Assembly: GCA_013343275.1 (NCBI GenBank)
Contig: CP046106.1
Span: 384,001 to 448,000 of the forward strand
Length of the DNA stretch: 64,000 bases
Source of the DNA: Candidatus Nanohaloarchaea archaeon
GTDB taxonomy: Archaea; Nanohalarchaeota; Nanosalinia; Nanosalinales; Nanosalinaceae
Direction of reading: 5' to 3'
Both the position numbers and the translations under genes were made by a program. The notes beneath the pieces are model-generated. The model ran no database searches and was not told the DNA's origin. It worked only from the letters and a program-made list of their open reading frames with translations. Below are positions 1-64,000 of this stretch, piece by piece (position 1 is the stretch's first letter; every line of letters begins with the position of its first letter).

Positions 1-697
1 TCTTCATCAGCACATAGGTTGAATCTACTTCTCCATCAGGACCGGGGTAGTAGATGCTGGTACAGGGGACTGCAATTTTGGAAGTAGTGAGAGGTTCTAC
101 AGGACAGCTACTGGAAAGGCCTTTCCTGAGAACTACATAGAGAGAACCGTTGTACCTTCTGGCATCTTCCACCCAGGAGTTGTTGAGGCCGTAGCTCCAT
201 ACTTCTTCATAACTTTCTGTATCGTAGGCCGTAATATTGCTGTTTCCGAGGAAGATGAGAGTATCGTTGGATAGCACCATTCTTCCTCTGGCCGAGAGGT
301 TTCTCTCCGCAGTGAAGTTCTCCGGAGGCCTTGCATCGAAGACCGTTGCGTTAGATCCCCAGTAATTATCGGAGGAATAGAATATTTCCTCGCCGTTATT
401 CTTCAGTATGTCCGGTTCCTGCACCCCGGTAACCTGATTGTTAGTGCTGGCGTACCGTGTACCGGAAGATCCTGCTGAAGCATCCGGTACGGTGGCTTTT
501 GACTGCTCTAGAGAATATCCATTAAGTGAAGAAGTTGTATCGGAGGTGTGAGCGCTGACGTACTCGGCAAACTGCTGTTCCGAGCTAAAACTATTGAACT
601 GGCCTGTACGGGTTTCAGAGCTGTTTAAAGCATTGAAAGATACTCCGGCTGCGAGCAAAAGTGTTAGAGATGCGATTACAAAGTATTCTCTTCTCAT
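1..697 (-). CDS. Secreted beta-propeller domain protein (Beta_propel-like), 3' part outside the window
   Basis: Not in ORF track; manual translation from ATG 697: MRREYFVIASLTLLLAAGVSF (signal/TM)...YASTNNQVTGVQEPDILKNNGEEIFY, the 'S.TNxQV.GVDEPDxVK' motif of this family; frame open to the window edge. Confidence 0.75.
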   Translation of the reverse strand, partial: MRREYFVIASLTLLLAAGVSFNALNSSETRTGQFNSFSSEQQFAEYVSAHTSDTTSSLNGYSLEQSKATVPDASAGSSGTRYASTNNQVTGVQEPDILKNNGEEIFYSSDNYWGSNATVFDARPPENFTAERNLSARGRMVLSNDTLIFLGNSNITAYDTESYEEVWSYGLNNSWVEDARRYNGSLYVVLRKGLSSSCPVEPLTTSKIAVPCTSIYYPGPDGEVDSTYVLMK

Positions 698-778
698 GGA
701 TAATCTGTTCTCTACGACAGGTTAAATATAGAGGTGTAAACGTTCGGATCATATCGAATAGCCTGAGGGCTTAAGCCT

Positions 779-1366
779 TTGAATCCGAAATTTTTTAAAG
801 CTCAGAGCTTAAACTCGGTTGTGCCAGAAGAACATCAGGAGGAAGACTATGTCTGGATCGGAAACAACGGCGAAACCAATCCTATAGAACGTATTCAATC
901 CGGAGAACTGAACGAAGGTAATTTCTACACCCGAACCGCAAATGCAAAGTTCAGACCCCTGGATACCGCACATGGAAACTACTTGACAACAGTAGAGGAC
1001 CACTGGCCTGATACCAACGACGTTCTAGCAGTTAACCCAGAAGTACTGGTGCCTTACCTGGAAGAAGGCTATGCAGCACAGGTACCGAAGGAAATTGATG
1101 CATGGGTACGGTCAGAGGAAGGAGGTTTCTCAACCACACTCAGGTTCGATCCAGAGTTTTACGAAAATCCTATGGAGTACGATATAATACTTGGATCAAC
1201 TCCTGCACCCGGACCTCAAACAAGCGAAACACAGAAACAGTTCCGGGAAAAGCTGAAAGGCCAGACGGTCAGAGTAACACCTGTCAAAAACGAGTCTGAG
1301 GCCATATTCCAGAAAATCGCATCGATAGACGATGTAGAACAGACACTAGAACCTCAGGCAAAATAG
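779..1366 (+). CDS. Hypothetical acidic protein
   Basis: 195 aa ORF with halophile-type acidic composition; no recognised motif; start uncertain. Confidence 0.6.
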   Translation: MNPKFFKAQSLNSVVPEEHQEEDYVWIGNNGETNPIERIQSGELNEGNFYTRTANAKFRPLDTAHGNYLTTVEDHWPDTNDVLAVNPEVLVPYLEEGYAAQVPKEIDAWVRSEEGGFSTTLRFDPEFYENPMEYDIILGSTPAPGPQTSETQKQFREKLKGQTVRVTPVKNESEAIFQKIASIDDVEQTLEPQAK

Positions 1367-1371
1367 ACTAT

Positions 1372-1761
1372 CTAAGCAGATTCAGCACAGTGCTCACAGC
1401 AGAAAATTTCCCCGTCCTCCTCGTAACCGCCGCTGTAGATCTCACAGCCGCAGTTTTCACACTCTTCCACCTGGTCAAGTACTGAGGCCTCTATTACTTC
1501 GCCGAATGATTCGACTTTTTCAGATGCGAAATCCTCTCCTTCCTCTGTCAGAGAATAAACTTTCTTTCTGCCGTCTTTCCGTTCCTCAACTAGGTTGTTG
1601 TCAACTAATTTTGACAGAAAAGGGTATATGTGAGAACTTGAAGGCCTGTTGCCTGTTAACTCCTCTATACGATCCATTAACTCATATCCGTGCCTCTCGT
1701 CGCTTTTCAGGAGAAGTACTGTGTACAGGCGGTTGACATTTGAGAGATTTATCTCGGTCAT
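1372..1761 (-). CDS. PadR-family regulator with C-terminal Cys-rich TRASH/metallothionein-like domain (copy 1)
   Basis: PadR motifs HGYEL, IYPFLSKL, RKKVYSLTEEG; tail CENCGC-x14-CCEHCA. Confidence 0.85.
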   Translation of the reverse strand: MTEINLSNVNRLYTVLLLKSDERHGYELMDRIEELTGNRPSSSHIYPFLSKLVDNNLVEERKDGRKKVYSLTEEGEDFASEKVESFGEVIEASVLDQVEECENCGCEIYSGGYEEDGEIFCCEHCAESA

Positions 1762-1794
1762 ATAGTTTGGCTATTGTGAAAAAGATATAAAATT

Positions 1795-1811
1795 GTATCA
1801 TATTTTGATAC
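1795..1811. promoter_or_regulatory. Palindromic operator GTATCA-N5-TGATAC
   Basis: Between divergent padR1 and hydrolase, beside an ATATAAAA TATA-like box; same core at five other promoters. Confidence 0.7.
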
Positions 1812-1860
1812 TTCTGTGAAAAAGTTCGAAGATATACGTAAAGAGCTTCCTGAACCAAAA

Positions 1861-2641
1861 ATGGTAGAGATAGAGGAGGATTACTTTCTCGAAACGCTAT
1901 CGGGAGAGAGATTCCTCCTGCATCATCTTTGTTCACGGGGGCGGAGGAAACCTATGGAACTCTTACCGACAGTTTGACTGGTTTAAAGAGAAATACACTC
2001 TGATCTCTTACAACCTCTCGGGCTATGGTAGGTCCTCTTATCGTGAAGATCAAAGTCTGGAGAATCATGTTGAAGACCTCAGAAAACTCATAGAAAAATA
2101 TGGTATTAGGGACGTGGTTGTTCATGGACACAGTTACGGTACTGAGATCGCCCTCGAGTACGCAAAAGAGTATAGTCCGGAGGGCCTCGTTATCACTGGC
2201 GGCGGAGCATTCGACCTAACTCCGGAATGGGAGAAACCATTACTAAAGACCTTACTAGCACTAAGATTCTATAAAATACCTTCAAATACATGGCTGATGA
2301 AAAAACTGGCCTCAAAGGCCTTACACCCAGATACATCTGAGGAAAGAGTTCTTGACTTCCTCAAATCAAATCCTATGCCTCACCGAAGATCTGCATGGGA
2401 AACCGTGATCAAGTCTTTCTGGAGTTACGATGCCGAAAACCTCCACGAAATAAACTGTCCTACAGCTGTAATACATGGTCCAGAGGACGGAATAGTGCCC
2501 ATAGAGTCTGCCCGAAGAACAGCGGATAAACTCTCAGACTCCGAATTCCACGAGATCTCAAAGACAGGTCACGTACCGATGGCTGAAAGACCTGAGCATT
2601 ATAACCAGATTCTGGAGAAGTTTGTAGACGACCATCTGTGA
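1861..2641 (+). pseudogene. Alpha/beta hydrolase, frameshifted near the 5' end (or sequencing error)
   Basis: ATG 1861 frame (MVEIEEDYFLETLSGE) switches at a GA repeat (~1904-1911) to the frame encoding CIIFVHGGGG...LSGYGRS...GHSYG...GH; ORF track only catches 2114..2641. Confidence 0.7.
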
Positions 2642-2660
2642 AATCCAGAAATTATAAAAC

Positions 2661-2679
2661 TATATCATATACTGATATA
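2661..2679. promoter_or_regulatory. Palindromic operator TATATCA-N5-TGATATA
   Basis: Perfect 7-5-7 inverted repeat between TTATAAAA (2652-2659) and in-frame GTG 2683. Confidence 0.75.
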
Positions 2680-2682
2680 AAC

Positions 2683-3960
2683 GTGGAGAGATACGAGCAC
2701 CTCACAATATTCACTATAGCAGTACTCGCAGTACTGTCCGGAGTACTTACAACTTCAAGGCCTCTACTAGACTTCCTCGTAGCAAACGGATTAGATGCAG
2801 CACATACAGCATTCTACATGGGCTGGATCACGTGGTGGGCCCTGGTACTCGGATTCTCTATCGCAGGAGCAGTAGAGGCCTGGGTACCGAAATCCAAGAT
2901 CTCGGAGAAGCTTGAAGGAGAAGGCCTCAAATCTCTAGGCCTGGCGACATTCTTCGGATTTGTATCGTCTTCCTGTTCCTACAGCGCTATCGCTACCGCT
3001 AAAAACCTGTTCAAGAAAGGGGCTTCCGCAGGTTCAAGCCTTGGCGCCTTCATGTTCGCATCAACAAATCTTGTTATCGAGATCGGAGTTGTAATATACA
3101 TACTACTTGGATGGCAGTTTTTAGTCGCAGACTTCATCGGAGGCCTCGTTTTGATAGGCCTCATGGCTGTAACCTTCCGCTACCTGGTACCTGATGAAGT
3201 TATCGAGAAGGCGAGAGAAAATGCGAACTCTGGAACTGAGAAAGTTACTGATCCGGTCTGCGGCATGGATGTAGATCCTGAGGAAGCTGATTACAGCGAG
3301 GAAGTCAACGGCGAGAAGTTTTACTTCTGTTCAAAGAGCTGCAAGGAAAGCTTCGACCCTGAAGATGTGAACGTTGGGGTCTGGGAGAACATGACCTCTC
3401 TGAAGGGCTGGAAGAAACTCGCTGACAAACAGTGGAAAGAATGGGGAATGCTTTACGAAGACATAATCGTAGGATTCATCCTCGCCGGAATCATCGGGTC
3501 TTTCGTCCCACAATCTGTCTGGACTTCGCTTCTAGGAGGCCAGTTCCTGGGCCTTCCTGCATTCGTTGTCTGGTCTGCAATAGTCGGCACAGTCATCGGC
3601 ATAGCAACATTTGTCTGCTCTGTAGGAAACGTACCGTTTGGCGCCGTCTTATGGAGCAAGGGATTCCCGTTCGGATCTATCCTGTCATACATCTATGCAG
3701 ATCTTATAGTGCCGCCGATCATGGATGCGTACAAGGATTATTATGGTAAGAAGTTTGCTGCAATCCTTTCAGCGATGATATTCGTCGCAGCAGTGATAGT
3801 AGGAGTCCTTGTACACTTCCTGTTCCTTGCGACAGGATTCCTGCCAGATCCAGCAACAGCAAAAATTGTAGAGGAAAATATAAAGTGGAACTACAAGGCC
3901 TGGCTCAACATCATATTCACAGCAGCATTCATAGGTCTTTACTGGCTTCACAGGGACTAG
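2683..3960 (+). CDS. DUF318/ArsP-like permease with internal YHS metal-binding domain
   Basis: Multiple TMs, SSSCSY and FVCSVGNVP motifs, YHS DPVCGMDVD...FYFCSKSC; start moved to GTG 2683 after the TATA box. Confidence 0.8.
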   Translation: MERYEHLTIFTIAVLAVLSGVLTTSRPLLDFLVANGLDAAHTAFYMGWITWWALVLGFSIAGAVEAWVPKSKISEKLEGEGLKSLGLATFFGFVSSSCSYSAIATAKNLFKKGASAGSSLGAFMFASTNLVIEIGVVIYILLGWQFLVADFIGGLVLIGLMAVTFRYLVPDEVIEKARENANSGTEKVTDPVCGMDVDPEEADYSEEVNGEKFYFCSKSCKESFDPEDVNVGVWENMTSLKGWKKLADKQWKEWGMLYEDIIVGFILAGIIGSFVPQSVWTSLLGGQFLGLPAFVVWSAIVGTVIGIATFVCSVGNVPFGAVLWSKGFPFGSILSYIYADLIVPPIMDAYKDYYGKKFAAILSAMIFVAAVIVGVLVHFLFLATGFLPDPATAKIVEENIKWNYKAWLNIIFTAAFIGLYWLHRD

Positions 3961-4210
3961 CCAGCTGTTGCCATGTATCTAACTCAACCTATGGCCTCCA
4001 GAAAATATGTTTTCCCCTTTCTGAGATTGGAATGCTGACTTCCAAATCTTACAAAGCGGATGGCGACCTCCGAAAGGTTGTATCTGTCTGTATAGGCATA
4101 CAGTCTTTTATTCTATTTAACAAGAAAAGGAGGAAGTAGGAAGCTATGTTAGCTTCCCGATTGTTTCTTTCCAGGCCTTGGTTCTGTGAACCCAGGGCAG
4201 AGCAGACAGC

Positions 4211-4309
4211 ATAAAAAATAACGAAAAACTAAAACAGGACTTCAACATCCAGACAGTTACGCTCCAGATAGAGAAAGATCAACAAAACCAGGGAGAAATA
4301 ACTCACTGA
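4211..4309 (+). pseudogene. Possible C-terminal remnant of a CDF (CzcD-like) metal transporter
   Basis: Startless fragment IKNNEKLKQDFNIQTVTLQIEKDQQNQGEITH* resembles the CDF tail 'L...F.I...T.QIE'. Confidence 0.35.
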
Positions 4310-4320
4310 CGAGGAACTTC

Positions 4321-5184
4321 TTAAATTCCTACGATAAGTCTCAGTAGAACCCTTAGTCCTGTCGCCAGACCGACCACGGTTAAGGCTAGTATCAATACGG
4401 CTTCAGTTATCTCGTCTTCATCTCCATCTTTGAGTACATATAGAACTGCTGCCAGTAAACCTGTTTTGACCAGCAGTATTCCAGGGGCTCCGAACAACTG
4501 TGTTGAGAACTGGGCCAGTAACTGTTTCTGCACATAGCCTTGAGAAACACTTACCATGCTGACTGCTCCGCCGAAGAACTGGCTGAAAGCTATAAGGTAG
4601 TAAGGAGCTTCGCCGAAGTCCGTATCCCTGTGAAGCCAGTAGAAACCCGTTAGCATAGCTCCCGGAATCAGAATGGATATAACCAGGAGGCTCCAGTTGA
4701 TTCCGAACTGGAACAACAGGTAGAAGGTGTAGAGAGCTACGGGCGTCAGGAATAGTGTTCCGATCTCGGCCAGTGACCGATCCCTGTCTTTACCATGTTT
4801 TTTTGAAATCCTGATCGCTCCAACGAACGAGATAACGTAGATTCCTGCGATTACGAAGTAAATCACAGGTGTTATCAGGAACGGCCTGAGGGAGAATACG
4901 ATGGCGCCGGTATCTTCGATGAACCGGAGCATACCACCCATCAGTATGAAAGGTACAGAGGCCACAACGGTTTCCGGTGTGAAGCGGATGTTTCTCCGGT
5001 CGAACTCCCTGTAAATAAGGTATCCAAAAAGTGCTGCGAGTATCCCCCATGCTGCGGTGTTGAAAATATTGTAGCCAGTTTGAGCAGTTACTCCGTTCCA
5101 GACGGCTGTCTCGGCGTTCTTTGCATCTGCAATTATAGGTCCTGCGATATACTTCCAGAGGAAGTTGAGAATTTTCTCTATCAA
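4321..5184 (-). CDS. DUF63-family integral membrane protein
   Basis: GYNIFNT, PFILMGGMLRFIED, LITPVIY, VGLATGLR motifs; many TMs. Confidence 0.75.
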   Translation of the reverse strand: MIEKILNFLWKYIAGPIIADAKNAETAVWNGVTAQTGYNIFNTAAWGILAALFGYLIYREFDRRNIRFTPETVVASVPFILMGGMLRFIEDTGAIVFSLRPFLITPVIYFVIAGIYVISFVGAIRISKKHGKDRDRSLAEIGTLFLTPVALYTFYLLFQFGINWSLLVISILIPGAMLTGFYWLHRDTDFGEAPYYLIAFSQFFGGAVSMVSVSQGYVQKQLLAQFSTQLFGAPGILLVKTGLLAAVLYVLKDGDEDEITEAVLILALTVVGLATGLRVLLRLIVGI

Positions 5185-5613
5185 CTATATCACCACTTGT
5201 AGAAGCATGTATAGAACCGCCAGCAACATGCCTAGATCTAAGAGAATGTGTTCCCATGAGAGCTTGAGTTCAACTGCTGTACCCATACACCCACAGTTAG
5301 GTCTGTCTGGATTCTCCTTCATTTCGTATAGTTGTGCGGCTATGAATATGATGAGGCTCAGAGATATGAAAATAAGAGCGATCTCTGGCAAAATCCAGAC
5401 TAATAGCATAGCTCCGGAGATTACTTCGACTATAGGCAACAGATAAGCCATATATCTAGAGACTTCCTCGAATCTATCCGGGACTATAGCATAGGATGAC
5501 GCTATACCAGCAAAACCTTTCAGGTCGGGGAGCTTGAGTATACCTGATAAAATCAGATAGCCGCCTATAAGAACTCTTAGAGCTAGAATTAGCGGTGTCG
5601 AGTGCATGACCAT
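5185..5613 (-). CDS. MauE/DoxX-family membrane protein
   Basis: LR...G..L.SG..KL start, VE motif, NCGCMG. Confidence 0.8.
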   Translation of the reverse strand: MVMHSTPLILALRVLIGGYLILSGILKLPDLKGFAGIASSYAIVPDRFEEVSRYMAYLLPIVEVISGAMLLVWILPEIALIFISLSLIIFIAAQLYEMKENPDRPNCGCMGTAVELKLSWEHILLDLGMLLAVLYMLLQVVI

Positions 5614-6224
5614 CAGCTCAGTTTGATTACTATGTTATCGCCGTCTCTTGGAATGTAACTTAATGGGTTTTCAAGTTTTTCTCCATTTGCTTTGACTGTG
5701 AGATTAGCTGGTTCTCCGTTGCAACTGGTTTGACCCATTACTGAGTCTTTCTTCAGCTGTCCGCCAAGATTATCAACTATCCAATCGAGCGTCGCCTGTT
5801 CTTTCGTCCTGACTCCTTCTAGGTGGAATGTTGTTGTTCCGTGCGTGTGTGCCTTAATTCCTCCGCCTTGTAGGACTCTGCTTTCTCCACAGACTATGAG
5901 CTGGTAGTTGGCGTGCCAGTGAACTGGAACTCCTATCCCTTTATCAGGAATTTTTTCTGGCTGCAGGGACTTGGAGAACTGGTATGCTTGGAAGCCTCCG
6001 ACTACGAGTCCTGCGAGAACCATGGCAGCGATTCCGCCATATACAATCTTTCTGTTCCGTTTATGTTTCGCTGTCTGTTCCTTCTCATTTAACTTGTTTA
6101 GTTTTCTCTGTTTGCCATCCTTATCGTGGCTTGACATCTCTTCCTCGTGATCCTTTAGTTCGTGCTGTAGCTTTCTCTTTTCTTTTTCGAATTCTTTTTC
6201 GCAGTAGTCGCAGTCTTCTGGCAT
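5613..6224 (-). CDS. Membrane protein with N-terminal C2H2-type finger and His-rich extracytoplasmic domain
   Basis: Start at MPEDCDYC (6224); CDYC-x12-H-x4-H; one TM; HWHA and HTHG motifs. Confidence 0.7.
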   Translation of the reverse strand: MPEDCDYCEKEFEKEKRKLQHELKDHEEEMSSHDKDGKQRKLNKLNEKEQTAKHKRNRKIVYGGIAAMVLAGLVVGGFQAYQFSKSLQPEKIPDKGIGVPVHWHANYQLIVCGESRVLQGGGIKAHTHGTTTFHLEGVRTKEQATLDWIVDNLGGQLKKDSVMGQTSCNGEPANLTVKANGEKLENPLSYIPRDGDNIVIKLS

Positions 6225-6234
6225 AATTTGACAC

Positions 6235-6831
6235 CTAAGTTGAAACGAACCTTCCGACCATTCCCTGCTCTGAGTGACCTGGCAGTGTGCACTCGAACCT
6301 GAGTGGTAGTTCTCCTGCTTTTGAAACGTTGACCGTGAATGATTCGGACTGGCCGGGCTGTACCAGGCTGGTTCCTTTGCCGACACCTGTCAACCGGAGA
6401 TTGTGGCCGATAGAACCTCTGTTAGTGAACCGCACCATTACCGTTCCCGTTTTGTTTACTCCTGTAGTAGAGGGTCTGAAGTAGTATTCTCCTCCGGAGA
6501 TACGTACTATCTTGTCAACATTTTTACTGATTTTTTCCTCCGTACTTTGTCCCGGGTTCATAGAGTTAAGCGCTAATCCTCCGCCAGCCACGGTAAGAGC
6601 GATCAGTATCCCGGCTATAGCTAACTTGTTGCCTAGAACTGTTTTGCGGACAGTTCCCCAGTGTTTTTTCTTGTGTTCTCTTAGACTTTCCTTCGAGCTG
6701 AATTTCTCTCCACACTTGGAGCATTCTTCCAATTTGCTGTGGTCGTAATCTTCTTTGTGCTGCTGGAGCGCCTGTTCGGAACTGAAGCTCTTATCACATT
6801 TGTCGCAGTCGAATTTTCCCACTTGTATCAC
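6235..6831 (-). CDS. Two C2H2 zinc fingers + TM + cupredoxin domain
   Basis: CDKC..H..H, CSKC..H...H; TM; type-1 Cu ligands GHNL...CTLPGHSEQGM. Confidence 0.8.
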   Translation of the reverse strand: MIQVGKFDCDKCDKSFSSEQALQQHKEDYDHSKLEECSKCGEKFSSKESLREHKKKHWGTVRKTVLGNKLAIAGILIALTVAGGGLALNSMNPGQSTEEKISKNVDKIVRISGGEYYFRPSTTGVNKTGTVMVRFTNRGSIGHNLRLTGVGKGTSLVQPGQSESFTVNVSKAGELPLRFECTLPGHSEQGMVGRFVST

Positions 6832-7919
6832 CCTGGAGTTATCTTTCCTGTCATCCCGTTAGCTGCGTGGCCAGGAAGGCTACACTCAAAGCTTATAGGG
6901 AAGGTTCCTGATTTTGGGGCGATAAATGTGAAGGAGTCGGTTTGTCCTGCTTGAATAACTCTTGAACCAACTCCTAGACTAGGAATCCTCAGGTTATGAG
7001 GGATGCTGCCGGTGTTTCTGAATTCTACTTTTACGGTCTGGCCTTTTTTCACTTGGATAGTGGATGGTGAGAAGCTGTATTCTGTCCCCGAGACTTGTAT
7101 GGTCTTATCAACTTGTTCGTTTCTTCCTGTTGTCTCAGTTCCTGAATCTGAGTTTTGAACTCGGTTGATAACAGAGCGGAACCTGCTATACGGCTGTGCG
7201 CCTGTAATTTGTTGACCGGTATCGGATCCTGTTCTGTAGATCACGAAGCCAGGAGTACCGGTGATTCCTACAGATCTGCCTTCACTTCTGTCCCTCTCTA
7301 TCTCGTCTTGGAATTTCTGCCTGTTGTTTTCCATGCAGCTTGACAGCTGATTTGCGTTTACTCCTGAAACCTGCCGTGTCATGGAGATTATATCCTGTTT
7401 GTCTCCCCATCCACTGTTTTCTCCGTCCTGGTTGTCGAACATCGAGGCGTGCCAGTTCCAGTAAGCTTCAGGATTCGATTCTCCTACCTGTTTCCAGACG
7501 CATTCAGAGGCTATTCCTGCTGTTGTTGAGTCCGGTCCGAGGAACTGGAAGTCTTTGAATACGAACCTTACCTTTCCTTCTGAAATGTAGTTGTTTTTCA
7601 GCTGTGGAAATGTCCTCTGCTCGAAACGCTTGCAGAACGGGCACTGGAAGTCACCCCAGTAAGCGATTGTGACAGGTGCATCTTCTTGACCGATCACGGG
7701 TTCTCCTGTAGTTTCGAAGCTGACAGTTACACCTGAATCGCCTCCTGAGGGAGAAGGCGAGGGGTTATTATCGCTGTTTCCTGTTGGTTGTACGGTAGCC
7801 TTACCAGTTATTTGCCCTGAAACTATTGATCCAGTTAGGAATCCAACACTAATTCCGAGGGCAAAAACCAGTATCATCGCATGCTTTACATTCAGGCTTA
7901 TCTCTATTTCCTCTGTCAT
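6828..7919 (-). CDS. DsbA-family thiol-disulfide oxidoreductase fused to C-terminal cupredoxin
   Basis: DFQCPFC, GITGTPGF, GAQPY; C-terminal PHNL...CSLPGHAANGM. Confidence 0.85.
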   Translation of the reverse strand: MTEEIEISLNVKHAMILVFALGISVGFLTGSIVSGQITGKATVQPTGNSDNNPSPSPSGGDSGVTVSFETTGEPVIGQEDAPVTIAYWGDFQCPFCKRFEQRTFPQLKNNYISEGKVRFVFKDFQFLGPDSTTAGIASECVWKQVGESNPEAYWNWHASMFDNQDGENSGWGDKQDIISMTRQVSGVNANQLSSCMENNRQKFQDEIERDRSEGRSVGITGTPGFVIYRTGSDTGQQITGAQPYSRFRSVINRVQNSDSGTETTGRNEQVDKTIQVSGTEYSFSPSTIQVKKGQTVKVEFRNTGSIPHNLRIPSLGVGSRVIQAGQTDSFTFIAPKSGTFPISFECSLPGHAANGMTGKITPG

Positions 7920-8332
7920 TCTTTTTCCCTCCTGGCTGATTGAAGTGTTACCCCTAGAGCTAGAAGCAATAATCCGATATCCCTGATTATTACATCCATG
8001 TAACCTGCGCCTCCAAGAGCGAGGTTCAAAATTATTCCTGCCATCGACAGCGTGACTAATCCAGCTGCCACAGTAGTATATTTATCGAGTGTCAGGGCTG
8101 CTCCGAACAGAATCTCGAATACACCGTTCGCTTTCATGAAAAGAGTTCCAGTTAAGCCTATCTGGCTCATCAGGTCCGCGAAGACGGGAGCTATGTAGCT
8201 TGCCCATACAGCAGGATTTACCAGCTTGTGTACCCCGGAGAACAGTATAACGGTTCCAATACCCAGACGGAAAACCGTGCTTGAATGTTCTGAATATCGT
8301 TCTAAAAACTCTTTCAGGGAGTCGGTAAGCAT
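7916..8332 (-). CDS. DoxX-family membrane protein
   Basis: FRLGIG..LFSG..KL, GVFE, IRDIGLL. Confidence 0.8.
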   Translation of the reverse strand: MLTDSLKEFLERYSEHSSTVFRLGIGTVILFSGVHKLVNPAVWASYIAPVFADLMSQIGLTGTLFMKANGVFEILFGAALTLDKYTTVAAGLVTLSMAGIILNLALGGAGYMDVIIRDIGLLLLALGVTLQSARREKE

Positions 8333-8360
8333 CTCTGTCTGAGTTTAATCTGCTACAGTT

Positions 8361-8386
8361 TTAAAGGTTACAATAGGGTTACAATA
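8361..8386 (-). promoter_or_regulatory. Tandem GGTTACAATA direct repeat adjoining the TATA box of the doxX-dsbA operon
   Basis: TTAAAGGTTACAATAGGGTTACAATA, 11-bp period; near-copy at 8968-8990. Confidence 0.55.
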
Positions 8387-8429
8387 CTCTGGTTTCTTCA
8401 GTTGAAATTGTAAAGAATTTGCTATTGAT

Positions 8430-8942
8430 TCAGTTTTTTGGCTGCTGGCAGATCCTGGGATTGCCGACTTTTGCTATAGAAAAAGTTATGAGCAATATAC
8501 TCGCTGCTTTCAGACCATTTCCCTGGAAGGGTAATGCCGAGGCTATGCCTAATAGTCCAAAGAAACCTAGGATTCCTGCTCCGCAACCGGCACACCCTCC
8601 AGCCAGAAAAGCTGGGAACATTCCACCACCTTTTCTGATATTGGAGACGCCATTAATTTTTAGAGAACGGTAAAGGTTTACTACCAGAACACCTGAAAAC
8701 ACCGAATAAACTACAGAGAGAAAGATTCCTGTGTATCCAGCAGTATTGAATACATTCCAATTAAGGGCTAAGAAAGCCTCATCTAAATACAGGATACTTG
8801 CATTCAACATTTCTAAAGAATAATTAGGAAAACTACTCAAGGTCAGAACTAAATAGAAGATACTTGAGACGGCAATTAATCGTACTTTCGCTGGAAAAGA
8901 GTCGAAAGAAGACTTAAACCCGTTAACCAGTCCTCTACGCAT
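8430..8942 (-). CDS. Membrane protein with intramembrane GCAGCG (CxxC) motif
   Basis: About 4 TMs, GGCAGCG, C-terminal Cys; AT-rich coding sequence. Confidence 0.7.
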   Translation of the reverse strand: MRRGLVNGFKSSFDSFPAKVRLIAVSSIFYLVLTLSSFPNYSLEMLNASILYLDEAFLALNWNVFNTAGYTGIFLSVVYSVFSGVLVVNLYRSLKINGVSNIRKGGGMFPAFLAGGCAGCGAGILGFFGLLGIASALPFQGNGLKAASILLITFSIAKVGNPRICQQPKN

Positions 8943-8967
8943 GTAAATTTATTGAAGTTTCTAGAGA

Positions 8968-8990
8968 TTAAAAGGTTACATTAGGGTTTA
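8968..8990 (-). promoter_or_regulatory. Second copy of the GGTTACA tandem motif next to a TATA box
   Basis: TTAAAAGGTTACATTAGGGTTTA about 30 nt upstream of ATG 8942. Confidence 0.5.
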
Positions 8991-9043
8991 ATTAGCTCTA
9001 CGTACAGGTAACTTTATTGTAGATAACCTCTCAAAATTGGATT

Positions 9044-9349
9044 ATGGTCGACACTGTCAGCCTCAGTCTAGTGATTTTTTCCTCAATACTATTTGGCGTA
9101 GCCGTATATTATACATACCGTCTTTCAGAGGAAACTAACAGAGGAAAGTACTGGATATTCTATCTATTAGCCGCGATAGGCTTAGGAATGCACGAATGGT
9201 TGAAAGTTCTACACATATTTCTAAGAATACCTGAGCCGATTTATAACCTTCTTCTCGAGTTAGGTATAGTCGCTGGAGCTGCAAGCCTGAGCTATGCTTC
9301 CTATGGCCTTTACACATCGATGAAGAAGATTAGAGAAAAGGTGGAATAA
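9044..9349 (+). CDS. Small 3-TM membrane protein
   Basis: 101 aa hydrophobic ORF, 4 nt upstream of a wHTH gene. Confidence 0.7.
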   Translation: MVDTVSLSLVIFSSILFGVAVYYTYRLSEETNRGKYWIFYLLAAIGLGMHEWLKVLHIFLRIPEPIYNLLLELGIVAGAASLSYASYGLYTSMKKIREKVE

Positions 9350-9353
9350 AGGC

Positions 9354-9617
9354 ATGGATGAATCCGTACTTTTCTACTTTTCAAAAGGTGCAAACATACG
9401 TAGAGAAATAGTTCAGATTGTGAAAGAAAAACAAGACGAAGGAATATACCTTAACGAGATAGCAGATGAACTAGATATGAGCCATGTGGCAGCAAGAAAA
9501 CATATCGAATTACTTCGAGAAGAGGACTACTTAGAACACATTAACCCGGAAGGCAAGCCCAAATATATCAGACTCACGGAAAATGGAGAAAAGATATTGA
9601 AAGATTTTGACGACTGA
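9354..9617 (+). CDS. Winged-helix (ArsR/MarR-like) transcriptional regulator
   Basis: YLNEIADELDMSHVAARKHIELL, wing YIRLTENG. Confidence 0.8.
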   Translation: MDESVLFYFSKGANIRREIVQIVKEKQDEGIYLNEIADELDMSHVAARKHIELLREEDYLEHINPEGKPKYIRLTENGEKILKDFDD

Positions 9618-9817
9618 ATAATTAAGATTTATTTCCTTTAGCTGAAGCACCGAGCAGTTTACGGAAAACCATGGTTCTATTAGGTCTGGAGCTTCGGCAG
9701 GTATTAGGTTCACCGTTTTCCAACTTACTTCTTCGTGTCTGCCGTGGTAAGTTGTGGTGATTTCGACCTTTCTACTGTGGTTTTTCCTGGTATCTGGTGG
9801 AAAACGAGTTTCTCCTA

Positions 9818-9976
9818 TTATTTCGTGACCACTGCAGTCAGTAGAATAATCAGAAATATTGCGATGACAATTCCGAATCCTATAGCAAGCTCTTTCCAGG
9901 ATAGATGAGCAAGGGCGTGATTTAGGTCATCACCACCTCCGTGGAAAACTGAAGGAATCTGGAAAATAGAGCTCAT
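9818..9976 (-). CDS. Small single-TM protein with His-containing N-terminus (52 aa)
   Basis: Below ORF-track cutoff; MSSIFQIPSVFHGGGDDLNHALAHLSWKELAIGFGIVIAIFLIILLTAVVTK*, downstream of padR2. Confidence 0.55.
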   Translation of the reverse strand: MSSIFQIPSVFHGGGDDLNHALAHLSWKELAIGFGIVIAIFLIILLTAVVTK

Positions 9977-10005
9977 AATTTAGTCTTTGACCTCTTGCCT
10001 TTGTT

Positions 10006-10401
10006 TCATTTTGAGGCAGCGCAGTGCTTACAGCAGTAAGTTTTTCCATCCTCTTCGTATCCTCCGCTGTAGATCTCGCAACCACAGTTCTCACATTCTT
10101 CTATCTCGCCTTCTATTGCGGCGTGAAGTATTTCTCCGAATGCATCAAGCTGTTCCTTTACAAGATCCTCTCCTTCCTCTGTCAACCGGTAGACTTTCTT
10201 ACCTCGATCTCCTTTTTCTTCTACTGTGGCAACACCCTTGTCCGTTAATTTTTCCAGGAAAGGGTAGATGTGGGATGTTGTCGGTTTATTGCCAGTGATT
10301 CTTTCTATGTCTTTGATTAGTTGATATCCGTGTTTCTCTCCAGATTCGAGCAGTAAAACCGTATATAGTCTGTTTACGTTTGATAGATCAATTTCTTCCA
10401 T
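10006..10401 (-). CDS. PadR-family regulator with Cys-rich TRASH-like tail (copy 2)
   Basis: Clear paralog of 1372..1761 (LSNVNRLYTVLLL; CENCGCEIYSGGYEEDG...CCKHCA); start placed at MEEID about 30 nt from a TATA-like box. Confidence 0.85.
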   Translation of the reverse strand: MEEIDLSNVNRLYTVLLLESGEKHGYQLIKDIERITGNKPTTSHIYPFLEKLTDKGVATVEEKGDRGKKVYRLTEEGEDLVKEQLDAFGEILHAAIEGEIEECENCGCEIYSGGYEEDGKTYCCKHCAASK

Positions 10402-10423
10402 TTCCGAGTTCACATTATTAGAC

Positions 10424-10440
10424 ATATCATTCACTTATAT
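10424..10440. promoter_or_regulatory. Operator variant ATATCA-N5-TTATAT
   Basis: One mismatch to the palindrome; overlaps the padR2 promoter. Confidence 0.55.
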
Positions 10441-10447
10441 ATCAATT

Positions 10448-10993
10448 TCATATTTCTTTGCAGCAATCTACCGCCTTCTTTACCAAATTCCTGGCCTGGG
10501 AGAGCATTGAAGAATCTCTTGAATCTGCTTCATCAGATCCTTTCCTTGTACTGGCGCCCATATCATTTCCTTTAATGTCTTCGACTTCCTGTGTTACTTC
10601 TCCCTTATCCGCTACATCAAGATTGATCGCCCAAAACATGGAGTAAAGTGAGAACGCTTTGTCATAGAATTTTTCCGCCTTCTCACGATCCTGGTCAAGC
10701 ATTTTATCTCCGGTTTCCCGGAACCTCATAGAAGCTGCCAGCAAGTGTTTGGAAATACACCATTCTTCGCCCTCAGTGTTTTCCACCAGTTCTTTCATTG
10801 CTTCTGTCCTAATCTCCCTGATTTCGGAAAGCATTTCCAGAGAATCATCTGAACCTGTTTTTTCGTGAGTGAAGAAGAGATGCTCTTCAAGTGATATCAA
10901 GTTCATCAAACCTACAGACAGGTCTTCATCACGGGAGAGATCGAGTTTGTTGACATCTGAACCCAGTTTTTCCATTAGTTCATCTTTTTCCAT
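10448..10993 (-). CDS. Helical hypothetical protein with EEH, WCISKH and terminal DCC motifs (putative metal binding)
   Basis: 181 aa acidic ORF upstream of padR2, same strand. Confidence 0.7.
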   Translation of the reverse strand: MEKDELMEKLGSDVNKLDLSRDEDLSVGLMNLISLEEHLFFTHEKTGSDDSLEMLSEIREIRTEAMKELVENTEGEEWCISKHLLAASMRFRETGDKMLDQDREKAEKFYDKAFSLYSMFWAINLDVADKGEVTQEVEDIKGNDMGASTRKGSDEADSRDSSMLSQARNLVKKAVDCCKEI

Positions 10994-11033
10994 GCTCTTC
11001 GGGAAATGATTGAGTCCGATAATTTATAAATTC

Positions 11034-11050
11034 ATATCACAGAGTGATAT
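11034..11050. promoter_or_regulatory. Operator ATATCA-N5-TGATAT
   Basis: Between TTTATAAA (11023-11030) and ATG 11054. Confidence 0.75.
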
Positions 11051-11053
11051 ATC

Positions 11054-11563
11054 ATGAATTTAGATGTCGACAGGTTTCTCAACTTATACAGTGCAGGAGG
11101 AATAGCTTTAATTGGCCTTATAGCGATCACAGTGGCAGTTTCAGGATCAAATAGAGCTGTGAACGCCGCAGATCAAACCGCGATAAAAGACGTCCAAGCA
11201 GTAGTCTACAAGTCGCCCAGCTGCGGATGCTGTGGTGCATGGGCGCAGTACGCTGAAAGAAGAGGAATTAATGTAGAAGTGAATGCAGTTGGAAACCTGA
11301 ATCAAATTAAAGAAAAATATGGGGTTCCTGAAGGGAAACAGGCCTGCCACACAACAGTGCTGAAGGAATCAGGTTATGTGGTGGAAGGTCATGTACCGAC
11401 CAGGGCGATAAATAAGCTGCTCACTGAAAAACCGGATGTTCAGGGTATTGGTTTGCCTGGTATGCCCAAGGGAAGCCCTGGTATGCCAGGACCGAAACAG
11501 GGGGACTGGAAAATCTACTCGTTCACTGAAAGCAGCCAAACCTCAAAATTTATGACGGTGTAG
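11054..11563 (+). CDS. DUF411 (CopG-like) metal-binding protein
   Basis: YKSPSCGCC, CHT, EGHVP, PGMPKGSPGM. Confidence 0.85.
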   Translation: MNLDVDRFLNLYSAGGIALIGLIAITVAVSGSNRAVNAADQTAIKDVQAVVYKSPSCGCCGAWAQYAERRGINVEVNAVGNLNQIKEKYGVPEGKQACHTTVLKESGYVVEGHVPTRAINKLLTEKPDVQGIGLPGMPKGSPGMPGPKQGDWKIYSFTESSQTSKFMTV

Positions 11564-11567
11564 AGGA

Positions 11568-12086
11568 ATGCTGTGGAGCATAGGGGTTCTCGTTCTCTTC
11601 TTACTTATTTTTACAGGTGCGGCTTCAGCGCACTGTCCTCTATGTGTTGTAGGCGCGGGTGCTGCGGTAGCGGGAGCATCATACCTCGGAGTGGCTAAAC
11701 CCGTTCTCGGCTTGTTCATAGGTGCATTCGCGGTTGCCACTGGCTGGTGGGTGGCCAATAAAATATCCAAAGAGTACATCTCATACCAGCGAGAGGTCGT
11801 AATAGCTTCCTCATTTCTGCTGACAGTTATCCCAATACTCCCGATAATGGGGAAAAAGAAAGCACTGTATCTAGGCTTAATGGGTAGCTACGGCACTTTA
11901 CTCAACGATACCTACATGTACGACGCGTCACTGGTTACGGCCTTAATCGGGGGCCTAGTGGTGACTTTCTCACCGAAGATCAGTAGCAAAATCACAGAAA
12001 TCAGAGGCAGACACATCGATTATCAGGGCATACTGGTGACATTCACCACATTGATTGTCTTAAGCCTCGTAATCCAGTTCATTTAA
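11568..12086 (+). CDS. Membrane protein with HCPLC motif
   Basis: Signal-like N-terminus, AHCPLC, several TMs. Confidence 0.7.
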   Translation: MLWSIGVLVLFLLIFTGAASAHCPLCVVGAGAAVAGASYLGVAKPVLGLFIGAFAVATGWWVANKISKEYISYQREVVIASSFLLTVIPILPIMGKKKALYLGLMGSYGTLLNDTYMYDASLVTALIGGLVVTFSPKISSKITEIRGRHIDYQGILVTFTTLIVLSLVIQFI

Positions 12087-12087
12087 G

Positions 12088-12675
12088 ATGAAACTACGGG
12101 AATCGTTGAAGGATAACAGGAGAAAAGTTGCAGTAACTGCGTTAATAGCCGGGGCAGCATTGATTTTTCTGGTTGCCTTCTTCGTGCCTTTAAACAACGC
12201 TCCAGCGAAAAACAGTTCTGAAACCGGATTCAACCGAGCCGACCTCATGTTCATGAACATGATGATAATCCACCACGATCAGGCGATTGAGATGGCGGAG
12301 CTAGCACCTAACAGAACTGATAACGAAAACATACTCGAACTTTCAAGAAATATTTCCGAAGCTCAGAGAGCAGAGAATGAACAGATGGCAGAGTGGCTGA
12401 GAGAACTCGGCTACCAGAGACCTGTAAGAGGGCACAGAATGGCAGGAATGGCTTCACAGGAAGAGATGCAGAGATTAAAGAATAGTAGCGGCAGAGGGTT
12501 TGATCGCTTGTTCTCTGAACTGATGATCCGGCATCACAGAGGCGGTATACAGATGGCGCAGGCTTTTTCTCGGCGAGGAAGTTACCCTGAACTTATCCAG
12601 ATGGAGAAACAGATGATCGAGGCCCAGCAGAAGGAAATCCAGTTGATGCAGGAGTGGCAGCAAAACTGGAACTGA
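12088..12675 (+). CDS. DUF305 (CopM-like) copper-binding protein
   Basis: Two M-I-x-HH repeats (MIIHHDQAIEMA; MIRHHRGGIQMA). Confidence 0.85.
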   Translation: MKLRESLKDNRRKVAVTALIAGAALIFLVAFFVPLNNAPAKNSSETGFNRADLMFMNMMIIHHDQAIEMAELAPNRTDNENILELSRNISEAQRAENEQMAEWLRELGYQRPVRGHRMAGMASQEEMQRLKNSSGRGFDRLFSELMIRHHRGGIQMAQAFSRRGSYPELIQMEKQMIEAQQKEIQLMQEWQQNWN

Positions 12676-12697
12676 AGAAAAACGCTTAAAAACAACC

Positions 12698-12713
12698 TGT
12701 CACTATGTGATAT
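12698..12713. promoter_or_regulatory. Operator variant TGTCA-N5-TGATAT
   Basis: Between CTTAAAAA (12685-12692) and the dsbA2 start. Confidence 0.6.
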
Positions 12714-12717
12714 GTAA

Positions 12718-13521
12718 GTGTTTGATATGGCAGAAAAAGTTTCACTAGACATCTCGGTAAAGAACGCAATAGCAATTAGCTTCATAGCAGGAATAATTCT
12801 AGGCATCTTAATAGGAGGTGCAGGCGCATTAACTCTTCAAAAAAGCCCACAAACGCTGGAACCTACTTCTACAAACAATCCGTCGCCCAGCCCAACAACT
12901 AGCGACACCCAGCAAGACAACAAAGATGGAGGAAACACTGTCTCCGTTGCCGACCTGACATGGGAGAATGACCCTGTGTTAGGCAGCAAGGATGCAGAAG
13001 TTACACTTGTATGGTTCAGCGATCTGAACTGTATGTACTGTCGACGTTTCGCCCAAAACACATTCCCACAGATCAGAGAAAACTACGTAAGTCAAGGAGA
13101 GGTCCGAGTAGTGAAAAAGGACTTCATCACGATGGGAGCAAACTCCGTAACACTGGCAAAAGCCTCGCAAGCAGCATGGCAACTAGTCGGAGAAGAGAAC
13201 CCGAAAGTCTACTGGAGATGGACGGACGCGATCTCAGAGAACCAGCCTGAGAGAAAAAGGAATTCACAGACTGTTACAGAGGACATAATCTCAACAACCA
13301 GAGAGGTTGATGGGATTAAAGCAGAACAGCTCCGAGAGAAGATGAAAGAGATTAGCAGAGAGGAGATACAGCAGGATATTCAGGATGGCAAACAGAGAGG
13401 CATATCAGGAACACCAGGATTCCTGATATTCAGGACAGGATCTGATGAAGCCACGCAAATGACGGGAGCTCAACCCTACAGCGTCTTCAAATCTGAGATC
13501 AACAAACTCCTAGAGAGCTAG
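12718..13521 (+). CDS. DsbA-family protein (CMYC)
   Basis: DLNCMYC, GISGTPGF, GAQPY; paralog of 6828..7919 without cupredoxin; start may be ATG 12727. Confidence 0.85.
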   Translation: MFDMAEKVSLDISVKNAIAISFIAGIILGILIGGAGALTLQKSPQTLEPTSTNNPSPSPTTSDTQQDNKDGGNTVSVADLTWENDPVLGSKDAEVTLVWFSDLNCMYCRRFAQNTFPQIRENYVSQGEVRVVKKDFITMGANSVTLAKASQAAWQLVGEENPKVYWRWTDAISENQPERKRNSQTVTEDIISTTREVDGIKAEQLREKMKEISREEIQQDIQDGKQRGISGTPGFLIFRTGSDEATQMTGAQPYSVFKSEINKLLES

Positions 13522-13560
13522 CTCCTGGGCGCCACCTGTCTTTTATTTTTTACACTCACC

Positions 13561-13577
13561 TATCACATACTGATATA
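13561..13577. promoter_or_regulatory. Operator TATCA-N5-TGATATA
   Basis: Upstream of the operon ending in the Cu ATPase. Confidence 0.7.
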
Positions 13578-13612
13578 AAGACCTGTGAGGAATAACCAGA
13601 TGTGATCTCAAA

Positions 13613-13900
13613 ATGAAACTCAAAAACAAACTTTCCATAATGATTGTATCGCTGATTACAACCCTCTCCACAGTGGCAGCCCATTCAGGCGAAGAAGGAG
13701 GAACTAATACCGGCACGATGATGTGGAGCGATGGCGGGGGCTGGATGCACAACGGGTCGCATATGATGGGATACAACATGTGGGGAATGGGCTGGTTCGG
13801 ACTACTATTCGGCCTCGCATTCTGGATACTAGTAATCCTCGGAATAATCTACCTGTACCAGCGAATCACTGAAAACGGAGGCGGCGAACAAAATGAGTGA
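13613..13900 (+). CDS. Small membrane protein with Met/His/Gly-rich segment
   Basis: Signal peptide, MMW..WMH..HMMG..MWGMG, one TM; composition typical of Cu clusters. Confidence 0.7.
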   Translation: MKLKNKLSIMIVSLITTLSTVAAHSGEEGGTNTGTMMWSDGGGWMHNGSHMMGYNMWGMGWFGLLFGLAFWILVILGIIYLYQRITENGGGEQNE

Positions 13901-14285
13901 GTACGGGAGAACCGCTGAAGTCGAATACAGCTACTCCGAAGCTATAGAAAAGACGAAAGAAGTTCTCGCAGACCATGGCTTCGGAGTCCTATCAGAGATA
14001 GAGGTATCCGAAAAACTCAGGGAAAAGCTGGATGTAGAGTTCGATGACTACATGATTCTAGGAGCATGCAACCCGGAAAAAGCCTACCAGGGACTGCAGG
14101 AGGAAAAAGAACTTGGGCTGCTTCTCCCCTGCAACGTAATAGTATACAGGCAAGACGGCAAAACCTTTGTATCGGCGATAAAGGCTTCAAAGGCACTTGA
14201 AGTGGCAGGAAATGAAAATCTGGAGCCGATAGCAGAAGAAGTTGAAAAAGACCTGGAAAAAGTCATAAACGAGGTAAAACAGTAA
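13893..14285 (+). CDS. DUF302 family protein
   Basis: GFGVL, ILGACNP, LLPCNV. Confidence 0.85.
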   Translation: MSEYGRTAEVEYSYSEAIEKTKEVLADHGFGVLSEIEVSEKLREKLDVEFDDYMILGACNPEKAYQGLQEEKELGLLLPCNVIVYRQDGKTFVSAIKASKALEVAGNENLEPIAEEVEKDLEKVINEVKQ

Positions 14286-14557
14286 TGGCAGGAAGTAAGA
14301 ATCAGACAGGAATCGCATTAGGAGCACTTTTCGGACTGATGCACACTCTATGGGTTGTAGCAGTAGGAGCAGGAGTAGGTCAACCCGTAGTAGACGCTCT
14401 TGAATCAGGACACTTCCTGTCCTCAAACTACTCTGTTACCGCGTTTGAACCTGTGACGGCTTTAACAGGGATAGTAGAGGCAATTATCGCAGGTTATATC
14501 ATCGGCTGGGCGTTCATTTACATCTACAACCTTACAGGTAGGAAGTTAGACAGTTAG
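14285..14557 (+). CDS. Small two-TM membrane protein
   Basis: HTLW...HF...YN pattern; start overlaps the DUF302 stop. Confidence 0.65.
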
Positions 14558-14573
14558 GAGGTTTTTCAATAAA

Positions 14574-16589
14574 ATGGAACACGATCACGACCACGGCGAC
14601 GATTCCGACCACGACCATCACTCAGGTCACAGTCACAAGCATCACGAAGAAATGTTCAAGAGAAAATTCTTCATCTCCACAGCTCTATCCATCCCTGTCC
14701 TATACTTCAGTACTTTTGTTTCAGGACTACTGGGCTACACACCGCCATCTTTCACCGGCAGTAACCTGATTGTCCCTGTCTTTTCAATCATAATTTTCGG
14801 CTACGGAGGAATTCCTTTCCTCAAAATGGCAAAGTCGGAGTTCGAGGATAGACAGCCCGGAATGATGATGCTGATCTCGCTCGCTATAACAGTCGCCTTT
14901 GTCTACAGTATGGCGGCTTTATTCCTGAATACACAGTCCAGCTTCTTCTGGGAACTCGTAACTCTGATCGATATCATGCTTCTCGGACACTGGATCGAAA
15001 TGCGGAGTGTTCGACAGGCTTCAGGAGCTCTAGACGAACTCGCCCAGCTAATGCCAGATACTACAGAAAGAATAAACGAGGACGGAACGGTCGAAGAAGT
15101 CAAAGTAAGCGAACTTGAGGAAGGCGACAAAGTACTTGTCAGACCCGGTGCTTCAGTACCAGCTGATGGAGTCGTAGTCGAAGGAGAATCAGATGTCAAC
15201 GAATCCATGATAACAGGAGAATCCAAACCCGTCAGCAAAGAGCCAGGAGACGAAGTCATCGGCGGAACAGTAAACAAAGAAGGAAGCCTCAGAGTAGAAA
15301 TCACTGCCACAGGAGAAGAAACCGCACTATCCGGAATAATGAAGATGGTAGAGGAAGCTCAGGAAAGCAAGTCAAAGACCCAGTTACTGGCTGACAAAGC
15401 AGCCGGATGGCTTTTCTATATAGCACTAGGTTCAGGGGCAATCACGGCACTGGCCTGGACAATCGCAGTAGGATTTAACGTAACCGTAATCGAGAGAGTA
15501 GTAACAGTTCTTGTTATCGCATGTCCACACGCACTAGGTCTTGCTGTGCCGCTTGTAGTTGCAATCAACACTTCGCTGGCAGCCAAGAACGGAATTTTAG
15601 TTAGAGACCGTATCGCTATGGAAGAAGCAAGGAAACTAGACACAGTCATGTTCGACAAGACAGGAACATTGACAAAAGGAGAAATGGGAGTTGTAGAGAT
15701 TGAAACAGACGGAATAGAAGAAGACAAAGCGTTGACCCTACTTGCTTCAGTTGAATCGGACTCAGAACATATAATCGCCGAAGCAATCAGAAACTCGGCT
15801 GAAGAACGAGATCTCAGCATTCACGACGCAGAAGATTTCCAGGCGATCAAAGGGAAAGGAGTCAGAGCAGAGGTAAAAGGGGAAACGCTCTATGTTGGAG
15901 GCCCTAACCTAGCAAAGTCAGAAGGATTCAAGATCTCCGACAAACTGAACCAGTTTGCTCAGAATGCAGCAGAGAATGCAGAAACAGCAGTATACCTGTT
16001 CAGAGACGGAGAAGCAGTAGCGGCAGTAGGTCTTGCAGATGTTATCCGAGAAGAAAGTCGTGAAGCTATCGAAAAACTCCACGAAAGAGGTATCGAAGTG
16101 GCGATGTTGACAGGAGACAGTGAAGATGTAGCAGAAGCAGTCGCTAAAGAGCTCAATATCGATACATTCTTCGCTGAGGTCTTACCCGAAGATAAGGACA
16201 AGAAAGTCCAGGAGCTACAGGATCAAGACAAGGAAGTAGCGATGGTCGGGGACGGAGTCAATGATGCACCAGCATTAACAAGAGCTGATGTAGGAATAGC
16301 GATAGGTTCAGGAACTGATGTTGCGGTGGAGTCAGCAGACATCATACTGGTCCAGAATAATCCGCTCGATGTCGTCAAGCTGTTGAATCTCAGCGATCTC
16401 AGCTACAGTAAGATGAAGCAAAACTTGTTCTGGGCAACAGGCTACAACGCCTTTGCAATACCGCTCGCCGCAGGAGTAGCTGCGCCAATAGGTTTAGTAC
16501 TTTCGCCCGCAGTCGGAGCGGTAATAATGTCTCTGAGCACAGTAATCGTGGCCTTCAACGCCCAGTTAATGAAGAGGAAAGAAATCTAG
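14574..16589 (+). CDS. copB: Copper-translocating P1B-3 ATPase (CopB type)
   Basis: His-rich N-terminus, [22 protein letters not shown] and MSLST. Confidence 0.9.
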
Positions 16590-16879
16590 AAGAGATGCTC
16601 TCTGTACTCCTCAAGCATCTCAAAGGCCTCTTCTATCTCTTCTTCACTGTATTCATCAGTTACCTCGTAGGATTTCAGGCCTCCGTTAATAACCAGAGCA
16701 TCGGCATCTTCAAGGATACTTAGAGCCGAGTTCGCTACATCAAAACCATCGAGATCCTGAGGATGCAATACCTCATTGTTCTTTAGAGCGTTACTGTACT
16801 GATCAGGTTTTGCCGCAAGCTCCCTAAGGCCTGCTCCTCCGCTACTAGCAATCTTCTTGTAGAGTTCTTCTCCACTCAT
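16586..16879 (-). CDS. Hypothetical acidic protein
   Basis: 97 aa ORF; shares GLRELA with 29381..29575. Confidence 0.6.
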
Positions 16880-16976
16880 GCCGAAGTATGTAATATGTTA
16901 CAACTCTTTTTACTGTTCTCCCTCACAGAAACCTCCGCTTAAAAAGTTGAGATAGGAAGTTCTGAAATATAGAAAG

Positions 16977-17390
16977 ATGGAGTACAGCGAACTTGAGGAA
17001 GGCCAGAAAATACTGTTCAACGACAGAAAGGCACCTCTAACAGTGGAAAAAGTAGAGGAGGACAGAGTACTGGTTGCAGGTCCGTCCGGCGGAGAATATG
17101 AAATATACAAGGAAGAAGATGCACTTCTAGTCTGCAAGCCAGGAAACAGAAGGTACTCCTCATACTGCAAAGATCTTCGGGACGTCGGCGAGTGGAACCG
17201 GGAAGGCGACACCTGGAAACACTCGAAGACCGGAGCGGAACTCACGCTGGAGAAAAAAGAAAACGGCTTCTGGACAATCAACTCGGAGAAATTTGGGTCA
17301 GAGATCGATACACCGATGTACGGGTACTCTAACAAGGAATTCGCCGAAGAAGACGCAGAGAAATTCGTAAAAAATAATCCAGAAGGATAA
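16977..17390 (+). CDS. Hypothetical protein
   Basis: 137 aa acidic, beta-strand-like ORF (LFNDRKAPLTV, GPSGGEY). Confidence 0.7.
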   Translation: MEYSELEEGQKILFNDRKAPLTVEKVEEDRVLVAGPSGGEYEIYKEEDALLVCKPGNRRYSSYCKDLRDVGEWNREGDTWKHSKTGAELTLEKKENGFWTINSEKFGSEIDTPMYGYSNKEFAEEDAEKFVKNNPEG

Positions 17391-17403
17391 AAAATAGAGA
17401 AGG

Positions 17404-19518
17404 CTATGAGGCCTCCCTGTACGGGATTCTGAAGTGGCCTTCGATGTTGTTCGGTATATGGGCTGGTGCTGGCATATGGCCCTCTACTCCACCGATCTTG
17501 TCCTGATTCTCACGGAGGAACTGTTCAATCTCTCTTTCCCTGTCCATAATGTTATCACGGCCCAGGAAGTCCATTCTAACCACGTAAGGTTCCTCTCCAT
17601 CGAGTTCGGCCTCGTACATTTCCTCGAAAGAGTCAAGCTGTACAGTCTGCATTGAATCAAAGTCAGGCCTTTCTCCATCAACAGCTCTATGCTTGGGCCT
17701 CATCTGTGTGAGATATACTTCATCGCCGTCGGTCACATACTCTAGATCTATATCTCCAAAGGTTTCATGTAGTTCCTCAAGATCCTCCGCCATTCCTTCC
17801 ATAGCTGTACCTTCAACCAATCTGTCTATAGTTTCACCGCTGTATGTTTCGCCTTCTCCTTCTACAGCGCTTTCTGCATCCTCGGCCTCGCTGATAGAGT
17901 AGCTTTCATCGGTAAGATGTACTACTCCACCTCTTTCGTGCTCAACTGCATCCTGGAGTATTACGCTGATGCCGCCGCCGTGCGTCATACCTTTGTCTTC
18001 TCGAGCATTGACTGCTTTCTCGGAGAAGTAGCTTTTGACTACATCCTTGACAGCCTGGCCTGGGGAGCCATCAGCATTGAACGAGTCGTACGTTCCTGCG
18101 AAGTTGGAGGCGCCGTCCTCTCCGTACATGCTGGATCGGGCAATAGTATCTTCACCAACACCCTCGACATACTCGCTGACATCTATATCGTCAATTCTAT
18201 CGATTACTTCTTCTCTCCTCTCTTCATCCATCTCGAAGACATCCTCCTCAACGAGCTCCTGCACTCCGGCATCTTCAAGCATCTGCTCAACGCCAACCGA
18301 GGAGACAACTTTCCCATCCGGGATCTCGTATCCAAGATCAAAGGCCTCCTGCGCATCGTTCAGCAGTTTCAGGCCTTTCCATTTTCCGCCTACAAGACCT
18401 GAGTACATGGCAGGATCGTCCATAGTGAACTCCGTGTAATTACTGCGGCCTTCGGAAAGTTCTTCATCTATTCTCTGCTCCCATTCGTCGACGGAGTCCT
18501 GGAAACTTTCTCTGTCGCCTAGGGTTTCTCCATCAACTTCTATTCCTTCGTCAAGCAGCCAGGAAAGTGCTAGGCCTTTAGGACTGGTTGCATCGCCTAT
18601 TTCATCCAGGTCGCTGTGAATAGCTCTTCCTTCTATCTTTTCCATTCCATCATCAGCTGGAGCACAGATGCTGTCGTACTGGTCGCCCTCTGGGCCTCCT
18701 TCTTTGATGTTGAGAGGCATCCAGTTGTGGAAACGGATGAAGGTGTTGTAGAACTTCCCGAACTCTGCGTTGGTATCGAAACGGGAGTTAGCAAGATCTG
18801 TTAGAACCTGTGCCGAGTCATCAAGGAACTCCTGATCGTAATCTCCAAGGCCGTGCATCTCTTCCAGCATGTCCACTGCCTCGTCAATTTGTGTATGTTC
18901 TCTTTCTACAACTGAGGAAAGCCTTATAGCAGCCCTATTCCATTCTTCCTCATCCATGTTCTCTCTGAGTGCTGGCAGCACTGTTTCAAGGCTGTCAAGC
19001 CCTCCTGCAACCATCGATGCATCCTCGCCGTTCAGGAAAGGATTAAGCTCTTCAGCGTCTCCACCTACGAGACCTTCAATTCCGTAGAAATCTGCGAGAT
19101 GTTTCCAGCCAGCCGTGAACTTACCCATTTTATCTTCAAGCGTGTCATCGGCCTCCATCTCCGCGATCACATTATCGTCTACATAGATATCAGCCAGGAG
19201 GTTGTCCATCATTTCTTTGCTGAGGCCTGGGTTTTGCTTCATTCTGCTGTAGAAATCCTGTACTACTTGCTGGGCCTCTTCGTTTCGTTCCAGTTCTTCG
19301 GCAAAGCTGCTGCCGTTCTCCTCGGCTTCCTGCATTACTTCTTCTAGCAGTTCCTCTTCGCCGGTAACTGAGAAGGGCATTGTATAGTATTCAAATCGTT
19401 TGAAAGTTCCAGCTTCTTCTCCTTCTACGTTTACAGTGAATTCGTCGTCTTCGATGTCTCCGAAGACGTTACCTTCTGGCAGCTTTCTCTCGCCGCCATC
19501 TTGCCCTTCTACTGACAT
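17404..19518 (-). CDS. PPDK/PEP-synthase-like ATP-grasp protein with unknown N-terminal domain and degenerate C-terminal His domain
   Basis: VGGK..GL, IPDG, ARSS..GED..NFAGTYDS, VILQ, DLEY..Q.RP; start MSVEG at 19518. Confidence 0.75.
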   Translation of the reverse strand: MSVEGQDGGERKLPEGNVFGDIEDDEFTVNVEGEEAGTFKRFEYYTMPFSVTGEEELLEEVMQEAEENGSSFAEELERNEEAQQVVQDFYSRMKQNPGLSKEMMDNLLADIYVDDNVIAEMEADDTLEDKMGKFTAGWKHLADFYGIEGLVGGDAEELNPFLNGEDASMVAGGLDSLETVLPALRENMDEEEWNRAAIRLSSVVEREHTQIDEAVDMLEEMHGLGDYDQEFLDDSAQVLTDLANSRFDTNAEFGKFYNTFIRFHNWMPLNIKEGGPEGDQYDSICAPADDGMEKIEGRAIHSDLDEIGDATSPKGLALSWLLDEGIEVDGETLGDRESFQDSVDEWEQRIDEELSEGRSNYTEFTMDDPAMYSGLVGGKWKGLKLLNDAQEAFDLGYEIPDGKVVSSVGVEQMLEDAGVQELVEEDVFEMDEERREEVIDRIDDIDVSEYVEGVGEDTIARSSMYGEDGASNFAGTYDSFNADGSPGQAVKDVVKSYFSEKAVNAREDKGMTHGGGISVILQDAVEHERGGVVHLTDESYSISEAEDAESAVEGEGETYSGETIDRLVEGTAMEGMAEDLEELHETFGDIDLEYVTDGDEVYLTQMRPKHRAVDGERPDFDSMQTVQLDSFEEMYEAELDGEEPYVVRMDFLGRDNIMDREREIEQFLRENQDKIGGVEGHMPAPAHIPNNIEGHFRIPYREAS

Positions 19519-19608
19519 GTTTTCCACCTTAAAGTAACAATTGTTCAAGACTTAAATGGTTGGCGCTGGAGAGGCCAGAAATTTAACCCTGCAGAACAAA
19601 TATCGACT

Positions 19609-20481
19609 GTGAAATATGTCTGCATAACTGATATCCACAGTTACCTCGATCAAGCCATTGGTGCACTTAAGGAACTGGAAAAAGAGACAGGAATGCAGTT
19701 AATGCAGGGAGAGCAGTGGAGTTCGGAACATAAGCTGATTTTGAATGGAGACATGTTTGATAGAGGCCCTCAGAACAGGGAAACTCTGGAATGGGCACTG
19801 GAAAACGCAGATGTATACAATATAGGCAACCATGAGTTCTTCGCTATGTTTCCAGATATAGTCAACGAGTTCATGAGCGAGGCCTACTTCGAGAACCACG
19901 GTGAGGAAGGCCTTTACTGGAAGAACATGGATGAAGAAGTCAGGCATAGACTTCTTGAGGCCGTTGCCGAAGGCAAGATCACCGCCGCATTCAAAGGTCC
20001 AGAATACATTTACAGTCATTCAGGCAGTGACGAAGGCCCGGACGTAGAAGTTCTCAACCGTAAACTGAGAGATGTAGGTGAGAAGCTGCTTGAAGCCCAT
20101 GAAGAAATGATGGCCGGTGATGAAGAAGCCTTTGAGAGAGCGCAGAGAGAACTTATGCATATTGTTGAAACAGATAACGGCAGAGAGCTTGAGGGCTGTC
20201 CGGAACTTTTTGATGTAACTAGAGATAGCGAGGGCCGGACCTCTACCGGAGGTATTGTGTGGAACCGTTTCTACAATTTAGATACAGAAGTTCCTCAGGT
20301 GGTAGGCCACACAATGGGCATATACATGGTTAACGAAGGATTCGACTGGAATCCTCAATGGCGAGGAGAGGTCCTGAATATCAACACGATAAGAGATTAT
20401 GTACGTGGCGATTCTCCTGTAGCTATTACCGTAGAAGACAGGACAGAGATAGATGTTTTCCTACTCAGGCCTAAGAAATAG
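19609..20481 (+). CDS. Calcineurin-like metallophosphoesterase (PPP-like)
   Basis: DIH, GDMFDRG, GNHE, HSG, VGHT. Confidence 0.85.
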   Translation: MKYVCITDIHSYLDQAIGALKELEKETGMQLMQGEQWSSEHKLILNGDMFDRGPQNRETLEWALENADVYNIGNHEFFAMFPDIVNEFMSEAYFENHGEEGLYWKNMDEEVRHRLLEAVAEGKITAAFKGPEYIYSHSGSDEGPDVEVLNRKLRDVGEKLLEAHEEMMAGDEEAFERAQRELMHIVETDNGRELEGCPELFDVTRDSEGRTSTGGIVWNRFYNLDTEVPQVVGHTMGIYMVNEGFDWNPQWRGEVLNINTIRDYVRGDSPVAITVEDRTEIDVFLLRPKK

Positions 20482-20554
20482 GCTTCTGTATATCTAAGCG
20501 GAGATGTATTTAGGTAGCTGTATAAACAAGATAAGTATAAATGTAGAAAACTAG

Positions 20555-20669
20555 TCTGGCAGCGTCCCGAGGCTTCCGCCGAAAAGGCAGTACTGCTCGG
20601 ATCGCAGAGAGACTTTACTTCCGTGTTCGGAATGGGTACGGGTGTAACCCTCTCGCTGTGGCCGCCAGT
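20555..20669 (-). rRNA. rrf: 5S rRNA, stand-alone
   Basis: Minus strand CTGGCGGCCACAGCG...ACACCCGTACCCATTCCGAACACGGAAGTAAAG...AGTACTG...CGCTGCCAG; own TATA-like box near 20695. Confidence 0.95.
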
Positions 20670-20775
20670 ATGGTAACATACCTTCTGTAACTCTTATAAA
20701 CACTTCCTCAACGAGAGGTTTCGGGGATCTTGATCAGTGGTCTTAAAACAGTCCTCTGTCTTCTTTCATGTAACA

Positions 20776-22026
20776 ATGCTTGAACCGGTAATGTGGGTTC
20801 TGTACGCAATAGTACTTTACATAACGTTCTTCCTTCTAGTGACACTTTTCGACAAAGGCCACATCAAGCCCGATAGGAAGGGAATCAACGAGTACCCCTC
20901 ACTCTCGTTGATTATCCCTGCCTACAATGAGGAAGAAACAATCGCCATGACTATCGACTCGGCGCTCGACATCAACTATCCTCGGGACAAGTACGATATA
21001 ATCGTTGTTAACGACGGCAGCACCGATTCAACTCTTGAAGAGGCAAAGAAGTTTGAGGAAAACGAGAACGTAACTATAATAGACAAAGAGAACGGAGGGA
21101 AAGGTTCAGCACTGAATGCAGGGGTTCGAGAATCCGATTCAGAAGTCGTAGCATGTGTAGATGCAGATTCTATTCTCCAAGAGGACTCCCTCAAGCACAT
21201 GGTCGCAGAGATGGGAGATGAGTATGCAGGCGTGGCCTCTGCGATGAAAGTTTACAGGCCTGACAACATGCTGCAGAAGCTGCAGTGGGTAGAGTACATC
21301 GTAGGTATCTTCACAAGGAACATTATGGGCCTAATGAATGCCATACACGTAACACCAGGGCCTCTCTCAGTATATGACAGGGAGAAGATTATCGAGGTAG
21401 GAATGTTTGATGAGGACTCACTGGTGGAGGACCAGGAGATCTGCTTCCGGCTGCAGGAAGAGCACTACAAGATAGGCCACGCTAGCCATGCAGAAGTCTA
21501 CACTGTCGCACCATCTACATGGGAGGAGTTCAAGGCCCAGAGATACAGGTGGTACAGAGGTTCTCTTGAGACAGCGATACAGTACAAGCATATGCTTTTC
21601 AACAGAGATTATGGGGATCTCGGAATGTTTGCAGTACCTGCCAAACTTGCGCAGACCTTCCTCTCACTTGTAGTCCTGTTCATCACACTCTACATGTTTG
21701 GAAGGCCTCTTGTAGAGTTCTTAGTGGAGTTCGCCAAGATAGGCTGGTATGTATTTCAGTTCGAACCATTAACGCTTTCCTCGCTGGCGAACCAGATCTA
21801 CTGGAGCCTCATCAGCATAAGATACACCACGTTCTTCTTCATAGCAGCGCTGTTCGGCACATCCATAACTATGGCCTACTTCGCCTCAAAACACACCAAG
21901 GAGAACCTGCTGAAACAGGGTATTCTTCCCGTAGCAGCCTATCTTGGGTTCTTCGTATTTATCAATGGCTACCTCTGGCTGAAAGTCATAGTCAGCATGC
22001 TGAAAGGCACAGAGAGAACATGGTGA
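20776..22026 (+). CDS. Processive GT2 glycosyltransferase (CESA/PgaC-like)
   Basis: PAYNEE, NDGSTD, DAD, ED, QRYRW, C-terminal TMs. Confidence 0.9.
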   Translation: MLEPVMWVLYAIVLYITFFLLVTLFDKGHIKPDRKGINEYPSLSLIIPAYNEEETIAMTIDSALDINYPRDKYDIIVVNDGSTDSTLEEAKKFEENENVTIIDKENGGKGSALNAGVRESDSEVVACVDADSILQEDSLKHMVAEMGDEYAGVASAMKVYRPDNMLQKLQWVEYIVGIFTRNIMGLMNAIHVTPGPLSVYDREKIIEVGMFDEDSLVEDQEICFRLQEEHYKIGHASHAEVYTVAPSTWEEFKAQRYRWYRGSLETAIQYKHMLFNRDYGDLGMFAVPAKLAQTFLSLVVLFITLYMFGRPLVEFLVEFAKIGWYVFQFEPLTLSSLANQIYWSLISIRYTTFFFIAALFGTSITMAYFASKHTKENLLKQGILPVAAYLGFFVFINGYLWLKVIVSMLKGTERTW

Positions 22027-22094
22027 GTAGTACTCTCTTTCATCGATCACTCCCCCCAAAACATTTTTATATTTACCACTCAATAATAACAACT

Positions 22095-22640
22095 ATGAGA
22101 ACTATTGGTGAAGGACTTGAACAGGCTGGTTCGGAGTTTGAAGACTCTTATGACCAGATGATTCAGGCTATCGAAGACGAAGGGCAGATGAGTGACTCTG
22201 CCGAAGATTATTTTGAAGAGGCGCACAGCTATATCTCCGAAGAGCTTGGAGATTTCCAAACCGGAGTGCTTTCTGCACACCAGAAAATACAGGATGCATC
22301 CGACATAGATGATGCTGAGGGCGCAACCGAGTCATTAGAAGATGCAGGTCAAAGCCTAGCAAATGCATATAATGCAGCAAGAGTTGCGTACAACAAAGCC
22401 GAAGGCGTGATTTCAAACGGTGACGAAGCAATCACCTCCGACATCTCTGCTATAGACATGTCTCAAGATATGAGCGAGCTGCACGATGCAGTAGATCAAA
22501 AGGAGCAGGCCTTTGAAATGTACCAGGATGTACTTGATACTGCATCTGCTGAAGTCGCCGAGTTCTACGAAGATCATGGCCTGATAAGCAACATGGACTT
22601 CGGACTTGAGCACCAGCAACCGGAAGAGCTTGATTTCTAA
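22095..22640 (+). CDS. Hypothetical acidic helical/coiled-coil protein
   Basis: Start MRTIGEG at 22095 after an AT-rich promoter. Confidence 0.65.
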   Translation: MRTIGEGLEQAGSEFEDSYDQMIQAIEDEGQMSDSAEDYFEEAHSYISEELGDFQTGVLSAHQKIQDASDIDDAEGATESLEDAGQSLANAYNAARVAYNKAEGVISNGDEAITSDISAIDMSQDMSELHDAVDQKEQAFEMYQDVLDTASAEVAEFYEDHGLISNMDFGLEHQQPEELDF

Positions 22641-22732
22641 CATATCCACTTCTCAATTTTTTCTATCAGAACCATCACTCCAGCACCTTCCTATCGTTGC
22701 TTTTTTACGTGGCCTCTGTAAAGGATGTGCGT

Positions 22733-22825
22733 ATGGTGGATGACGAAGACCTCTTCTCCGCCGACGAGGACAGTGAAGACTCTGACTTTGATTTCGATTC
22801 AGACTTCGGCGAAGAAGAGGAGTAG
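22733..22825 (+). CDS. 30-aa hyperacidic peptide
   Basis: MVDDEDLFSADEDSEDSDFDFDSDFGEEEE*; T-rich box about 25-30 nt upstream. Confidence 0.5.
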   Translation: MVDDEDLFSADEDSEDSDFDFDSDFGEEEE

Positions 22826-22992
22826 AGGCCTTTAGTAGAGGTTTCCGGTGTGCACCATGTTCCGAGCGGCTTCCGACCTTGAGTTCCACATATCCGCTTT
22901 CTTCTTAATCAAGAAGTTTTGTAGGGAAAAAGAGGGCAGCACCTCTAATACGGCAGCAACTTTTTTAAATCTAGCTTGCAAACGTTAGGGTT

Positions 22993-23814
22993 GTGTCTAC
23001 CAAATCCAAATACAGTCTGGACGACGTACTTACACCTCAAGAACTTCAAACGCTTCAAACCCCAGATAACATAGATGAAAGACCTGATGCAGAAGTTGTT
23101 GAGTGGGGAGATACCTCTGCAGTCACCACACCAGGTTTCTCCATAGCTTCCTCGATTGAACGCTTCCAAGGCGGAAATCTATCACCCGCACAGGAATCAG
23201 CCCTCAGAGGATTTTCCAACGAGTTTTCAGAACACGGAGAGAATGTCCTATTCATGGATGACGAATTAAGAGAGGTCCTTGGGGACGAAGTAGTCGCCAG
23301 AGTGCAGGGATTTGAAGAGGCATACGTAGCAAAGGTTCTATCCCCTGATCAAGCGATGGACATAGTTGAAAGGTACGATGACCAGTATCTGGGAGATGTT
23401 GTCCAGAGATTTGGTGAGGAGATAGATAGCAACCATGCAGTGCTACCTGCTATTTACAACGATACAGGATTGATAGAGGAGAGGCCTGTAGCACTGATGG
23501 AGGGAGAAGGCCTTATGGCAGGTGAAGACAGCATACCTGTAGAGAAGATGCTTGATGAGGAAGAGGATGATGTCGGAAAGGTAGATCCTCAGTCGATCTC
23601 CATGAAACGATATCCTGCACCGGAAGATGTTGAGGCCAGTTTTTACCTGGATGTACAGCTTCCTGCACATTACGATGAAGCAAGTTACCAGGTAGAGAAC
23701 AACAGTATTGTAATAGAGGCTGATGGACAAAAAGAGCTCCAGAGCTTTGCAACTCCTCCAGAGATTATAGAAGAAGATGAAAACAACGGAGTGTACAGCT
23801 TCGAGATAAAATAA
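22993..23814 (+). CDS. Hypothetical protein with possible C-terminal Hsp20-like domain
   Basis: C-terminus LDVQLP...SIVIEA...NNGVYSFEI resembles the alpha-crystallin fold. Confidence 0.55.
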   Translation: MSTKSKYSLDDVLTPQELQTLQTPDNIDERPDAEVVEWGDTSAVTTPGFSIASSIERFQGGNLSPAQESALRGFSNEFSEHGENVLFMDDELREVLGDEVVARVQGFEEAYVAKVLSPDQAMDIVERYDDQYLGDVVQRFGEEIDSNHAVLPAIYNDTGLIEERPVALMEGEGLMAGEDSIPVEKMLDEEEDDVGKVDPQSISMKRYPAPEDVEASFYLDVQLPAHYDEASYQVENNSIVIEADGQKELQSFATPPEIIEEDENNGVYSFEIK

Positions 23815-23840
23815 ATTCTTTCTTCCCAATTTCTCTTTTT

Positions 23841-24170
23841 ATGGAAGAGCTAATCCAGGATCTCAGAAAGATAGAAGGAGTAAAGGCCGTAAGGAAACAG
23901 TCCGGGCCTGTACTGAAGATAGAATTATTTCACCGTGAGATCCCTGCCAGCGAGGCCGTCGATATACTTGGTGATCTCAGAAGCATTTCTCAGAGTATCG
24001 TCAGTATTCTCGATGAGGCCCGCAGTGACGGAGAGTTCGAATCCTGGGAATGGATTCAGAAACCGGAGAAAAAGTATCAGGAGACTTCTCTGGGCCGAAA
24101 CAGCAGTGTATCCGACAGAAAGGATAAAGGTCACAGGCCGGGATATTACCGCGTCTCAATCATTGAATGA
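23841..24170 (+). CDS. Hypothetical protein
   Basis: 109 aa ORF filling the intergenic space. Confidence 0.65.
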   Translation: MEELIQDLRKIEGVKAVRKQSGPVLKIELFHREIPASEAVDILGDLRSISQSIVSILDEARSDGEFESWEWIQKPEKKYQETSLGRNSSVSDRKDKGHRPGYYRVSIIE

Positions 24171-24173
24171 GAG

Positions 24174-25133
24174 CTAGGGATACCAGTTGACTTTCTTGAG
24201 CTGGCTTGAATGCTTGTAGCTGGGGTCTGAGTCGTATTCGATCACGTATCTGACGGTGAGGTTTTGTTTTTCTGCTTCGTAAGGTATTGAGAACATTAGG
24301 TCGGTTGTTATGGATTCTCCTGGTTTCAGTGTGGCGGCATAGTTTTCTTTGTAGTTGATGGCGCCTGAGGCCGTGTAGGTCTCGTAGCGGGTGCCGTTGT
24401 ACACTACGTAGAATTCGTCGCTTCTGACAGTCTCGATTTTGCTGTTGCCTACGTTTTTGAATTTGACTGTGGCGACTGCGTACTGGTTGTTGATTCTGTA
24501 AGGTGTTTTCTTGTGGACTTCGCCATCGGATCTGTACTTGTAGTAATAGATCAATTCAAGATTCTTGACGGTGTATGACACGTTCCACTGGGTCACATAG
24601 CTTTCGCCCATCGAAAGGTCTGGAACTGTCACATTGAGTCTCTGTTCTGCGATTGGCTCGGAGTCAACCCAGCCGCGGGATGGATCCTCGGTCGGCGCAA
24701 TCTTGGTCCTCCAGTCAAAGAAAGATACACCGGTTTCGACTCCCTGTCTCATGAAAGTAAACTTTTTTGTCTCTCCAGGCCCTAACGTAACGTTAAACTG
24801 CAGATCCTGCAACCTGGTAGTAAAATCATCAGGATGCCTCTTCAGCAAGCGGAAACGCTCAGAACCTTTTTTCCCTCCGATATTCTTCAAAGTCAAGTTA
24901 ATACTGTATTTCTCACTCAGCGAGACTTTGTCCGGCATCGAAAAGCTCACGACATTTATCTGGGTCTCGTCGGCCATGTCAGGGCTCCGAGAGGACTCCT
25001 CAGGCTGTGAAGCTGTCTGGTCCGAAGTATTGTTTCCGGTTTTCGGCGGTGTAGAGCTATCTGTACATCCTGATACGGCCACTACAGTTGAAAGTAAAAG
25101 AATTATTGCGAGCTTCTGGAATCCGGATTCCAT
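24174..25133 (-). CDS. Lipoprotein with Ig-like (CARDB/DUF4352-like) domains
   Basis: Lipobox VSGC; TLKNIG, LGPGETK; VKFKNVG, LKPGES..F.IP. Confidence 0.7.
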   Translation of the reverse strand: MESGFQKLAIILLLSTVVAVSGCTDSSTPPKTGNNTSDQTASQPEESSRSPDMADETQINVVSFSMPDKVSLSEKYSINLTLKNIGGKKGSERFRLLKRHPDDFTTRLQDLQFNVTLGPGETKKFTFMRQGVETGVSFFDWRTKIAPTEDPSRGWVDSEPIAEQRLNVTVPDLSMGESYVTQWNVSYTVKNLELIYYYKYRSDGEVHKKTPYRINNQYAVATVKFKNVGNSKIETVRSDEFYVVYNGTRYETYTASGAINYKENYAATLKPGESITTDLMFSIPYEAEKQNLTVRYVIEYDSDPSYKHSSQLKKVNWYP

Positions 25134-25192
25134 GTGAAAGATTTCACAGGCCTTTCTTTAAGAAACAGCAGGCTGACAGCCAAGGCCTCTAC

Positions 25193-27568
25193 CTATACTG
25201 CCTGGACCGTGCTTCCCTCTTTATCTTTCTGGACTTGGATGATGTTGTCAGCTTTTTCCCGGCCTATTCCGTGGTGTGTTATCAGCAGGATCTGGTTGAA
25301 CTGTTTGACTGCGTTCTGTATTTTTTCCAGCAAGTTTTCCCGGTTATCAGAGTCTGTTGCGTCAGTTGGTTCGTCGATCATGAGGAAGTCGGTGCCTGTC
25401 ATTTCTGCGAGCGCTAGCTGGTATGCGAGTGCTGTCAGTGTTCTCTGGCCTCCTCCCTGGTAGTCGCTGATAGAGTACTCGCGGTCCGCATTCTGTGGGA
25501 CTCCTTTCAGCCTGTAATCGTCTCTGTCGATAGCAAGATGACTGAACTCAGGTTCTACGGCCAGTTCCTGATACCATCTATAGACCTTTCTCTCCAGCTT
25601 ACGGATATTCTCCTCGCGCATTTTTGACTCGGCCAACGAGTACTTCTCAGAGGCCTCCTTCACCTCTTCAACTCTTTCCTGTAGTTGCTCCAGTCTCTCT
25701 ACTTCCTCCCGAACCTCTTCTACACGTTCCTTTATTTCTTCCAGTCTTTCCTGCTCCTCTTCTACAGCCCGAGCCTTCTCTCCCCGCCTTTTCTCCATCT
25801 CCTCGACCTTCGATTTTAGAGAGTTATACCTAGAGAGGGCCTTGTCCTTGGTTTCCTCCACATCTTCCAGCCTAACATCGATCTCGTCATACTCTATTTC
25901 CAAGCCTTCAATCCTCGACTCCAGTTCATCCAGTTTTTCTCTGCGGCCCTCCAGTTTCTGGTTCTTTTTCTCCAGTTCTTCTCTGTCGGACTCTACACCA
26001 GAGATCTCTTTCTCAAGGCTATTCCTACGTTCACGGAGCTCCTCTATTTTCTCCTCAATAGATTCAGCATCTCGTTTCTCGAGGCCTTCCTCAAGAAGCT
26101 GTTTGTCCTCTTCAAGGTCCTCCAGATTCTCTTCGAGTTCTTCGATCGTGTCAGAGAGTTCTTCCTTCTCATCTTCGGCCTCTTCAATCTGCTCCTCTAC
26201 TTCCTCAAGATCTTCTTTTTTGCTGGAAAGTTCCCCAAGTTTCTCTTCCTGATCCTCTTTCTTATCGATTTTTTCCTCGATCGCGGACAGCTCTTCTCTG
26301 ACGTCGTCAATCCGCTGATGGTATTGGTCCAGGTTTTCCACTTCTCGGCCGCAGACCTCGCATTCTCCCTTGTCATGTGTTTTCTCAAGGTCATCCAGTC
26401 GGGCCTTTTTCTCGCTCCGTTTCTCACGCAGCTCCTTCAGCTCCTCTTCAACTTCTTCCAGCGATTTATCAGTATCGTATTCATCTATCTCAGTCTGTAA
26501 CTCCTCTTTCTCATCTTCAAGATCTTCAATACGGGCCTCTACATCCTTCAGGCCCTCCGATTTCTCATCTATTTTCTCCTGCAGATTCTCTATCTTCAGT
26601 TCCTTTCTATCCAGTCTTTTGCGGACCTCCTCTATTTTCTCGGCCTCTTCCTCCACTGACTCGAATTTTTCATCTACCTGCTCCAGTTCCTCCTCGAGCT
26701 CGGCCTCCCTATCACCGATTTCGGCGTCATACTCTCGTCTGATCTCCTCTATATCTTCTTCCAGTGATTCTATGAACTCCTGCTGTTTCTCTATCTCGCG
26801 CTCTATCTTGGAGGCCTTTCTCAACTTCCTGTATTGTTCCTGTAGCTCATCTTTCTTCTCTACGGCCTCTTCAAGCTCCTCTCTTCTCTCTTCGAGTTCT
26901 TCTTCGAGTTCCTCCAGCGAGCCCTGTTTTTCTTCAAGCTCTTCCTCTGTATCTTCCTTCTGTTCTTCCAGTTCTTGTTCCCTCTCTTTTTTCTCTTCCA
27001 GGCCCTGGATCTCCTGTTCTTTACGGGATATGACTTCTGAGAGCGCATCTGACAGTATGTCGACTGTTTTGATGTCGAAGATGTAGTCCATGGCCTCCTG
27101 CTGTCTTCTTCCGCCCTCTACTTTCTCCACGAACTTCTGCTGGGCTGCGTAGTTGACGTGTTCTATCTTCTTTGAATCGAGGCCTGTGATCTGGAACACC
27201 TGTTTCCTGACGTCGTTGACTTTTGCACCACCGTCTTTCGATTCGAGAGTCTGTTCCTCGCCGTTACTTAGTAATCCTACCTCGTAATTCCCCCTACCGT
27301 TCTCTGAGTACTCCGAGACAACATAGTAGCTATCACCGCTAACAGAGAACTCAAGCCGGGCCTTCATACCAGTTTCAGAAAAATTAATGTATTCTTTCGG
27401 GCTTCGAAAGTTGAAGGCCTCTCCTGTCAATGCAAAGTATATTGCATAAAGGATTGAGGATTTTCCTGCATTGTTCGGGCCTTCTATCAGGTTCAGGCCT
27501 CCCGTAAAGTTTATCTCGGCGTCCTTCAGTTTTCTGAAGTTTTCGAGTTCCAGTTTCTCCAGTTTCAC
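25193..27568 (-). CDS. rad50: Rad50/SbcC-like SMC-family ATPase
   Basis: LENFR, Walker A GPNNAGKS, long coiled coil with CEVC zinc hook, IDEPT, ITH; coupled to mre11. Confidence 0.85.
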   Translation of the reverse strand: MKLEKLELENFRKLKDAEINFTGGLNLIEGPNNAGKSSILYAIYFALTGEAFNFRSPKEYINFSETGMKARLEFSVSGDSYYVVSEYSENGRGNYEVGLLSNGEEQTLESKDGGAKVNDVRKQVFQITGLDSKKIEHVNYAAQQKFVEKVEGGRRQQEAMDYIFDIKTVDILSDALSEVISRKEQEIQGLEEKKEREQELEEQKEDTEEELEEKQGSLEELEEELEERREELEEAVEKKDELQEQYRKLRKASKIEREIEKQQEFIESLEEDIEEIRREYDAEIGDREAELEEELEQVDEKFESVEEEAEKIEEVRKRLDRKELKIENLQEKIDEKSEGLKDVEARIEDLEDEKEELQTEIDEYDTDKSLEEVEEELKELREKRSEKKARLDDLEKTHDKGECEVCGREVENLDQYHQRIDDVREELSAIEEKIDKKEDQEEKLGELSSKKEDLEEVEEQIEEAEDEKEELSDTIEELEENLEDLEEDKQLLEEGLEKRDAESIEEKIEELRERRNSLEKEISGVESDREELEKKNQKLEGRREKLDELESRIEGLEIEYDEIDVRLEDVEETKDKALSRYNSLKSKVEEMEKRRGEKARAVEEEQERLEEIKERVEEVREEVERLEQLQERVEEVKEASEKYSLAESKMREENIRKLERKVYRWYQELAVEPEFSHLAIDRDDYRLKGVPQNADREYSISDYQGGGQRTLTALAYQLALAEMTGTDFLMIDEPTDATDSDNRENLLEKIQNAVKQFNQILLITHHGIGREKADNIIQVQKDKEGSTVQAV

Positions 27569-28767
27569 TGCTCTTCACCGAATATTTTCCTGTCGACTTC
27601 TTTCCTAAGTTTCTGTCGGGCCTCTTTCTTCAGGTTGATTCCTGATGAAGTAAGGTTCTCGTCGTCGGCCAGCATCGACGATGCTTTCTCATGCAGCTCC
27701 CTGAACTCCTCACTGCTGCCATCCAGTTCTTTTTCCAGAAATTCTTCTACACTGAAGGCCTCTCCATCAACTGTATCTGCATATCCCTTCACTCTGAGAT
27801 CAAGCACTACTTCGGCCATCTCCACGTTTTCCAGTTCCGGAAGTCGGGCCTCGATTTCCTGCACCGGTATCTCTCCGGGCTCTTTCTCCGTCTCGCCTTT
27901 TACCATGACCTTGACGGCTATCCTGTTCCCTTCCAGCTGCTGGACTCTGCCAACCGTTGGTTCGACACGAGCCTCGTCTACAGGCACTCGAATCTTTTTC
28001 AGCTCCAGATTCTGCGGTATAGCACCAGTCTCTAGATGTTTTACTCCTTCAAACCCTGCCTCGATTATGTTGTAGTGGTTTCCGAACTCCGTGGAATTGA
28101 AGTCGTAATCTACTGTGCCTCCTGTGGCCGAGAATACTGTATTATTGATTTCTTTCCAAGTGTTGGGCTGGTGGTCATGGCCTATCGCCAAGTAGTCCAG
28201 ATTTTTAGATGCTATTTCATCTGCCTTGACGCAGTCATCGGAGTAAGTCCTTGTAACTCCTTCGACAAAGTCGTGCATCATCAGGATATTGGTGCCATCG
28301 TTCGGTGAGAATTCATCCAGTATTTCACGCGTCTTGCTGGAGTGGTATCCGAGGCCGTAGATATTGAGGCCTTCAAGCTGTACTGCTGGTTCTCCAAACT
28401 CTTCCGGAGAAGGATCGATAAGGTGTACGTATTCGCCTGTGAGGTGTTCTATTGCGAGGCCTTTGAGTTTTCTTCCGTGGCCGTAGCTGCGATCGTGGTT
28501 ACCCCGGATCATGTACATCGGGATTTCGGCGTCTTCCAGTTTCTCCAGTATTTCACGAGCCTGTTCAATTACCGTGTGCCACGGGTATACTGTGTCGAAC
28601 ACGTCTCCTGCGTGTATTATCAGATCTACATCTTTTTCGACTGCTTTTTCGATCAGGAAGTTGAAGGCCTGGAGGGTTGATTCTACGCGTTGTTCTGCGA
28701 TCTGGCCGGGCTGTTTTCGACCTAGATGTGTGTCGCCGAAATGCATTATACGGTAGTTTTCAGAAAT
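27565..28767 (-). CDS. mre11: Mre11/SbcD-like nuclease
   Basis: DTHLG, AGDVFD, GNHD, GHDH; start probably upstream of ATG 28746 (ATT at 28767). Confidence 0.85.
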   Translation of the reverse strand: MSENYRIMHFGDTHLGRKQPGQIAEQRVESTLQAFNFLIEKAVEKDVDLIIHAGDVFDTVYPWHTVIEQAREILEKLEDAEIPMYMIRGNHDRSYGHGRKLKGLAIEHLTGEYVHLIDPSPEEFGEPAVQLEGLNIYGLGYHSSKTREILDEFSPNDGTNILMMHDFVEGVTRTYSDDCVKADEIASKNLDYLAIGHDHQPNTWKEINNTVFSATGGTVDYDFNSTEFGNHYNIIEAGFEGVKHLETGAIPQNLELKKIRVPVDEARVEPTVGRVQQLEGNRIAVKVMVKGETEKEPGEIPVQEIEARLPELENVEMAEVVLDLRVKGYADTVDGEAFSVEEFLEKELDGSSEEFRELHEKASSMLADDENLTSSGINLKKEARQKLRKEVDRKIFGEEQ

Positions 28768-28857
28768 CTCTTGCTCCCCTCCAACAAGTTAAGCGGGAGA
28801 AATATTTATCGGCCTTACCCCGGTCTTTTCAGTTTCGAGAAACAAATCTTTCAGTGT

Positions 28858-29394
28858 ATGGCGCTGGAGATAGACTGCGAAAGTATAGATGATATGATCA
28901 GTATCGAGCTGATAACAGGCCTGAACGCACTGGTTACGCAGAGTCCAGAGATTGAGGAAGAGGCCGAACTGGAGCATGTAAACGGTGTGCCTGTCGGCGA
29001 CATGGAAGCTTTCGAGGTCGCCCGTGATGAGGATTATCACCAGTTAAGGCCTTCGGGAGAAGGCTTTATCGAGAATATAATTGAGTTTACACTGCCGCAC
29101 AGCTGCTCGGAGAACAACGATGCAGTATATCTTTCCGCAGTTCTGATGAAGGAACTGGCTGAATCACAGGCTTTCGGAGAAGGAAATAAGAGAACAGCGT
29201 ATCTTTCCGGAGTCATGTTTCTTATCAAGGCACAGGCCCAGCAGGGTTTTTCAAAGGCTGTCTACCCCGATCTTACGAGAGATTTCCAGGAAATCCTTCA
29301 GGAAGTAGCTGTAAGAGAGAAAGACGAGGAAGACCTCTACAGGTATATTACGTCTCTTATTCATGATCCTATGGAGAATGTTAGAGCTCGATAG
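28858..29394 (+). CDS. Fic/Doc-family protein with non-canonical motif
   Basis: QAFGEGNKRTA versus Doc HxFxDGNKR; start at ATG 28858. Confidence 0.75.
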   Translation: MALEIDCESIDDMISIELITGLNALVTQSPEIEEEAELEHVNGVPVGDMEAFEVARDEDYHQLRPSGEGFIENIIEFTLPHSCSENNDAVYLSAVLMKELAESQAFGEGNKRTAYLSGVMFLIKAQAQQGFSKAVYPDLTRDFQEILQEVAVREKDEEDLYRYITSLIHDPMENVRAR

Positions 29395-29575
29395 TTGATA
29401 CGTTGTCTTCTTCACTAGAGGTAAATTTCCGGTAGGCCTTACGTAGCTTCCGGTAGAATAGCGACTCACGCATTCTCTGTGCTGGCTTCTCCTCCGCCAG
29501 TTCTCTAAGGCCTTCTCGGTTGCTGGATATTACTTTCTCGGCCCATTCTGTTTCTTTCTTTTTTTCGTCGCTCAT
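29381..29575 (-). CDS. Small protein, candidate Doc/Fic antitoxin
   Basis: AEKVISSNREGLRELAE; convergent with and overlapping the Doc-like gene. Confidence 0.45.
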   Translation of the reverse strand: MSDEKKKETEWAEKVISSNREGLRELAEEKPAQRMRESLFYRKLRKAYRKFTSSEEDNVSTIEL

Positions 29576-29697
29576 ACATGTTAGAACCGGGTTTGAGATT
29601 TAAAATGTGCGTGGGTTGGTAAAGTAAAATGAAATATAGAATGTAAGAAAAAACTTGTTTATGGCGTTGTACGCGTCGAAGAAATCCTTAACAGGAT

Positions 29698-29892
29698 TTA
29701 AGCTTCTACTACGTTTGTTGCCTTTGGACCTCTGTCGCCTTCTTCCTGATCGAATTCGACTTCTACGTCTTCTTCGATAGAATCGCCTTCTTCAAGATCG
29801 CTGACGTGGAAGAAAAGATCGTCGTCCATGTCTTCTGTCTCGATGAATCCGTACTTCTTCTGATCGTGGAAGAACTTAACTGTACCTTTCAT
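29698..29892 (-). CDS. cspA: Cold-shock protein
   Basis: MKGTVKFF, KYGFI, FFHVS, GPKATNV; GGAGGTG SD. Confidence 0.92.
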   Translation of the reverse strand: MKGTVKFFHDQKKYGFIETEDMDDDLFFHVSDLEEGDSIEEDVEVEFDQEEGDRGPKATNVVEA

Positions 29893-30087
29893 ACTACAAA
29901 ACACCTCCTTATAACAGAACATTTGAGGGCAACCTTTATACAAGGAAGTGAAATTTCGGAGGCCTCAAAACTGCTTCAAGGAGCAGAATCCTCTACAGAT
30001 GCTGCAAGCCGATAAAAAACCGGATTCTATCAGTCCCTCATCTTGGGAGCGAACTTTTATAAAACCCAGATCACAAATAAGAGATAT

Positions 30088-30300
30088 GACTCACGGAGCC
30101 CATCACCAGGTTTCCAGTATTGCGACCTCTACTAGGGGCAATGTGAGCTTCTTTAATAAGTATATCTCCAAGCTGAATATCCTGTATTTTTGATACAGGA
30201 TTAGTAGGTTGGGAAATCCTGGCCTGGCTCACAACTCAGTGGGCCTCGGGCAAAAGGACTCAACCGAAACCATTAGGTCTCATCCCTTACAAGGAAAAAC
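30088..30300 (+). ncRNA. Candidate structured non-coding RNA of unknown family
   Basis: TTTTATAAAA at 30055-30064 followed by nested stems and a possible 7-bp pseudoknot; no acidic ORF; ends approximate. Confidence 0.4.
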
Positions 30301-30521
30301 TGCCTACAATACAATTACAAAAATACACAAAGACGCTTAGACGTTACGCTGCCATGAAGACAAGGCCTTAAAAGGCTTGGAGAAAATCAAAACCCGCACA
30401 GAATCTTGAAAAAGGTGATAACCTAGAACACTACGACTCCGACCACGTATAATCCTCTTGTCTTTTCTCTTTTTCTTCCGACCTTACCGTATAAAATTGG
30501 CCAGTCTTACAAACTACTTGT

Positions 30522-31529
30522 ATGGCAGGTCCTCTGTACTATCTTGCGCTCGCTACGGTTTCAACTGCAGTCATCTGGAAATCAAGCAATCTTCTGGAGG
30601 AAACCAGCGAAAAACTTGCAGCATACTACGGCCTTCCTGCAATAGTTCAGGGAGCTGTTATCGCAGCAGTAGGATCAAGCTTTCCAGAGCTCTCATCAAC
30701 AGTTATCTCGGTGCTTGTCCATGGAAACTTCGAACTGGGAGTAGGTGCGATAGTTGGCTCTGCTATATTCAACATACTGCTGATTCCAGCAATATCGGTG
30801 CTCGGCGATGGGAAAGTTCTGGACGCTAACAGAGATATAGTATACAAAGAGGCCCAGTTCTACATGCTCTCCATAGCTGTACTGTTACTGACATTCTCAA
30901 TGGCCGTCATCTACAACCCCCTACCGGGAGCACTGAAAGGAGAGGTTACCCGCTGGCTTGCAGTAATACCCGTACTGGTCTATGGCCTCTACATATTCAT
31001 ACAGTACGAAGACACGAAAGACGGAAGCATGGAGAGAGTTGAGAACATCTCCGAGATGAAACAGTGGGCCTTACTAGCTTTAAGCCTCGTATTTATTGTT
31101 GCAGGAGTGGAAGGGCTTGTTCGCAGCGCAGTAGAGTTCGGCAACATCTTCAACACTCCTTCATTCCTCTGGGGACTTACAATCGTTGCTGCAGGAACAA
31201 GCCTTCCAGACACTCTGGTAAGCTACAGAGCAGCGAAGAAAGACGAAGGTGTCACCAGTATGGCGAACGTACTCGGAAGTAACGTATTCGACCTGCTGAT
31301 CGCCATCCCAGCCGGTGTACTGCTTGCAGGCGCAACACCTATCAACTACGCAGTTGCAGTTCCAATGTTTGGATTCCTCACCTTCGCCACAATCGCATTA
31401 TTCACCACCCTAAGAACAGATCTAGAGCTTTATCGAAGAGAGGCCTACTTCCTGATACTGGTGTACGCGGTATTTATTGCCTGGATGATAGCCGAAACCT
31501 TCGGATACACCAACTTCATCCCTGTATAG
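30522..31529 (+). CDS. Na+/Ca2+ antiporter (CaCA/YrbG family)
   Basis: Alpha repeats GSSFPE/GSAIFN and GTSLPD/GSNVFD. Confidence 0.9.
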   Translation: MAGPLYYLALATVSTAVIWKSSNLLEETSEKLAAYYGLPAIVQGAVIAAVGSSFPELSSTVISVLVHGNFELGVGAIVGSAIFNILLIPAISVLGDGKVLDANRDIVYKEAQFYMLSIAVLLLTFSMAVIYNPLPGALKGEVTRWLAVIPVLVYGLYIFIQYEDTKDGSMERVENISEMKQWALLALSLVFIVAGVEGLVRSAVEFGNIFNTPSFLWGLTIVAAGTSLPDTLVSYRAAKKDEGVTSMANVLGSNVFDLLIAIPAGVLLAGATPINYAVAVPMFGFLTFATIALFTTLRTDLELYRREAYFLILVYAVFIAWMIAETFGYTNFIPV

Positions 31530-31576
31530 GCTGAAGTGCCAGCGATTTGTTAAAAATCGATGACTAACTAAGGAGT

Positions 31577-31948
31577 ATGTCTGATGTAAGTTTCAGTACA
31601 GCGCTTACCACCGAGCTGAGAACAAGACTGGACGGAAACTTCGAGGTTATACCCGAGTACGAATCAGCTTCCAGCAGTCTGGACAGGGTTCACGACCTGG
31701 TGATTCTGGAGGAAGGCCAGATAAGGTTGATCTTCGAACTCGAGGGCGGAACAGACGGATTTGAGGATGCAAAGCAGGAGTTAAGAAAATTCTACGAGAA
31801 AGAGTCTGGTGACGAAGTGTTTTTACTTGCGGTGTGCAGTAAAGAGGAACTACTGGTGTTCGATGCCGAAAACGAGATCTATTCACAGCAGTATACTGAT
31901 GACCCAGTGGAGAAGATAGCTGAGGATGTAGTCGATCTGCTTGAATAG
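31577..31948 (+). CDS. Hypothetical protein, degenerate PD-(D/E)XK-like
   Basis: HDLVI...IFELE, then Q...Y; catalytic Lys absent. Confidence 0.5.
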   Translation: MSDVSFSTALTTELRTRLDGNFEVIPEYESASSSLDRVHDLVILEEGQIRLIFELEGGTDGFEDAKQELRKFYEKESGDEVFLLAVCSKEELLVFDAENEIYSQQYTDDPVEKIAEDVVDLLE

Positions 31949-31996
31949 AGAACAGTTCGAAAAACCTTTTTCCAATCCCGACAACAAACATACAAT

Positions 31997-32446
31997 ATGA
32001 GACTTTCAAGTCCAGCATTCGAGGACGGCGAACACATGCCAGAGAAATATGGCAACACTACCGAGAACGTAAACCCTCCTCTAGAGATTAGAGACGTGCC
32101 TGAAGAGGCCGAGTCACTCGTCCTCATTATGGATGATCCTGACGCCAAAGAGCCAGCGGGAAAAATCTGGGAGCACTGGACGGTATGGAATATACCTACA
32201 AACAAATCGGAAATTCCGGAAGACTGGAATCCCAAAAAGGCAGTAGAGGGAATGACAGACTTTCGAGATACTGGTTATGGCGGCCCTAACCCTCCAGATG
32301 GAACCCACACATACAGGTTCCAGCTGTACGCAATCGATACAGAACTTGACCTTGATGAAGAAGCCGGCAAAGAAGAGGTGCTTGAGGCAGTAGAAGGTCA
32401 TGTAGTGGAGAAGACCTTGCTGCAGGGCAAGTTCGACCCTCTCTAA
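31997..32446 (+). CDS. YbhB/YbcL (PEBP) family protein
   Basis: DDPDA, HW, YGGPNPP, H.YRF.LYA. Confidence 0.9.
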   Translation: MRLSSPAFEDGEHMPEKYGNTTENVNPPLEIRDVPEEAESLVLIMDDPDAKEPAGKIWEHWTVWNIPTNKSEIPEDWNPKKAVEGMTDFRDTGYGGPNPPDGTHTYRFQLYAIDTELDLDEEAGKEEVLEAVEGHVVEKTLLQGKFDPL

Positions 32447-32474
32447 TCTCCCGATTTTTCGGAGGGCGTGAAGG

Positions 32475-33134
32475 ATGGATTCTGTAACCAAGGAGCAGAT
32501 GCAGAGAATAGATGAGGAAGTACCGGAGAAATACAGTATAACAACTTCTCGGCTTATGGAGAACGCAGGCCTTCAGGTAGCAGAACTTGTTAGAGAGAAG
32601 GCCGAAGACAGAAAAATTTCCATCTACGCTGGTAAAGGCGACAACGGCGGTGACGCACTGGTATCTGCCCGAAGACTGCATAACTGGGGCTTTAAAGTGG
32701 AAGTTGTACTAGCGACCACGGAACTCGATGGGATCAGAGAAGAGGAACTGGAAATACTGGAGAACCTTGACATAGAGATAACGGCGAAAAGCTCCGACAG
32801 GAACTATCCTGTAGCACTGGAAGGATTAATAGGCTACAATTTGAACGGAAATCCAAGGCCTCCGTTCGACAGCATGATTCAGGAAATCAACAGCAACTAC
32901 GAGACGGTATTCAGTATCGACATTCCTACAGGCCTAGACGCAGAGACCGGGAAAAGTTTCGCCCCAGCTGTAAGGCCTGATCACACAGTTACACTGGCCG
33001 CAGCTTTCGACACCATGTCAGAGCAAAATTCAGGAGAGATCTGGGTTGCCGACATCGGAATACCTCCCGAGGCCTACAGAGAGTTTGACAAGGAAATAGT
33101 TTTCAAAGAGAAGTCGTTGATCAGGTTTAATTAG
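32475..33134 (+). CDS. nnrE: NAD(P)H-hydrate epimerase (YjeF_N)
   Basis: LMENAG, GKGDNGGD, DIPTG, DIGIP. Confidence 0.88.
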   Translation: MDSVTKEQMQRIDEEVPEKYSITTSRLMENAGLQVAELVREKAEDRKISIYAGKGDNGGDALVSARRLHNWGFKVEVVLATTELDGIREEELEILENLDIEITAKSSDRNYPVALEGLIGYNLNGNPRPPFDSMIQEINSNYETVFSIDIPTGLDAETGKSFAPAVRPDHTVTLAAAFDTMSEQNSGEIWVADIGIPPEAYREFDKEIVFKEKSLIRFN

Positions 33135-33146
33135 ATGAAAATTTCA

Positions 33147-33259
33147 ATCCATGCATAGCATGGTTTCTTGCGTGTGAAACACGCGTAACCGGTTTGCGGC
33201 CGAATCACAGAGTGATTCTTTGAGCAAGTTATGAGAATAACTTGCGGCATCCGGGACTT
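33147..33259. repeat. Array of short hairpins ending in a 17-bp copy of the tRNA-Gly 3' end
   Basis: Inverted repeats 33149-33163, 33169-33185, 33202-33218, 33224-33245; TGCGGCATCCGGGACTT at 33243-33259 equals 33310-33326. Confidence 0.75.
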
Positions 33260-33309
33260 TCGAAAAAACAAGTTTTTCTTCTAAATCTCCGGAATCAGCA
33301 GCAAAGTGA

Positions 33310-33380
33310 TGCGGCATCCGGGACTTGAACCCGGGTCTCCACGTTGGCAACGTGACGTCGTACCACTGGACCAATGCCGC
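33310..33380 (-). tRNA. tRNA-Gly(GCC)
   Basis: Cloverleaf GCGGCAT/ATGCCGC, anticodon loop TTGCCAA, TTCAAGT T-loop; CCA not encoded. Confidence 0.95.
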
Positions 33381-33508
33381 ATATCATAGATGTGCTGTGT
33401 ATGGGAATTTGTGGGCTGGAAGTTTTAAGTGTATTAGCCGGCCGAAATTTCTGGAATTTTTCTACCTTGACCTAGGTATTTTGAACCTTGAGGGCCAATT
33501 CATGAAAC

Positions 33509-34432
33509 ATGGTAGAGGACAAAATTTACGATGTTATAGTGGTTGGTGGAGCCTCAGCAGCTCAGTCGGCAGCAATCTATGCTAAAAGAGCTGGCAGAAG
33601 CGTTCTCGTCATTGCAGACGAGTACGGAGGGCAGATAAACAATACTGATGTAGTGGAGAACTATCTAGGTTTTAAACATATTTCAGGGCCTGAGCTCGCG
33701 GATAAATATCTTGAACATATGCGAGATTACGATATAGATGAGGAAACAGGTTATAGAGTTACTGATATTCGGAGGCCTGACGAAGTTTTCGAGGTTGAAC
33801 GTGAGGACGGCGAAGAGTACAGAGGCAGATCTGTAGTTATTGCCACTGGCGGTCACCGCAGGAAACTCGGTGTTCCCGGCGAAGAGGAGTTCGCCAACAA
33901 AGGGGTAGGCTACTGTGCTGTCTGTGACGGACCTCTCTACCAGGGAGAAGAAGTAGCGGTTATCGGAGGAGGTTACGCTGGTACAGAGGCCGCAGATTAT
34001 CTTTCCGACATTGCAGAAAAAGTTTACGTTCTCAGCCGTTCAGGAGTGCTGAAGGGCGAGCAGATTACAATCGACAAGGTAGAGCAGGAGGACAATGTAG
34101 AGATTATCCGCGAGGCAGAGGCAGCCAAGTTCTACGGAGAAAACCTTCTGGAAGGCCTGAAGTACGAACAGGACAGCGAAATCAAGGACCTTGAGGTTAC
34201 CGGAGCTTTCATTGAGATTGGTACCGTACCGAACTCGGATATTACCGATCTCGTGGAGAAAGACGATTCCGGGCGAATCAAAGTTGATGAGGAGATGGAG
34301 ACCGGTGTTGAGGGCCTTTACGCAGCGGGGGACGTTAACGATGTAGGTGTGCAGCAGTTGCAGGTTTCCGCTGGCCAAGGGTGTCAGGCAGGTCTGAACG
34401 CCGCAGACTATGTTAAGCAGATGAAGGAGTAG
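33509..34432 (+). CDS. trxB: Thioredoxin reductase
   Basis: VVGG FAD site, ATG motif, CAVC, GGG NADPH site, AAGD. Confidence 0.9.
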   Translation: MVEDKIYDVIVVGGASAAQSAAIYAKRAGRSVLVIADEYGGQINNTDVVENYLGFKHISGPELADKYLEHMRDYDIDEETGYRVTDIRRPDEVFEVEREDGEEYRGRSVVIATGGHRRKLGVPGEEEFANKGVGYCAVCDGPLYQGEEVAVIGGGYAGTEAADYLSDIAEKVYVLSRSGVLKGEQITIDKVEQEDNVEIIREAEAAKFYGENLLEGLKYEQDSEIKDLEVTGAFIEIGTVPNSDITDLVEKDDSGRIKVDEEMETGVEGLYAAGDVNDVGVQQLQVSAGQGCQAGLNAADYVKQMKE

Positions 34433-34468
34433 ATTCAAGTTATAATTTTAACCAGGTAAGAATTTGGT

Positions 34469-34720
34469 ATGCCACAGGAAACAGCAATGACAAAATGCGT
34501 GTTCTGCGGGAACAGCGCGACCACGAAGAATTCTGCAGGACAGCCTGTATGCAAGAATCACAAGGAGAAAGATCCTCGAGATGTGGCCTGTCCGGAATGC
34601 GGTATGCCTATGAAGATCAAGGAAGGCCGTTACGGGTACTTTTGGGGCTGTGAAGGCTACCCTCAGTGTCAGAAGACCTACCAGATAGAGGCCCTTGTAG
34701 ATGATGAGGAAGAGGAGTAA
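34469..34720 (+). CDS. Small protein with topoisomerase-type C4 zinc ribbon
   Basis: CVFC...C..H and CPECG...GRYG.FWGC..YPQC. Confidence 0.8.
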   Translation: MPQETAMTKCVFCGNSATTKNSAGQPVCKNHKEKDPRDVACPECGMPMKIKEGRYGYFWGCEGYPQCQKTYQIEALVDDEEEE

Positions 34721-34723
34721 AAA

Positions 34724-35164
34724 TTATTCTATAGTGAGATCGTTAGGCTCGTAAGTTCCTATCCTGATGTTCTGGTACTTCTCATCAAGCCTGTTTGCGA
34801 TCTCAATATCAAGATCTCTTTGAGGTTCATCTCTAGGCCCTTCTCTGTTCTCAACCATGATCCTCTGTACATGATCCAGAGGAAGTTCATCCCTCATAAT
34901 TACATCGTAACACGAATCTGAATCCTCAACTACCTTGACATTCGCAGGATCAATCTCTAGGTAACCTCCTCCCCACGCATAGGCCTTAGCGCACTCTCTG
35001 CTGTCAGTCGCCCAGATTGCCTGATCTTTATCATAGACTTCTCTTTCAACATCCATCTCGGTGAAGACATCTTCCTCATCAATCGGATGGCCCTGTATAA
35101 AACCAGTCTCAGCAATATCCAGCAGACCTTCCTCGCCTCTTCCATGATAAAGTTTGTGAGTCAT
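34724..35164 (-). CDS. Hypothetical protein, possible ADP-ribosyltransferase fold
   Basis: LYHG...I..TGF...IWATDS...AKAYA pattern. Confidence 0.55.
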   Translation of the reverse strand: MTHKLYHGRGEEGLLDIAETGFIQGHPIDEEDVFTEMDVEREVYDKDQAIWATDSRECAKAYAWGGGYLEIDPANVKVVEDSDSCYDVIMRDELPLDHVQRIMVENREGPRDEPQRDLDIEIANRLDEKYQNIRIGTYEPNDLTIE

Positions 35165-35250
35165 GAAAAACCTTCACGTGTAGAAATCTTTTATTGTTTT
35201 TCAGTGACAAAAACACAATTAGATATGTTTATCTCCCAAAAATAACTTAA

Positions 35251-35383
35251 GAGCCTGTAGCTCAGCGGGACAGAGCATTCGGTTCCTAGGAACTTCTGTA
35301 AGTTCCATCAACAGGAACCATGCAATGCATGGATCTAGTTCGGAAATACCGAGAGGTCGAGGGTTCAAATCCCTCCAGGCCTG
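35251..35383 (+). tRNA. tRNA-Arg(CCT) with 59-nt intron (35289-35347)
   Basis: Anticodon stem TTCGG/CCGAG; BHB with TTCC/GGAA helix and TAG/ATA bulges; T-arm GAGGG-TTCAAAT-CCCTC. Confidence 0.88.
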
Positions 35384-35405
35384 TAAAATAAAGTGATATA
35401 GGAAA

Positions 35406-35993
35406 ATGATGGGAGTTACACATGCATTGATGGGAGGCCTTCTTGGGGCCTCCAGCGCAGTTTTCACGCTAGAGTACTTTCTGGCAGCAGTAATTGCAGG
35501 TTATCTTGGAGGCCTCTTCCCTGATCTCGATCTGGCGTTCAATCACCGCCAGACACTGCACTTCCCGGTAGGATACACAGTACTATCTGTTGCAGCAGTT
35601 GCCACAGCAGTTTTCACAGCGGAGAAAGGTCTTATTATTCTCTCGTACTTTATCCTGTCAGCTGCAGTGCATTCCTGGATTGATATACTGGGTGGAGGGC
35701 TGGAGGAAAAGCCGTGGGAAGGTACTACGGATAAAGGAGTTTACTCTCACAGCTTGGATCGGTGGTTCCCTCCTCTCCAGGTAATCCGGTATGATGGGGC
35801 GCCTGAGGACTTTCTACTTACTCTAGGCCTAGGTACTGCACTATTCCCTCTACTGGCTGGTTACCCTGTAGCTCAGAAAATTGTTGTAGCCAGCATCGCA
35901 GTCGGAGGCCTGTATTCACTGGTCAGGAAGAAGCTCCTCGATGTCAGGGACTTTCTTCTCAAGGCGTTCAACAGCCTGATCGACGAGTCCTGA
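35406..35993 (+). CDS. Membrane-bound metal-dependent hydrolase (YdjM-like)
   Basis: TH, PDLD, HRQTLH, HSWID. Confidence 0.8.
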   Translation: MMGVTHALMGGLLGASSAVFTLEYFLAAVIAGYLGGLFPDLDLAFNHRQTLHFPVGYTVLSVAAVATAVFTAEKGLIILSYFILSAAVHSWIDILGGGLEEKPWEGTTDKGVYSHSLDRWFPPLQVIRYDGAPEDFLLTLGLGTALFPLLAGYPVAQKIVVASIAVGGLYSLVRKKLLDVRDFLLKAFNSLIDES

Positions 35994-36578
35994 GAGATAC
36001 GCCTCTCCAAAGAAAGCAACTAGCAGTGCTCCTGCCGAGTCAAAAAGCAGGTCCTTCATTGTATCTTCCAGGCCGTACTGTGTCAGAATCTTCGTACCTG
36101 TAACCTGTCCAAGTAGGCCAGTCATGAACTCGATAACCTCCCATACAACACCGAAGGCCATGACAAAGGCCACGAGGAACACCGGCATAAGTTTTGAAGG
36201 GAAGTGAATCTCCTCTGAGTGCTGGTCGAGCGCTCTCACAGCGATGTATCCTGAGGCCGCTACAATCGATGAGGAAAGTGCATGCGTCATATGATCCCAC
36301 CACCAGATATTCCTGTAGGGGCCTAATGCTCCGAAACTGTGAAGGAATACTGCAAGAGTAATCCACAGCGCCAGCGCTGGGTCAAGAACAATATCGAGGT
36401 CTCTCTCCAGGTAAGACGGTGCGAAAGTTACAGCCAGCGAAATCAATGCATTGATGGTTATACTGAAAACTCCTTCAACAATCCCTATACCTGCAATTGC
36501 CACCAGCAAGGCCTGTAGTACTCTGGTTAACTGCGACTGCTTCCTGGAGTTAAGACCTAATCTCCTGAGTATCCTCAC
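35916..36578 (-). CDS. Integral membrane protein (DUF2238-like)
   Basis: WWDHMTH, WEVIEF, DTMKDL. Confidence 0.7.
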   Translation of the reverse strand: MRILRRLGLNSRKQSQLTRVLQALLVAIAGIGIVEGVFSITINALISLAVTFAPSYLERDLDIVLDPALALWITLAVFLHSFGALGPYRNIWWWDHMTHALSSSIVAASGYIAVRALDQHSEEIHFPSKLMPVFLVAFVMAFGVVWEVIEFMTGLLGQVTGTKILTQYGLEDTMKDLLFDSAGALLVAFFGEAYLSGLVDQAVERLEKKVPDIEELLPDQ

Positions 36579-37155
36579 TGTATTTCACCTCTCTTATATC
36601 ATCCGCTCTCCTCTTGAAGTAGTAGTGGAAAAGCAGGCCGAAAACCGCTCCAATCGCTGTGGCTGCCGTGAATTCCCACATAAGGTGCTCTTCCGAGGTT
36701 ATCAGGGTAGTTCCAAGATAGATGTCCGAAAGCCAGCGAACCAAAGCCCAGAAACCCGCCATCGCCACAGTTACTATAGCGGTCAGAAAGACTGCGAAGA
36801 ATGAGCTAGTCCTGAGAGACGTGAATTCATCCATCTCTACAACTACAAGCAACGAGGTAACGGCGACCGAAGCATAGCTGACAGCCATACCGCTGAAAAG
36901 CGAAAAACCAAACGACTTATGGACGAAAGGAAGTGATACCAGGAAAAGCAGCTCCCATGGCGCAGCAACAGTATCTCTGTATACCAACGATGGAACTACC
37001 GACATAAAGAATACGAAAGCCGATAATATCAGCCATGCAAAGGCCTCTGACAGGAAAGCGTCAACAGCAGTTCCGAGAAATACGAGAGACAGGAGCATTG
37101 AAAACAGGAAGTTCCTCTTTTTCCTCTCGTAGACAAAATCAGAGCCGAGGCCCAT
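36550..37155 (-). CDS. Integral membrane protein, possibly a degenerate paralog of its downstream neighbour
   Basis: About 6 TMs, PWELL; overlaps the next gene. Confidence 0.65.
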   Translation of the reverse strand: MGLGSDFVYERKKRNFLFSMLLSLVFLGTAVDAFLSEAFAWLILSAFVFFMSVVPSLVYRDTVAAPWELLFLVSLPFVHKSFGFSLFSGMAVSYASVAVTSLLVVVEMDEFTSLRTSSFFAVFLTAIVTVAMAGFWALVRWLSDIYLGTTLITSEEHLMWEFTAATAIGAVFGLLFHYYFKRRADDIREVKYSEDTQEIRS

Positions 37156-37215
37156 ACTCTTCGTTGGTCGAAGAGCTTATTTAAGAATTCTACAAGAATC
37201 AGGTTATACACGGAA

Positions 37216-37290
37216 GGGCCCGTAGCTCAGCTTGGACAGAGCGAGCGGCTTCGGACCGCTAGGTCTAGGGTTCAAATCCCTACGGGCTCG
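37216..37290 (+). tRNA. tRNA-Arg(TCG)
   Basis: GGGCCCG/CGGGCTC, anticodon arm AGCGG-CTTCGGA-CCGCT. Confidence 0.95.
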
Positions 37291-37371
37291 AACTCATTAC
37301 GCTGAGATTCGCACGCAATAAGCCATAAAGTATGGCTTCCAAAAGAACTTTCTCTTAGTCATCTACTATGT

Positions 37372-37509
37372 GCGGAGGTTGCCGAGTGGTCAAAGGCGCA
37401 GCGTTCAGGACACCGTCTCGTTCAACGTGACGGTTTGAGAAGGCTTCTGCCTTCGACGGGAAATGCGCTGTCCCTTAGGGGTTCGCAAGTTCGAATCTTG
37501 CCCTCCGCA
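37372..37509 (+). tRNA. tRNA-Leu(CAG) with 55-nt intron (37410-37464)
   Basis: GCGGAGG/CCTCCGC, anticodon stem CAGCG/CGCTG, long variable arm, relaxed BHB. Confidence 0.9.
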
Positions 37510-37518
37510 AAATCCTGC

Positions 37519-37911
37519 TTATACAATTTTGTCTGAGAATTCGAAGTGGGCTATAAAGTAGCCTAGAAGAAGTGTGGCGGCTCCTAATGTCGATTGGATG
37601 AAGTTCTGATTGCTTACTCCTTGAGCTCCATATATCATTCCAACTGAGAAAAGGGCTGCTGAGAGAGCCAGATACAGCCAGTTCCTCTCATCTTCGGGCA
37701 GAACCTTATTATCTTGACGTGGGTCGATGAAGACTCCTGCTTCCACACGATGGATAACTAGATAAGAACTCCAGGCCAGCCCGGACAACATTATAGACTC
37801 CAGCAAGGCAGCCTCCTGTGCTTTAAGGAAAAGCCGGGCAAGACTCCCTGACAGAACAGCAAAGCCTGCAGATATAACCAATAACCGTCTCCAATCATAA
37901 CGTAGATTCAT
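37519..37911 (-). CDS. 4-TM hypothetical membrane protein
   Basis: Hydrophobic 130 aa; GYFIAH near C-terminus. Confidence 0.65.
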   Translation of the reverse strand: MNLRYDWRRLLVISAGFAVLSGSLARLFLKAQEAALLESIMLSGLAWSSYLVIHRVEAGVFIDPRQDNKVLPEDERNWLYLALSAALFSVGMIYGAQGVSNQNFIQSTLGAATLLLGYFIAHFEFSDKIV

Positions 37912-37914
37912 TTT

Positions 37915-38325
37915 TCACACCAGTGTATTATTTACCGCCCAGTGACCTATCATGTATCCTGCACCCATTGAGACTGCCGATGTGGCGGCTAGTAAGGGAT
38001 TCATCTGAAGTATCGATTCGGTCAAGGTCAAGAAGCCTAGAGCCATTAAAGCACTGCCTCCAGCAAAGGAGACCAGATCTATCCTGCTATAATTTTTGAT
38101 ACGGAAGAAATACTCTTTGAATATATTTTTCGAGGCCCTACCATTGTGAAGTCCTATCTGCGCAATTTTATAGCCCGAAACAAACCCTACTAGTGAAATA
38201 TATACCTGGAAAAAGCCTCCGTTAAAACCTGATACAAGGCCATACCCGGAACTCACAACTATCAACCCAGAGCCTATAAGCATCCAGTACAGCTTGTAAA
38301 AGTCCTTCTTAGACCATACCCTCAT
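37915..38325 (-). CDS. 4-TM hypothetical membrane protein, probable paralog of neighbour
   Basis: Hydrophobic 136 aa; GYMIGH near C-terminus. Confidence 0.65.
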   Translation of the reverse strand: MRVWSKKDFYKLYWMLIGSGLIVVSSGYGLVSGFNGGFFQVYISLVGFVSGYKIAQIGLHNGRASKNIFKEYFFRIKNYSRIDLVSFAGGSALMALGFLTLTESILQMNPLLAATSAVSMGAGYMIGHWAVNNTLV

Positions 38326-38397
38326 CTACAGAATAGAACTCCAGTTAATCGCTTAAAAATCTATCTAGAAGAAATAGACGAAGATCCCAGAGAGGAT

Positions 38398-39804
38398 TTA
38401 TTCCTCCAGGATGCTGTCAACCGTCCTGATCTGCATCATGTTGGTGGTACCTGTTACGTTAGTAGGTATTCCAGCGCTGAGAACAAGCTCATCATCCCCC
38501 TCCGCAAGGCCTAGAGTCTTCATTCTCCGGGCCGATGCCTGCAGCATTCCTTCAACGTCTTCCGGGAACTCCTCGTAGTAAGGCTGGACTCCCCAGGCCA
38601 GCTGGAGCTGTCGCTCAACTATTTCCGAGTCGGTGAATGCGATGATCGGGTTTTCGGGACGGTACTTCGAGATATTTCTGGCTGTCGATCCGGAAGATGT
38701 GTGGGCCACGATGTACTCTGCATTGGAGTCTCTGCCAGCCTGCCATACGTTCTTGCAGATAATTTCTCTGGTTGTTTCAGGAGGCTGTTTAACGGTGTGA
38801 TGAGTTATATCGTTGAGAGAGCTTTCTGCCTGCTCCACTACGTCAGCCATGAACTCTACAGTCTTGACAGGATACTCCCCGATAGCTGTCTCTCCTGAAA
38901 GCATTACAGCATCAGTACCGTCAAGAACTGCGTTTGCAACATCTGATATTTCTGCACGGGTAGCAGTAGGATTCTCTGTCATCGATTCCAGCATCTGTGT
39001 AGCAGTGATAACAGGTTTACCTGCCTTGTTGCATTTCTCGATCATCTCCTTCTGCATCATAGGGAGCTCTGCTGCTGGGAGTTCGACACCTAGATCTCCT
39101 CTGGCAACCATTATCGCATCCGAGGCCTCCAGTATCTCATCGAAGTTCTCAACCGCTTTCTTGTGCTCGATCTTCGAGATAATATGCATTTCAGAGCCAT
39201 GTTCATCAAGAATTTCTCTGACCTCCTCTACATCGGAGGCCTGTTTCACGAAGCTGAGGGAGACAAAGTCGTATCCTTTCTCCGCAGCAAACTCTATATC
39301 TTCAACATCTTTCTGTGTAGGGGCTTGAAGGCCTATATCCTTTCCTGGAACATTTACTGCTTTACGAGATGATACTTCGCCACCATAGACTACTGTACAT
39401 TCCGCTGTGTCATCTACTTTCTCAACTTCCAGCTCGATCTTCCCATCGTCAATCCTTACCTCGTCGCCGGCCTCAATATGGTTGATGAACTCACTGTAGT
39501 TAACCGAAATTTCCTCCTTATCGCCTCTTACATCTTCAGTTGTGAGTTTTACTTCGTGTCCAGTCTCAAGCTCTGTACCTTCTTCTACCTCGCCAAGCCT
39601 GATCTCAGGGCCCTTAGTATCTATCATTACAGCTGTCTTCTCCGATACATCGCGGATTCTGTCGTATATTTTTCCATGCTGTTCGTGGTCGACATGAGAG
39701 AAGTTCTGGCGTACAACATCAACCCCAGAATCTATTATTTCTTCAAGTTTCTGTTTTGTATCGGTTGCTGGTCCGATCGTTGATACAATTTTAGTATTCT
39801 TCAT
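38398..39804 (-). CDS. pyk: Pyruvate kinase
   Basis: TKIVSTIGP, NFSH, DTKGPEIR, MVARGDLG, TQMLESM, MLSGETA. Confidence 0.97.
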   Translation of the reverse strand: MKNTKIVSTIGPATDTKQKLEEIIDSGVDVVRQNFSHVDHEQHGKIYDRIRDVSEKTAVMIDTKGPEIRLGEVEEGTELETGHEVKLTTEDVRGDKEEISVNYSEFINHIEAGDEVRIDDGKIELEVEKVDDTAECTVVYGGEVSSRKAVNVPGKDIGLQAPTQKDVEDIEFAAEKGYDFVSLSFVKQASDVEEVREILDEHGSEMHIISKIEHKKAVENFDEILEASDAIMVARGDLGVELPAAELPMMQKEMIEKCNKAGKPVITATQMLESMTENPTATRAEISDVANAVLDGTDAVMLSGETAIGEYPVKTVEFMADVVEQAESSLNDITHHTVKQPPETTREIICKNVWQAGRDSNAEYIVAHTSSGSTARNISKYRPENPIIAFTDSEIVERQLQLAWGVQPYYEEFPEDVEGMLQASARRMKTLGLAEGDDELVLSAGIPTNVTGTTNMMQIRTVDSILEE

Positions 39805-39994
39805 AACCTTATCCAGTTGTGAACCGAAGAGTTAAAAGGAGAACGCTGTAGCGAGGCTTTCACAAGGTTTTTCTATTCTCCGGACTCAGCTAATTTGATT
39901 TATAAAGATAAGACTGTTATTCTTGGGTGTGCGAATGCGGCCTGTGAAAATTCTCAAGGATTTTCTGGCCCGGGTTCGCGGTTGGGTGATATCT

Positions 39995-41185
39995 ATGAGC
40001 GATAAAGATGTAAATAAAGAGAATGACGACGAAGGAAAAGAGCAAGAAGCTGGCAAGGAGCAGAAGGTTCAGTTCCCTCAGTACTTCCAGCAGAAGAAAA
40101 ATGATAATCCGAACTCAACCAGTCTGAAAACTCCTGTTATGAGAGGAGTTGTTGTCTCCGAGTTCGACGGAGACCGTATCTGGGTAGAGGCCTCAGGAAA
40201 CATGAAAGGCCGATACGGAGTAGAGGTACCTAACGGGTACAACCCAGAGGACTTCACACCCGGAACAGAAGTAGCCCTTGACCCAAACACGTTCAAGGTA
40301 ACAGATATTGTAGAAAAAGGAAAAGACGCAGAGTTCGAAGCAATCGATACCGATGTAACCTTCCAGGATATCGGAGGACTTGACCACGTAGTCAAGTCGC
40401 TGAAGTCGAACGTAGGCGCACAGCTTAACGAGGACAAGAGCAAAAAGATGCAGGAATGGGGCATCGAGATGGACAAATCAATGCTACTCGTAGGAAAGCC
40501 AGGAACAGGAAAGACACATCTGGTCAAAGCACTCAGCAACGAGTACGACGCCGACATGTTCATGATTAACGGCCCACAGATGGTCGAGAAGTTCATTGGA
40601 GAAGGAGCCAAGAAAGTCAAGAGACTCTACGATCAGGCCCGTGCATCCGACAAGCCTGCAATCGTGTTCATCGATGAAATTGATGCCATTGCAAAGAAAC
40701 GTCTCGATGATAGAAGGCACGGAGGAGAAGAAGTTGAACGTACAATGTCACAGCTTCTCTCCGAGCTTGACGGCCTTGACACCGAGAAGGACTCCGGAGT
40801 AATCAGCATCTTCGCTACCAACACTCCAGACATAATGGATCCCGCCCTACTGAACAGATGTAGTGCGATTGAGGTACCCGTACCAGATACAGAATCAAAG
40901 GAGGAAATCCTCAGAATCCACACCCGCAGGATGAACATTGGCGACGATGTCAACTACACTGCAATCGCAGAACAGTTCGAGGAAGGATTCACAGGCCGTG
41001 ATATCAAACAGATCGCGAAACAGGCCGCAGTCAATGCCCTTGAGAGACATGAAGATGTCTCCAAGACACAGATCGAGATGGAGGACTTTGAATCAGCCAT
41101 CAAGGATCTGAAAGAAGGTAACATGGGCGTCGAGAAGGACTTCCTTTCAGACGGCCAGGTTCATCCAAACGAGATGTTTGCCTGA
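39995..41185 (+). CDS. Divergent proteasome-activating nucleotidase (PAN)-like AAA+ ATPase
   Basis: OB-like region, DIGGL, GKPGTGKT, KFIGEG, FIDEID, EVERTM.QLL.ELDG, C-terminal MFA; GGGTGA SD before ATG 39995. Confidence 0.75.
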   Translation: MSDKDVNKENDDEGKEQEAGKEQKVQFPQYFQQKKNDNPNSTSLKTPVMRGVVVSEFDGDRIWVEASGNMKGRYGVEVPNGYNPEDFTPGTEVALDPNTFKVTDIVEKGKDAEFEAIDTDVTFQDIGGLDHVVKSLKSNVGAQLNEDKSKKMQEWGIEMDKSMLLVGKPGTGKTHLVKALSNEYDADMFMINGPQMVEKFIGEGAKKVKRLYDQARASDKPAIVFIDEIDAIAKKRLDDRRHGGEEVERTMSQLLSELDGLDTEKDSGVISIFATNTPDIMDPALLNRCSAIEVPVPDTESKEEILRIHTRRMNIGDDVNYTAIAEQFEEGFTGRDIKQIAKQAAVNALERHEDVSKTQIEMEDFESAIKDLKEGNMGVEKDFLSDGQVHPNEMFA

Positions 41186-41282
41186 GTGCAGCCAACGGAG
41201 TTTGGCTGTGCCATCTAGAAGATCTCTGATCTTCGGCCTCCTATTTTAACTTTTCTACTTTCTATTAATTCTCTGTGATAAC

Positions 41283-41522
41283 ATGAGTGTTGACAAACAG
41301 TTTGTACTTGACAAGGATGGTGCAGCAGATTTTCTGCAGGACATAATTGATGCTATAGAGAACAAGGACGCAGTAAGGCTTGAAGGACAGAACTGGAAGG
41401 TCTCTCAGCCTACCGACGACAAAGTACCGGTGAGGATTTTCTCAGATGAGGAAGGCCTTGAAGTCATGTTCAAGGTACAGGGAGAAGCGGCAGAAAAGGA
41501 AGAAGAAAAAGAAGAGGAGTAA
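41283..41522 (+). CDS. Small amphi-Trp-like hypothetical protein
   Basis: AADFL..I.DAIE..AVRL pattern. Confidence 0.55.
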   Translation: MSVDKQFVLDKDGAADFLQDIIDAIENKDAVRLEGQNWKVSQPTDDKVPVRIFSDEEGLEVMFKVQGEAAEKEEEKEEE

Positions 41523-41530
41523 GAAGTATA

Positions 41531-42886
41531 TCAGCCTTCTGCTCTTGAAGTTGTGACATACACGCTTTTCTTATCGAAGATAAATTCCTCTATAAACGCT
41601 GTCAGGTGTACAAGAGCCTGGAAGAAGAAGTAGGCCCACAGAGTTATCGCTGCAATATATTCAACCCTGTAGTGACGTTCTCCCTGCATAAAGTCTTGGA
41701 AGAACACAACGTAGGAAAGTGTGAAAGGTGCTATTCCTGCCAGTGTCCAGAGAAGGCCTGAGTGAGGAATATATGTTGCGGTATTAACTCCTAGATATGA
41801 TAGAACCATCATCGGCATCAGCAGGATCAGAAATGTTGGTACTACTGCATAAAGCAGTGTATAAGCTCCATCTATCCTCTTCGTCAGCGAGAGATCGGAG
41901 TCTCCTGTAAGGCCTTTAGTATGCTTTACAGCTACCTGCATCCAGCCTCGTGCCCATCTCTTTCTCTGGCTCCACCAGGCCTGAAGTGTATCCGGGTTCT
42001 CTTCGTAGGTGATAACCTTAGGATCTACGATAATTTTCTTTCCGGCGTGATGGATTTTCGTCGACATGTCAATGTCTTCTACAAGTATATCCTCATCAAA
42101 ATCTCCTAGCTCATCGAACACCTTACTACGGAAGAAAGCCTGTCCACCTCCAAAGAACGTGAATCCTCCGAAGATCTGACGTGCATAAATATCAATCTTC
42201 TCGGCAATATGGCGCTCAACAGTAGCGTGGAGAGAAAGCAGAGAATCAGTAGGATTGTAACCGAAGCAACGACCTTTAATACACCAAACATCCTCGTCTT
42301 CAAACCATCTAACTGCCCTTCTAACAGCGTTCGGCTTGAAACAGTGATCTGCATCAATACTTGCAATAATATCATTTTCCGCGTACTCAAGAGCATAGTT
42401 AGTGGCCTTGGCCTTTCCACCTCCTTCCTCATCTCTCCTGACTGCTTTCAGAAAGTCATATTCTTCTGCAGCTTTCTCTGCAATCTCCTCTGTACCATCT
42501 GTCGATGCAGCTTCATAACAGAGAACTACTTCATATTTATCTTCAGGATAGTCTAACTCTGCGCAGGCCTCAATAGTTTCTTCAAGCACTTGTGCTTCAT
42601 TGTATGCAGGTATAACTACACTCACAGAAGGTAGCTTTCCTTTTAGCTCTGGTGGTTCTATGTCCTTGAATGAGAAGATTGCTGATACATAGGTTCTGCC
42701 GATAAGCCCCATTAGCGCTATCAGTAGAACCGTATTCAGTGTTCTAATGTATGTGTTTGTAATGAAGCTTGGGCTCAAAACTAGCGTAATCAGTAGTACC
42801 GAGATTGCGGAGTATTTCATAAACTTAGACAGGGAGAAACCCATGTCTTCCGCTGGCTTGACTTCCATATCACATTTTTTCAGCAA
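41531..42886 (-). CDS. Processive GT2 glycosyltransferase
   Basis: PAYNE, GKA, DAD, ED, QRKRW, TMs; start uncertain. Confidence 0.9.
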   Translation of the reverse strand: MLKKCDMEVKPAEDMGFSLSKFMKYSAISVLLITLVLSPSFITNTYIRTLNTVLLIALMGLIGRTYVSAIFSFKDIEPPELKGKLPSVSVVIPAYNEAQVLEETIEACAELDYPEDKYEVVLCYEAASTDGTEEIAEKAAEEYDFLKAVRRDEEGGGKAKATNYALEYAENDIIASIDADHCFKPNAVRRAVRWFEDEDVWCIKGRCFGYNPTDSLLSLHATVERHIAEKIDIYARQIFGGFTFFGGGQAFFRSKVFDELGDFDEDILVEDIDMSTKIHHAGKKIIVDPKVITYEENPDTLQAWWSQRKRWARGWMQVAVKHTKGLTGDSDLSLTKRIDGAYTLLYAVVPTFLILLMPMMVLSYLGVNTATYIPHSGLLWTLAGIAPFTLSYVVFFQDFMQGERHYRVEYIAAITLWAYFFFQALVHLTAFIEEFIFDKKSVYVTTSRAEG

Positions 42887-42927
42887 AGAAGTTTAATAAC
42901 CAAACGGAGGAACTCAAGAATTTATCC

Positions 42928-43233
42928 TTAAAGCTTAGATCTGAAATGATCAACAATTTTCTCCAGCTTCCTCTCCTTCTCCAGAGTGCTGCTCGAGTTA
43001 AGGAAGTCCTGAACCAGTTTATACATGTAACCGTTCACATCTCTCAGCTCCTCTATACGGGAACCAGTGTCAGGAACCTCAAGGCCTTCCACCTCGTACT
43101 GCTTCTCAACCGCGAACCGGAGGACTTCATACATCTGAAACCTTTTCTGGCCTACATCATCTCCTCCAACAGCACCCATCATTTCATCCAGCTGCTCCGA
43201 GATATCTTCAGAATCAGAGGACATTTTAACCAC
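42928..43233 (-). CDS. Hypothetical protein
   Basis: About 100 aa acidic ORF coupled to the upstream YbaK fusion. Confidence 0.65.
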   Translation of the reverse strand: MVKMSSDSEDISEQLDEMMGAVGGDDVGQKRFQMYEVLRFAVEKQYEVEGLEVPDTGSRIEELRDVNGYMYKLVQDFLNSSSTLEKERKLEKIVDHFRSKL

Positions 43234-44125
43234 CTATCTTCTCCTCGATAGCCTGTCGGGCCTCACCGCCATCAGCCTGGCCATTGGTCTCCTGCATTAC
43301 CTGGCCCAGAAGATAGTTGAGGGCCGAATCCTTCCCGTTCCTGTAGTCCTCAACAGCTTCTGGATTCCCCTCAAGCACCTGGTCAACAGCTTCTTCAAGC
43401 GAGAAGTCCTTCTCATCCGGCAGCTCACCATCTCTTTCATAGGCCTGCACCAGTTTCTGCATGTGAGTCTCTCTTTCAGCTCTTCCCAGAACTTCCTCAG
43501 CAACTCCTTCTTCAAACTCAAGTCCATGTCTCCTGAATTCCTCCAGGAGACCAATCACAAGGCCAGTATCAAAACCAGTATTTAACTCACGGAACTGCTC
43601 CTCAATACCAGCGGAGAGAACAAATCTGGCCTCCTCTTCGTCGAGACCTTCATCTTCAAGTTCGCTGATGTCCTCCTCAGTGAACTCCACAATATCTGAT
43701 ACCTCAAAATCGAAGTCTGATTTTTCAAGGCCTTCCCTGAAGTTTTCTGTGTCAATTATTACTCCTTTCTGGCTGTCGCCTGTAGTAAATGAAATTCTAT
43801 TTTCTTCAAGAAGCCTTTGATCGACAAAGTGTTTCAGTTCTGATGAGAAAGGATGTACAGTTCCTGATTCCTGGCCTGTGATCTCCAGCGATTCCTCCGG
43901 ATCCACCAGCCTGTGTTCCCCGAATTTTCCTGCTGAAAGTATTCTGTCCCCGGGGAGAACGCAGTGAAACTTTTCTCCATCCCGTTCAACGATCAGGCTT
44001 TTTGCGATCTGAGAGGTCTCTACTCCTCTCTCCCTTGCCGCGTCGTCGCAGTCAAGCGTTGGATTGTCCTGATGGACGATCTCGTATTCCAGGCCTTTTT
44101 CATCAAGAAAATCGTCGGCCTTCAT
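43226..44125 (-). CDS. YbaK/INS-family aminoacyl-tRNA deacylase domain fused to GatB/Yqey tail domain
   Basis: QIAKSLIV, GTVHPF; C-terminal NPEAVEDYRNGKDSALNYLLGQVMQETNGQAD aligns with the adjacent GatB tail. Confidence 0.8.
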   Translation of the reverse strand: MKADDFLDEKGLEYEIVHQDNPTLDCDDAARERGVETSQIAKSLIVERDGEKFHCVLPGDRILSAGKFGEHRLVDPEESLEITGQESGTVHPFSSELKHFVDQRLLEENRISFTTGDSQKGVIIDTENFREGLEKSDFDFEVSDIVEFTEEDISELEDEGLDEEEARFVLSAGIEEQFRELNTGFDTGLVIGLLEEFRRHGLEFEEGVAEEVLGRAERETHMQKLVQAYERDGELPDEKDFSLEEAVDQVLEGNPEAVEDYRNGKDSALNYLLGQVMQETNGQADGGEARQAIEEKIGG

Positions 44126-44126
44126 T

Positions 44127-45536
44127 TCAGTCCAGCTGTTCCTTCAGCTTTTCGCGGGCGGTTTTTGGATCGGCCTTTCCCTGTGATTTCTGCATTACCT
44201 GTCCTACAAGGAAGTTGAGTGCCTCTTCTTCACCTGCGTGGTAGTCGTCGACTGCATCAGGGTTTTCCTCTACGACTTCTTCCACGAAGCTGTCGATCTC
44301 TGATTCCTCAGCCTTGAGGAGATCTTTTTCCTCGATTATGTCATCAGGTTCTCTAGGGTTTTCAACCAGTTCTCTGAGAAGCTGTTCTGCGTTTCTATCG
44401 GAGATCTGATCTTCGTCGAGAAGGCCGATGATTGTGTTCAGCCAGTGGATCTTCAGCGGAGATTCGGAGTACGTCATGTCGTTGTAGTTCAGGACTTTCT
44501 TCAGGTCTCCCGTCATCCATGAGGCCACCAGCTGTGCATCGTACTGCTGGGCTAGCTCCTCGAAGTGCTCTGCAATTTCAGGATCCGATATCAGCGATTC
44601 AACTATTTTCTCTTTCAGGCCGTACTCTTCCTTGAACCTCTCGAATTTCTCGTGCGGAAGCTCGGGGATCGTCTCTCTCAAGGCCTTTCTGTAGTTTTCG
44701 GATAGCTCCTGTCTTGTAAGATCGGGGTCGAAGATGTATCCGTAGTCTTCCTCCGTTTCCTTCTCTCTGAGTTTCTCTGTGATCTCCTGGTTGGCATCGT
44801 AGTTCCGTGTTTCCTGTTCTACTTCACGGCCTCTCTTCTTCAGCTGTTTCTGTCTTGAGATCTCGTAGCTGAGGGCCTGTTCAATTCCCTTGGTTCCTGT
44901 GATATTCTTGACTTCTACTCTCTGCCCCCCTTCAATCGAGATATTTGCGTCGGACTTTATTGCGAAGTCTGACTCCGGAAAGTATACCTCCAGGTACTCA
45001 AGCATCTGTGCGAGCTGCTGCAGGTAGGCACGGGCCTCCTCCGGAGATTTAAAGTCTGGATCTGTTACGATCTCCAGTAGCGGTGTTCCGGCCCTGTTGT
45101 AGTCTACTTTAGTATAGTTTGATTTTCCGATCTGGCCTCCTTCGTGGACGAGCTTGGCCGGGTCCTCCTCTATGTGCAACCGTGTGATTCCAATGTCTTT
45201 TTTCTCGTCGCCGACCTTGACCTCGAAGCTGCCTTCCTCTCCTACCGGTACCTCGTACTGTGTGATCTGGTAGTTCTTGCTCATGTCCGGGTAGAAATAG
45301 GTCTTTCGTGAGAAAAAGATATCTTCATTGATGTCGCATTGAAGGGCCTGTGCTGTCTTCACTCCTCGGGCCAGTGCCTCGTCGTTGAGTCGTGGCTTGC
45401 TTCCTGGGTGGCCTAGGCATGTTTCACATACATGTGTGTTCGGTTCGTCGGCCTCCCTGTTTGGGCAGCCGCAGAAAAGTTTTGTATCTGTGTCAAGCTG
45501 TACGTGTGTCTCTAGGCCTATTTTTACATCGGTCAT
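44127..45536 (-). CDS. gatB: Asp/Glu-tRNA amidotransferase subunit B
   Basis: IGLETHVQL, RKTYFYPD, HIEED, DYNRAGTPLLEIVT, VEVKN. Confidence 0.97.
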   Translation of the reverse strand: MTDVKIGLETHVQLDTDTKLFCGCPNREADEPNTHVCETCLGHPGSKPRLNDEALARGVKTAQALQCDINEDIFFSRKTYFYPDMSKNYQITQYEVPVGEEGSFEVKVGDEKKDIGITRLHIEEDPAKLVHEGGQIGKSNYTKVDYNRAGTPLLEIVTDPDFKSPEEARAYLQQLAQMLEYLEVYFPESDFAIKSDANISIEGGQRVEVKNITGTKGIEQALSYEISRQKQLKKRGREVEQETRNYDANQEITEKLREKETEEDYGYIFDPDLTRQELSENYRKALRETIPELPHEKFERFKEEYGLKEKIVESLISDPEIAEHFEELAQQYDAQLVASWMTGDLKKVLNYNDMTYSESPLKIHWLNTIIGLLDEDQISDRNAEQLLRELVENPREPDDIIEEKDLLKAEESEIDSFVEEVVEENPDAVDDYHAGEEEALNFLVGQVMQKSQGKADPKTAREKLKEQLD

Positions 45537-45563
45537 AACAAGAAATCAAGCTGCAAGTCTTTT

Positions 45564-46718
45564 TTACTTTTCTCTTCCGTAGCCCATCATCTCGGTCATG
45601 AACTGGATTTTCTCCTTCGCGTCTTCCTTCTCCCAGTCGACTTCTTCTAGGTATTCGTTGGCTTCTTCCGTCAGGTATCTCGACAGGTTCTCCGAGGCCT
45701 CCATTGCAGGGGTGTCCTCAACTATGATGTCGTAGGCCTCTTCGAGTTCGTAGTCTCCTGGATCTTCTTTCTGTATTATCTCTGTCAGGTACTCTCCTTT
45801 CTGGTTGAGTTCTTCATCCGGGTGAGTGTGGAGGAATCTCTCTGCCACATAGATAGGTACTGTGTAGTTGCCGTCTCTGATGTCGGAGAATCTTTCCTGT
45901 CTGAAGTCAAGTACATCGTCAGCTATCTGGAAGGCCTGTCCTGCGTTCTCTCCCCACTCGCGTATTTCTTCTCCTTCGTACTCTGTAGATATTTCTGCGA
46001 GAGATCCTATCAGGCCGAAAAGTTTGGCAGTCTTGCCTTTATCAGCGGTAACCATTCTATCCATTACATCGAGATCTCCACCTAGATAGTTAGGTTTCAA
46101 TCCTAGTTCATCGTCACCGATCTGCGTTCCTGTCAGGTCGAGATTCTGGCCGTGAACCAGGCCGTTCTCAGCGTCTCCAAGAGCGTCCCGGATCTGCTCC
46201 CTGTCTTCCGCAGAAAAGTATTCGCTTGAAAGCTCTGAAACTATATCCCTGTTCCGGGTCTTGATATCGATGAAGTAGTTATTGGCCAGGCTTTCAGCAA
46301 GATCTTCATCGCCAAGAAGATCAGCCATGTGGGCATGAAGCGTTTTCTCACCGTTCCTGACCTCGTCGCCGTCCTGGATATCGTCGAGGCCCTTGGTGTA
46401 GAAATGTATCGTTTCGATCAATGTAGCGACCTTCCCAAGCTCTTCTTCAGGAACATTGGAGTCCAGAGAGTCCACTATCTCCTTGTAAACGCCAGGCCTT
46501 ACTCTTTTCTGGTCGGGAGACAGCATCAGTTTTGCGCCCTGCTTCTCCATCTCGTTCAGCAGATCGTCCTGCTGCTCTACCACTAGGCTGTCCGCCATGT
46601 TGTGAGATATCTCGGCCCAGAAGTCCTCATCGATCATAGGTAGCGGAGGGCCTTCTGTCTCTGCAACTTCATCTACTTCCTCAAGCAGAGTGTTAACGTA
46701 TTCTGTAGAAGCACTCAA
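45564..46718 (-). CDS. Polyprenyl diphosphate synthase family protein
   Basis: DDIQD..RNG, GQNLD, KTA.LF, FQIADDVLD; TTG start after GGAGGGGAG. Confidence 0.82.
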   Translation of the reverse strand: MSASTEYVNTLLEEVDEVAETEGPPLPMIDEDFWAEISHNMADSLVVEQQDDLLNEMEKQGAKLMLSPDQKRVRPGVYKEIVDSLDSNVPEEELGKVATLIETIHFYTKGLDDIQDGDEVRNGEKTLHAHMADLLGDEDLAESLANNYFIDIKTRNRDIVSELSSEYFSAEDREQIRDALGDAENGLVHGQNLDLTGTQIGDDELGLKPNYLGGDLDVMDRMVTADKGKTAKLFGLIGSLAEISTEYEGEEIREWGENAGQAFQIADDVLDFRQERFSDIRDGNYTVPIYVAERFLHTHPDEELNQKGEYLTEIIQKEDPGDYELEEAYDIIVEDTPAMEASENLSRYLTEEANEYLEEVDWEKEDAKEKIQFMTEMMGYGREK

Positions 46719-46781
46719 AAAGTATTCTCCCCTCCTGAAAAGATTTCAGGCCTGCAAACTTTTTATTTATAGAGCAACCTG

Positions 46782-48143
46782 CTAACCTGAATAGGTATAG
46801 GCCAGATCCAGGATCTTCTGCTCCTCGAAGTGATCACCAACGATGTGAAGGCCTGTTGGCATACCCTGGCTTTCTCCGTTAGGTATAGATATCATCGGCA
46901 TGCCAGCAAGGTTAGGCCCTACTGTCAGAGTATCCATCGCGTAGATTTCTTCAGGAGCCATTGATTCGGCCTCTTCGATCTTGGGGGCGATGTTCGGCAT
47001 TGAAGGAGAGATAACAGCATCGTACTCCTCAAACACTTCCTTGTACTGGTCGATTATCTTCTGTCGGACCTTCGCGGCCTTGATATAGTATTCATCCCTG
47101 TAGCCTGCCTGACGGGTATAGGTTCCTAGAAGAATCCTTCTCTTAGCCTCCTCTCCAAACCCTTCTGATCTAACCTCTGAGAAGTATTCATTGAAGTCAT
47201 CGAAATCTTCAGGATCCATCTCCATGCCGTAACGCATGCCGGACATCTTTGCCAGGTTAGTCGAGGCCTCGCTCATCGCAAGAACATAGTAAGCTGGTAC
47301 TGCAACGTCTGCCGAGAGAAGCGGCATATCAACTTCCTCAACAGTAAAGCCTTTCTCCTCCAGCTCCTGGATAGAGGCCCTGAAGTTCTCCATTACTCCT
47401 TCCTCAACTCCTTCAAGTTCAAGGTACTGTTCTGGCACTGCAATTTTGCCTTCTGCTTCGGAAAGGTTCTCGGAGTACTCAGGTACTTCCTTGCTTGACA
47501 TTGTCTGGTCGTTCTCATCTTCACCGGCGATTACCTCCAGACCTTTTGCAACTCCAAAGACTGATTTGGCAAGGACTCCAATCTTGTCAAGAGAGTTAGC
47601 GTAATCTACAAGGCCATAGCGAGAGACTCTTCCATAGGTCGGTGTGATACCGACTACACCATTGTATGCTGCAGGATTGGTGATCGAGCCTCCGGTTGAT
47701 TCTCCCAGAGAGATCAATGGCTGATCCATTGCTGCGACAACTGCTCCAGCTCCTCCAGAAGAACCTCCAACAACTCTTTCTTCATCGTGAGGATTTCTCG
47801 GCGTGTCGAACGCACAGTTAGTGGAGAAAGTTCCAAAGCCGAATTCGTCCTGATTGGTTTTTCCGTAGAAACGGGCGCCGGCCTCCTTCAATCTTTCAAC
47901 TACTGTAGCATCGAATACCGGCCTGTAGTCCTCCAAGATCTTGCTGCCTGCAGAAGTAGTAACTCCTTCAGTACAGATAGCATCCTTCACCACGAAAGGG
48001 ATATTCTGCAGAGAGCCTTCTTTCGTCTCTCCCTGCTTGATCTCTCTCATGAAGCTCAGTTCTTCGTTTCTATCCTGGAGCTCCTGGTAGAATTTTTCGT
48101 GATCTATTTCTTTCTCGCCTTTCAGAACTTTTTCCACAGTCAT
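46782..48143 (-). CDS. gatA: Asp/Glu-tRNA amidotransferase subunit A
   Basis: VKD, GKTN.DEF, GGSSGG, TGGSI, YGRVSRYG, KRRILLGT. Confidence 0.95.
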   Translation of the reverse strand: MTVEKVLKGEKEIDHEKFYQELQDRNEELSFMREIKQGETKEGSLQNIPFVVKDAICTEGVTTSAGSKILEDYRPVFDATVVERLKEAGARFYGKTNQDEFGFGTFSTNCAFDTPRNPHDEERVVGGSSGGAGAVVAAMDQPLISLGESTGGSITNPAAYNGVVGITPTYGRVSRYGLVDYANSLDKIGVLAKSVFGVAKGLEVIAGEDENDQTMSSKEVPEYSENLSEAEGKIAVPEQYLELEGVEEGVMENFRASIQELEEKGFTVEEVDMPLLSADVAVPAYYVLAMSEASTNLAKMSGMRYGMEMDPEDFDDFNEYFSEVRSEGFGEEAKRRILLGTYTRQAGYRDEYYIKAAKVRQKIIDQYKEVFEEYDAVISPSMPNIAPKIEEAESMAPEEIYAMDTLTVGPNLAGMPMISIPNGESQGMPTGLHIVGDHFEEQKILDLAYTYSG

Positions 48144-48194
48144 AGCCAGAGGTTAGGTGAAGAATCTTAAAAATTCAATCTTCAGCACGCCGCA

Positions 48195-48320
48195 CTAATC
48201 TCTCCTAACACAGTCATCGACATGGAAGTTTTTCCCACATGAAGTACATTTCGGAAATAGAGGCCTGTAACCCTGGAAACTCATTTCTCCTCCGCACTCA
48301 GGACATTCCAGATTCATCAT
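48195..48320 (-). CDS. Small CPxCG zinc-finger protein (41 aa)
   Basis: Below ORF-track cutoff; MMNLECPECGGEMSFQGYRPLFPKCTSCGKNFHVDDCVRRD*; TAATG overlap with upstream stop. Confidence 0.7.
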   Translation of the reverse strand: MMNLECPECGGEMSFQGYRPLFPKCTSCGKNFHVDDCVRRD

Positions 48321-48808
48321 TAATCCTCCAGAAGATGGAACTCTATCTCCTCTTCCTTGGTATCAAGTACGGCTACGGAGAAGCCTTCTTCCTGGCCCGG
48401 CAGCCTGATACCACCAGGATTTAACTCCACAGTCTGGCCATCCTCATCGAGCTTTCTCTCGTGGGTGTGGCCCCGGAAAACATAGTCGTAGTTCTTCTCG
48501 ACGAGGCCTTCCACTATCCCCTCTTCGGTTCCATGGTATACTGCTATCTCAAGGTCTTCGATTTCCAGCTCTATTATATTATTGTGGAACTCTCCGAACT
48601 GCTGAACCGTAGATTTCAGGTTCCATTCGCCGTCGTTGTTCCCTCTTACGGCGTAGAAATCAAAACCCCGATCGAAAAGCTCTGCCGTGAACGGCGCGAT
48701 CATATCGCCGCAGTGAACCACTTTTTCCACACGATCATCGAAGAAATCAGCAGCCTTGTCGGCAAGTTCAATACTGTCGTGGGTGTCGGATACTATGCCT
48801 ATTTTCAT
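48320..48808 (-). CDS. YfcE/MJ0936-family phosphodiesterase
   Basis: SDTH, HCGD, GNND, HG, GHTH, NPG. Confidence 0.9.
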   Translation of the reverse strand: MKIGIVSDTHDSIELADKAADFFDDRVEKVVHCGDMIAPFTAELFDRGFDFYAVRGNNDGEWNLKSTVQQFGEFHNNIIELEIEDLEIAVYHGTEEGIVEGLVEKNYDYVFRGHTHERKLDEDGQTVELNPGGIRLPGQEEGFSVAVLDTKEEEIEFHLLED

Positions 48809-48817
48809 CAGTACAGT

Positions 48818-49096
48818 TTAAGCGCTTGGGCCTTTGAAATGGCCTTCTTCCTCGTTTTCCGTGTTGCGGAATACTTCCTCTCTGTCAAGAGTCTCCTCTT
48901 CCTCGTCTTTACGAGTCTTCGAGTCGACATCTACAGGATGGAAGGCAGGTTCTACATCCTCTGTATCTACCTCATCAAGTGATGAGAACTTCTCAAGGAT
49001 GTTATCGAAATCCTCCTTGAACTCCTCGGCCTCACCATCTTCAAGTTTGATCCTTGCATTGTCGGCCACCTTCTTTACTGTTTCAATATCTACCAT
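48818..49096 (-). CDS. gatC: Asp/Glu-tRNA amidotransferase subunit C
   Basis: VA..ARI.L, L.EVDTE.VEP, R.D, G.F..P. Confidence 0.9.
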   Translation of the reverse strand: MVDIETVKKVADNARIKLEDGEAEEFKEDFDNILEKFSSLDEVDTEDVEPAFHPVDVDSKTRKDEEEETLDREEVFRNTENEEEGHFKGPSA

Positions 49097-49319
49097 AGGT
49101 ATTTATTCCGGTTGAAACTTTTAGAAGAATATCGATGAAACACAGCCACAACCTCTATTTCATGTGGAGGGCTGATTATTGAGAGATTTCAGAACCTGTA
49201 AGGCTATTTTAGAGATAATATGAACGGTCGTGAACAATCAGTGTTAACTGCGAGCGAACATCGATTGTATGGCTAAATGGCCGAAGATTTATAAACAAGC
49301 TTAGAAAATGTTAGAGTAT

Positions 49320-49485
49320 AAGACTTGATCGTTGTTCGTGGTGGGACACGAACTGGGATCGATCGTTTCAAACTCATTGGGAAGTGAGTTTGAGTCAGAC
49401 TTGAATTGGGAAGTTCAAGTCGGGAATCGTATTATCGAAACATGTTGGGAATTTGGTTCAATTAGTTCTATCGTAGAATTAGCTT
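49320..49485 (+). ncRNA. GGGA-loop hairpin array (sRNA or ftsZ leader)
   Basis: TTTATAAA at 49288-49295; three hairpins with GGGA in the loop; six GGGA in about 110 nt; ends approximate. Confidence 0.6.
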
Positions 49486-49535
49486 TGCCGCTTTAAAAAG
49501 GTTAGGTTAAGCCTTGCCGGGGGCGGGTCAACACA

Positions 49536-50615
49536 ATGGAATCTATAATCGACAACACGCCAGACTCTCAGAATGAAGGCCAGAATGCCACAGAAAATCT
49601 TGATGATGTAAAAGATGCTAGAATCCTAGTAGTAGGAATAGGAGGAGCTGGCAACAACCAGGTAACCAGAATCCAGAACAAAGAAGTAGAAGGAGCTGAT
49701 ACTGTCGCTATCAACACAGACAAGCAGCACCTAGAGATGTCCTCCGCCGACAGAAAAATACTTGTAGGAAAAGACCTGACACGAGGTCTCGGAGCAGGAG
49801 GAAAACCTGAGAAAGGCGCTCGCTCCGCTGAAGAAAACAGGGCCGAACTAAGAAATCTATTCAAAGAAGCCGACATGGTCTTCCTCACCGCAGGAATGGG
49901 AGGAGGAACAGGTACAGGCGCAGCCCCAGTACTTGCAGAGATCGCAAAGAAAGAGGACTGCATCGTAATCGGAACAGTCACAATGCCATTCAGTATTGAA
50001 GGCGCACGAATGAGCAAGGCAGAAGACGGCCTCTACAAACTAAGACAACATGTCGACACAGCAATCGTAATTGAAAACGACAAACTACTTGATATCGCAG
50101 GCGACATGCCTCTCGACCAGGCATTCGGAGTAGCTGACGAACTGATCACAACAATGATCAAGGGAATCACAGAGACAATCTCCAAGCCTTCACTCGTCAA
50201 CCTGGACTATGCAGATGTCCAGGCAGTAATGAACGAGGGCGGAGTCGCAGTAGTCGGATACGGAGAGTCAGATACAAACAATAAAGGAAAAGAAGCGATC
50301 CATGAGGCCCTCTCCAATCCATTGCTCGATGTAGAGTTCGACGGAGCAAACGGAGCACTACTCCATGTTGCAGGAGGCGAGGACCTGACACTCAACGAGA
50401 TCAACGACGTCGGCCAGCTGGTAACGGACAAGCTCGACAATCAGGCCCAGGTAATCTGGGGCGCACGAATCCGCGACGACCTGCAAGGAAAACTACAGGT
50501 AATCTCAATTATCACAGGCGTGAAATCACCTTACGTCCTGGGAGAACTTGAGGAAGACGAAGAGACCGAGGTAAAAGGAGACGTAAACGACCTCGGACTT
50601 GAAGTCATGAAATAA
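49536..50615 (+). CDS. ftsZ: Cell division protein FtsZ
   Basis: GIGGAGNN, GLGAGG.P, GMGGGTGTG, NLDYAD. Confidence 0.97.
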   Translation: MESIIDNTPDSQNEGQNATENLDDVKDARILVVGIGGAGNNQVTRIQNKEVEGADTVAINTDKQHLEMSSADRKILVGKDLTRGLGAGGKPEKGARSAEENRAELRNLFKEADMVFLTAGMGGGTGTGAAPVLAEIAKKEDCIVIGTVTMPFSIEGARMSKAEDGLYKLRQHVDTAIVIENDKLLDIAGDMPLDQAFGVADELITTMIKGITETISKPSLVNLDYADVQAVMNEGGVAVVGYGESDTNNKGKEAIHEALSNPLLDVEFDGANGALLHVAGGEDLTLNEINDVGQLVTDKLDNQAQVIWGARIRDDLQGKLQVISIITGVKSPYVLGELEEDEETEVKGDVNDLGLEVMK

Positions 50616-50619
50616 ACTC

Positions 50620-50910
50620 GAAAGCCGGAGGCTTTCTGGGTTACCAGAAATTCTCCAAATTTCGAAAAGGCTGGAGATCGGAGATCTTCTGCTTCACAGA
50701 AAATCTCTGATTTTCGGCAAGGAGGCCACCCGGCCTCATTAAACCTATATTACGGAGGAAGGCCTCTACTCGAAAACCCCTCCCCCCCCCTTCGACAGGC
50801 TTTCCTCCCTAAAAACCTATATTTCAACAGGCGAAGGCTACCAAGACCTCCACGCCACCGACAAAAACCCCTCCCCCCCTTTGTTTTGGCGTGGAGGCCA
50901 GCCTTTCGCC
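50620..50910 (+). ncRNA. Multi-hairpin element with two tandem C-rich-loop modules downstream of ftsZ
   Basis: AAACCTATATT followed by a long hairpin with AACCCCTCCCCCCC loop, twice (50741-50808, 50813-50910); strand inferred. Confidence 0.6.
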
Positions 50911-50982
50911 ACTTATTCTCAATTATTTCTTTTCGATCGCTAAACCAAAAAGTTCTTTACAGTTAACAAACAAAACAGAGCT

Positions 50983-51486
50983 ATGAAAGCTGAGAACGAG
51001 GCTATTCTTGGTCTTTCAGGCCTTCTAGCCTTGCTGGTTCCGGTAACTTTCTACACTACTGAAACACCGCTACTGGCAGGACTTTTCTCACTGGCCTCAC
51101 TTGGCATATACAGGTACTGTGACAGAAAGATGGCTATGTCCAGCCTAACCGACCTGGACGAGCTGAAAAGCCTTTATGTTCAGAAAGGTATAGAGGCCAT
51201 TATACTTCTGACTGCTGTTGCATCGCCGGTAGTTGATAAAAATGTCGCGGTATCCGTGCTCCTACTGGTTTTTGTAAGCGAAACCATTCGTGAAGAGGCA
51301 GAAGCTGTCTCGAAGACCGTACTGACATCTTACGCAGGGTTCGAGATCAGGGCAGCAGTCCTAGGTATAGGCATGGTCTTCCAGTCAGTGGCAAGTTACA
51401 GCCTGTTCTATGCGCTTGTTCTGGTAGGAGTCCTGACTGTCTACGAGCTGGGAAGAACTACTCATATCAGCCTGGAAAATATCTGA
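50983..51486 (+). CDS. Hypothetical membrane protein
   Basis: 167 aa with several TMs. Confidence 0.65.
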   Translation: MKAENEAILGLSGLLALLVPVTFYTTETPLLAGLFSLASLGIYRYCDRKMAMSSLTDLDELKSLYVQKGIEAIILLTAVASPVVDKNVAVSVLLLVFVSETIREEAEAVSKTVLTSYAGFEIRAAVLGIGMVFQSVASYSLFYALVLVGVLTVYELGRTTHISLENI

Positions 51487-51562
51487 AGTAGATGGCTTTT
51501 GAGGCGGCTAAATTTTCCTGGCAGCCTCAGGTATTTAATTTTTCACTGCTCCTTCATTAATT

Positions 51563-52066
51563 ATGAAGGCACCAATATGTAACGTCTGCTTGAAGAGCGA
51601 TGTGCTCTGCAGCAGTTGCAAGGAGAAGTACGAGAACGGTGAAATATCCGATCTGGAAATCGAAATCTCAAGGACACTACAGGATTTAAGCAACGAATAC
51701 GGCTCGCTTAGAGACTCAGAAATCAAACACGCATACGACACAGAAAACGTCGTAGTAATCGTCACAGCAGAGGGAGACGGAGCCAAAGTAGTTGGAAGAA
51801 GCGGAGACATCGTCAAGAAACTCGCAGACGAAATCGGCAAATCAATCAGAGTAGTTGAAAAAAGCGAAGACGACAAAGAAGTCATCAAAGGCCTGCTCAG
51901 CCCTGCTGAAATAGAATCAATCAACACAGTTTTCAGCCCTGACGGCCAGTACAAGAAGATCGTCGTCGACGAAGACTACGAAGGAAAGATCAACCTCTCC
52001 AACGAAGAGTTCGAAGAACTAATCGAACAGATCACAGGGGAGAAGTACGAGCTCTCCTTCGAATAA
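51563..52066 (+). CDS. Archaeal NusA-like KH-domain protein with N-terminal Cys4
   Basis: PICNVC...LCSSC; KH GxxG VVGRSG..VKKL. Confidence 0.85.
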   Translation: MKAPICNVCLKSDVLCSSCKEKYENGEISDLEIEISRTLQDLSNEYGSLRDSEIKHAYDTENVVVIVTAEGDGAKVVGRSGDIVKKLADEIGKSIRVVEKSEDDKEVIKGLLSPAEIESINTVFSPDGQYKKIVVDEDYEGKINLSNEEFEELIEQITGEKYELSFE

Positions 52067-52087
52067 AAAACCTCTTTCTTTTCCCTT

Positions 52088-52642
52088 TCACTTTCTCATA
52101 ATTAGACTGGATCTCTCCCTGGAAAGAATATCGATATCTTCAGGGCCAAGAACACTTTCTCCAGCAGTCTCAAATCCGAGGCTGCGGTAGAAATTGACAG
52201 CATTTTCATTGTCCTCAAATACTTCCACCACAAAGCTGGAGAAACCTTCCGGAATCCGGGCAAAGGCCTCCTCCGCCAATGCAGTACCAACTCCCTGCCG
52301 CCAGTAATCAGGGTGAACAAACATCGAACGTAGCTGGACCTCGTCTTCATCTACAAAAGAGTCTGCCTCGCCGTTCCAGGCCATACGTATCCTGCCAACC
52401 ACTTTACCGTCTTTCTCAGCTACAAGAACAAACGTCCCATCTTTCTCAGTTCTTTTCCTTATATCTTCCTCGGATTTATGGAACTCAGAACTCTGTCGAG
52501 CCACCTCCACCTCTTCAGAGGTCAGAAAGCTTTCCTGGCCCTGAATCCATGATTTCCTGCCCAGCTCCTCCAGGTCCTCAGTGTCGGAAGGCCTGACCTC
52601 TCTGATTTTCAACTCCATCATGATTGTTTTAATTAATCTCAC
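52088..52642 (-). CDS. GNAT acetyltransferase
   Basis: FVHPDYWRQGVGTAL, N..A..FY...GF; start probably a few codons downstream. Confidence 0.9.
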   Translation of the reverse strand: MRLIKTIMMELKIREVRPSDTEDLEELGRKSWIQGQESFLTSEEVEVARQSSEFHKSEEDIRKRTEKDGTFVLVAEKDGKVVGRIRMAWNGEADSFVDEDEVQLRSMFVHPDYWRQGVGTALAEEAFARIPEGFSSFVVEVFEDNENAVNFYRSLGFETAGESVLGPEDIDILSRERSSLIMRK

Positions 52643-52658
52643 GGTTTAAATCAACTCT

Positions 52659-54467
52659 ATGAGCACAGAGAAAAACGCAAAGAACTTCATCGTTGTAATC
52701 GACCAGGAGAAGATAGAACCTGACCTGGCGAAGGAGACCGTCATAAAGTACGATCCATTGAACAGGTCAGGAAAAGAAGGCGGATTCCGCCTCGATGACG
52801 AAGGCCACCTCCACATCGACAACGAAAACGTCATGGAGGCCCACAAGATGGCGATCAACAAGTACCCATACGACGGAGCCATCCAGCTAATCCGACTGGA
52901 CAGAGAGTTCGGAGAAAAAATCCACCAGTACGGGGAAAACGCATTCAGACTCTACGGCCTACCAGAACCAAAAGAAGGCCGGGTAACAGGAATCCTCGGA
53001 AGAAACGGGATCGGAAAATCCACGGCCCTGAGAATACTTGCAGGCGACATAAAGCCAAACCTGGGCCAGTTCGAAGAAGAACCCGACTGGAGCGAAATAA
53101 AGAAAGAATACCGTGGAACAGGCCTCCAAACCCATTTCAACAAACTCGCAGAAGGAGAAGTTACCTCGGCATTCAAGCCTCAGCAGGTCGATAAGATCCC
53201 TGAGTACCACGAAGGGACTGTAGAGGATCTTCTGGAGATAGAGGATGAACGAGATGTTATCGGGGAAGTTGCAGAGAAGACCGATATCTCACATCTTATG
53301 GACAGAGAGCTCGACGAGCTTTCCGGCGGAGAGCTGCAGAGAGTAGCTATTGCATCGACAATGGTGAAAGACGCAGATCTCTACATGTTCGACGAGCCAT
53401 CCTCATTCCTGGACGTAAAACAGCGCTTGAATATTGGAGAGGCCATCCACGCACTTTCGGAGGATGCAGCTGTACTGGTCGTAGAGCACGATCTGGCGAC
53501 GCTCGATCTCGTATCTGACGCAGTACATGTCTTTCATGGAGAGGCCGGAGCCTACGGAATGGTATCGAACGCTTTCTCGACAAGAGAAGGGATAAACCAG
53601 TACCTCGACGGCTACCTCAAAACACATAATTTACAGATCAGAAGCGAATCCATCGACTTCAAACGGACCAAAAGAAGCCAGGTGGAGAAGAAGGCCTCCG
53701 TCTTCGAGTACCCAGAGCTAGCGAAAAGCTTTGGACAAGGAAAGTTCTCACTGGAAGTTGACTCAGGAGTGCTCCACGAGGAGGAGGTTCTCGGAATATT
53801 CGGAGAGAACGGCCTCGGAAAAACTACCTTTGCAAAAATGCTGGCCGGCGCACTGGAGCCAGATCAGGGCCAGTCCCCTGAAGTCGATCTCTCATTCAAA
53901 CCGCAGTACTTGGAATCTCAGGATGCAAACGTTGAGGCCGTAATTTCTCAGCATGTCAACCCTGAGAACAAGAAGTTCAAGAACCGTATTGCAGAACCCC
54001 TCGGGATCGAAGATCTCTACGAGCAGAACATCAACGACCTATCCGGCGGAGAGTTACAGAAAGTGGGCGTCGCGATCTGTCTGTCCAGAAACGCAGACGT
54101 ATACGTACTGGACGAGCCATCGGCCTACCTCGATGTAGAATCAAGAGTGGAACTAGGGAGAGTGATAAAGAGGTTCGCACGGAAAACCGAGAAACCTGTC
54201 ATGGTAATCGATCACGACCTCATACTCCTAGACTATATCTCCGACAGAGGCCTTGTATTCGAGGGAGAGCCAGGAGTTGAAGGCTATGCAGATAATCCTT
54301 CGAAGATCGGAGAGGCTATGAACAAGTTCCTGAAACTCGTGGATCTGACATTCAGGAAGGATCCGGAAACCGGGAGACCTCGAGCCAACAAACCCGGCAG
54401 CCAGAAAGACAAGCAGCAGAGGAAAAAAGACGAGTTCTACGAGCAGAAAGCGGTGAAGAAAGAATGA
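52659..54467 (+). CDS. rli: Ribosome recycling ATPase ABCE1/Rli1 with Cys-free N-terminal domain
   Basis: HQYGENAFRLYGLP, two NBDs (GRNGIGKST, GENGLGKTT, LSGGELQ twice), TFR.D..TGRPR.NK.GS..D. Confidence 0.93.
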   Translation: MSTEKNAKNFIVVIDQEKIEPDLAKETVIKYDPLNRSGKEGGFRLDDEGHLHIDNENVMEAHKMAINKYPYDGAIQLIRLDREFGEKIHQYGENAFRLYGLPEPKEGRVTGILGRNGIGKSTALRILAGDIKPNLGQFEEEPDWSEIKKEYRGTGLQTHFNKLAEGEVTSAFKPQQVDKIPEYHEGTVEDLLEIEDERDVIGEVAEKTDISHLMDRELDELSGGELQRVAIASTMVKDADLYMFDEPSSFLDVKQRLNIGEAIHALSEDAAVLVVEHDLATLDLVSDAVHVFHGEAGAYGMVSNAFSTREGINQYLDGYLKTHNLQIRSESIDFKRTKRSQVEKKASVFEYPELAKSFGQGKFSLEVDSGVLHEEEVLGIFGENGLGKTTFAKMLAGALEPDQGQSPEVDLSFKPQYLESQDANVEAVISQHVNPENKKFKNRIAEPLGIEDLYEQNINDLSGGELQKVGVAICLSRNADVYVLDEPSAYLDVESRVELGRVIKRFARKTEKPVMVIDHDLILLDYISDRGLVFEGEPGVEGYADNPSKIGEAMNKFLKLVDLTFRKDPETGRPRANKPGSQKDKQQRKKDEFYEQKAVKKE

Positions 54468-54712
54468 AGAAAGAGGACATAATCTTTGACCGTGGTGACA
54501 ATGAGATAGTATTCGTCAAGACAGAAATCGATACTGAAGACCTGGCAGAGGTCGAAAAGCCGGAAGAACTCAAGGAGAGAATGAAGAAAGAGGAAGGCCT
54601 TGTACTTGAGAACGCAACCATCACAGCAATCTTCAGCGACGAATTCGCAGTACATCTTCATGAAGACTCGAAGATCACGCTTGATGGAGAACAGATCTAC
54701 CCTACAGATTAA
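54464..54712 (+). CDS. Hypothetical protein
   Basis: 82 aa acidic ORF overlapping the ABCE1 stop. Confidence 0.65.
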   Translation: MKKEDIIFDRGDNEIVFVKTEIDTEDLAEVEKPEELKERMKKEEGLVLENATITAIFSDEFAVHLHEDSKITLDGEQIYPTD

Positions 54713-54736
54713 ACATTTCTATAAGAAACATTCTAC

Positions 54737-55663
54737 ATGAGTAACTGGACAGCAGAAGAAATGCCTAACCTGGAAGGAAAAACAGCTCTAGTCACAGGAG
54801 CAAACTCAGGCATAGGATTTGAAGCCACGAAAAAACTCGCACGGAAAAACGCAGAAGTAGTAATGGCCTGCAGAAAAAAGGAGAAAGGCCTTGAGGCGAA
54901 AGAAGAAATAGAGGCAGAGATTGAAGGCCCCGACCTGAGAGTAATGCAGGTAGACCTGGCCTCACTTGACTCAATCCACGAAACGGCAGAAAAATTCAAA
55001 TCAGAATACGAGAAACTTGATCTACTGTTCAACAATGCCGGAGTAATGGCTATCCCAAGAAGAGAAACAGAAGACGGATTCGAATACCAGATAGGCGTAA
55101 ACCATCTAGGCCACTACGCACTCACAGGCCTGCTACTGGAAAAACTGGAAAACGCCGATGACGAGGCCCGAATAATTTCTCAAAGCTCTATTGCTCACGA
55201 AAACGGCGATATCAACTTCGAAGACATCAACCACGAAAAAAGCTATGACCGCATGCAGGCTTACTCAGATTCCAAGCTTGCAAACATTCTTTTCGCCAAA
55301 GAACTGGATAGAAAACTGAAAGAGGATGACCTAGATATCAAGGCCATAGCTTCACATCCCGGCGTCTCCCACACCAACCTTTTCAACGCTGAGGAAAGCC
55401 AACACAACATAATAGTCACTAAACTAATGGGTCTAGGCCTGAAACTGTTCGGCCAGAGCCCAGAAAAAGGCTGTCTCCCAATGCTTTACGCAGCAACCTC
55501 TGAAGAAATTGAAGGCGGAGAATTCATCGGGCCGGACGGATTCAAAGCAATCCGTGGCAGTCCTGAGAGACAGATACCTTCAGAGAAGGCCCAGGATGAA
55601 AAACTGGCAGAAAGACTCTGGGAGAAATCAGGGGAAATGACCGGCGTGGAGTATAACCTGTAG
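54737..55663 (+). CDS. SDR oxidoreductase (retinol dehydrogenase-like)
   Basis: TGANSGIG, NNAG, VNHLGH, YSDSK, HPG. Confidence 0.92.
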   Translation: MSNWTAEEMPNLEGKTALVTGANSGIGFEATKKLARKNAEVVMACRKKEKGLEAKEEIEAEIEGPDLRVMQVDLASLDSIHETAEKFKSEYEKLDLLFNNAGVMAIPRRETEDGFEYQIGVNHLGHYALTGLLLEKLENADDEARIISQSSIAHENGDINFEDINHEKSYDRMQAYSDSKLANILFAKELDRKLKEDDLDIKAIASHPGVSHTNLFNAEESQHNIIVTKLMGLGLKLFGQSPEKGCLPMLYAATSEEIEGGEFIGPDGFKAIRGSPERQIPSEKAQDEKLAERLWEKSGEMTGVEYNL

Positions 55664-55721
55664 AGTTCCCTGCCGGCGAAAGTAGAGTAATTTAACAGTA
55701 AACCTCCAGACTTGTTACTGA

Positions 55722-56456
55722 ATGCAGGCAGAAAAGGAGTTAAGATTTTCAGTACCGGAGATATCCGAGGCCCTGGGCTTTCGCAGAGAACAGTTCCATC
55801 CTGACGAACTTCTTTCAGATGAGGAGTTCCCTCTTGACTACCCTGAGACAAGGCCTGAGGACAAGTACGAGGAATGGAACAGGCCTGACCTGAGAGCTTT
55901 TACCGATAATATTGGTGCTGCCTGGGAGGACAAACTAGCGGAGAGATATGACATGGATACTGTAAGAATCGGGCCAGTAGATCTGAAGGTTACGGAAGGA
56001 AAATTCGAGGATTCTCCGGTTCAGGCCAAGACAGCCTGCATAATAAACAGTAAAGGTCAGAGAGACGACGGTAGCTGGAAAACACAGCCAGGCCTTCTAT
56101 ACGTCAAAAGGCCAGAGATGGAGAGTCTAGCAGAGATGAATTTTGAAGATACATGTCTTGACCCGGATGAGTACAGCCCTCCAGCGCTTCTGCACGGCTC
56201 CGTACATTATCCACGCGAAGACATGCCTAAACTACCGGACAGCGTTCCAACAGCTACTATAGAATCACCTGATGACCGCAACTACAGTTTTGAGACAGCT
56301 TATGTAGGAGAGATAGTAACTCCTGTAGGCCCGTTATACAAAGACAACCAGGACGCGTTTAACAGCGGATCCAGACAGGCCTGGCCTCTTAACTGGAGAA
56401 AGGCCTTTGGGAGAAATATAGAAGATGAAAGTATTATGAGGTACTGGAGAGACTGA
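55722..56456 (+). CDS. Hypothetical protein, possible PD-(D/E)XK-like nuclease fold
   Basis: E...VDLKV...VQAK spacing. Confidence 0.5.
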   Translation: MQAEKELRFSVPEISEALGFRREQFHPDELLSDEEFPLDYPETRPEDKYEEWNRPDLRAFTDNIGAAWEDKLAERYDMDTVRIGPVDLKVTEGKFEDSPVQAKTACIINSKGQRDDGSWKTQPGLLYVKRPEMESLAEMNFEDTCLDPDEYSPPALLHGSVHYPREDMPKLPDSVPTATIESPDDRNYSFETAYVGEIVTPVGPLYKDNQDAFNSGSRQAWPLNWRKAFGRNIEDESIMRYWRD

Positions 56457-57176
56457 TTACTCCTCTAGCTCGAACTCCAGTCTTTCCACGTTCTCCCCTT
56501 TGGAAACCCTGTTAACTATGTTTATACGGCCGATCTCATTGATGTTGTCGACGTGAGTTCCTCCACAGGGACAGATATCGTCTTCACCGATAACCACCAC
56601 CCTCAGCGGATCCACGCTTTCAGGAATCAAGTCAAGGTTGGTACGGCCTTCGGTCATCTGCTCTTCTACCAGTTCACGCGCCATCTCTTTCTTCCGGACT
56701 TCCAGGCCTTTCTGGATCAATGCATTGGCCTCTTTCTCTATTTTCTCGACGTCTTCCTCGCTGAAATCTACAGGTTTGAAGTCTATCCGGGACTGGTCTT
56801 CGTGTATCTGGTTGCCGGCTGTCGTTGCATCGTACTCCTGCAGTGCAACCCATGAGAGAATATGCTGGGCAGTATGCATCCTCATATGTTTGTAGCGTCG
56901 CTCCCAGTCGATCTCGCCATGTACTTCCTGCCCTGGCTCCGGGAAATCGCCTTCAATGTAGTGACGGACTTCTCCATGCTCTTTCTGCACATCGACTACT
57001 TCTGCCTCGCTACCATCCCACGAAATCTTTCCCTGGTCCGCCGGCTGTCCGCCACCCTCCTTGTAGAACAGGGTTTCCTTCAGGCAGATATAGTTATCCA
57101 TCTCCTTTACCTTGCTTACCTCGGATTCAAACTCCTTCTGGTACTCATTGTCCGGATAGTACAGAAGCTCTGTCAT
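56457..57176 (-). CDS. alaXM: AlaX-M trans-editing protein
   Basis: FY..GGGQP.D.G, HTAQH, CGGTH. Confidence 0.92.
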   Translation of the reverse strand: MTELLYYPDNEYQKEFESEVSKVKEMDNYICLKETLFYKEGGGQPADQGKISWDGSEAEVVDVQKEHGEVRHYIEGDFPEPGQEVHGEIDWERRYKHMRMHTAQHILSWVALQEYDATTAGNQIHEDQSRIDFKPVDFSEEDVEKIEKEANALIQKGLEVRKKEMARELVEEQMTEGRTNLDLIPESVDPLRVVVIGEDDICPCGGTHVDNINEIGRINIVNRVSKGENVERLEFELEE

Positions 57177-57225
57177 ATCACAGGTTACGGCCTCCAGCTT
57201 TAATGCAGTTACTGTATTCAGACTG

Positions 57226-57795
57226 TCAACCAGGCAGCACCAAGTTCAGTAAAGTGACTACTATACCTGCAGCACCCATCCTTGCAGCCGCTACATACAG
57301 TTTCTGACCTGAGATATTCCCCATGTAAACACCGAACGCGGAAAGAAGGGCTACACCGATGGCTACTGAGGCAACTGTAGAGTACAGCATCCCGATCGCA
57401 GGTTCAAAAAGGAAGGGAATCAGCGGCAATAGTATACCAATCACCGGGCCTAAACCGCTGCTCAACGCATTGATGACGCGGCCCTGCTTCTTCTGCCTGT
57501 GGATCTCGGTACCTTCCAGACCTGTCATCATAGGTTCTTCAAGCTCGTGAACTTCAGCCAGTTTCTCTGCTCTCTCAATCTCCCATACACTCCAGATACC
57601 GGAGGTCGCAAGACCTATACCAGCGCCGACTCCGACCTTGAACACGGTAAGGCCTGTAGGCACTCCTGATAGAAAGCTTCCGACCGCTACTCCTGTAGAA
57701 GTCAGTGTTCCGTCGAATCCATTGGAGATGAAGTAGCGTCTGGATATCTTCCGGACATCCTCTTTCTGCCAGGCCTGTTTCAGGTCTTCAAACAT
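57226..57795 (-). CDS. VIT1/CCC1-family transporter
   Basis: RRYFISNGFDG, E.AE, PLIPF; next to DUF211. Confidence 0.85.
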   Translation of the reverse strand: MFEDLKQAWQKEDVRKISRRYFISNGFDGTLTSTGVAVGSFLSGVPTGLTVFKVGVGAGIGLATSGIWSVWEIERAEKLAEVHELEEPMMTGLEGTEIHRQKKQGRVINALSSGLGPVIGILLPLIPFLFEPAIGMLYSTVASVAIGVALLSAFGVYMGNISGQKLYVAAARMGAAGIVVTLLNLVLPG

Positions 57796-57798
57796 TGT

Positions 57799-58089
57799 TT
57801 ACTTGTCCTGCGGTGTCTTGCTTTCCTCAACCATTTTATCGCCGTAAACGATTTCATCGATCGAGTGAATACTGCCACCCAGATCCTCTATGGCCTCTCT
57901 GACTTCGTCATCGTCAATTTCCTGGCCTTCGATTGTTACTTTGAGATTTCTTACTTCTTCATCTATCTCATAAATTGTCGCGTTGACACCTTCTACTCCT
58001 GATGCTTTTTCCACTTCTTCTGCGAACTTTACCATACTCGGACTGTGAGGTTTGAGGACGTCCAGTACTAGCCTTCTTATCTTCGACAT
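57799..58089 (-). CDS. DUF211 family protein
   Basis: IRRLVLDVLKPH, GGSIHSIDE; start MSKIRR at 58089. Confidence 0.88.
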   Translation of the reverse strand: MSKIRRLVLDVLKPHSPSMVKFAEEVEKASGVEGVNATIYEIDEEVRNLKVTIEGQEIDDDEVREAIEDLGGSIHSIDEIVYGDKMVEESKTPQDK

Positions 58090-58161
58090 GTTTACTATAT
58101 CGGAGAAACTCAGGTTTAAAGTAGAGGGTTTAAGAAGTTTGTCTTCCAGTGTTTTCCTTGT

Positions 58162-58353
58162 ATGGGACGTGTAAGACAAACATATGTTAAGAGACTTGCC
58201 AAGGACCTGGTAAGTGCTGACGAAGAAAGATTTTCCGAAGACTTCGATGAAAACAAGGAAGAACTCAAGGACATGGACGAGTTCAAGTCAAAGAAGCTGA
58301 GAAACAGAGTTGCCGGCTACATTGTAAGAGTAATCGACAACAAGGAAGATTAA
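58162..58353 (+). CDS. rps17e: 30S ribosomal protein S17e
   Basis: MGRVR...VKR, DFDENK, SKKLRNRVAGY. Confidence 0.97.
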   Translation: MGRVRQTYVKRLAKDLVSADEERFSEDFDENKEELKDMDEFKSKKLRNRVAGYIVRVIDNKED

Positions 58354-60695
58354 AGGCCTCTGAAGAATACTGCAGCTGACGAAGCCAGTAAAGCTACCAG
58401 CTGGAGAACGCCAAGGCCTGGCACATCGAAACTCCTCTTCGCATCCTTTCTAACGTACACAGGTATCTTATCCGTATTATTTATACCAAGATTATGGTTA
58501 ATTGTAGTTATAGTCAGGTACTGCTGGCCTGTCGTGGATTCATCAGGAGAAACTATTATGTTAAACGTCTTGGAGCTATCGCTCGGCAGAGAGTAGCTTT
58601 TGGAGGCAGACCCATCAGGGAAGTGAGCATTCACACCTGAAAGCTTCGTCTCCATCCCGGTCTTGTCAAAGTCCAGAGGATTTCTCACAGTGTACCTGAA
58701 GTTTCCAGGACTTCCCGAAGAGGTAATAACTCCCGAATAACTGTACTCGCTCTGTGTCTGAGTCCTGTAACTGTTACGGGTAGCTCTCCTGAACCGGAAA
58801 ACCTCCGAAATAGTATGCCATCTATCCGAAACCGTAACATTCCACCTGTATATTTTACCTGCCTTATCAGCATTAGCCCAGTCATAGGTAACACTTGTCC
58901 TAGGAGAGACACCAGTTTCCTCCTTCAGCAACTGGCCTGTATCCTGATTATAGATTTTGACAGTCAGATCATTCAAGTTCTCGACATTGTTCTCGTCATC
59001 CACGTAAGCCCTCAACTGCACAGGATCACCGTACGCAGGGTTCAAGTTCTTCGGCTCAGAAGCATAAATCTCAGGCCTCGGATTCCTAACATAGTAGCTA
59101 TGCCGGTAGACAGAGTGTGCTCCGTAAGGCCCAACTATCTCGCTGGTAATATTGTACCATATCCGAGAATCATTGTTATCTATCCAATTAGTTCTCAAAA
59201 CGCCCTCAGAAGGCTTATTGTAGGAAACATCATCTCTGATCAACGTTCCATTTTTGTATAGATCATAGGTTCCCTGAACAGTATCAGGGTAGTAATGTGA
59301 GAAATCCAGCGTGAACCTAAAAGTGTCATTCCACTCCACCTTATCCGGCGAGGTAGATTCCAAGGCCACAGGATAACCTAGGGACTTCTTATTGTTCTGT
59401 TCATCAGGCTCCAGTATCTGACCCTCTCCTACAGGCAAGCTGTCAAATACTCCCCGGAAATCGAAGTGAGCCGATATCCTGTCAGCATCCTGAAAGACAT
59501 TGTGATTCGCCCCAACGCTAAAATTCTCTAAGTAACTTCCACCAGCAGAGATTGGAGGAATAGTACGGTTAATCAAATATCCATCTTCATCGTATATCTT
59601 CAGGTAACGTTCTTTCGATACAATATTGCCTTTGTTTCTCAGAGTTACATTGATATAGACCGTATCCTCAACTCTACTGACATTCGTCTCCGAGACATTG
59701 AGATCTACATACTTGACATCCTCAGTCCTCTTATCATCAAAATAATACGTTTTAGTTGATCCCTCTACATCCAGTGTTAGGTAGGACTCACCTGTTTTAA
59801 CGTCTGTAGAACCTTCCTCCCCAGGATACCATCTAAAGATCTCCGAGTGATATCCAGCAGAGGAATTAACGTTGTTCCTAGTATATCTAGTATAAGGCCC
59901 GCTGAGATCGGTAGAGGAATCATAGCTGCTTATAGGGATTGCATGGTCAGGTAGGACCATATGTAGATCTGCACTGGTTTCAGCCGTCACCTCTTCCTGA
60001 ATAGCACTGTAAACCTGATTCACAGTATCATCGGAAGCAGCATACCAGCACTTGTCACCATCATCATTCTCGGAAGTATCCATTTTACATTGAGACGCTT
60101 CGGTCATAGACTCGAAGAAAGAAGTTTTTGCTCCCGGATACATAATCCCGTGAACTTCAATACCTGCAGCTCTTGCCGCGTCAGCTTCATCCCCTGGGTC
60201 ATCGCTGCTCTGAGCATCTGCCAATACAACCATCACCTGGATAGGGTTACTACCGCTATCCAGGAGCTCCTTTGCTCTAGTTACACCACATGCAATACAA
60301 GAACTCTGACTATTCTCCCAGTAGTAATCAGCAGCATTTTTGGCGGCAGACTTATCACTAGTTAATGTCTGCAACTTATCTCCCAACTCTGCCACCGCAA
60401 TCTTATCCCCCTTATCAGTATTTGCATTATCAATATAGTTCTTAGTAGCTGAGGCTACATCATTTCGATTACTGCCCATACTGCCCGAACCATCCAGAGC
60501 AAACGCCGTATCGATAGGCTGATAGGGATTATTTATCTTATACGTAAAGTTGCTCTTTATCTCTCTACCCATTACGAACTCCCCATCACCATCAACATCA
60601 TCTACATCCTCACTTAGATCGCTGGCCGAGGCTGTCTGGCCTGAAGCAGCGCCTAGAAGAAGGAGTAAGAGCAGAGCTACGACAGATTTTTGCAT
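58350..60695 (-). CDS. Cell-surface protein: signal peptide, vWA domain, Ig/CARDB-like domains, PGF-CTERM-like anchor
   Basis: MIDAS DGSGSM, VVLAD, VTLRNKG, C-terminal VPGL + TM + R. Confidence 0.8.
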   Translation of the reverse strand: MQKSVVALLLLLLLGAASGQTASASDLSEDVDDVDGDGEFVMGREIKSNFTYKINNPYQPIDTAFALDGSGSMGSNRNDVASATKNYIDNANTDKGDKIAVAELGDKLQTLTSDKSAAKNAADYYWENSQSSCIACGVTRAKELLDSGSNPIQVMVVLADAQSSDDPGDEADAARAAGIEVHGIMYPGAKTSFFESMTEASQCKMDTSENDDGDKCWYAASDDTVNQVYSAIQEEVTAETSADLHMVLPDHAIPISSYDSSTDLSGPYTRYTRNNVNSSAGYHSEIFRWYPGEEGSTDVKTGESYLTLDVEGSTKTYYFDDKRTEDVKYVDLNVSETNVSRVEDTVYINVTLRNKGNIVSKERYLKIYDEDGYLINRTIPPISAGGSYLENFSVGANHNVFQDADRISAHFDFRGVFDSLPVGEGQILEPDEQNNKKSLGYPVALESTSPDKVEWNDTFRFTLDFSHYYPDTVQGTYDLYKNGTLIRDDVSYNKPSEGVLRTNWIDNNDSRIWYNITSEIVGPYGAHSVYRHSYYVRNPRPEIYASEPKNLNPAYGDPVQLRAYVDDENNVENLNDLTVKIYNQDTGQLLKEETGVSPRTSVTYDWANADKAGKIYRWNVTVSDRWHTISEVFRFRRATRNSYRTQTQSEYSYSGVITSSGSPGNFRYTVRNPLDFDKTGMETKLSGVNAHFPDGSASKSYSLPSDSSKTFNIIVSPDESTTGQQYLTITTINHNLGINNTDKIPVYVRKDAKRSFDVPGLGVLQLVALLASSAAVFFRGL

Positions 60696-60791
60696 CTCAT
60701 ATAGTTATGGGCTAGGCTAGAATTAAAGATTGTTGGAGCAGTTAAACACCAAAAACTCAGAATTATCAATCTTTACCTACGAAAGTGGCCT

Positions 60792-61562
60792 ATGGAAGAG
60801 ATAACTGAGAAAAATACCTTTTTCTTTGATATTGAGAGAACATTGCTGAGATGGGATGAGACTCTTATCGGGGCCGAAGAACTGGTTTCCAGGCTGAGAG
60901 ATGCTGGCAAAAGAGTAAGATTTCACACGGATAATTCCTTGATTTCAAGGAAGGCCTATGCCCGCAGACTTACCGATAATGGAATCTCTGCCGAGGAAAG
61001 CGATATTCTCAGCTCCACATATGTTGCCACAGAACATCTCTACAAAAACGATGTTAGCTCCGTTTATACTGTTGGAGAGTCGGGCCTTATAGAGGAGCTG
61101 GAGAGGAGAGACATCAAGGTTTCCAGAGATGCCGAGAATACTGTTGTAGGCCTGGATAGGAAGCTTACCTACGATAAAATTTCGGAAATCATGGATAGAA
61201 GCAGTAAAGGCCGGATTTTTACGTTGAGCAATCAGAGATTTTTCGAGAAGAGTTCAGGCATGCAACCTAACCAGGGTGTGATTAATGCTGCGATCAGAGA
61301 GTTTTCAGAAACCAAGAACCTTGGTAAGCCATCTGAGGAGTTTCAAGATATTTTCCGCAACTACTTCTCCTATTACCCGGGTAACTCTGTGATGATTGGC
61401 GACAGGAAAGAGGATATTATCCTTGGGAACGAGCTAGGGATGACGACTGTAGCAGTTATGTCGGGAGAACTCGATGAAGAACAGCTACGTAAAGCAGAAG
61501 GCCTTGAGGAGCCAGACTTTGGTCTTTCAAGCCTTCACCGTTTGAGCAAGAAGATTATTTAG
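60792..61562 (+). CDS. HAD-IIA (NagD-like) hydrolase with degenerate motif I
   Basis: FFDIERTL, T.NS, LGKP, MIGD..ED. Confidence 0.8.
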   Translation: MEEITEKNTFFFDIERTLLRWDETLIGAEELVSRLRDAGKRVRFHTDNSLISRKAYARRLTDNGISAEESDILSSTYVATEHLYKNDVSSVYTVGESGLIEELERRDIKVSRDAENTVVGLDRKLTYDKISEIMDRSSKGRIFTLSNQRFFEKSSGMQPNQGVINAAIREFSETKNLGKPSEEFQDIFRNYFSYYPGNSVMIGDRKEDIILGNELGMTTVAVMSGELDEEQLRKAEGLEEPDFGLSSLHRLSKKII

Positions 61563-61604
61563 AACTGGGAAGAAAGCAGTTTAAAGAATTGCACTGAAAT
61601 AACT

Positions 61605-63704
61605 GTGTTAGGTGAACCAGCTATCGCAGACGAAGACAGAGTTACGATCACATCCGCACTACCGTACATTCACGGAGTACCACATCTTGGAAACATGGCA
61701 GGAAGCGTATTGCCAGCGGAACTGATGCATAGATACTATGATGTAATAGGAAAGGAGAATATCTTCATCTGCGGCGGCGACGTACACGGAACACCGCTCG
61801 AACTCGAGGCTCTGGAACGCGGAGAAGACCCACGAGATATCAAAGACAAGCAGAACAGGAAAGTTAAAGAGGCCTACGATAGCCTGAACGTAGACTTCAC
61901 TATATTCAGCGATACTCACAGCGAATACAACAGGAAACAGACGCACGACATGTTCGAGGAGCTTTACTGCAGCGGCCTGATCAACGAGAAGACTCAGAAC
62001 ATGGCCTACTGCCAGGACGACGAAAGATTCCTTCCTGACAGATACATTGAAGGAGAATGTCCTCACTGTGGAGGCCTTGCACGTGGAGATCAGTGCGATG
62101 ACTGCGGAAAACTGGTTGAGCCAACCGAGATAGAGAATCCGGAGTGCCAGATCTGTGGAGGCCACAACATAGAGTTCAGAGATACCGATCACCTTTTCCT
62201 CGATCTTACAGAGTACAAGGACCGGATCAGAGAATGGATCAAAGAGGAAAATCCTGTACCTGAGAACATGGAGAAGCAGATCCTGCACGACCTGGAAGAG
62301 GCCGAGGACCGATCGATCACGCGTGACCAGGACTGGGGATTCGAGATTCCTGTAGAAAGAGTAAATGAAAGAATTGAGGACCAAGGCTTTGACGTGGAAA
62401 AGCTTGATCCCGAGGTTTACGATGATAAGGTCCTGTATGTATGGTTTGACGCACCGATTGGCTATATCGGGTTTACCAGAGAGCTCTTCAACGATTCAGA
62501 GGAATGGAAGAAACACTGGAATCAGGATGCAGACATATACTATTCTATCGGGAAGGATAACGCTATTTTCCATACCGTAATATGGCCTACAATGCTACTT
62601 GGTGCCTCCAGCGAGGATATAGAGTATGGATTGCCGAAGTATGAGTTTATCCAGCAGTACCTAATGTGGGAGGATGGCGCCTTCTCCAAGTCCCGTGACA
62701 GAGGAATCTTCATCGATGAGGCCGTAGAGTACTATCCTGCGGATTACTGGCGGTTCTACCTTGCGAAAATGCTTCCGACAGACCACGACACCAACTTCTC
62801 GTGGGACGACTTCGAGGCAGAGATCAACAACGTCTTGAACGATACAGTCGGGAACTTCGTCAACAGAACCCTCAGCCTCGCCGAGCAATGGTTCGACAAC
62901 GAAGTACCGGAAGCAGATCTAACGGCGAAGGACGAGGAAATACTAGAGGAAGCCGAAGAACTAGTCGAGGAGTACAGAAACGAGTTTGAGAGCCATGAAC
63001 CTAAAGAGGCTCTTGACTCATCTCTGGATCTGGCAAGACTGGGAGACCGGTATCTCTCAGAGGAAGAGCCATGGAACAATGAAGGCCGTAGAGAAGAAAC
63101 AATCTATGTAGCCATCCAGATTATCCACAAGTTAGCCTCGACACTCTACCCATTCATTCCGGAAAGTAGTGAAAAAATGATGGAGATGCTTGGAGAGGAT
63201 ACGGAGATTGACAGCGAGGAAGACTTGCTATCAGAAGGCTCTATCGAAACCGTGGGAAGTGGCAGAGAGCTTGGAGATAGAGAGATTCTCTTCGAGAAGA
63301 TCGATGTCTCAGAGTACAAGGAGGAAGATACTATGGATGAAGAATCAGAAGGTACAGAAGATCACGTCTTGAATGTCGAAACCGTTAGCTTCGATGAGTT
63401 CAGAGAGATGGATCTACGTATAGGTCGGATCGAAACTGTTGAAGAGCATCAGAATGCCGACAAGCTGTACAAGGTAAAAGTGAATGTGGGCGATACAGCA
63501 CTTCAGACCTGTGCAGGCCTCAGAAACCATTACGCAAAAGAAGAGCTCGAAGGCCGTAAAGTAGTAGTTTTAGCGAACCTTGAGCCAGCAGAGCTGAGAG
63601 GCGAGAAGAGTGAATGCATGATGCTCGCTGCCGAAGATGATTCTGGTAACGTTTCATTGTTGACCGCCGATCAGGAAATGAAAGTAGGGAGTGAAGTAAA
63701 GTAG
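61605..63704 (+). CDS. metG: Methionyl-tRNA synthetase
   Basis: ALPY..G.PHLGN, zinc knuckles, YVWFDA, GKDN..FH, FSKS, C-terminal Trbp111-like domain. Confidence 0.97.
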   Translation: MLGEPAIADEDRVTITSALPYIHGVPHLGNMAGSVLPAELMHRYYDVIGKENIFICGGDVHGTPLELEALERGEDPRDIKDKQNRKVKEAYDSLNVDFTIFSDTHSEYNRKQTHDMFEELYCSGLINEKTQNMAYCQDDERFLPDRYIEGECPHCGGLARGDQCDDCGKLVEPTEIENPECQICGGHNIEFRDTDHLFLDLTEYKDRIREWIKEENPVPENMEKQILHDLEEAEDRSITRDQDWGFEIPVERVNERIEDQGFDVEKLDPEVYDDKVLYVWFDAPIGYIGFTRELFNDSEEWKKHWNQDADIYYSIGKDNAIFHTVIWPTMLLGASSEDIEYGLPKYEFIQQYLMWEDGAFSKSRDRGIFIDEAVEYYPADYWRFYLAKMLPTDHDTNFSWDDFEAEINNVLNDTVGNFVNRTLSLAEQWFDNEVPEADLTAKDEEILEEAEELVEEYRNEFESHEPKEALDSSLDLARLGDRYLSEEEPWNNEGRREETIYVAIQIIHKLASTLYPFIPESSEKMMEMLGEDTEIDSEEDLLSEGSIETVGSGRELGDREILFEKIDVSEYKEEDTMDEESEGTEDHVLNVETVSFDEFREMDLRIGRIETVEEHQNADKLYKVKVNVGDTALQTCAGLRNHYAKEELEGRKVVVLANLEPAELRGEKSECMMLAAEDDSGNVSLLTADQEMKVGSEVK

Positions 63705-63723
63705 AAATAAAGAGAAGGAGAGT

Positions 63724-64000
63724 TTACTCAGCCTGAACTTTGCTGAGGCCGTAACGCAGGTTTGTGGAGCCTGTACCTGCTTCTGGCTCTTCGCCAGGAG
63801 TTCTTTCTTCTTCAGGTTCTAGGCCAGCATTAACTGCTTCTTCTACAGTCATTCCTCTCGACATGTCTTCCGCGAGGATATTTCCGCTTTCGGAGCCTCT
63901 TTCTTCTCTACCACCATAGACTTCTGCTCCAGCTTCCCGTAGCTGGGCCTCTGCTTTGGCCTGTTCTTTTTCAAATACTGCTCCGTATCTATCGCCGTCG
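63724..64000 (-). CDS. 3' end of an acidic hypothetical protein (partial)
   Basis: Open frame ...DGDRYGAVFEKE...GLSKVQAE* running in from the window edge. Confidence 0.55.
   Translation of the reverse strand, partial: DGDRYGAVFEKEQAKAEAQLREAGAEVYGGREERGSESGNILAEDMSRGMTVEEAVNAGLEPEEERTPGEEPEAGTGSTNLRYGLSKVQAE

What the first reader, a model, noticed from the sequence alone, without database searches (positions are those of the whole stretch)
43226..44125. YbaK deacylase fused to a GatB tRNA-binding tail, directly downstream of gatB
Seen: N-terminal YbaK/INS domain with the conserved Lys (AKS) and GxxxP loop, and a C-terminal domain clearly homologous to the GatB tail; the gene starts 1 nt after the gatB stop. 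Established: INS-family proteins hydrolyse mischarged aa-tRNA in trans, the GatB tail reads the tRNA elbow to select amidation substrates, and archaeal GatCAB acts on Asp-tRNA(Asn). Inference: a proofreading factor targeted to tRNA(Asn) or tRNA(Gln) that clears unamidated or mischarged intermediates. I do not know of a described example.
Basis: partly seen in the sequence, partly recalled or inferred. Interest (0 to 1): 0.8.

Follow-up and report, generated by a model that had tools for sequence, protein, structure and literature searches.

The report
Editing deacylase carrying GatB's tRNA arm
A small salt-loving archaeon encodes, right after gatB, a tRNA-proofreading enzyme joined to a copy of GatB's tRNA-gripping arm, a conserved but unstudied design that probably polices the tRNA used to make asparagine indirectly.

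Summary
ORF 43226-44125 (-) encodes 299 aa. Residues 1-148 are a YbaK/ProX-type (INS superfamily) editing domain with its catalytic Lys (K42) and the G88-xxx-P92 loop. Residues 149-299 are the helical and tail domains of GatB. The editing domain therefore takes the place of GatB's catalytic cradle. The gene starts one base after the gatB stop codon.

It is not an assembly artefact. It occurs in 34 of 70 genomes of the phylum, and both halves are under purifying selection. gatB lies upstream on the same strand in 29 of the 30 best loci.

The genome has no AsnRS or GlnRS. The editing domain belongs to a clade whose members are all tied to GatB, in three architectures: fused to the GatB arm, N-terminal to whole GatB, or inserted in GatB's zinc loop. 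It is separate from stand-alone relatives, including this genome's two paralogues.

My best reading (0.45) is a trans-acting deacylase aimed at tRNA(Asn), most simply clearing Asp-tRNA(Asn) that escaped amidation. The substrate is inferred, not shown.

None of nine literature searches found a paper describing it. This scan had already noted the same design on other DNA (e1-5128028). I class it as a new variant of a known kind.

The parts
43226..44125 (-). Whole gene: 299-aa fusion of a YbaK/ProX-type domain with the GatB helical and tail domains, plus stop codon
   Evidence: ORF and translation. Both Pfam domains score over their cut-offs. The model has pLDDT 91.4.
43682..44125 (-). Residues 1-148: INS-superfamily (YbaK/ProX) aminoacyl-tRNA editing domain
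   Evidence: PF04073 scores 52.6 bits. Structural matches are 2cx5 (Z 19.7, rmsd 1.9 A over 143 residues), 1wdv (Z 19.1) and 1dbx (Z 19.0). dN/dS is 0.057 and 0.065 in the two unsaturated pairs.
44000..44002 (-). Codon of K42, the conserved lysine of the INS superfamily
   Evidence: Invariant in 22 of 22 aligned homologues. It aligns with the Lys of 'IVKTLIV' in APE2540. The equivalent K46 of H. influenzae YbaK is described as the critical active-site lysine in a passage of PMC3532385.
43850..43864 (-). G88-T-V-H-P92, the GxxxP loop
   Evidence: G88, V90, H91 and P92 are invariant in A1. A G...P word is present in every row listed.
43406..43681 (-). Residues 149-240: counterpart of the GatB helical domain
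   Evidence: Model residues 148-240 superpose on 3h0l_B 298-410 (Z 10.1) and on 2g5i_B 295-406 (Z 8.7). BLASTP to the genome's own GatB covers this stretch.
43226..43405 (-). Residues 241-299 plus stop: GatB-type (YqeY-like) tail domain
   Evidence: PF02637 scores 63.5 bits. The profile aligns to S. aureus GatB 404-472. YqeY C-domains match with Z about 6. Pocket counterparts M277 and G282 are invariant, and A284 is kept in at least 90% of rows.
44127..45536 (-). gatB (469 aa), immediately upstream
   Evidence: GatB_N and GatB_Yqey in Pfam. NF004012 scores 571.6 bits against a cut-off of 338.
42928..43224 (-). Conserved 98-aa ORF immediately downstream (junction TAA-A-ATG); it is linked to gatB, not to the fusion
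   Evidence: Junction sequence. A homologue lies downstream in 28 of 30 fusion loci. It lies next after gatB (0-520 nt) in 5 of 5 genomes that lack the fusion. No Pfam family matches.
46782..48143 (-). gatA (context; same strand)
   Evidence: Pfam Amidase, 387.5 bits.
48818..49096 (-). gatC (context; same strand)
   Evidence: Pfam GatC, 60.4 bits.

Best explanation
The protein is a free-standing (trans-acting) aminoacyl-tRNA deacylase built on the plan of GatB. The helical and tail domains inherited from GatB grip the elbow of the tRNA (D-loop and variable-loop region). They hold the acceptor end over the N-terminal domain. In GatB that N-terminal position is the amidating cradle; here it is a YbaK/ProX-type hydrolase that uses K42 and the GxxxP loop.

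Archaeal GatCAB selects tRNA(Asn) through exactly this arm, so the likely target is tRNA(Asn). The simplest substrate is Asp-tRNA(Asn) that was released without being amidated. Hydrolysing it would prevent Asp from being inserted at Asn codons. Tight coupling to gatB would keep the two activities in proportion.

Shown here: the domain make-up, the retained motifs, purifying selection, conservation, the gatB linkage and the absence of AsnRS and GlnRS. Inferred: tRNA binding by the arm, hydrolytic activity, and the identity of both the tRNA and the amino acid.
For: 1. The domain boundaries fall exactly where the GatB cradle ends. Model residues 1-148 match ProXp-x, APE2540 and YbaK (Z 19.0-19.7). 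Residues 148-294 match GatB 299-464. BLASTP to the genome's own GatB starts at GatB residue 279, and Pfam GatB_N ends at residue 282.

2. K42 and G88..P92 are invariant in 22 of 22 homologues.

3. Both halves are under purifying selection. NG86 dN/dS is 0.057 and 0.065 for the N half and 0.158 and 0.142 for the C half, in the 2 of 7 pairs with dS below 1.5 in both halves. One further pair was saturated (dS above 2), and 4 pairs gave no ratio for one or both halves.

4. The genome has one tRNA-synt_2 enzyme (AspRS type, 438-aa frame) and one tRNA-synt_1c enzyme. It also has GatB and a GatE-like protein, so both amide aa-tRNAs must be made indirectly. The asnS model scores below its cut-off in this genome.

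5. Passages of PMC2811023 state that archaeal GatCAB ignores the 1:72 pair. It reads the D-loop, nucleotide 49 and variable-loop length, and the GatB tail does the reading. In this genome tRNA(Asn) has an 8-nt D-loop and a 5-nt variable loop. tRNA(Asp) and tRNA(Glu) have 11 and 4, and tRNA(Pro, TGG) has 9 and 4 (parsed by eye).

6. The counterparts of tail pocket residues M452, G457 and A459 are M277 and G282 (both invariant) and A284 (at least 90%).

7. In a careful tree of 52 editing domains, 27 rows lie on one side of a 100/97* branch. These are 16 from arm fusions, 4 embedded in whole GatB, 5 long forms and 2 short, probably fragmentary rows. The other side holds 25 stand-alone domains, including both paralogues of this genome. 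The split recurs in a quick tree of 63 rows, 23 against 40, with SH-aLRT 95*. A family of 24 proteins of 615-709 aa carries tRNA_edit, GatB_N and GatB_Yqey together.

8. gatB lies upstream on the same strand in 29 of 30 loci.

9. None of the 5 genomes (of 70) with a true AsnRS has the fusion.

10. There is a precedent for hydrolysing excess pathway intermediate: H. pylori GluRS2 hydrolyses excess Glu-tRNA(Gln) (PMC3241645, abstract read).
Against: - There are no biochemical or expression data. The amino-acid specificity of INS-family members cannot be read from sequence. The nearest solved relatives are free-standing factors, and those that have been characterised edit Cys- or Abu/Ala-charged tRNAs (PMC11295145 passages).
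- The arm has diverged. It is about 30 residues shorter than GatB's (34 gap positions).
- The Lys-rich KxGKxK motif is reduced to G plus one basic residue (K or R in 20 of 22 rows; the third Lys position is an invariant Ser). The counterpart of P461 is Gly or Ala. Its tRNA preference may therefore differ from GatB's.
- Hydrolysing an obligatory intermediate wastes ATP and competes with GatCAB.
- The gene is dispensable. It is absent from 36 of 70 genomes of the phylum and from 11 of 28 high-quality ones. Three closed genomes lack it although their congeners have it.
- Adjacency to gatB may be history rather than function. The 98-aa ORF is equally well conserved next to gatB. The 30 loci are kin: 27 come from one family of one phylum. 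In 9 of the 30 loci, 330-480 nt lie between the two genes, and 7 of those 9 spacers hold an ORF of 111-157 aa (NUDIX, cupin-like or other).
Confidence: 0.45

Rival explanations
1. The GatB arm is only a general tRNA-affinity handle. It would resemble the YqeY domain on Deinococcus GlnRS or the plant-specific C-terminal domain of ProXp-ala. The enzyme would then edit the usual INS-family targets, such as Ala-, Cys- or Abu-tRNA(Pro), or a broad set of mischarged tRNAs, and would have nothing to do with transamidation.
For: The closest solved structures are ProXp-x TTHA1699 (2cx5, Z 19.7), APE2540 and YbaK. Appended domains that raise tRNA affinity are known: the plant ProXp-ala CTD (PMC9425024, abstract read) and the D. 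radiodurans GlnRS YqeY domain (PMC1865053, abstract in the listing, passages). The tail's specificity motif (Lys-rich) is degraded.
Against: The genome already has two stand-alone paralogues that could cover tRNA(Pro). The editing domain falls in a clade found only with GatB modules and separate from stand-alone forms. The fusion is not seen in the 5 genomes that have AsnRS. The tRNA(Pro) elbow here differs from that of tRNA(Asn).
Confidence: 0.2
2. The protein does not hydrolyse. It would bind (aminoacyl-)tRNA(Asn) and act as a chaperone, a hand-over factor or a regulator of the Asn pathway. For example, it could hold Asp-tRNA(Asn) for GatCAB or shield it from the elongation factor.
For: The arm alone would give binding. 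Transamidosomes are described as protecting aa-tRNA and preventing release of the mischarged species (PMC2811023 discussion passage; PMC3367201 passage). Co-expression with gatB is implied by the 1-nt junction.
Against: The catalytic Lys and the GxxxP loop are invariant, and the N half is the more strongly constrained (dN/dS about 0.06). That is what an active enzyme would show. No non-catalytic INS member came up in what I read.
Confidence: 0.12
3. The target is tRNA(Gln), with Glu-tRNA(Gln) as substrate, rather than tRNA(Asn).
For: Bacterial GatB tails serve both tRNAs, and this genome also lacks GlnRS.
Against: The tail is of the GatB type, not the GatE type. The best GatB model gives E 8.7e-15, against 0.0019 for GatE, and the tail part of the model has four helices. 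In archaea GatDE serves tRNA(Gln) and GatCAB prefers Asp-tRNA(Asn) (PMC2811023 introduction passage). A GatE-like gene is present.
Confidence: 0.08

Closest known systems
Free-standing INS-superfamily trans-editing factors: ProXp-x TTHA1699 (PDB 2CX5/2Z0K), APE2540 (1WDV), YbaK (1DBU/1DBX)
   Same: They share the fold (Z 19.0-19.7, rmsd 1.9-2.0 A over 141-143 residues), the conserved Lys and the GxxxP loop. They are stand-alone genes that act in trans.
   Different: According to a 2024 review, INS-family trans-editors are single-domain proteins except for plant ProXp-ala-CTD and ProXp-ala-ProRS fusions (PMC11295145 passages). This protein carries two extra GatB-derived domains. The YbaK equivalog model scores 27.2 bits against a cut-off of 153.25. 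In trees the domain separates from stand-alone forms.
GatB subunit of GatCAB (for example S. aureus 3IP4, A. aeolicus 3H0L, P. aeruginosa transamidosome 4WJ3)
   Same: The helical and tail domains are homologous in sequence and structure. Three of the five D-loop pocket residues are kept.
   Different: There is no cradle (GatB_N) domain, so it has neither amidotransferase chemistry nor the domain that makes up the enzyme's catalytic body. The arm is about 30 residues shorter and the Lys-rich motif is mostly lost. GatB equivalog models score 54 bits against cut-offs of at least 314.
GatB proteins with a YbaK-type domain fused at the N-terminus or inserted in the N-terminal zinc loop (uncultured archaea; database entries only)
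   Same: They belong to the same clade of editing domains and show the same pairing with GatB modules. 24 such proteins of 615-709 aa were found.
   Different: There the whole GatB, cradle included, is kept, so editing would act in cis inside GatCAB. Their loop reads GLVPP rather than GTVHP. No paper on them was found either.
Deinococcus radiodurans GlnRS with an appended YqeY/GatB-tail domain
   Same: A GatB/YqeY-type domain has been recruited as an added tRNA-binding arm on another tRNA enzyme (PMC1865053: abstract in the listing, passages). The profile of this family matches 2hz7_A residues 795-848 (E 1.4e-6).
   Different: The partner there is a synthetase, not a deacylase, and it is bacterial.
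Plant ProXp-ala with its C-terminal domain
   Same: It is an INS-family trans-editor whose appended helical domain raises tRNA binding and deacylation (PMC9425024, abstract read).
   Different: The paper's abstract gives the origin of that CTD as unknown. It also confers dimerisation, and its substrate is Ala-tRNA(Pro).
H. pylori GluRS2 hydrolysing excess Glu-tRNA(Gln)
   Same: It is a functional precedent for removing surplus transamidation intermediate to protect decoding (PMC3241645, abstract read).
   Different: The activity resides in the synthetase itself, and there is no dedicated editing domain.

Membership tests
INS superfamily (Pfam tRNA_edit, YbaK/ProX-type editing domains) | Match to PF04073 over the gathering score | tested here: met
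   52.6 bits against a cut-off of 25.5, residues 22-130
INS superfamily (Pfam tRNA_edit, YbaK/ProX-type editing domains) | YbaK-type alpha/beta fold | tested here: met
   2cx5 Z 19.7, 1wdv Z 19.1, 1dbx Z 19.0, ProRS INS domain Z about 14
INS superfamily (Pfam tRNA_edit, YbaK/ProX-type editing domains) | Conserved catalytic lysine (K46 of H. influenzae YbaK) | tested here: met
   K42 is invariant in 22 of 22 rows. It aligns with the Lys of APE2540. The role of K46 is taken from a passage of PMC3532385.
INS superfamily (Pfam tRNA_edit, YbaK/ProX-type editing domains) | GxxxP loop (its status as a defining motif is recalled, not taken from a call) | tested here: met
   G88-T-V-H-P92. G, V, H and P are invariant, and the loop is present in all rows.
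INS superfamily (Pfam tRNA_edit, YbaK/ProX-type editing domains) | Hydrolysis of a mischarged aa-tRNA | not testable with these tools
   Needs an enzyme assay
YbaK proper (Cys-tRNA(Pro) deacylase, TIGR00011) | Score over the equivalog cut-off | tested here: not met
   27.2 bits against 153.25
ProXp-x (TTHA1699 type) | Closer to ProXp-x than to other INS families | tested here: inconclusive
   It is the best structural match, but tied within 1 Z unit with APE2540 and YbaK. No named ProXp-x sequences were available for the trees.
GatB (Asp/Glu-tRNA amidotransferase subunit B) | Cradle (GatB_N) catalytic domain | tested here: not met
   No PF02934 match. Equivalog models score at most 54.4 bits against cut-offs of at least 314.8.
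GatB (Asp/Glu-tRNA amidotransferase subunit B) | Helical and tail (GatB_Yqey) domains | tested here: met
   PF02637 scores 63.5 bits. BLASTP aligns residues 126-297 with GatB 279-468. Structural matches have Z 8.6-11.1.
GatB (Asp/Glu-tRNA amidotransferase subunit B) | Tail hydrophobic pocket V449, M452, G457, A459, P461 (S. aureus numbering, PMC2811023) | tested here: inconclusive
   M277, G282 and A284 are kept. The counterpart of P461 is G286 (Ala or Gly across the family). V449 could not be placed unambiguously.
GatB (Asp/Glu-tRNA amidotransferase subunit B) | Lys-rich motif KxGKxK in the tail | tested here: not met
   The stretch here is R262-N-G-K-D-S267. The Gly is invariant and the middle basic residue is kept in 20 of 22 rows. 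The third position is an invariant Ser and the first is variable. The genome's own GatB reads HAGEEE at this place.
Stand-alone YqeY (PF09424) | Match to the YqeY family model | tested here: inconclusive
   Not among the Pfam matches at E 0.01 or better. Only the C-terminal helices superpose on YqeY structures (Z 5.6-6.3).

The most novel reading that the evidence does not exclude
Archaea that make Asn-tRNA(Asn) indirectly have a dedicated hydrolytic proofreading step for that pathway. It would be carried out by one clade of YbaK-type domains that has been married to GatB at least three ways: on GatB's detached arm as here, at GatB's N-terminus, and inside its zinc loop. This gene would then be the trans-acting form. 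It would be the first editing factor known for a transamidation intermediate, and a case of a tRNA-elbow reader being re-used to aim a deacylase.
Probability: 0.35. Interest if true: 0.8.

Novelty: new variant of a known kind. Interest (0 to 1): 0.64.

Why it matters
The indirect routes to Asn-tRNA and Gln-tRNA depend on deliberately mischarged tRNAs. The accepted safeguards are channelling in transamidosomes and rejection by elongation factors. Apart from a synthetase side activity in H. pylori, hydrolytic editing is not part of the picture.

A conserved deacylase wearing GatB's own tRNA-recognition arm would add an unrecognised quality-control layer, and it has sister forms built into GatB itself. 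It would also show how trans-editing factors, which usually lack RNA-binding domains, can acquire tRNA specificity.

It gives a directly testable question: which aa-tRNA does it hydrolyse, and does the arm set the choice? Because closely related genomes have or lack the gene, natural comparisons are available.

Tried and rejected
- **Recent duplication of the local gatB 3' end: rejected.** In a 45-row tree the fusion tails form their own clade (97/94*). The nanohaloarchaeal GatB tails form a clade (99/99*) that excludes them.
- **His91 in the GxxxP loop as a mark of the fused forms: rejected.** A large stand-alone archaeal group also has G(S/T)VHP.
- **A further fusion in G003, suggested by a 1011-aa open frame: rejected.** ORF listing shows an ordinary 304-aa gene in DNA that holds many long overlapping open frames.
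- **Expression:** no RNA holder listed.
- **Context of the non-halophilic clade around P0130:** this clade has 13 proteins, two of them labelled Thermoplasmata and Hydrothermarchaeaceae. One metagenome scan with alignment A4 found nothing. A second scan with P0298 returned 78 loci that match only the tail stretch, with no full-length relative. gatB linkage outside the phylum is therefore untested.
- **The search for related loci with the six-sequence alignment A2:** turned down because no stretch was conserved enough. The narrower alignment A3 was used instead.
- **The genome-contig scan rests on only two peptide patterns.** Absence elsewhere is 'not found with this query'.
- **Sigma-70 promoter and terminator scan:** below shuffled expectation and not suited to archaea, so it was not used.
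- **The 98-aa downstream ORF:** no Pfam family. The Atlas gives only weak leads (best 0.92, unnamed clusters; KNTase_C on 21% of one cluster).
- **The search of earlier findings:** nothing by sequence or by place.
- **Supplementary files of the papers:** not seen. The supplementary alignments of PMC2811023 could refine the residue mapping.
Full report
**What is there.** On the minus strand the window holds a tightly packed run of genes:
- gatC (48818-49096)
- a Metallophos_2 phosphoesterase
- gatA (46782-48143)
- a polyprenyl synthetase
- gatB (44127-45536)
- the ORF in question (43226-44125, 299 aa)
- a 98-aa ORF (42928-43224)

The gatB stop and the start of the ORF read TGA-A-ATG. The ORF's stop and the next start read TAA-A-ATG. 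Pfam places tRNA_edit at residues 22-130 and GatB_Yqey at residues 240-297, both over their gathering scores. No NCBIfam equivalog model is reached. The best GatB model scores 54.4 bits against a cut-off of 338. YbaK_EbsC scores 27.2 against 153.25, and GatE scores 16.7 against 456.

**Anatomy.** BLASTP against the neighbouring GatB aligns residues 126-297 with GatB 279-468 (28% identity, E 3e-15, 34 gap positions). That is everything after the cradle domain, which Pfam ends at GatB residue 282.

An AlphaFold2 model built on a 22-sequence alignment has mean pLDDT 91.4 and pTM 0.73. With VIA-align the model divides as follows:
- Residues 1-148 match ProXp-x TTHA1699 (2cx5, Z 19.7, rmsd 1.9 A, 143 aligned), APE2540 (1wdv, Z 19.1) and H. 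influenzae YbaK (1dbx, Z 19.0).
- Residues 148-240 match the GatB helical domain (3h0l_B 298-410, Z 10.1).
- Residues 148-294 match GatB of the P. aeruginosa Asn-transamidosome (4wj3_B 299-464, Z 8.7).
- Residues 241-297 match YqeY C-domains (Z 5.6-6.3).

Foldseek agrees. The protein is therefore a GatB in which the cradle has been replaced by an INS-type editing domain.

**Are the working parts kept?** K42 and G88, V90, H91 and P92 are invariant in 22 of 22 homologues that are 49-75% identical to the query.

In the tail I mapped residues through the HMMER alignment to S. aureus GatB onto the residues named in PMC2811023 (passages):
- Pocket residues M452, G457 and A459 correspond to M277 and G282 (both invariant) and A284 (at least 90%).
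- P461 corresponds to G286 (Ala or Gly across the family).
- The KxGKxK motif corresponds to R262-N-G-K-D-S267. Only the Gly and the middle basic residue (K or R in 20 of 22 rows) persist.
- The genome's own GatB has HAGEEE at this place.

I computed Nei-Gojobori dN/dS on seven pairs. It was usable (dS below 1.5 in both halves) in two of them:
- L023/L024: 0.057 for the N half and 0.158 for the C half.
- L019/L028: 0.065 for the N half and 0.142 for the C half.

One pair was saturated (dS above 2), and four pairs gave no ratio for one or both halves. Both halves are under purifying selection, the editing half more strongly.

**Spread.**
- The word-indexed search found 166 proteins of 164-524 aa. 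All 120 listed carry both Pfam families. The named ones are nanohaloarchaeal, and the closest named is Ca. Nanohalovita haloferacivicina at 76% identity.
- The exhaustive search of 50%-identity representatives gave 1636 hits at E 1e-3 or better, but only 11 at 1e-30 or better. Ten representatives match over nearly the full length.
- Among 70 genomes of the window's phylum, 34 have the gene: 32 near full length and 2 cut by contig ends. Among 28 genomes at least 90% complete, 17 have it.
- Three closed genomes (G032, G047, G065) lack it although their congeners (G033, G050, G067) have it.
- A scan of species-representative genomes with two peptide patterns returned 43 loci, of which I examined 22. 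Four had both domains and gatB upstream: L046, L047, L061 and L081. Eighteen were open frames of 87-175 aa with no arm and no gatB within 4 kb. Their record titles name Aenigmatarchaeota, Woesearchaeota, Iainarchaeum, Micrarchaeota, Nitrososphaerota, Geocrenenecus and Methanomethylicia.
- A non-halophilic clade around P0130 has 13 proteins, 11 of them with both domains. Two carry the labels Thermoplasmata and Hydrothermarchaeaceae.
- A cluster of long forms (P0154, 44 members, with N-terminal extensions) also exists. I could not obtain its genomic context.

**Linkage.** In the 30 best loci of the phylum, own locus included, gatB lies upstream on the same strand in 29.
- In 20 the gap is at most about 60 nt.
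- In 9 the gap is 330-480 nt. Seven of these nine spacers hold an ORF of 111-157 aa, and I scanned four of the seven against Pfam. One scored as NUDIX and one as Cupin_2, both over their cut-offs. One scored Cupin_2 just under its cut-off (26.2 against 27.2 bits), and one gave only a weak DUF6141 hit. The other two spacers hold no ORF longer than 40 aa.
- In G005, gatB and the fusion lie on different contigs.

The 98-aa ORF has a homologue downstream in 28 of 30 loci. In all five genomes examined that lack the fusion, gatB is followed by that ORF at 0-520 nt. So the fusion sits between two genes that are neighbours anyway. Adjacency by itself is weak evidence, and these loci are close kin.

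**The stronger link to GatB.** The best non-family matches to the editing domain are proteins of 626-638 aa that carry tRNA_edit, GatB_N and GatB_Yqey.
- In P0139 the editing domain precedes GatB.
- In P0142 and P0270 it is inserted after the FCGC motif of GatB's N-terminal loop.
- A targeted search found 24 such proteins of 615-709 aa. Two are labelled as GatB of uncultured archaea.

In a careful IQ-TREE tree of 52 editing domains, a branch with support 100/97* separates 27 rows from 25 stand-alone domains. The 27 rows are 16 from arm fusions, 4 embedded in GatB, 5 long forms, and 2 short rows that look like fragments. The 25 stand-alone rows include both paralogues of this genome.

A quick tree of 63 rows gave 23 against 40 at SH-aLRT 95*. 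For this tree I left out P0122, P0140, P0141, P0149, P0151, P0165, P0227 and P0254, and added 19 genome loci.

Caveats: the rows were chosen as best hits to the query, the trees are unrooted, and no named ProXp reference sequences could be included.

In the arm tree (45 rows) the nanohaloarchaeal fusion arms form one clade (97/94*) and the other fusion arms form another (98/83*). The two group together with 87/78 support. Nanohaloarchaeal GatB arms form a separate clade (99/99*). The arm is therefore an old, fast-evolving paralogue, not a recent copy of the neighbouring gene.

**Pathway context.** The 915,886-bp single-contig genome has the following:
- One tRNA-synt_2 enzyme (438-aa frame), which scores below the asnS cut-off.
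- One tRNA-synt_1c enzyme.
- GatB and a GatE-like gene.
- Three tRNA_edit genes in all.

Asn and Gln must therefore be made on the tRNA. Only 5 of 70 genomes of the phylum have a true AsnRS, and none of those five has the fusion. The numbers are small and the genomes are kin.

According to PMC2811023 (passages read), archaeal GatCAB does not read the first base pair. Here tRNA(Asn) has G1-C72, an 8-nt D-loop and a 5-nt variable loop. tRNA(Asp) and tRNA(Glu) have 11 and 4, and tRNA(Pro, TGG) has 9 and 4 (parsed by eye).

**Reading.** The most economical mechanism has four steps:
1. The arm docks on the tRNA(Asn) elbow.
2. The helical domain spans the distance to the acceptor end.
3. The editing domain hydrolyses the ester bond.
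4. The simplest substrate is Asp-tRNA(Asn) that escaped GatCAB.

A passage of PMC3367201 describes transamidosomes as editing-like systems that modify the mischarged aa-tRNA rather than hydrolyse it. H. pylori GluRS2 is reported to hydrolyse excess Glu-tRNA(Gln) (PMC3241645, abstract), so clearance of the intermediate has a precedent.

Against this reading: the arm's specificity motif is eroded, the futile cycle is costly, the gene is dispensable in many relatives, and substrate choice in this superfamily cannot be predicted from sequence. I give this reading 0.45. The rivals are a general affinity handle for ordinary INS substrates (0.2), a non-hydrolytic binder (0.12) and tRNA(Gln) as target (0.08).

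**Literature and earlier notes.** Nine full-text searches found no paper describing a YbaK-GatB fusion. A 2024 review states that INS trans-editors are single-domain apart from the plant CTD and ProRS fusions (PMC11295145 passages). Subscription-only papers and supplements were not searchable.

This scan's earlier AI notes report the same design in another nanohaloarchaeon (e1-5128028). They also report YbaK domains fused to or inserted in GatB of small archaea (e1-3170698, e1-1118576, e1-3170725, e1-3186532). I reached both observations independently, before reading the notes.

Noticed in passing
window 42928-43224 (-): A 98-aa acidic ORF with no Pfam family lies next to gatB across the phylum. 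It follows the fusion in 28 of 30 loci and lies next after gatB (0-520 nt) in 5 of 5 genomes without the fusion. It may be an unrecognised companion of gatB. The Atlas gave only weak leads (KNTase_C on 21% of one cluster).
   Followed up: partly
window 45564-46718 (-) and 48320-48808 (-): The gatC-gatA-gatB genes are interleaved with unrelated genes on the same strand. A Metallophos_2 phosphoesterase lies between gatC and gatA, and a polyprenyl synthetase lies between gatA and gatB. In several relatives (L027, L041, L042, L044) gatA abuts gatB directly.
   Followed up: partly
L061 (record titled as a Colwellia polaris MAG): This contig carries gatA, gatB (83% and 73% identical to the window's), the fusion (55%) and the 98-aa ORF. 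It is plainly nanohaloarchaeal DNA binned into a bacterial MAG.
   Followed up: partly
G000:C1:9254-9360 and C1:11528-11629: Two tRNA genes carry apparent introns near or in the D-arm. They have A1-U72 and anticodons TTG and CTG, so they are tRNA(Gln). ARAGORN in intron mode calls them Pro(cgg) and Ala(ggc). tRNA(Asn) carries a 15-nt intron after position 38.
   Followed up: no
proteins P0154, P0144, P0140, P0141 (metagenome clusters; P0154 cluster has 44 members): These are long relatives of 185-504 aa, rich in Cys, Arg and Ala. Some have N-terminal extensions of about 80-140 residues before the editing domain, and P0154 has a weak GatB tail. They group with the arm fusions in the trees. Their make-up differs from the archaeal forms, and their origin, possibly eukaryotic or organellar, was not determined.
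   Followed up: no
L012, L016, L020, L022, L031, L033, L039: Where gatB and the fusion are 330-480 nt apart, the gap holds different small genes. Pfam scored one as NUDIX and one as Cupin_2 over their cut-offs, one as Cupin_2 just under its cut-off, and one gave only a weak DUF6141 hit. Three similar ORFs were not scanned. This spot seems to accept small insertions.
   Followed up: partly
G006:C29:9414-9839: This is an editing-domain match to residues 1-148 only (34% identity) with an in-frame TAG. It lies in one of the few genomes of the phylum that has a true AsnRS. It may be a decayed or differently built copy.
   Followed up: no

Follow-up and report, generated by a model that had tools for sequence, protein, structure and literature searches.

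A conserved, ftsZ-linked RNA structure with C-rich loops in nanohaloarchaea

What does the spacer behind ftsZ of a nanohaloarchaeon encode, if it folds into two long hairpins that present almost the same C-rich loop? In the window, the 64,000-nt stretch of DNA that was analysed, 367 nt separate the open reading frame at 49536-50615 from the next one at 50983-51486. An initial annotation had read this spacer as two tandem modules behind ftsZ, each consisting of the word AAACCTATATT and a long stem of unrelated sequence capped by a C-rich, anti-Shine-Dalgarno-like loop, with several smaller hairpins ahead of them, and had proposed a 3'UTR-derived trans-acting sRNA or a platform for a poly(C)-binding protein. 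The features of the locus are as follows, in window positions.

49536..50615, plus strand: coding sequence of ftsZ (FtsZ1-type).
50627-50656, 50670-50718 and 50722-50737, plus strand: accessory hairpins of the MFE fold, between the ftsZ stop codon and module 1.
50741..50751, plus strand: first AAACCTATATT motif, whose 3' UUA pairs in the fold with the UAA behind hairpin 1.
50750..50812, plus strand: hairpin 1, with 20 pairs and the loop AACCCCUCCCCCCCCC at 50775-50790.
50813..50823, plus strand: second AAACCTATATT motif, in the single-stranded linker between the hairpins.
50830..50910, plus strand: hairpin 2, with 28 pairs in three helical segments and the loop AACCCCUCCCCCCC at 50866-50879.
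50913..50940, plus strand: T-rich tract CTTATTCTCAATTATTTCTTTTCG, a putative archaeal U-tract terminator of the ftsZ unit.
50983..51486, plus strand: 167-aa membrane-like open reading frame, fast-evolving, without a family match and outside the element.
51563..52066, plus strand: gene for a NusA-like KH-domain protein with an N-terminal Cys-rich segment.

The upstream gene is ftsZ, as had been annotated, with matches to Pfam Tubulin (3.9e-46), FtsZ_C (8.5e-32) and TIGR00065 (8.3e-120). The KH-domain protein matches Pfam KH_5 and the PDB entries 9fjl/9f9u ('NusA'), and scores 2.8e-45 against NF005013, which is below the family cut-off.

The tandem arrangement is borne out by exact repeats and by the MFE fold. 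The 14-mer AACCCCTCCCCCCC occurs in two exact copies in the window, 50775-50788 and 50866-50879, both on the plus strand, where 0.01 are expected by chance and none of 100 shuffles reaches two copies; its first 13 letters (AACCCCTCCCCCC) are found solely at these two sites in the 915,886-bp single-contig genome. One copy of the 11-mer AAACCTATATT precedes each C-loop hairpin; with one mismatch permitted, this word is no more frequent than chance allows (two or more copies in 24 of 100 shuffles; 1.02 expected). Both C-tracts, which are direct and not inverted repeats, fall in hairpin loops on stems of unrelated sequence, and three smaller hairpins precede them, in agreement with the initial annotation. 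The stretch containing both modules (50736-50925) folds at −63.5 kcal/mol, compared with −33.0 ± 3.5 kcal/mol for 200 dinucleotide shuffles (z = −8.7), and the entire spacer has z = −9.2 on the plus strand and −5.0 on the minus strand. The accessory hairpins are kept in some genera only, and elsewhere module 1 lies directly after the ftsZ stop codon. Accessory hairpin B contains the palindromic motif CAGAAAATCTCTGATTTTCGG, of which further copies occur at G000:C1:512159, 670717 and 802119 and also in other genera, and the linker AAAACCTATATTTCAACAGGC between the two main hairpins is conserved in other genera. A small poly-Pro reading frame was ruled out, as the lengths of the C-runs vary among species by non-multiples of three (4+9, 4+7, 7+6 and 5+5+7); no ATG-, GTG- or TTG-initiated frame of at least 40 aa occurs in 50616-50982.

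Stem covariation, which the initial annotation had named as a check on its reading, was analysed with covariance models. A first model, made from one hairpin of locus L029, found 34 hairpins in 35 sources, and the model R2 was rebuilt from those 34. R2 finds 50 hairpins in 33 of the 35 sources (none in L023 and L050), all 50 on the ftsZ-sense strand, and in the window it matches hairpin 1 at 50757-50807 (35.6 bits, E 2.5e-6) and hairpin 2 at 50844-50906 (25.4 bits, E 0.0012). The stems covary, with changes on both sides in 14 of 14 pairs. Standard pairs make up 91.8% of the 572 cells of the R2 alignment, compared with 66.0 ± 1.3% after shuffling and no more than 60.9% with the pairing partner slid; double changes occupy 164 cells where 49 are expected, and the covariation score of 0.536 versus 0.199 is reached by none of 500 shuffles, although these shuffle controls overstate the significance because the alignment is fitted to the structure of the model and the sequences are related. 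The alignment from the first-round model agrees with this picture. When the arms (40 nt on either side) of 52 C-motifs were swapped, cognate arms paired with a mean of −26.8 kcal/mol and non-cognate arms with −16.6 ± 5.3 kcal/mol; in 21 of the 52 cases no arm paired better than the cognate one, the failures being mostly branched hairpins whose 5' arm extends beyond 40 nt. Comparison of hairpin 2 with its counterpart in a genome of the same genus (G001) gave six compensatory double changes in 48 pairs. Sequence-only MAFFT alignments misplace the stems and were excluded from the counts, and this comparison (G000/G001) is the only one of the pairwise rows that was used, as the many broken pairs of the pairwise counts stem from misalignment.

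The loops, in contrast to the stems, which are entirely different between genera, are conserved, as the trans-acting reading of the initial annotation presupposes. A protein search with FtsZ yielded 36 loci in Nanohaloarchaea/Nanohaloarchaeota, of which 34 were examined and two (L054 and L057) were excluded, as their contigs end inside ftsZ. A C3+-T/A-C4+ motif lies at most 480 nt after ftsZ in 31 of the 34 loci; the exceptions are L050, with a divergent form, and L051 and L052, where the contigs stop 5 and 137 nt after ftsZ. In single-sequence folds of 50 motifs, almost every C-motif stays unpaired within an enclosing stem. Three architectures occur among the relatives, namely two hairpins as found here, one hairpin, and one branched hairpin preceded by a single-stranded C-rich stretch. 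Most genera share the loop consensus ACACUCCCCUCCCCCC, some first hairpins have CUCCCUUCCCCCC, and the conserved core of the loops across related loci is CCCCUCCCCCC, which contains the anti-Shine-Dalgarno core CCUCC.

The element is present at a single locus per genome and is linked to ftsZ. Searched with R2 at E ≤ 1, the genome of the window yields just the two hairpins described here, and the second ftsZ paralogue (C1:654114-655139, 50% identity) lacks a C-loop element. At E ≤ 0.01, R2 detects the element in 37 of 70 genomes of the phylum, comprising 36 of 49 in the family of the window and 0 of 20 in four other families, and all of the best 12 whole-genome R2 loci in relatives lie between ftsZ and the KH gene. 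Behind the ftsZ1 orthologues of other families (L083, L084, L085 and L087), hairpins with C-rich loops followed by a T-rich tract were recognized in four of four cases, these divergent forms being judged by eye and fold; a further locus (L086) was excluded, as it has no DNA downstream. Their C-loops read CCUUUCCCCCAC, CCUUCCCCCACCCCC and CCCUUCCCCC, L085 contains AAACCTATATTAG, and the form in L050 is similar to these other-family forms. The downstream neighbourhood is less constant. In the family of the window, ftsZ is followed by a small fast-evolving membrane reading frame and then by the NusA-like KH gene, which lies downstream of ftsZ in 30 of 36 loci and likewise in another set of 12 out of 12; in L049 and L058 the KH gene comes directly after ftsZ, and L083 and L084 have an aIF5A-like gene instead. 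The KH gene adjoins ftsZ solely in this family and in none of eight loci of other families. Since C-loop hairpins persist behind ftsZ though the downstream gene varies, the constant neighbour of the element is ftsZ, and the element goes with ftsZ and not with the downstream gene. We are highly confident that it is a real, conserved and ftsZ-linked RNA structure.

Several lines of comparison point, with moderate support, to the plus (ftsZ-sense) strand as the functional RNA, located at the 3' end of the ftsZ unit. When 47 related hairpins were folded with Watson-Crick pairs only, the 1x1 mismatches in the enclosing stems were of the G.U type in 25 cases and of the A.C type, which would pair on the opposite strand, in nine, these counts being drawn from related sequences. 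A T-run of at least four within 35 nt after the last hairpin occurs on the plus strand in 23 of 34 loci and on the minus strand in 17 of 34, and for runs of at least five the numbers are 14 of 34 and 7. On the minus side, T-runs are missing from lineages that have a single-stranded C-rich leader. Strand comparison by folding energy was not decisive, as the G-rich loops pair promiscuously. In several genera the element begins 5-15 nt past the ftsZ stop codon, which leaves no room for a terminator between ftsZ and the element. The T-rich tract CTTATTCTCAATTATTTCTTTTCG behind hairpin 2 is probably the archaeal U-tract terminator of the ftsZ unit; transcription termination at U-tracts in archaea is described in passages of PMC13675443. 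In several related loci, the counterparts of the 167-aa reading frame have a promoter-like AAAACnGTTTAAC about 25-30 nt before their start, recognized by eye, behind the T-tract. One metatranscriptome run (word share 0.05) provided a sole contig of 242 nt, which covers 49300-49539, and no sequence from it fell on the element.

From these comparisons we tentatively favour, with less than even confidence in the whole statement including the pairing, a structured element at the 3' end of ftsZ whose C-loops pair with G-rich RNA. Co-transcribed with ftsZ by read-through, the element would be made on the ftsZ-sense strand and end at the U-tract behind the last hairpin. One or two long hairpins, the stems of which would be free to vary as long as they remain paired, would present the near-invariant single-stranded C-tract CCCCUCCCCCC. 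The stems would form a stable 3' end and may, after processing, persist as a 3'-UTR-derived RNA. The exposed C-loops would be the working surface, base-pairing with single-stranded GGAGG-type sequences in other RNAs, and such pairing would couple the expression of some targets to ftsZ transcription. That the C-loops are a recognition surface seems plausible to us, with RNA pairing placed slightly ahead of protein binding as what they recognize. Of the initial proposal of a trans-acting sRNA or poly(C)-binding platform, the structured RNA-level element on the C-rich strand at the ftsZ 3' end holds, but the best target prediction is not conserved.

This architecture has counterparts in bacteria. 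Cuckoo RNAs, as described in passages of PMC4615179, consist of 2-4 adjacent hairpins with the same C-rich, anti-Shine-Dalgarno-like loop and variable stems, are co-transcribed with the upstream gene and have a terminator behind them. The element resembles this family (RSs0680a-d/CcsR1-4, SmelC397, so far as these are described there) in its adjacent variable-stem hairpins (two here; one or two, some branched, in relatives), its shared C-rich loop motif and its position behind a conserved gene. The loops differ, however: where each cuckoo hairpin has CCUCCUCCC, the core here is CCCCUCCCCCC (or CCCUUCCCCCC), the loops in the window being AACCCCUCCCCCCC(CC) and those of relatives ACACUCCCCUCCCCCC or CUCCCUUCCCCCC. 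Cuckoo RNAs are bacterial and tied to a DUF1127 gene, whereas the element has an archaeal host, is single-copy and is tied to ftsZ, and the Hfq dependence and RNase E processing of cuckoo RNAs have no known counterpart here. There is also no match to a curated family. When 50000-51500 was searched with cmscan for 4227 Rfam families (E ≤ 10), the sole result was a chance hit to a Na+ riboswitch, at 17.5 bits where the gathering score is 40.5, so that the Rfam search suggested by the initial annotation gave no family for the element. The SRP RNA and RNase P RNA of the genome are encoded elsewhere (Archaea_SRP at C1:197313-197586, 136 bits; RNaseP_arch at C1:875212-875594, 62.8 bits, below cut-off). 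The element is thus an analogue of the cuckoo/CcsR RNAs and not a homologue; the analogy drawn by the initial annotation fits in architecture, but not in loop motif, domain of life, gene context or Rfam membership. Passages of the same source describe staphylococcal RNAIII and other UCCC-loop sRNAs, in which C-rich loops serve as seeds for G-rich ribosome-binding regions (PMC4615179). RNAIII shares C-rich hairpin loops with the element, but has no sequence or structural homology to it, and the C-tract here is much longer and occurs in another domain of life. A functional precedent within the archaea is given by sRNA41 and sRNA154 of Methanosarcina mazei, described in passages of PMC5867862, the loops of which mask ribosome-binding sites; by that description they are set apart from the element as intergenic RNAs with own promoters and known regulons.

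If the C-loops pair with G-rich RNA, partners may lie among ribosome-binding sites. GAGG and GGTG peak at −16 to −10 before genes in this genome, some of which use a Shine-Dalgarno sequence of the GGAGGTG type; many genes are seemingly leaderless, with a TATA peak at −30, which limits the scope of control directed at Shine-Dalgarno sequences. The initial annotation had pointed to CCCCTCC as the complement of GGAGGGG before mre11 and a prenyl synthase gene. Both sites are present, 29 nt upstream of the ATG start in a Metallophos (Mre11-like) reading frame and 10 nt upstream of the TTG start in a polyprenyl synthetase frame, but the complementarity is not above chance: the window has five copies of GGAGGGG, two of them the element's own complement, where 7.2 are expected. 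Together, GGAGGGG and GGGGAGG occur six times in 591 upstream regions, and extended G-rich Shine-Dalgarno sequences are not enriched before genes. The exact complement GGGGAGGGG has one other copy on the plus strand, inside a 3' hairpin at C1:102085; complement sites with at most one mismatch show no pattern, and long G-A-G sites lie before a possible start in 5 of 34 cases, several of which are gene-internal. A crude scan of 8351 candidate start regions placed orc1/cdc6-B first (−23.2 kcal/mol) and orc1/cdc6-A fifteenth. The former was rejected as a conserved target, as its G-run is retained in only 5 of 30 loci of the family, and the latter as its region carries ORB-like G-strings, a DNA-level feature. 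The target scan proposed by the initial annotation therefore yielded no enriched or conserved G-rich partner in this genome. Within the mRNA of ftsZ itself, the best C-loop site in most loci is the run of Gly codons of the GGGTGTG signature at about nt 341-350, a pairing that we judged trivial, as this is the most G-rich spot and the pairing includes an A.C mismatch. The ftsZ 5' UTR is G-rich in this genus alone.

A protein may take the place of the RNA partner, and this is a possible explanation, although we place it on the unlikely side. The C-loops would bind a C/U-binding protein, for example the NusA-like KH protein, which would control stability, termination or read-through at the ftsZ end or be titrated in a CsrB-like manner. 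Archaeal NusA prefers CU-rich RNA. PCBP-type KH proteins are described as binding C-rich RNA, and the binding of RNA by archaeal NusA is described in passages of PMC8116511. A conserved single-stranded pyrimidine tract of variable length on one or two hairpins suits binding in several registers, and the variation in C-run length is as compatible with a protein site or a loose seed as with a defined duplex. The presence of the KH gene downstream of ftsZ in most loci of the family, and the family distribution shared by this synteny and the R2-detectable element, likewise argue for such a platform. However, the KH gene is present in 64 of 70 genomes of the phylum, and outside the family of the window it is separated from ftsZ, has its own promoter and is not preceded by a C-loop element, while C-loop hairpins still follow ftsZ where the KH gene is absent from the locus. 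The gene and the element are thus separable in other families, so their linkage is not obligatory.

The pairing partner might also lie in cis. Upstream of ftsZ we found a second conserved element, made up of hairpins with (U)UGGGC(A) or UUGGGAA loops, amounting to 118 GGG-loop hairpins in 37 loci and none in antisense or coding-sequence controls. The G-loop array is also present in other families and occupies a single locus in the genome; an Rfam search of 48000-50000 at E ≤ 10 gave no real match. The rot mRNA of staphylococci presents UUGGGA loops to RNAIII, and these resemble the UUGGGAA loops found here. Two further features belong to this region.

49287-49297: GATTTATAAAC, behind which an ftsZ mRNA that includes the G-loop array may start.
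About 49495-49505: TATA-like CTTTAAAAAGG, between the G-loop array and ftsZ, behind which the ftsZ mRNA may start instead.

The 3' C-loops could contact this array through GGG:CCC loop-loop pairing or a bridging protein and control translation or stability of the ftsZ mRNA, which we consider unlikely. G-loops and C-loops bracket ftsZ throughout the phylum and both occur at a single locus, but their complementarity amounts to just three nucleotides (GGG/CCC), and the best C-loop site in the ftsZ transcript is the Gly-codon run and not the leader. The upstream loops of family f5 have the sequence UUGGCG, yet its C-loop is still C-rich, so that the two do not covary, and the TATA-like CTTTAAAAAGG means that the array may be a separate transcript. 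In an extended form of this reading, two dedicated, phylum-specific RNA modules would bracket ftsZ1, with the CCCCUCCCCCC loops on its 3' side and, on its 5' side, an array that follows a strong TATA box and has 3-6 hairpins with (U)UGGGC(A) loops; together they would form a post-transcriptional switch gating FtsZ synthesis, via contacts between G-loops and C-loops or a shared RNA-binding protein; this proposal is speculative and, in our estimate, similarly unlikely.

Each module might instead be an independent sRNA gene with AAACCTATATT as its BRE/TATA promoter, which we regard as improbable. An A/T-rich, AAAAnnTATATT-like motif lies ahead of most hairpins, the ATATT-like word being found no more than 30 nt upstream in 32 of the 50 R2 matches, and three other hairpins separate ftsZ from module 1 in the window. 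Yet the promoters of this genome, both of its tRNAs and in the −30 peak before reading frames, are of the TTTAAAA type, and TATATT is rare before genes (18 copies in 591 upstream regions). The word lies 2-8 nt from the hairpin base, and its last bases pair with UAA(AA) in the 3' flank behind the hairpin; since it abuts the base, a start about 22 nt downstream would remove the covarying 5' arm. Some genera have ATGTTA or ATGCTA in its place. AAACCTATATT thus lacks the form of an archaeal BRE/TATA promoter, namely a genome-like TATA element about 22-25 nt before the start, and it is unlikely to be a promoter, although a weak or atypical one is possible; its role could be that of an A/U-rich extension of the stem, a site of processing or a site of protein binding.

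Transcription from the opposite strand would give an antisense RNA with G-rich loops GGGGGGAGGGG, a super-Shine-Dalgarno sequence that would bind the 3' end of 16S rRNA or C/U-rich RNA, which appears very improbable. The minus strand also folds and, as noted above, half of the loci have T-runs behind the hairpins on that side, but the better z-score on the plus strand, the excess of G.U-type over A.C-type mismatches and the missing minus-side T-runs in lineages with a C-rich leader all favour the ftsZ-sense strand, and inspection by eye left no space for a promoter between the last hairpin and the promoter of the downstream gene.

A mere terminator hairpin of ftsZ, or a DNA-level element (protein site, origin-related G-string or cruciform) with no RNA regulatory role, is hardly credible: hairpins followed by a T-tract do stand at the gene end, as in archaeal U-tract terminators and structured 3' UTRs, but generic terminators work without any hairpin or conserved loop, let alone an invariant loop on covarying stems, and recur at many gene ends, whereas R2 and the 13-mer hit this locus only in 915,886 bp and no other gene of the genome has the element, while the G.U pairs point to RNA. 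A replication origin was likewise rejected, as the orc1/cdc6 genes are remote from the element, at C1:735.6 kb (about 300 kb away) and 196.2 kb (about 240 kb away), with ORB-like repeats (CTCCACAyGAAATCAGGGGGTG) upstream of the gene at C1:735.6 kb; cumulative GC skew was uninformative as to origin and terminus.

Returning to the C-loop element as an ftsZ-linked RNA, its kind is known, as a C-rich-loop riboregulator or 3'-UTR element, but its family and context are new. Searches of the full-text literature found no published report of such an element. Passages of PMC7002113 describe a conserved 266-nt intergenic sRNA of nanohaloarchaea, STRG.4577.1 (Fig. S6A), which could correspond to one of the two elements flanking ftsZ or to neither.

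RNA-based regulation in DPANN archaea is very poorly known, and so is the control of division in these host-dependent cells. A single-copy, covarying RNA with an invariant C-loop, anchored at the 3' end of the principal division gene family-wide and in divergent form across the phylum, is therefore of interest for both, and is a striking case of convergence with the C-rich-loop riboregulators of bacteria. Two concrete and testable RNA families are now available, with a covariance model, coordinates and loop motifs. If the two elements did form a switch, an obligate ectosymbiont would possess a division checkpoint for which no counterpart has been described in archaea. If the C-loops act on translation or on the KH protein, they would represent a division-linked riboregulation in archaea of which our literature searches found no report.

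Upstream of ftsZ (49536-50615, + strand) lies a second conserved structured element, a hairpin array with GGG loops that we call the G-loop element:

49285-49500, + strand: G-loop element, between gatC (48818-49096, - strand) and ftsZ

Here three to six hairpins stand behind a strong TATA-like sequence, GATTTATAAAC, at 49287-49297; their stems vary and their loop is conserved as UUGGGAA, UUGGGC(A) or GGUGGGAC. Hairpins with the conserved loop numbered 118 across 37 loci, and none were found in the antisense and ftsZ-coding-sequence controls. The G-loop element is also carried by other families, one of them with UUGGCG loops, and occupies a single locus in the genome that contains the window; it had no match in Rfam. 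It would be either a long leader of ftsZ or a separate sRNA. Nearly every one of the 37 loci also shows two highly conserved blocks, GTTCTAAGGTAGAATTAnCTATnCCG and CTTTAAAAAGGTTAGG, about 35-70 nt 5' of the ftsZ ATG (49440-49510 in the window), and these could constitute the ftsZ promoter and an operator or form part of a leader hairpin.

The sole RNA-library material found was one contig of 242 nt from a metatranscriptome run (X1), 90-95% alike to 49300-49539 and extending over exactly the G-loop element as far as the ftsZ start. This contig hints weakly at the presence in RNA of the element from a relative, but it may represent DNA carry-over.

Downstream of ftsZ, a palindrome was identified that recurs in the same genome (single contig C1, 915,886 bp) and in other genera:

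50697-50718 (window): palindrome CAGAAAATCTCTGATTTTCGG (GAAAATC-N3-GATTTTC)
C1:512159-512194: further site
C1:670717-670769: further site
C1:802119-802152: further site

At two sites other than the one in the window, the palindrome is located about 30 nt 5' of an SD and start codon. It could act as an operator, or its transcript could form a small regulatory hairpin. The second gene downstream of ftsZ (51563-52066, + strand) encodes a NusA-like KH protein with a Cys-rich, zinc-ribbon-like segment at its N-terminus, which matches PDB entries 9fjl (E 1.8e-19) and 9f9u (E 7.6e-18); no paper on these two structures was found in the literature searched. At two ftsZ loci from other families of the phylum (L083, L084), a gene assigned by eye from its sequence as aIF5A-like (…GKHGHAK…) directly follows ftsZ and the conserved hairpins with C-rich loops.

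Outside the window, at about C1:736,830-737,300, an A/T-rich stretch upstream of orc1/cdc6 (C1:735618-736823, - strand) is surrounded by ORB-like repeats with the sequence CTCCACAyGAAATCAGGGGGTG, two in one orientation and a third inverted, and this region is probably the replication origin. Among the orc1/cdc6-B orthologues of the family (L100-L121), ACCGGAAC/GCGGAAC words are repeated around a TATA-like CTTTTAAACTA box, immediately 5' of the apparently leaderless start of this second orc1/cdc6 gene in most genera. These words may serve as an autoregulatory site.
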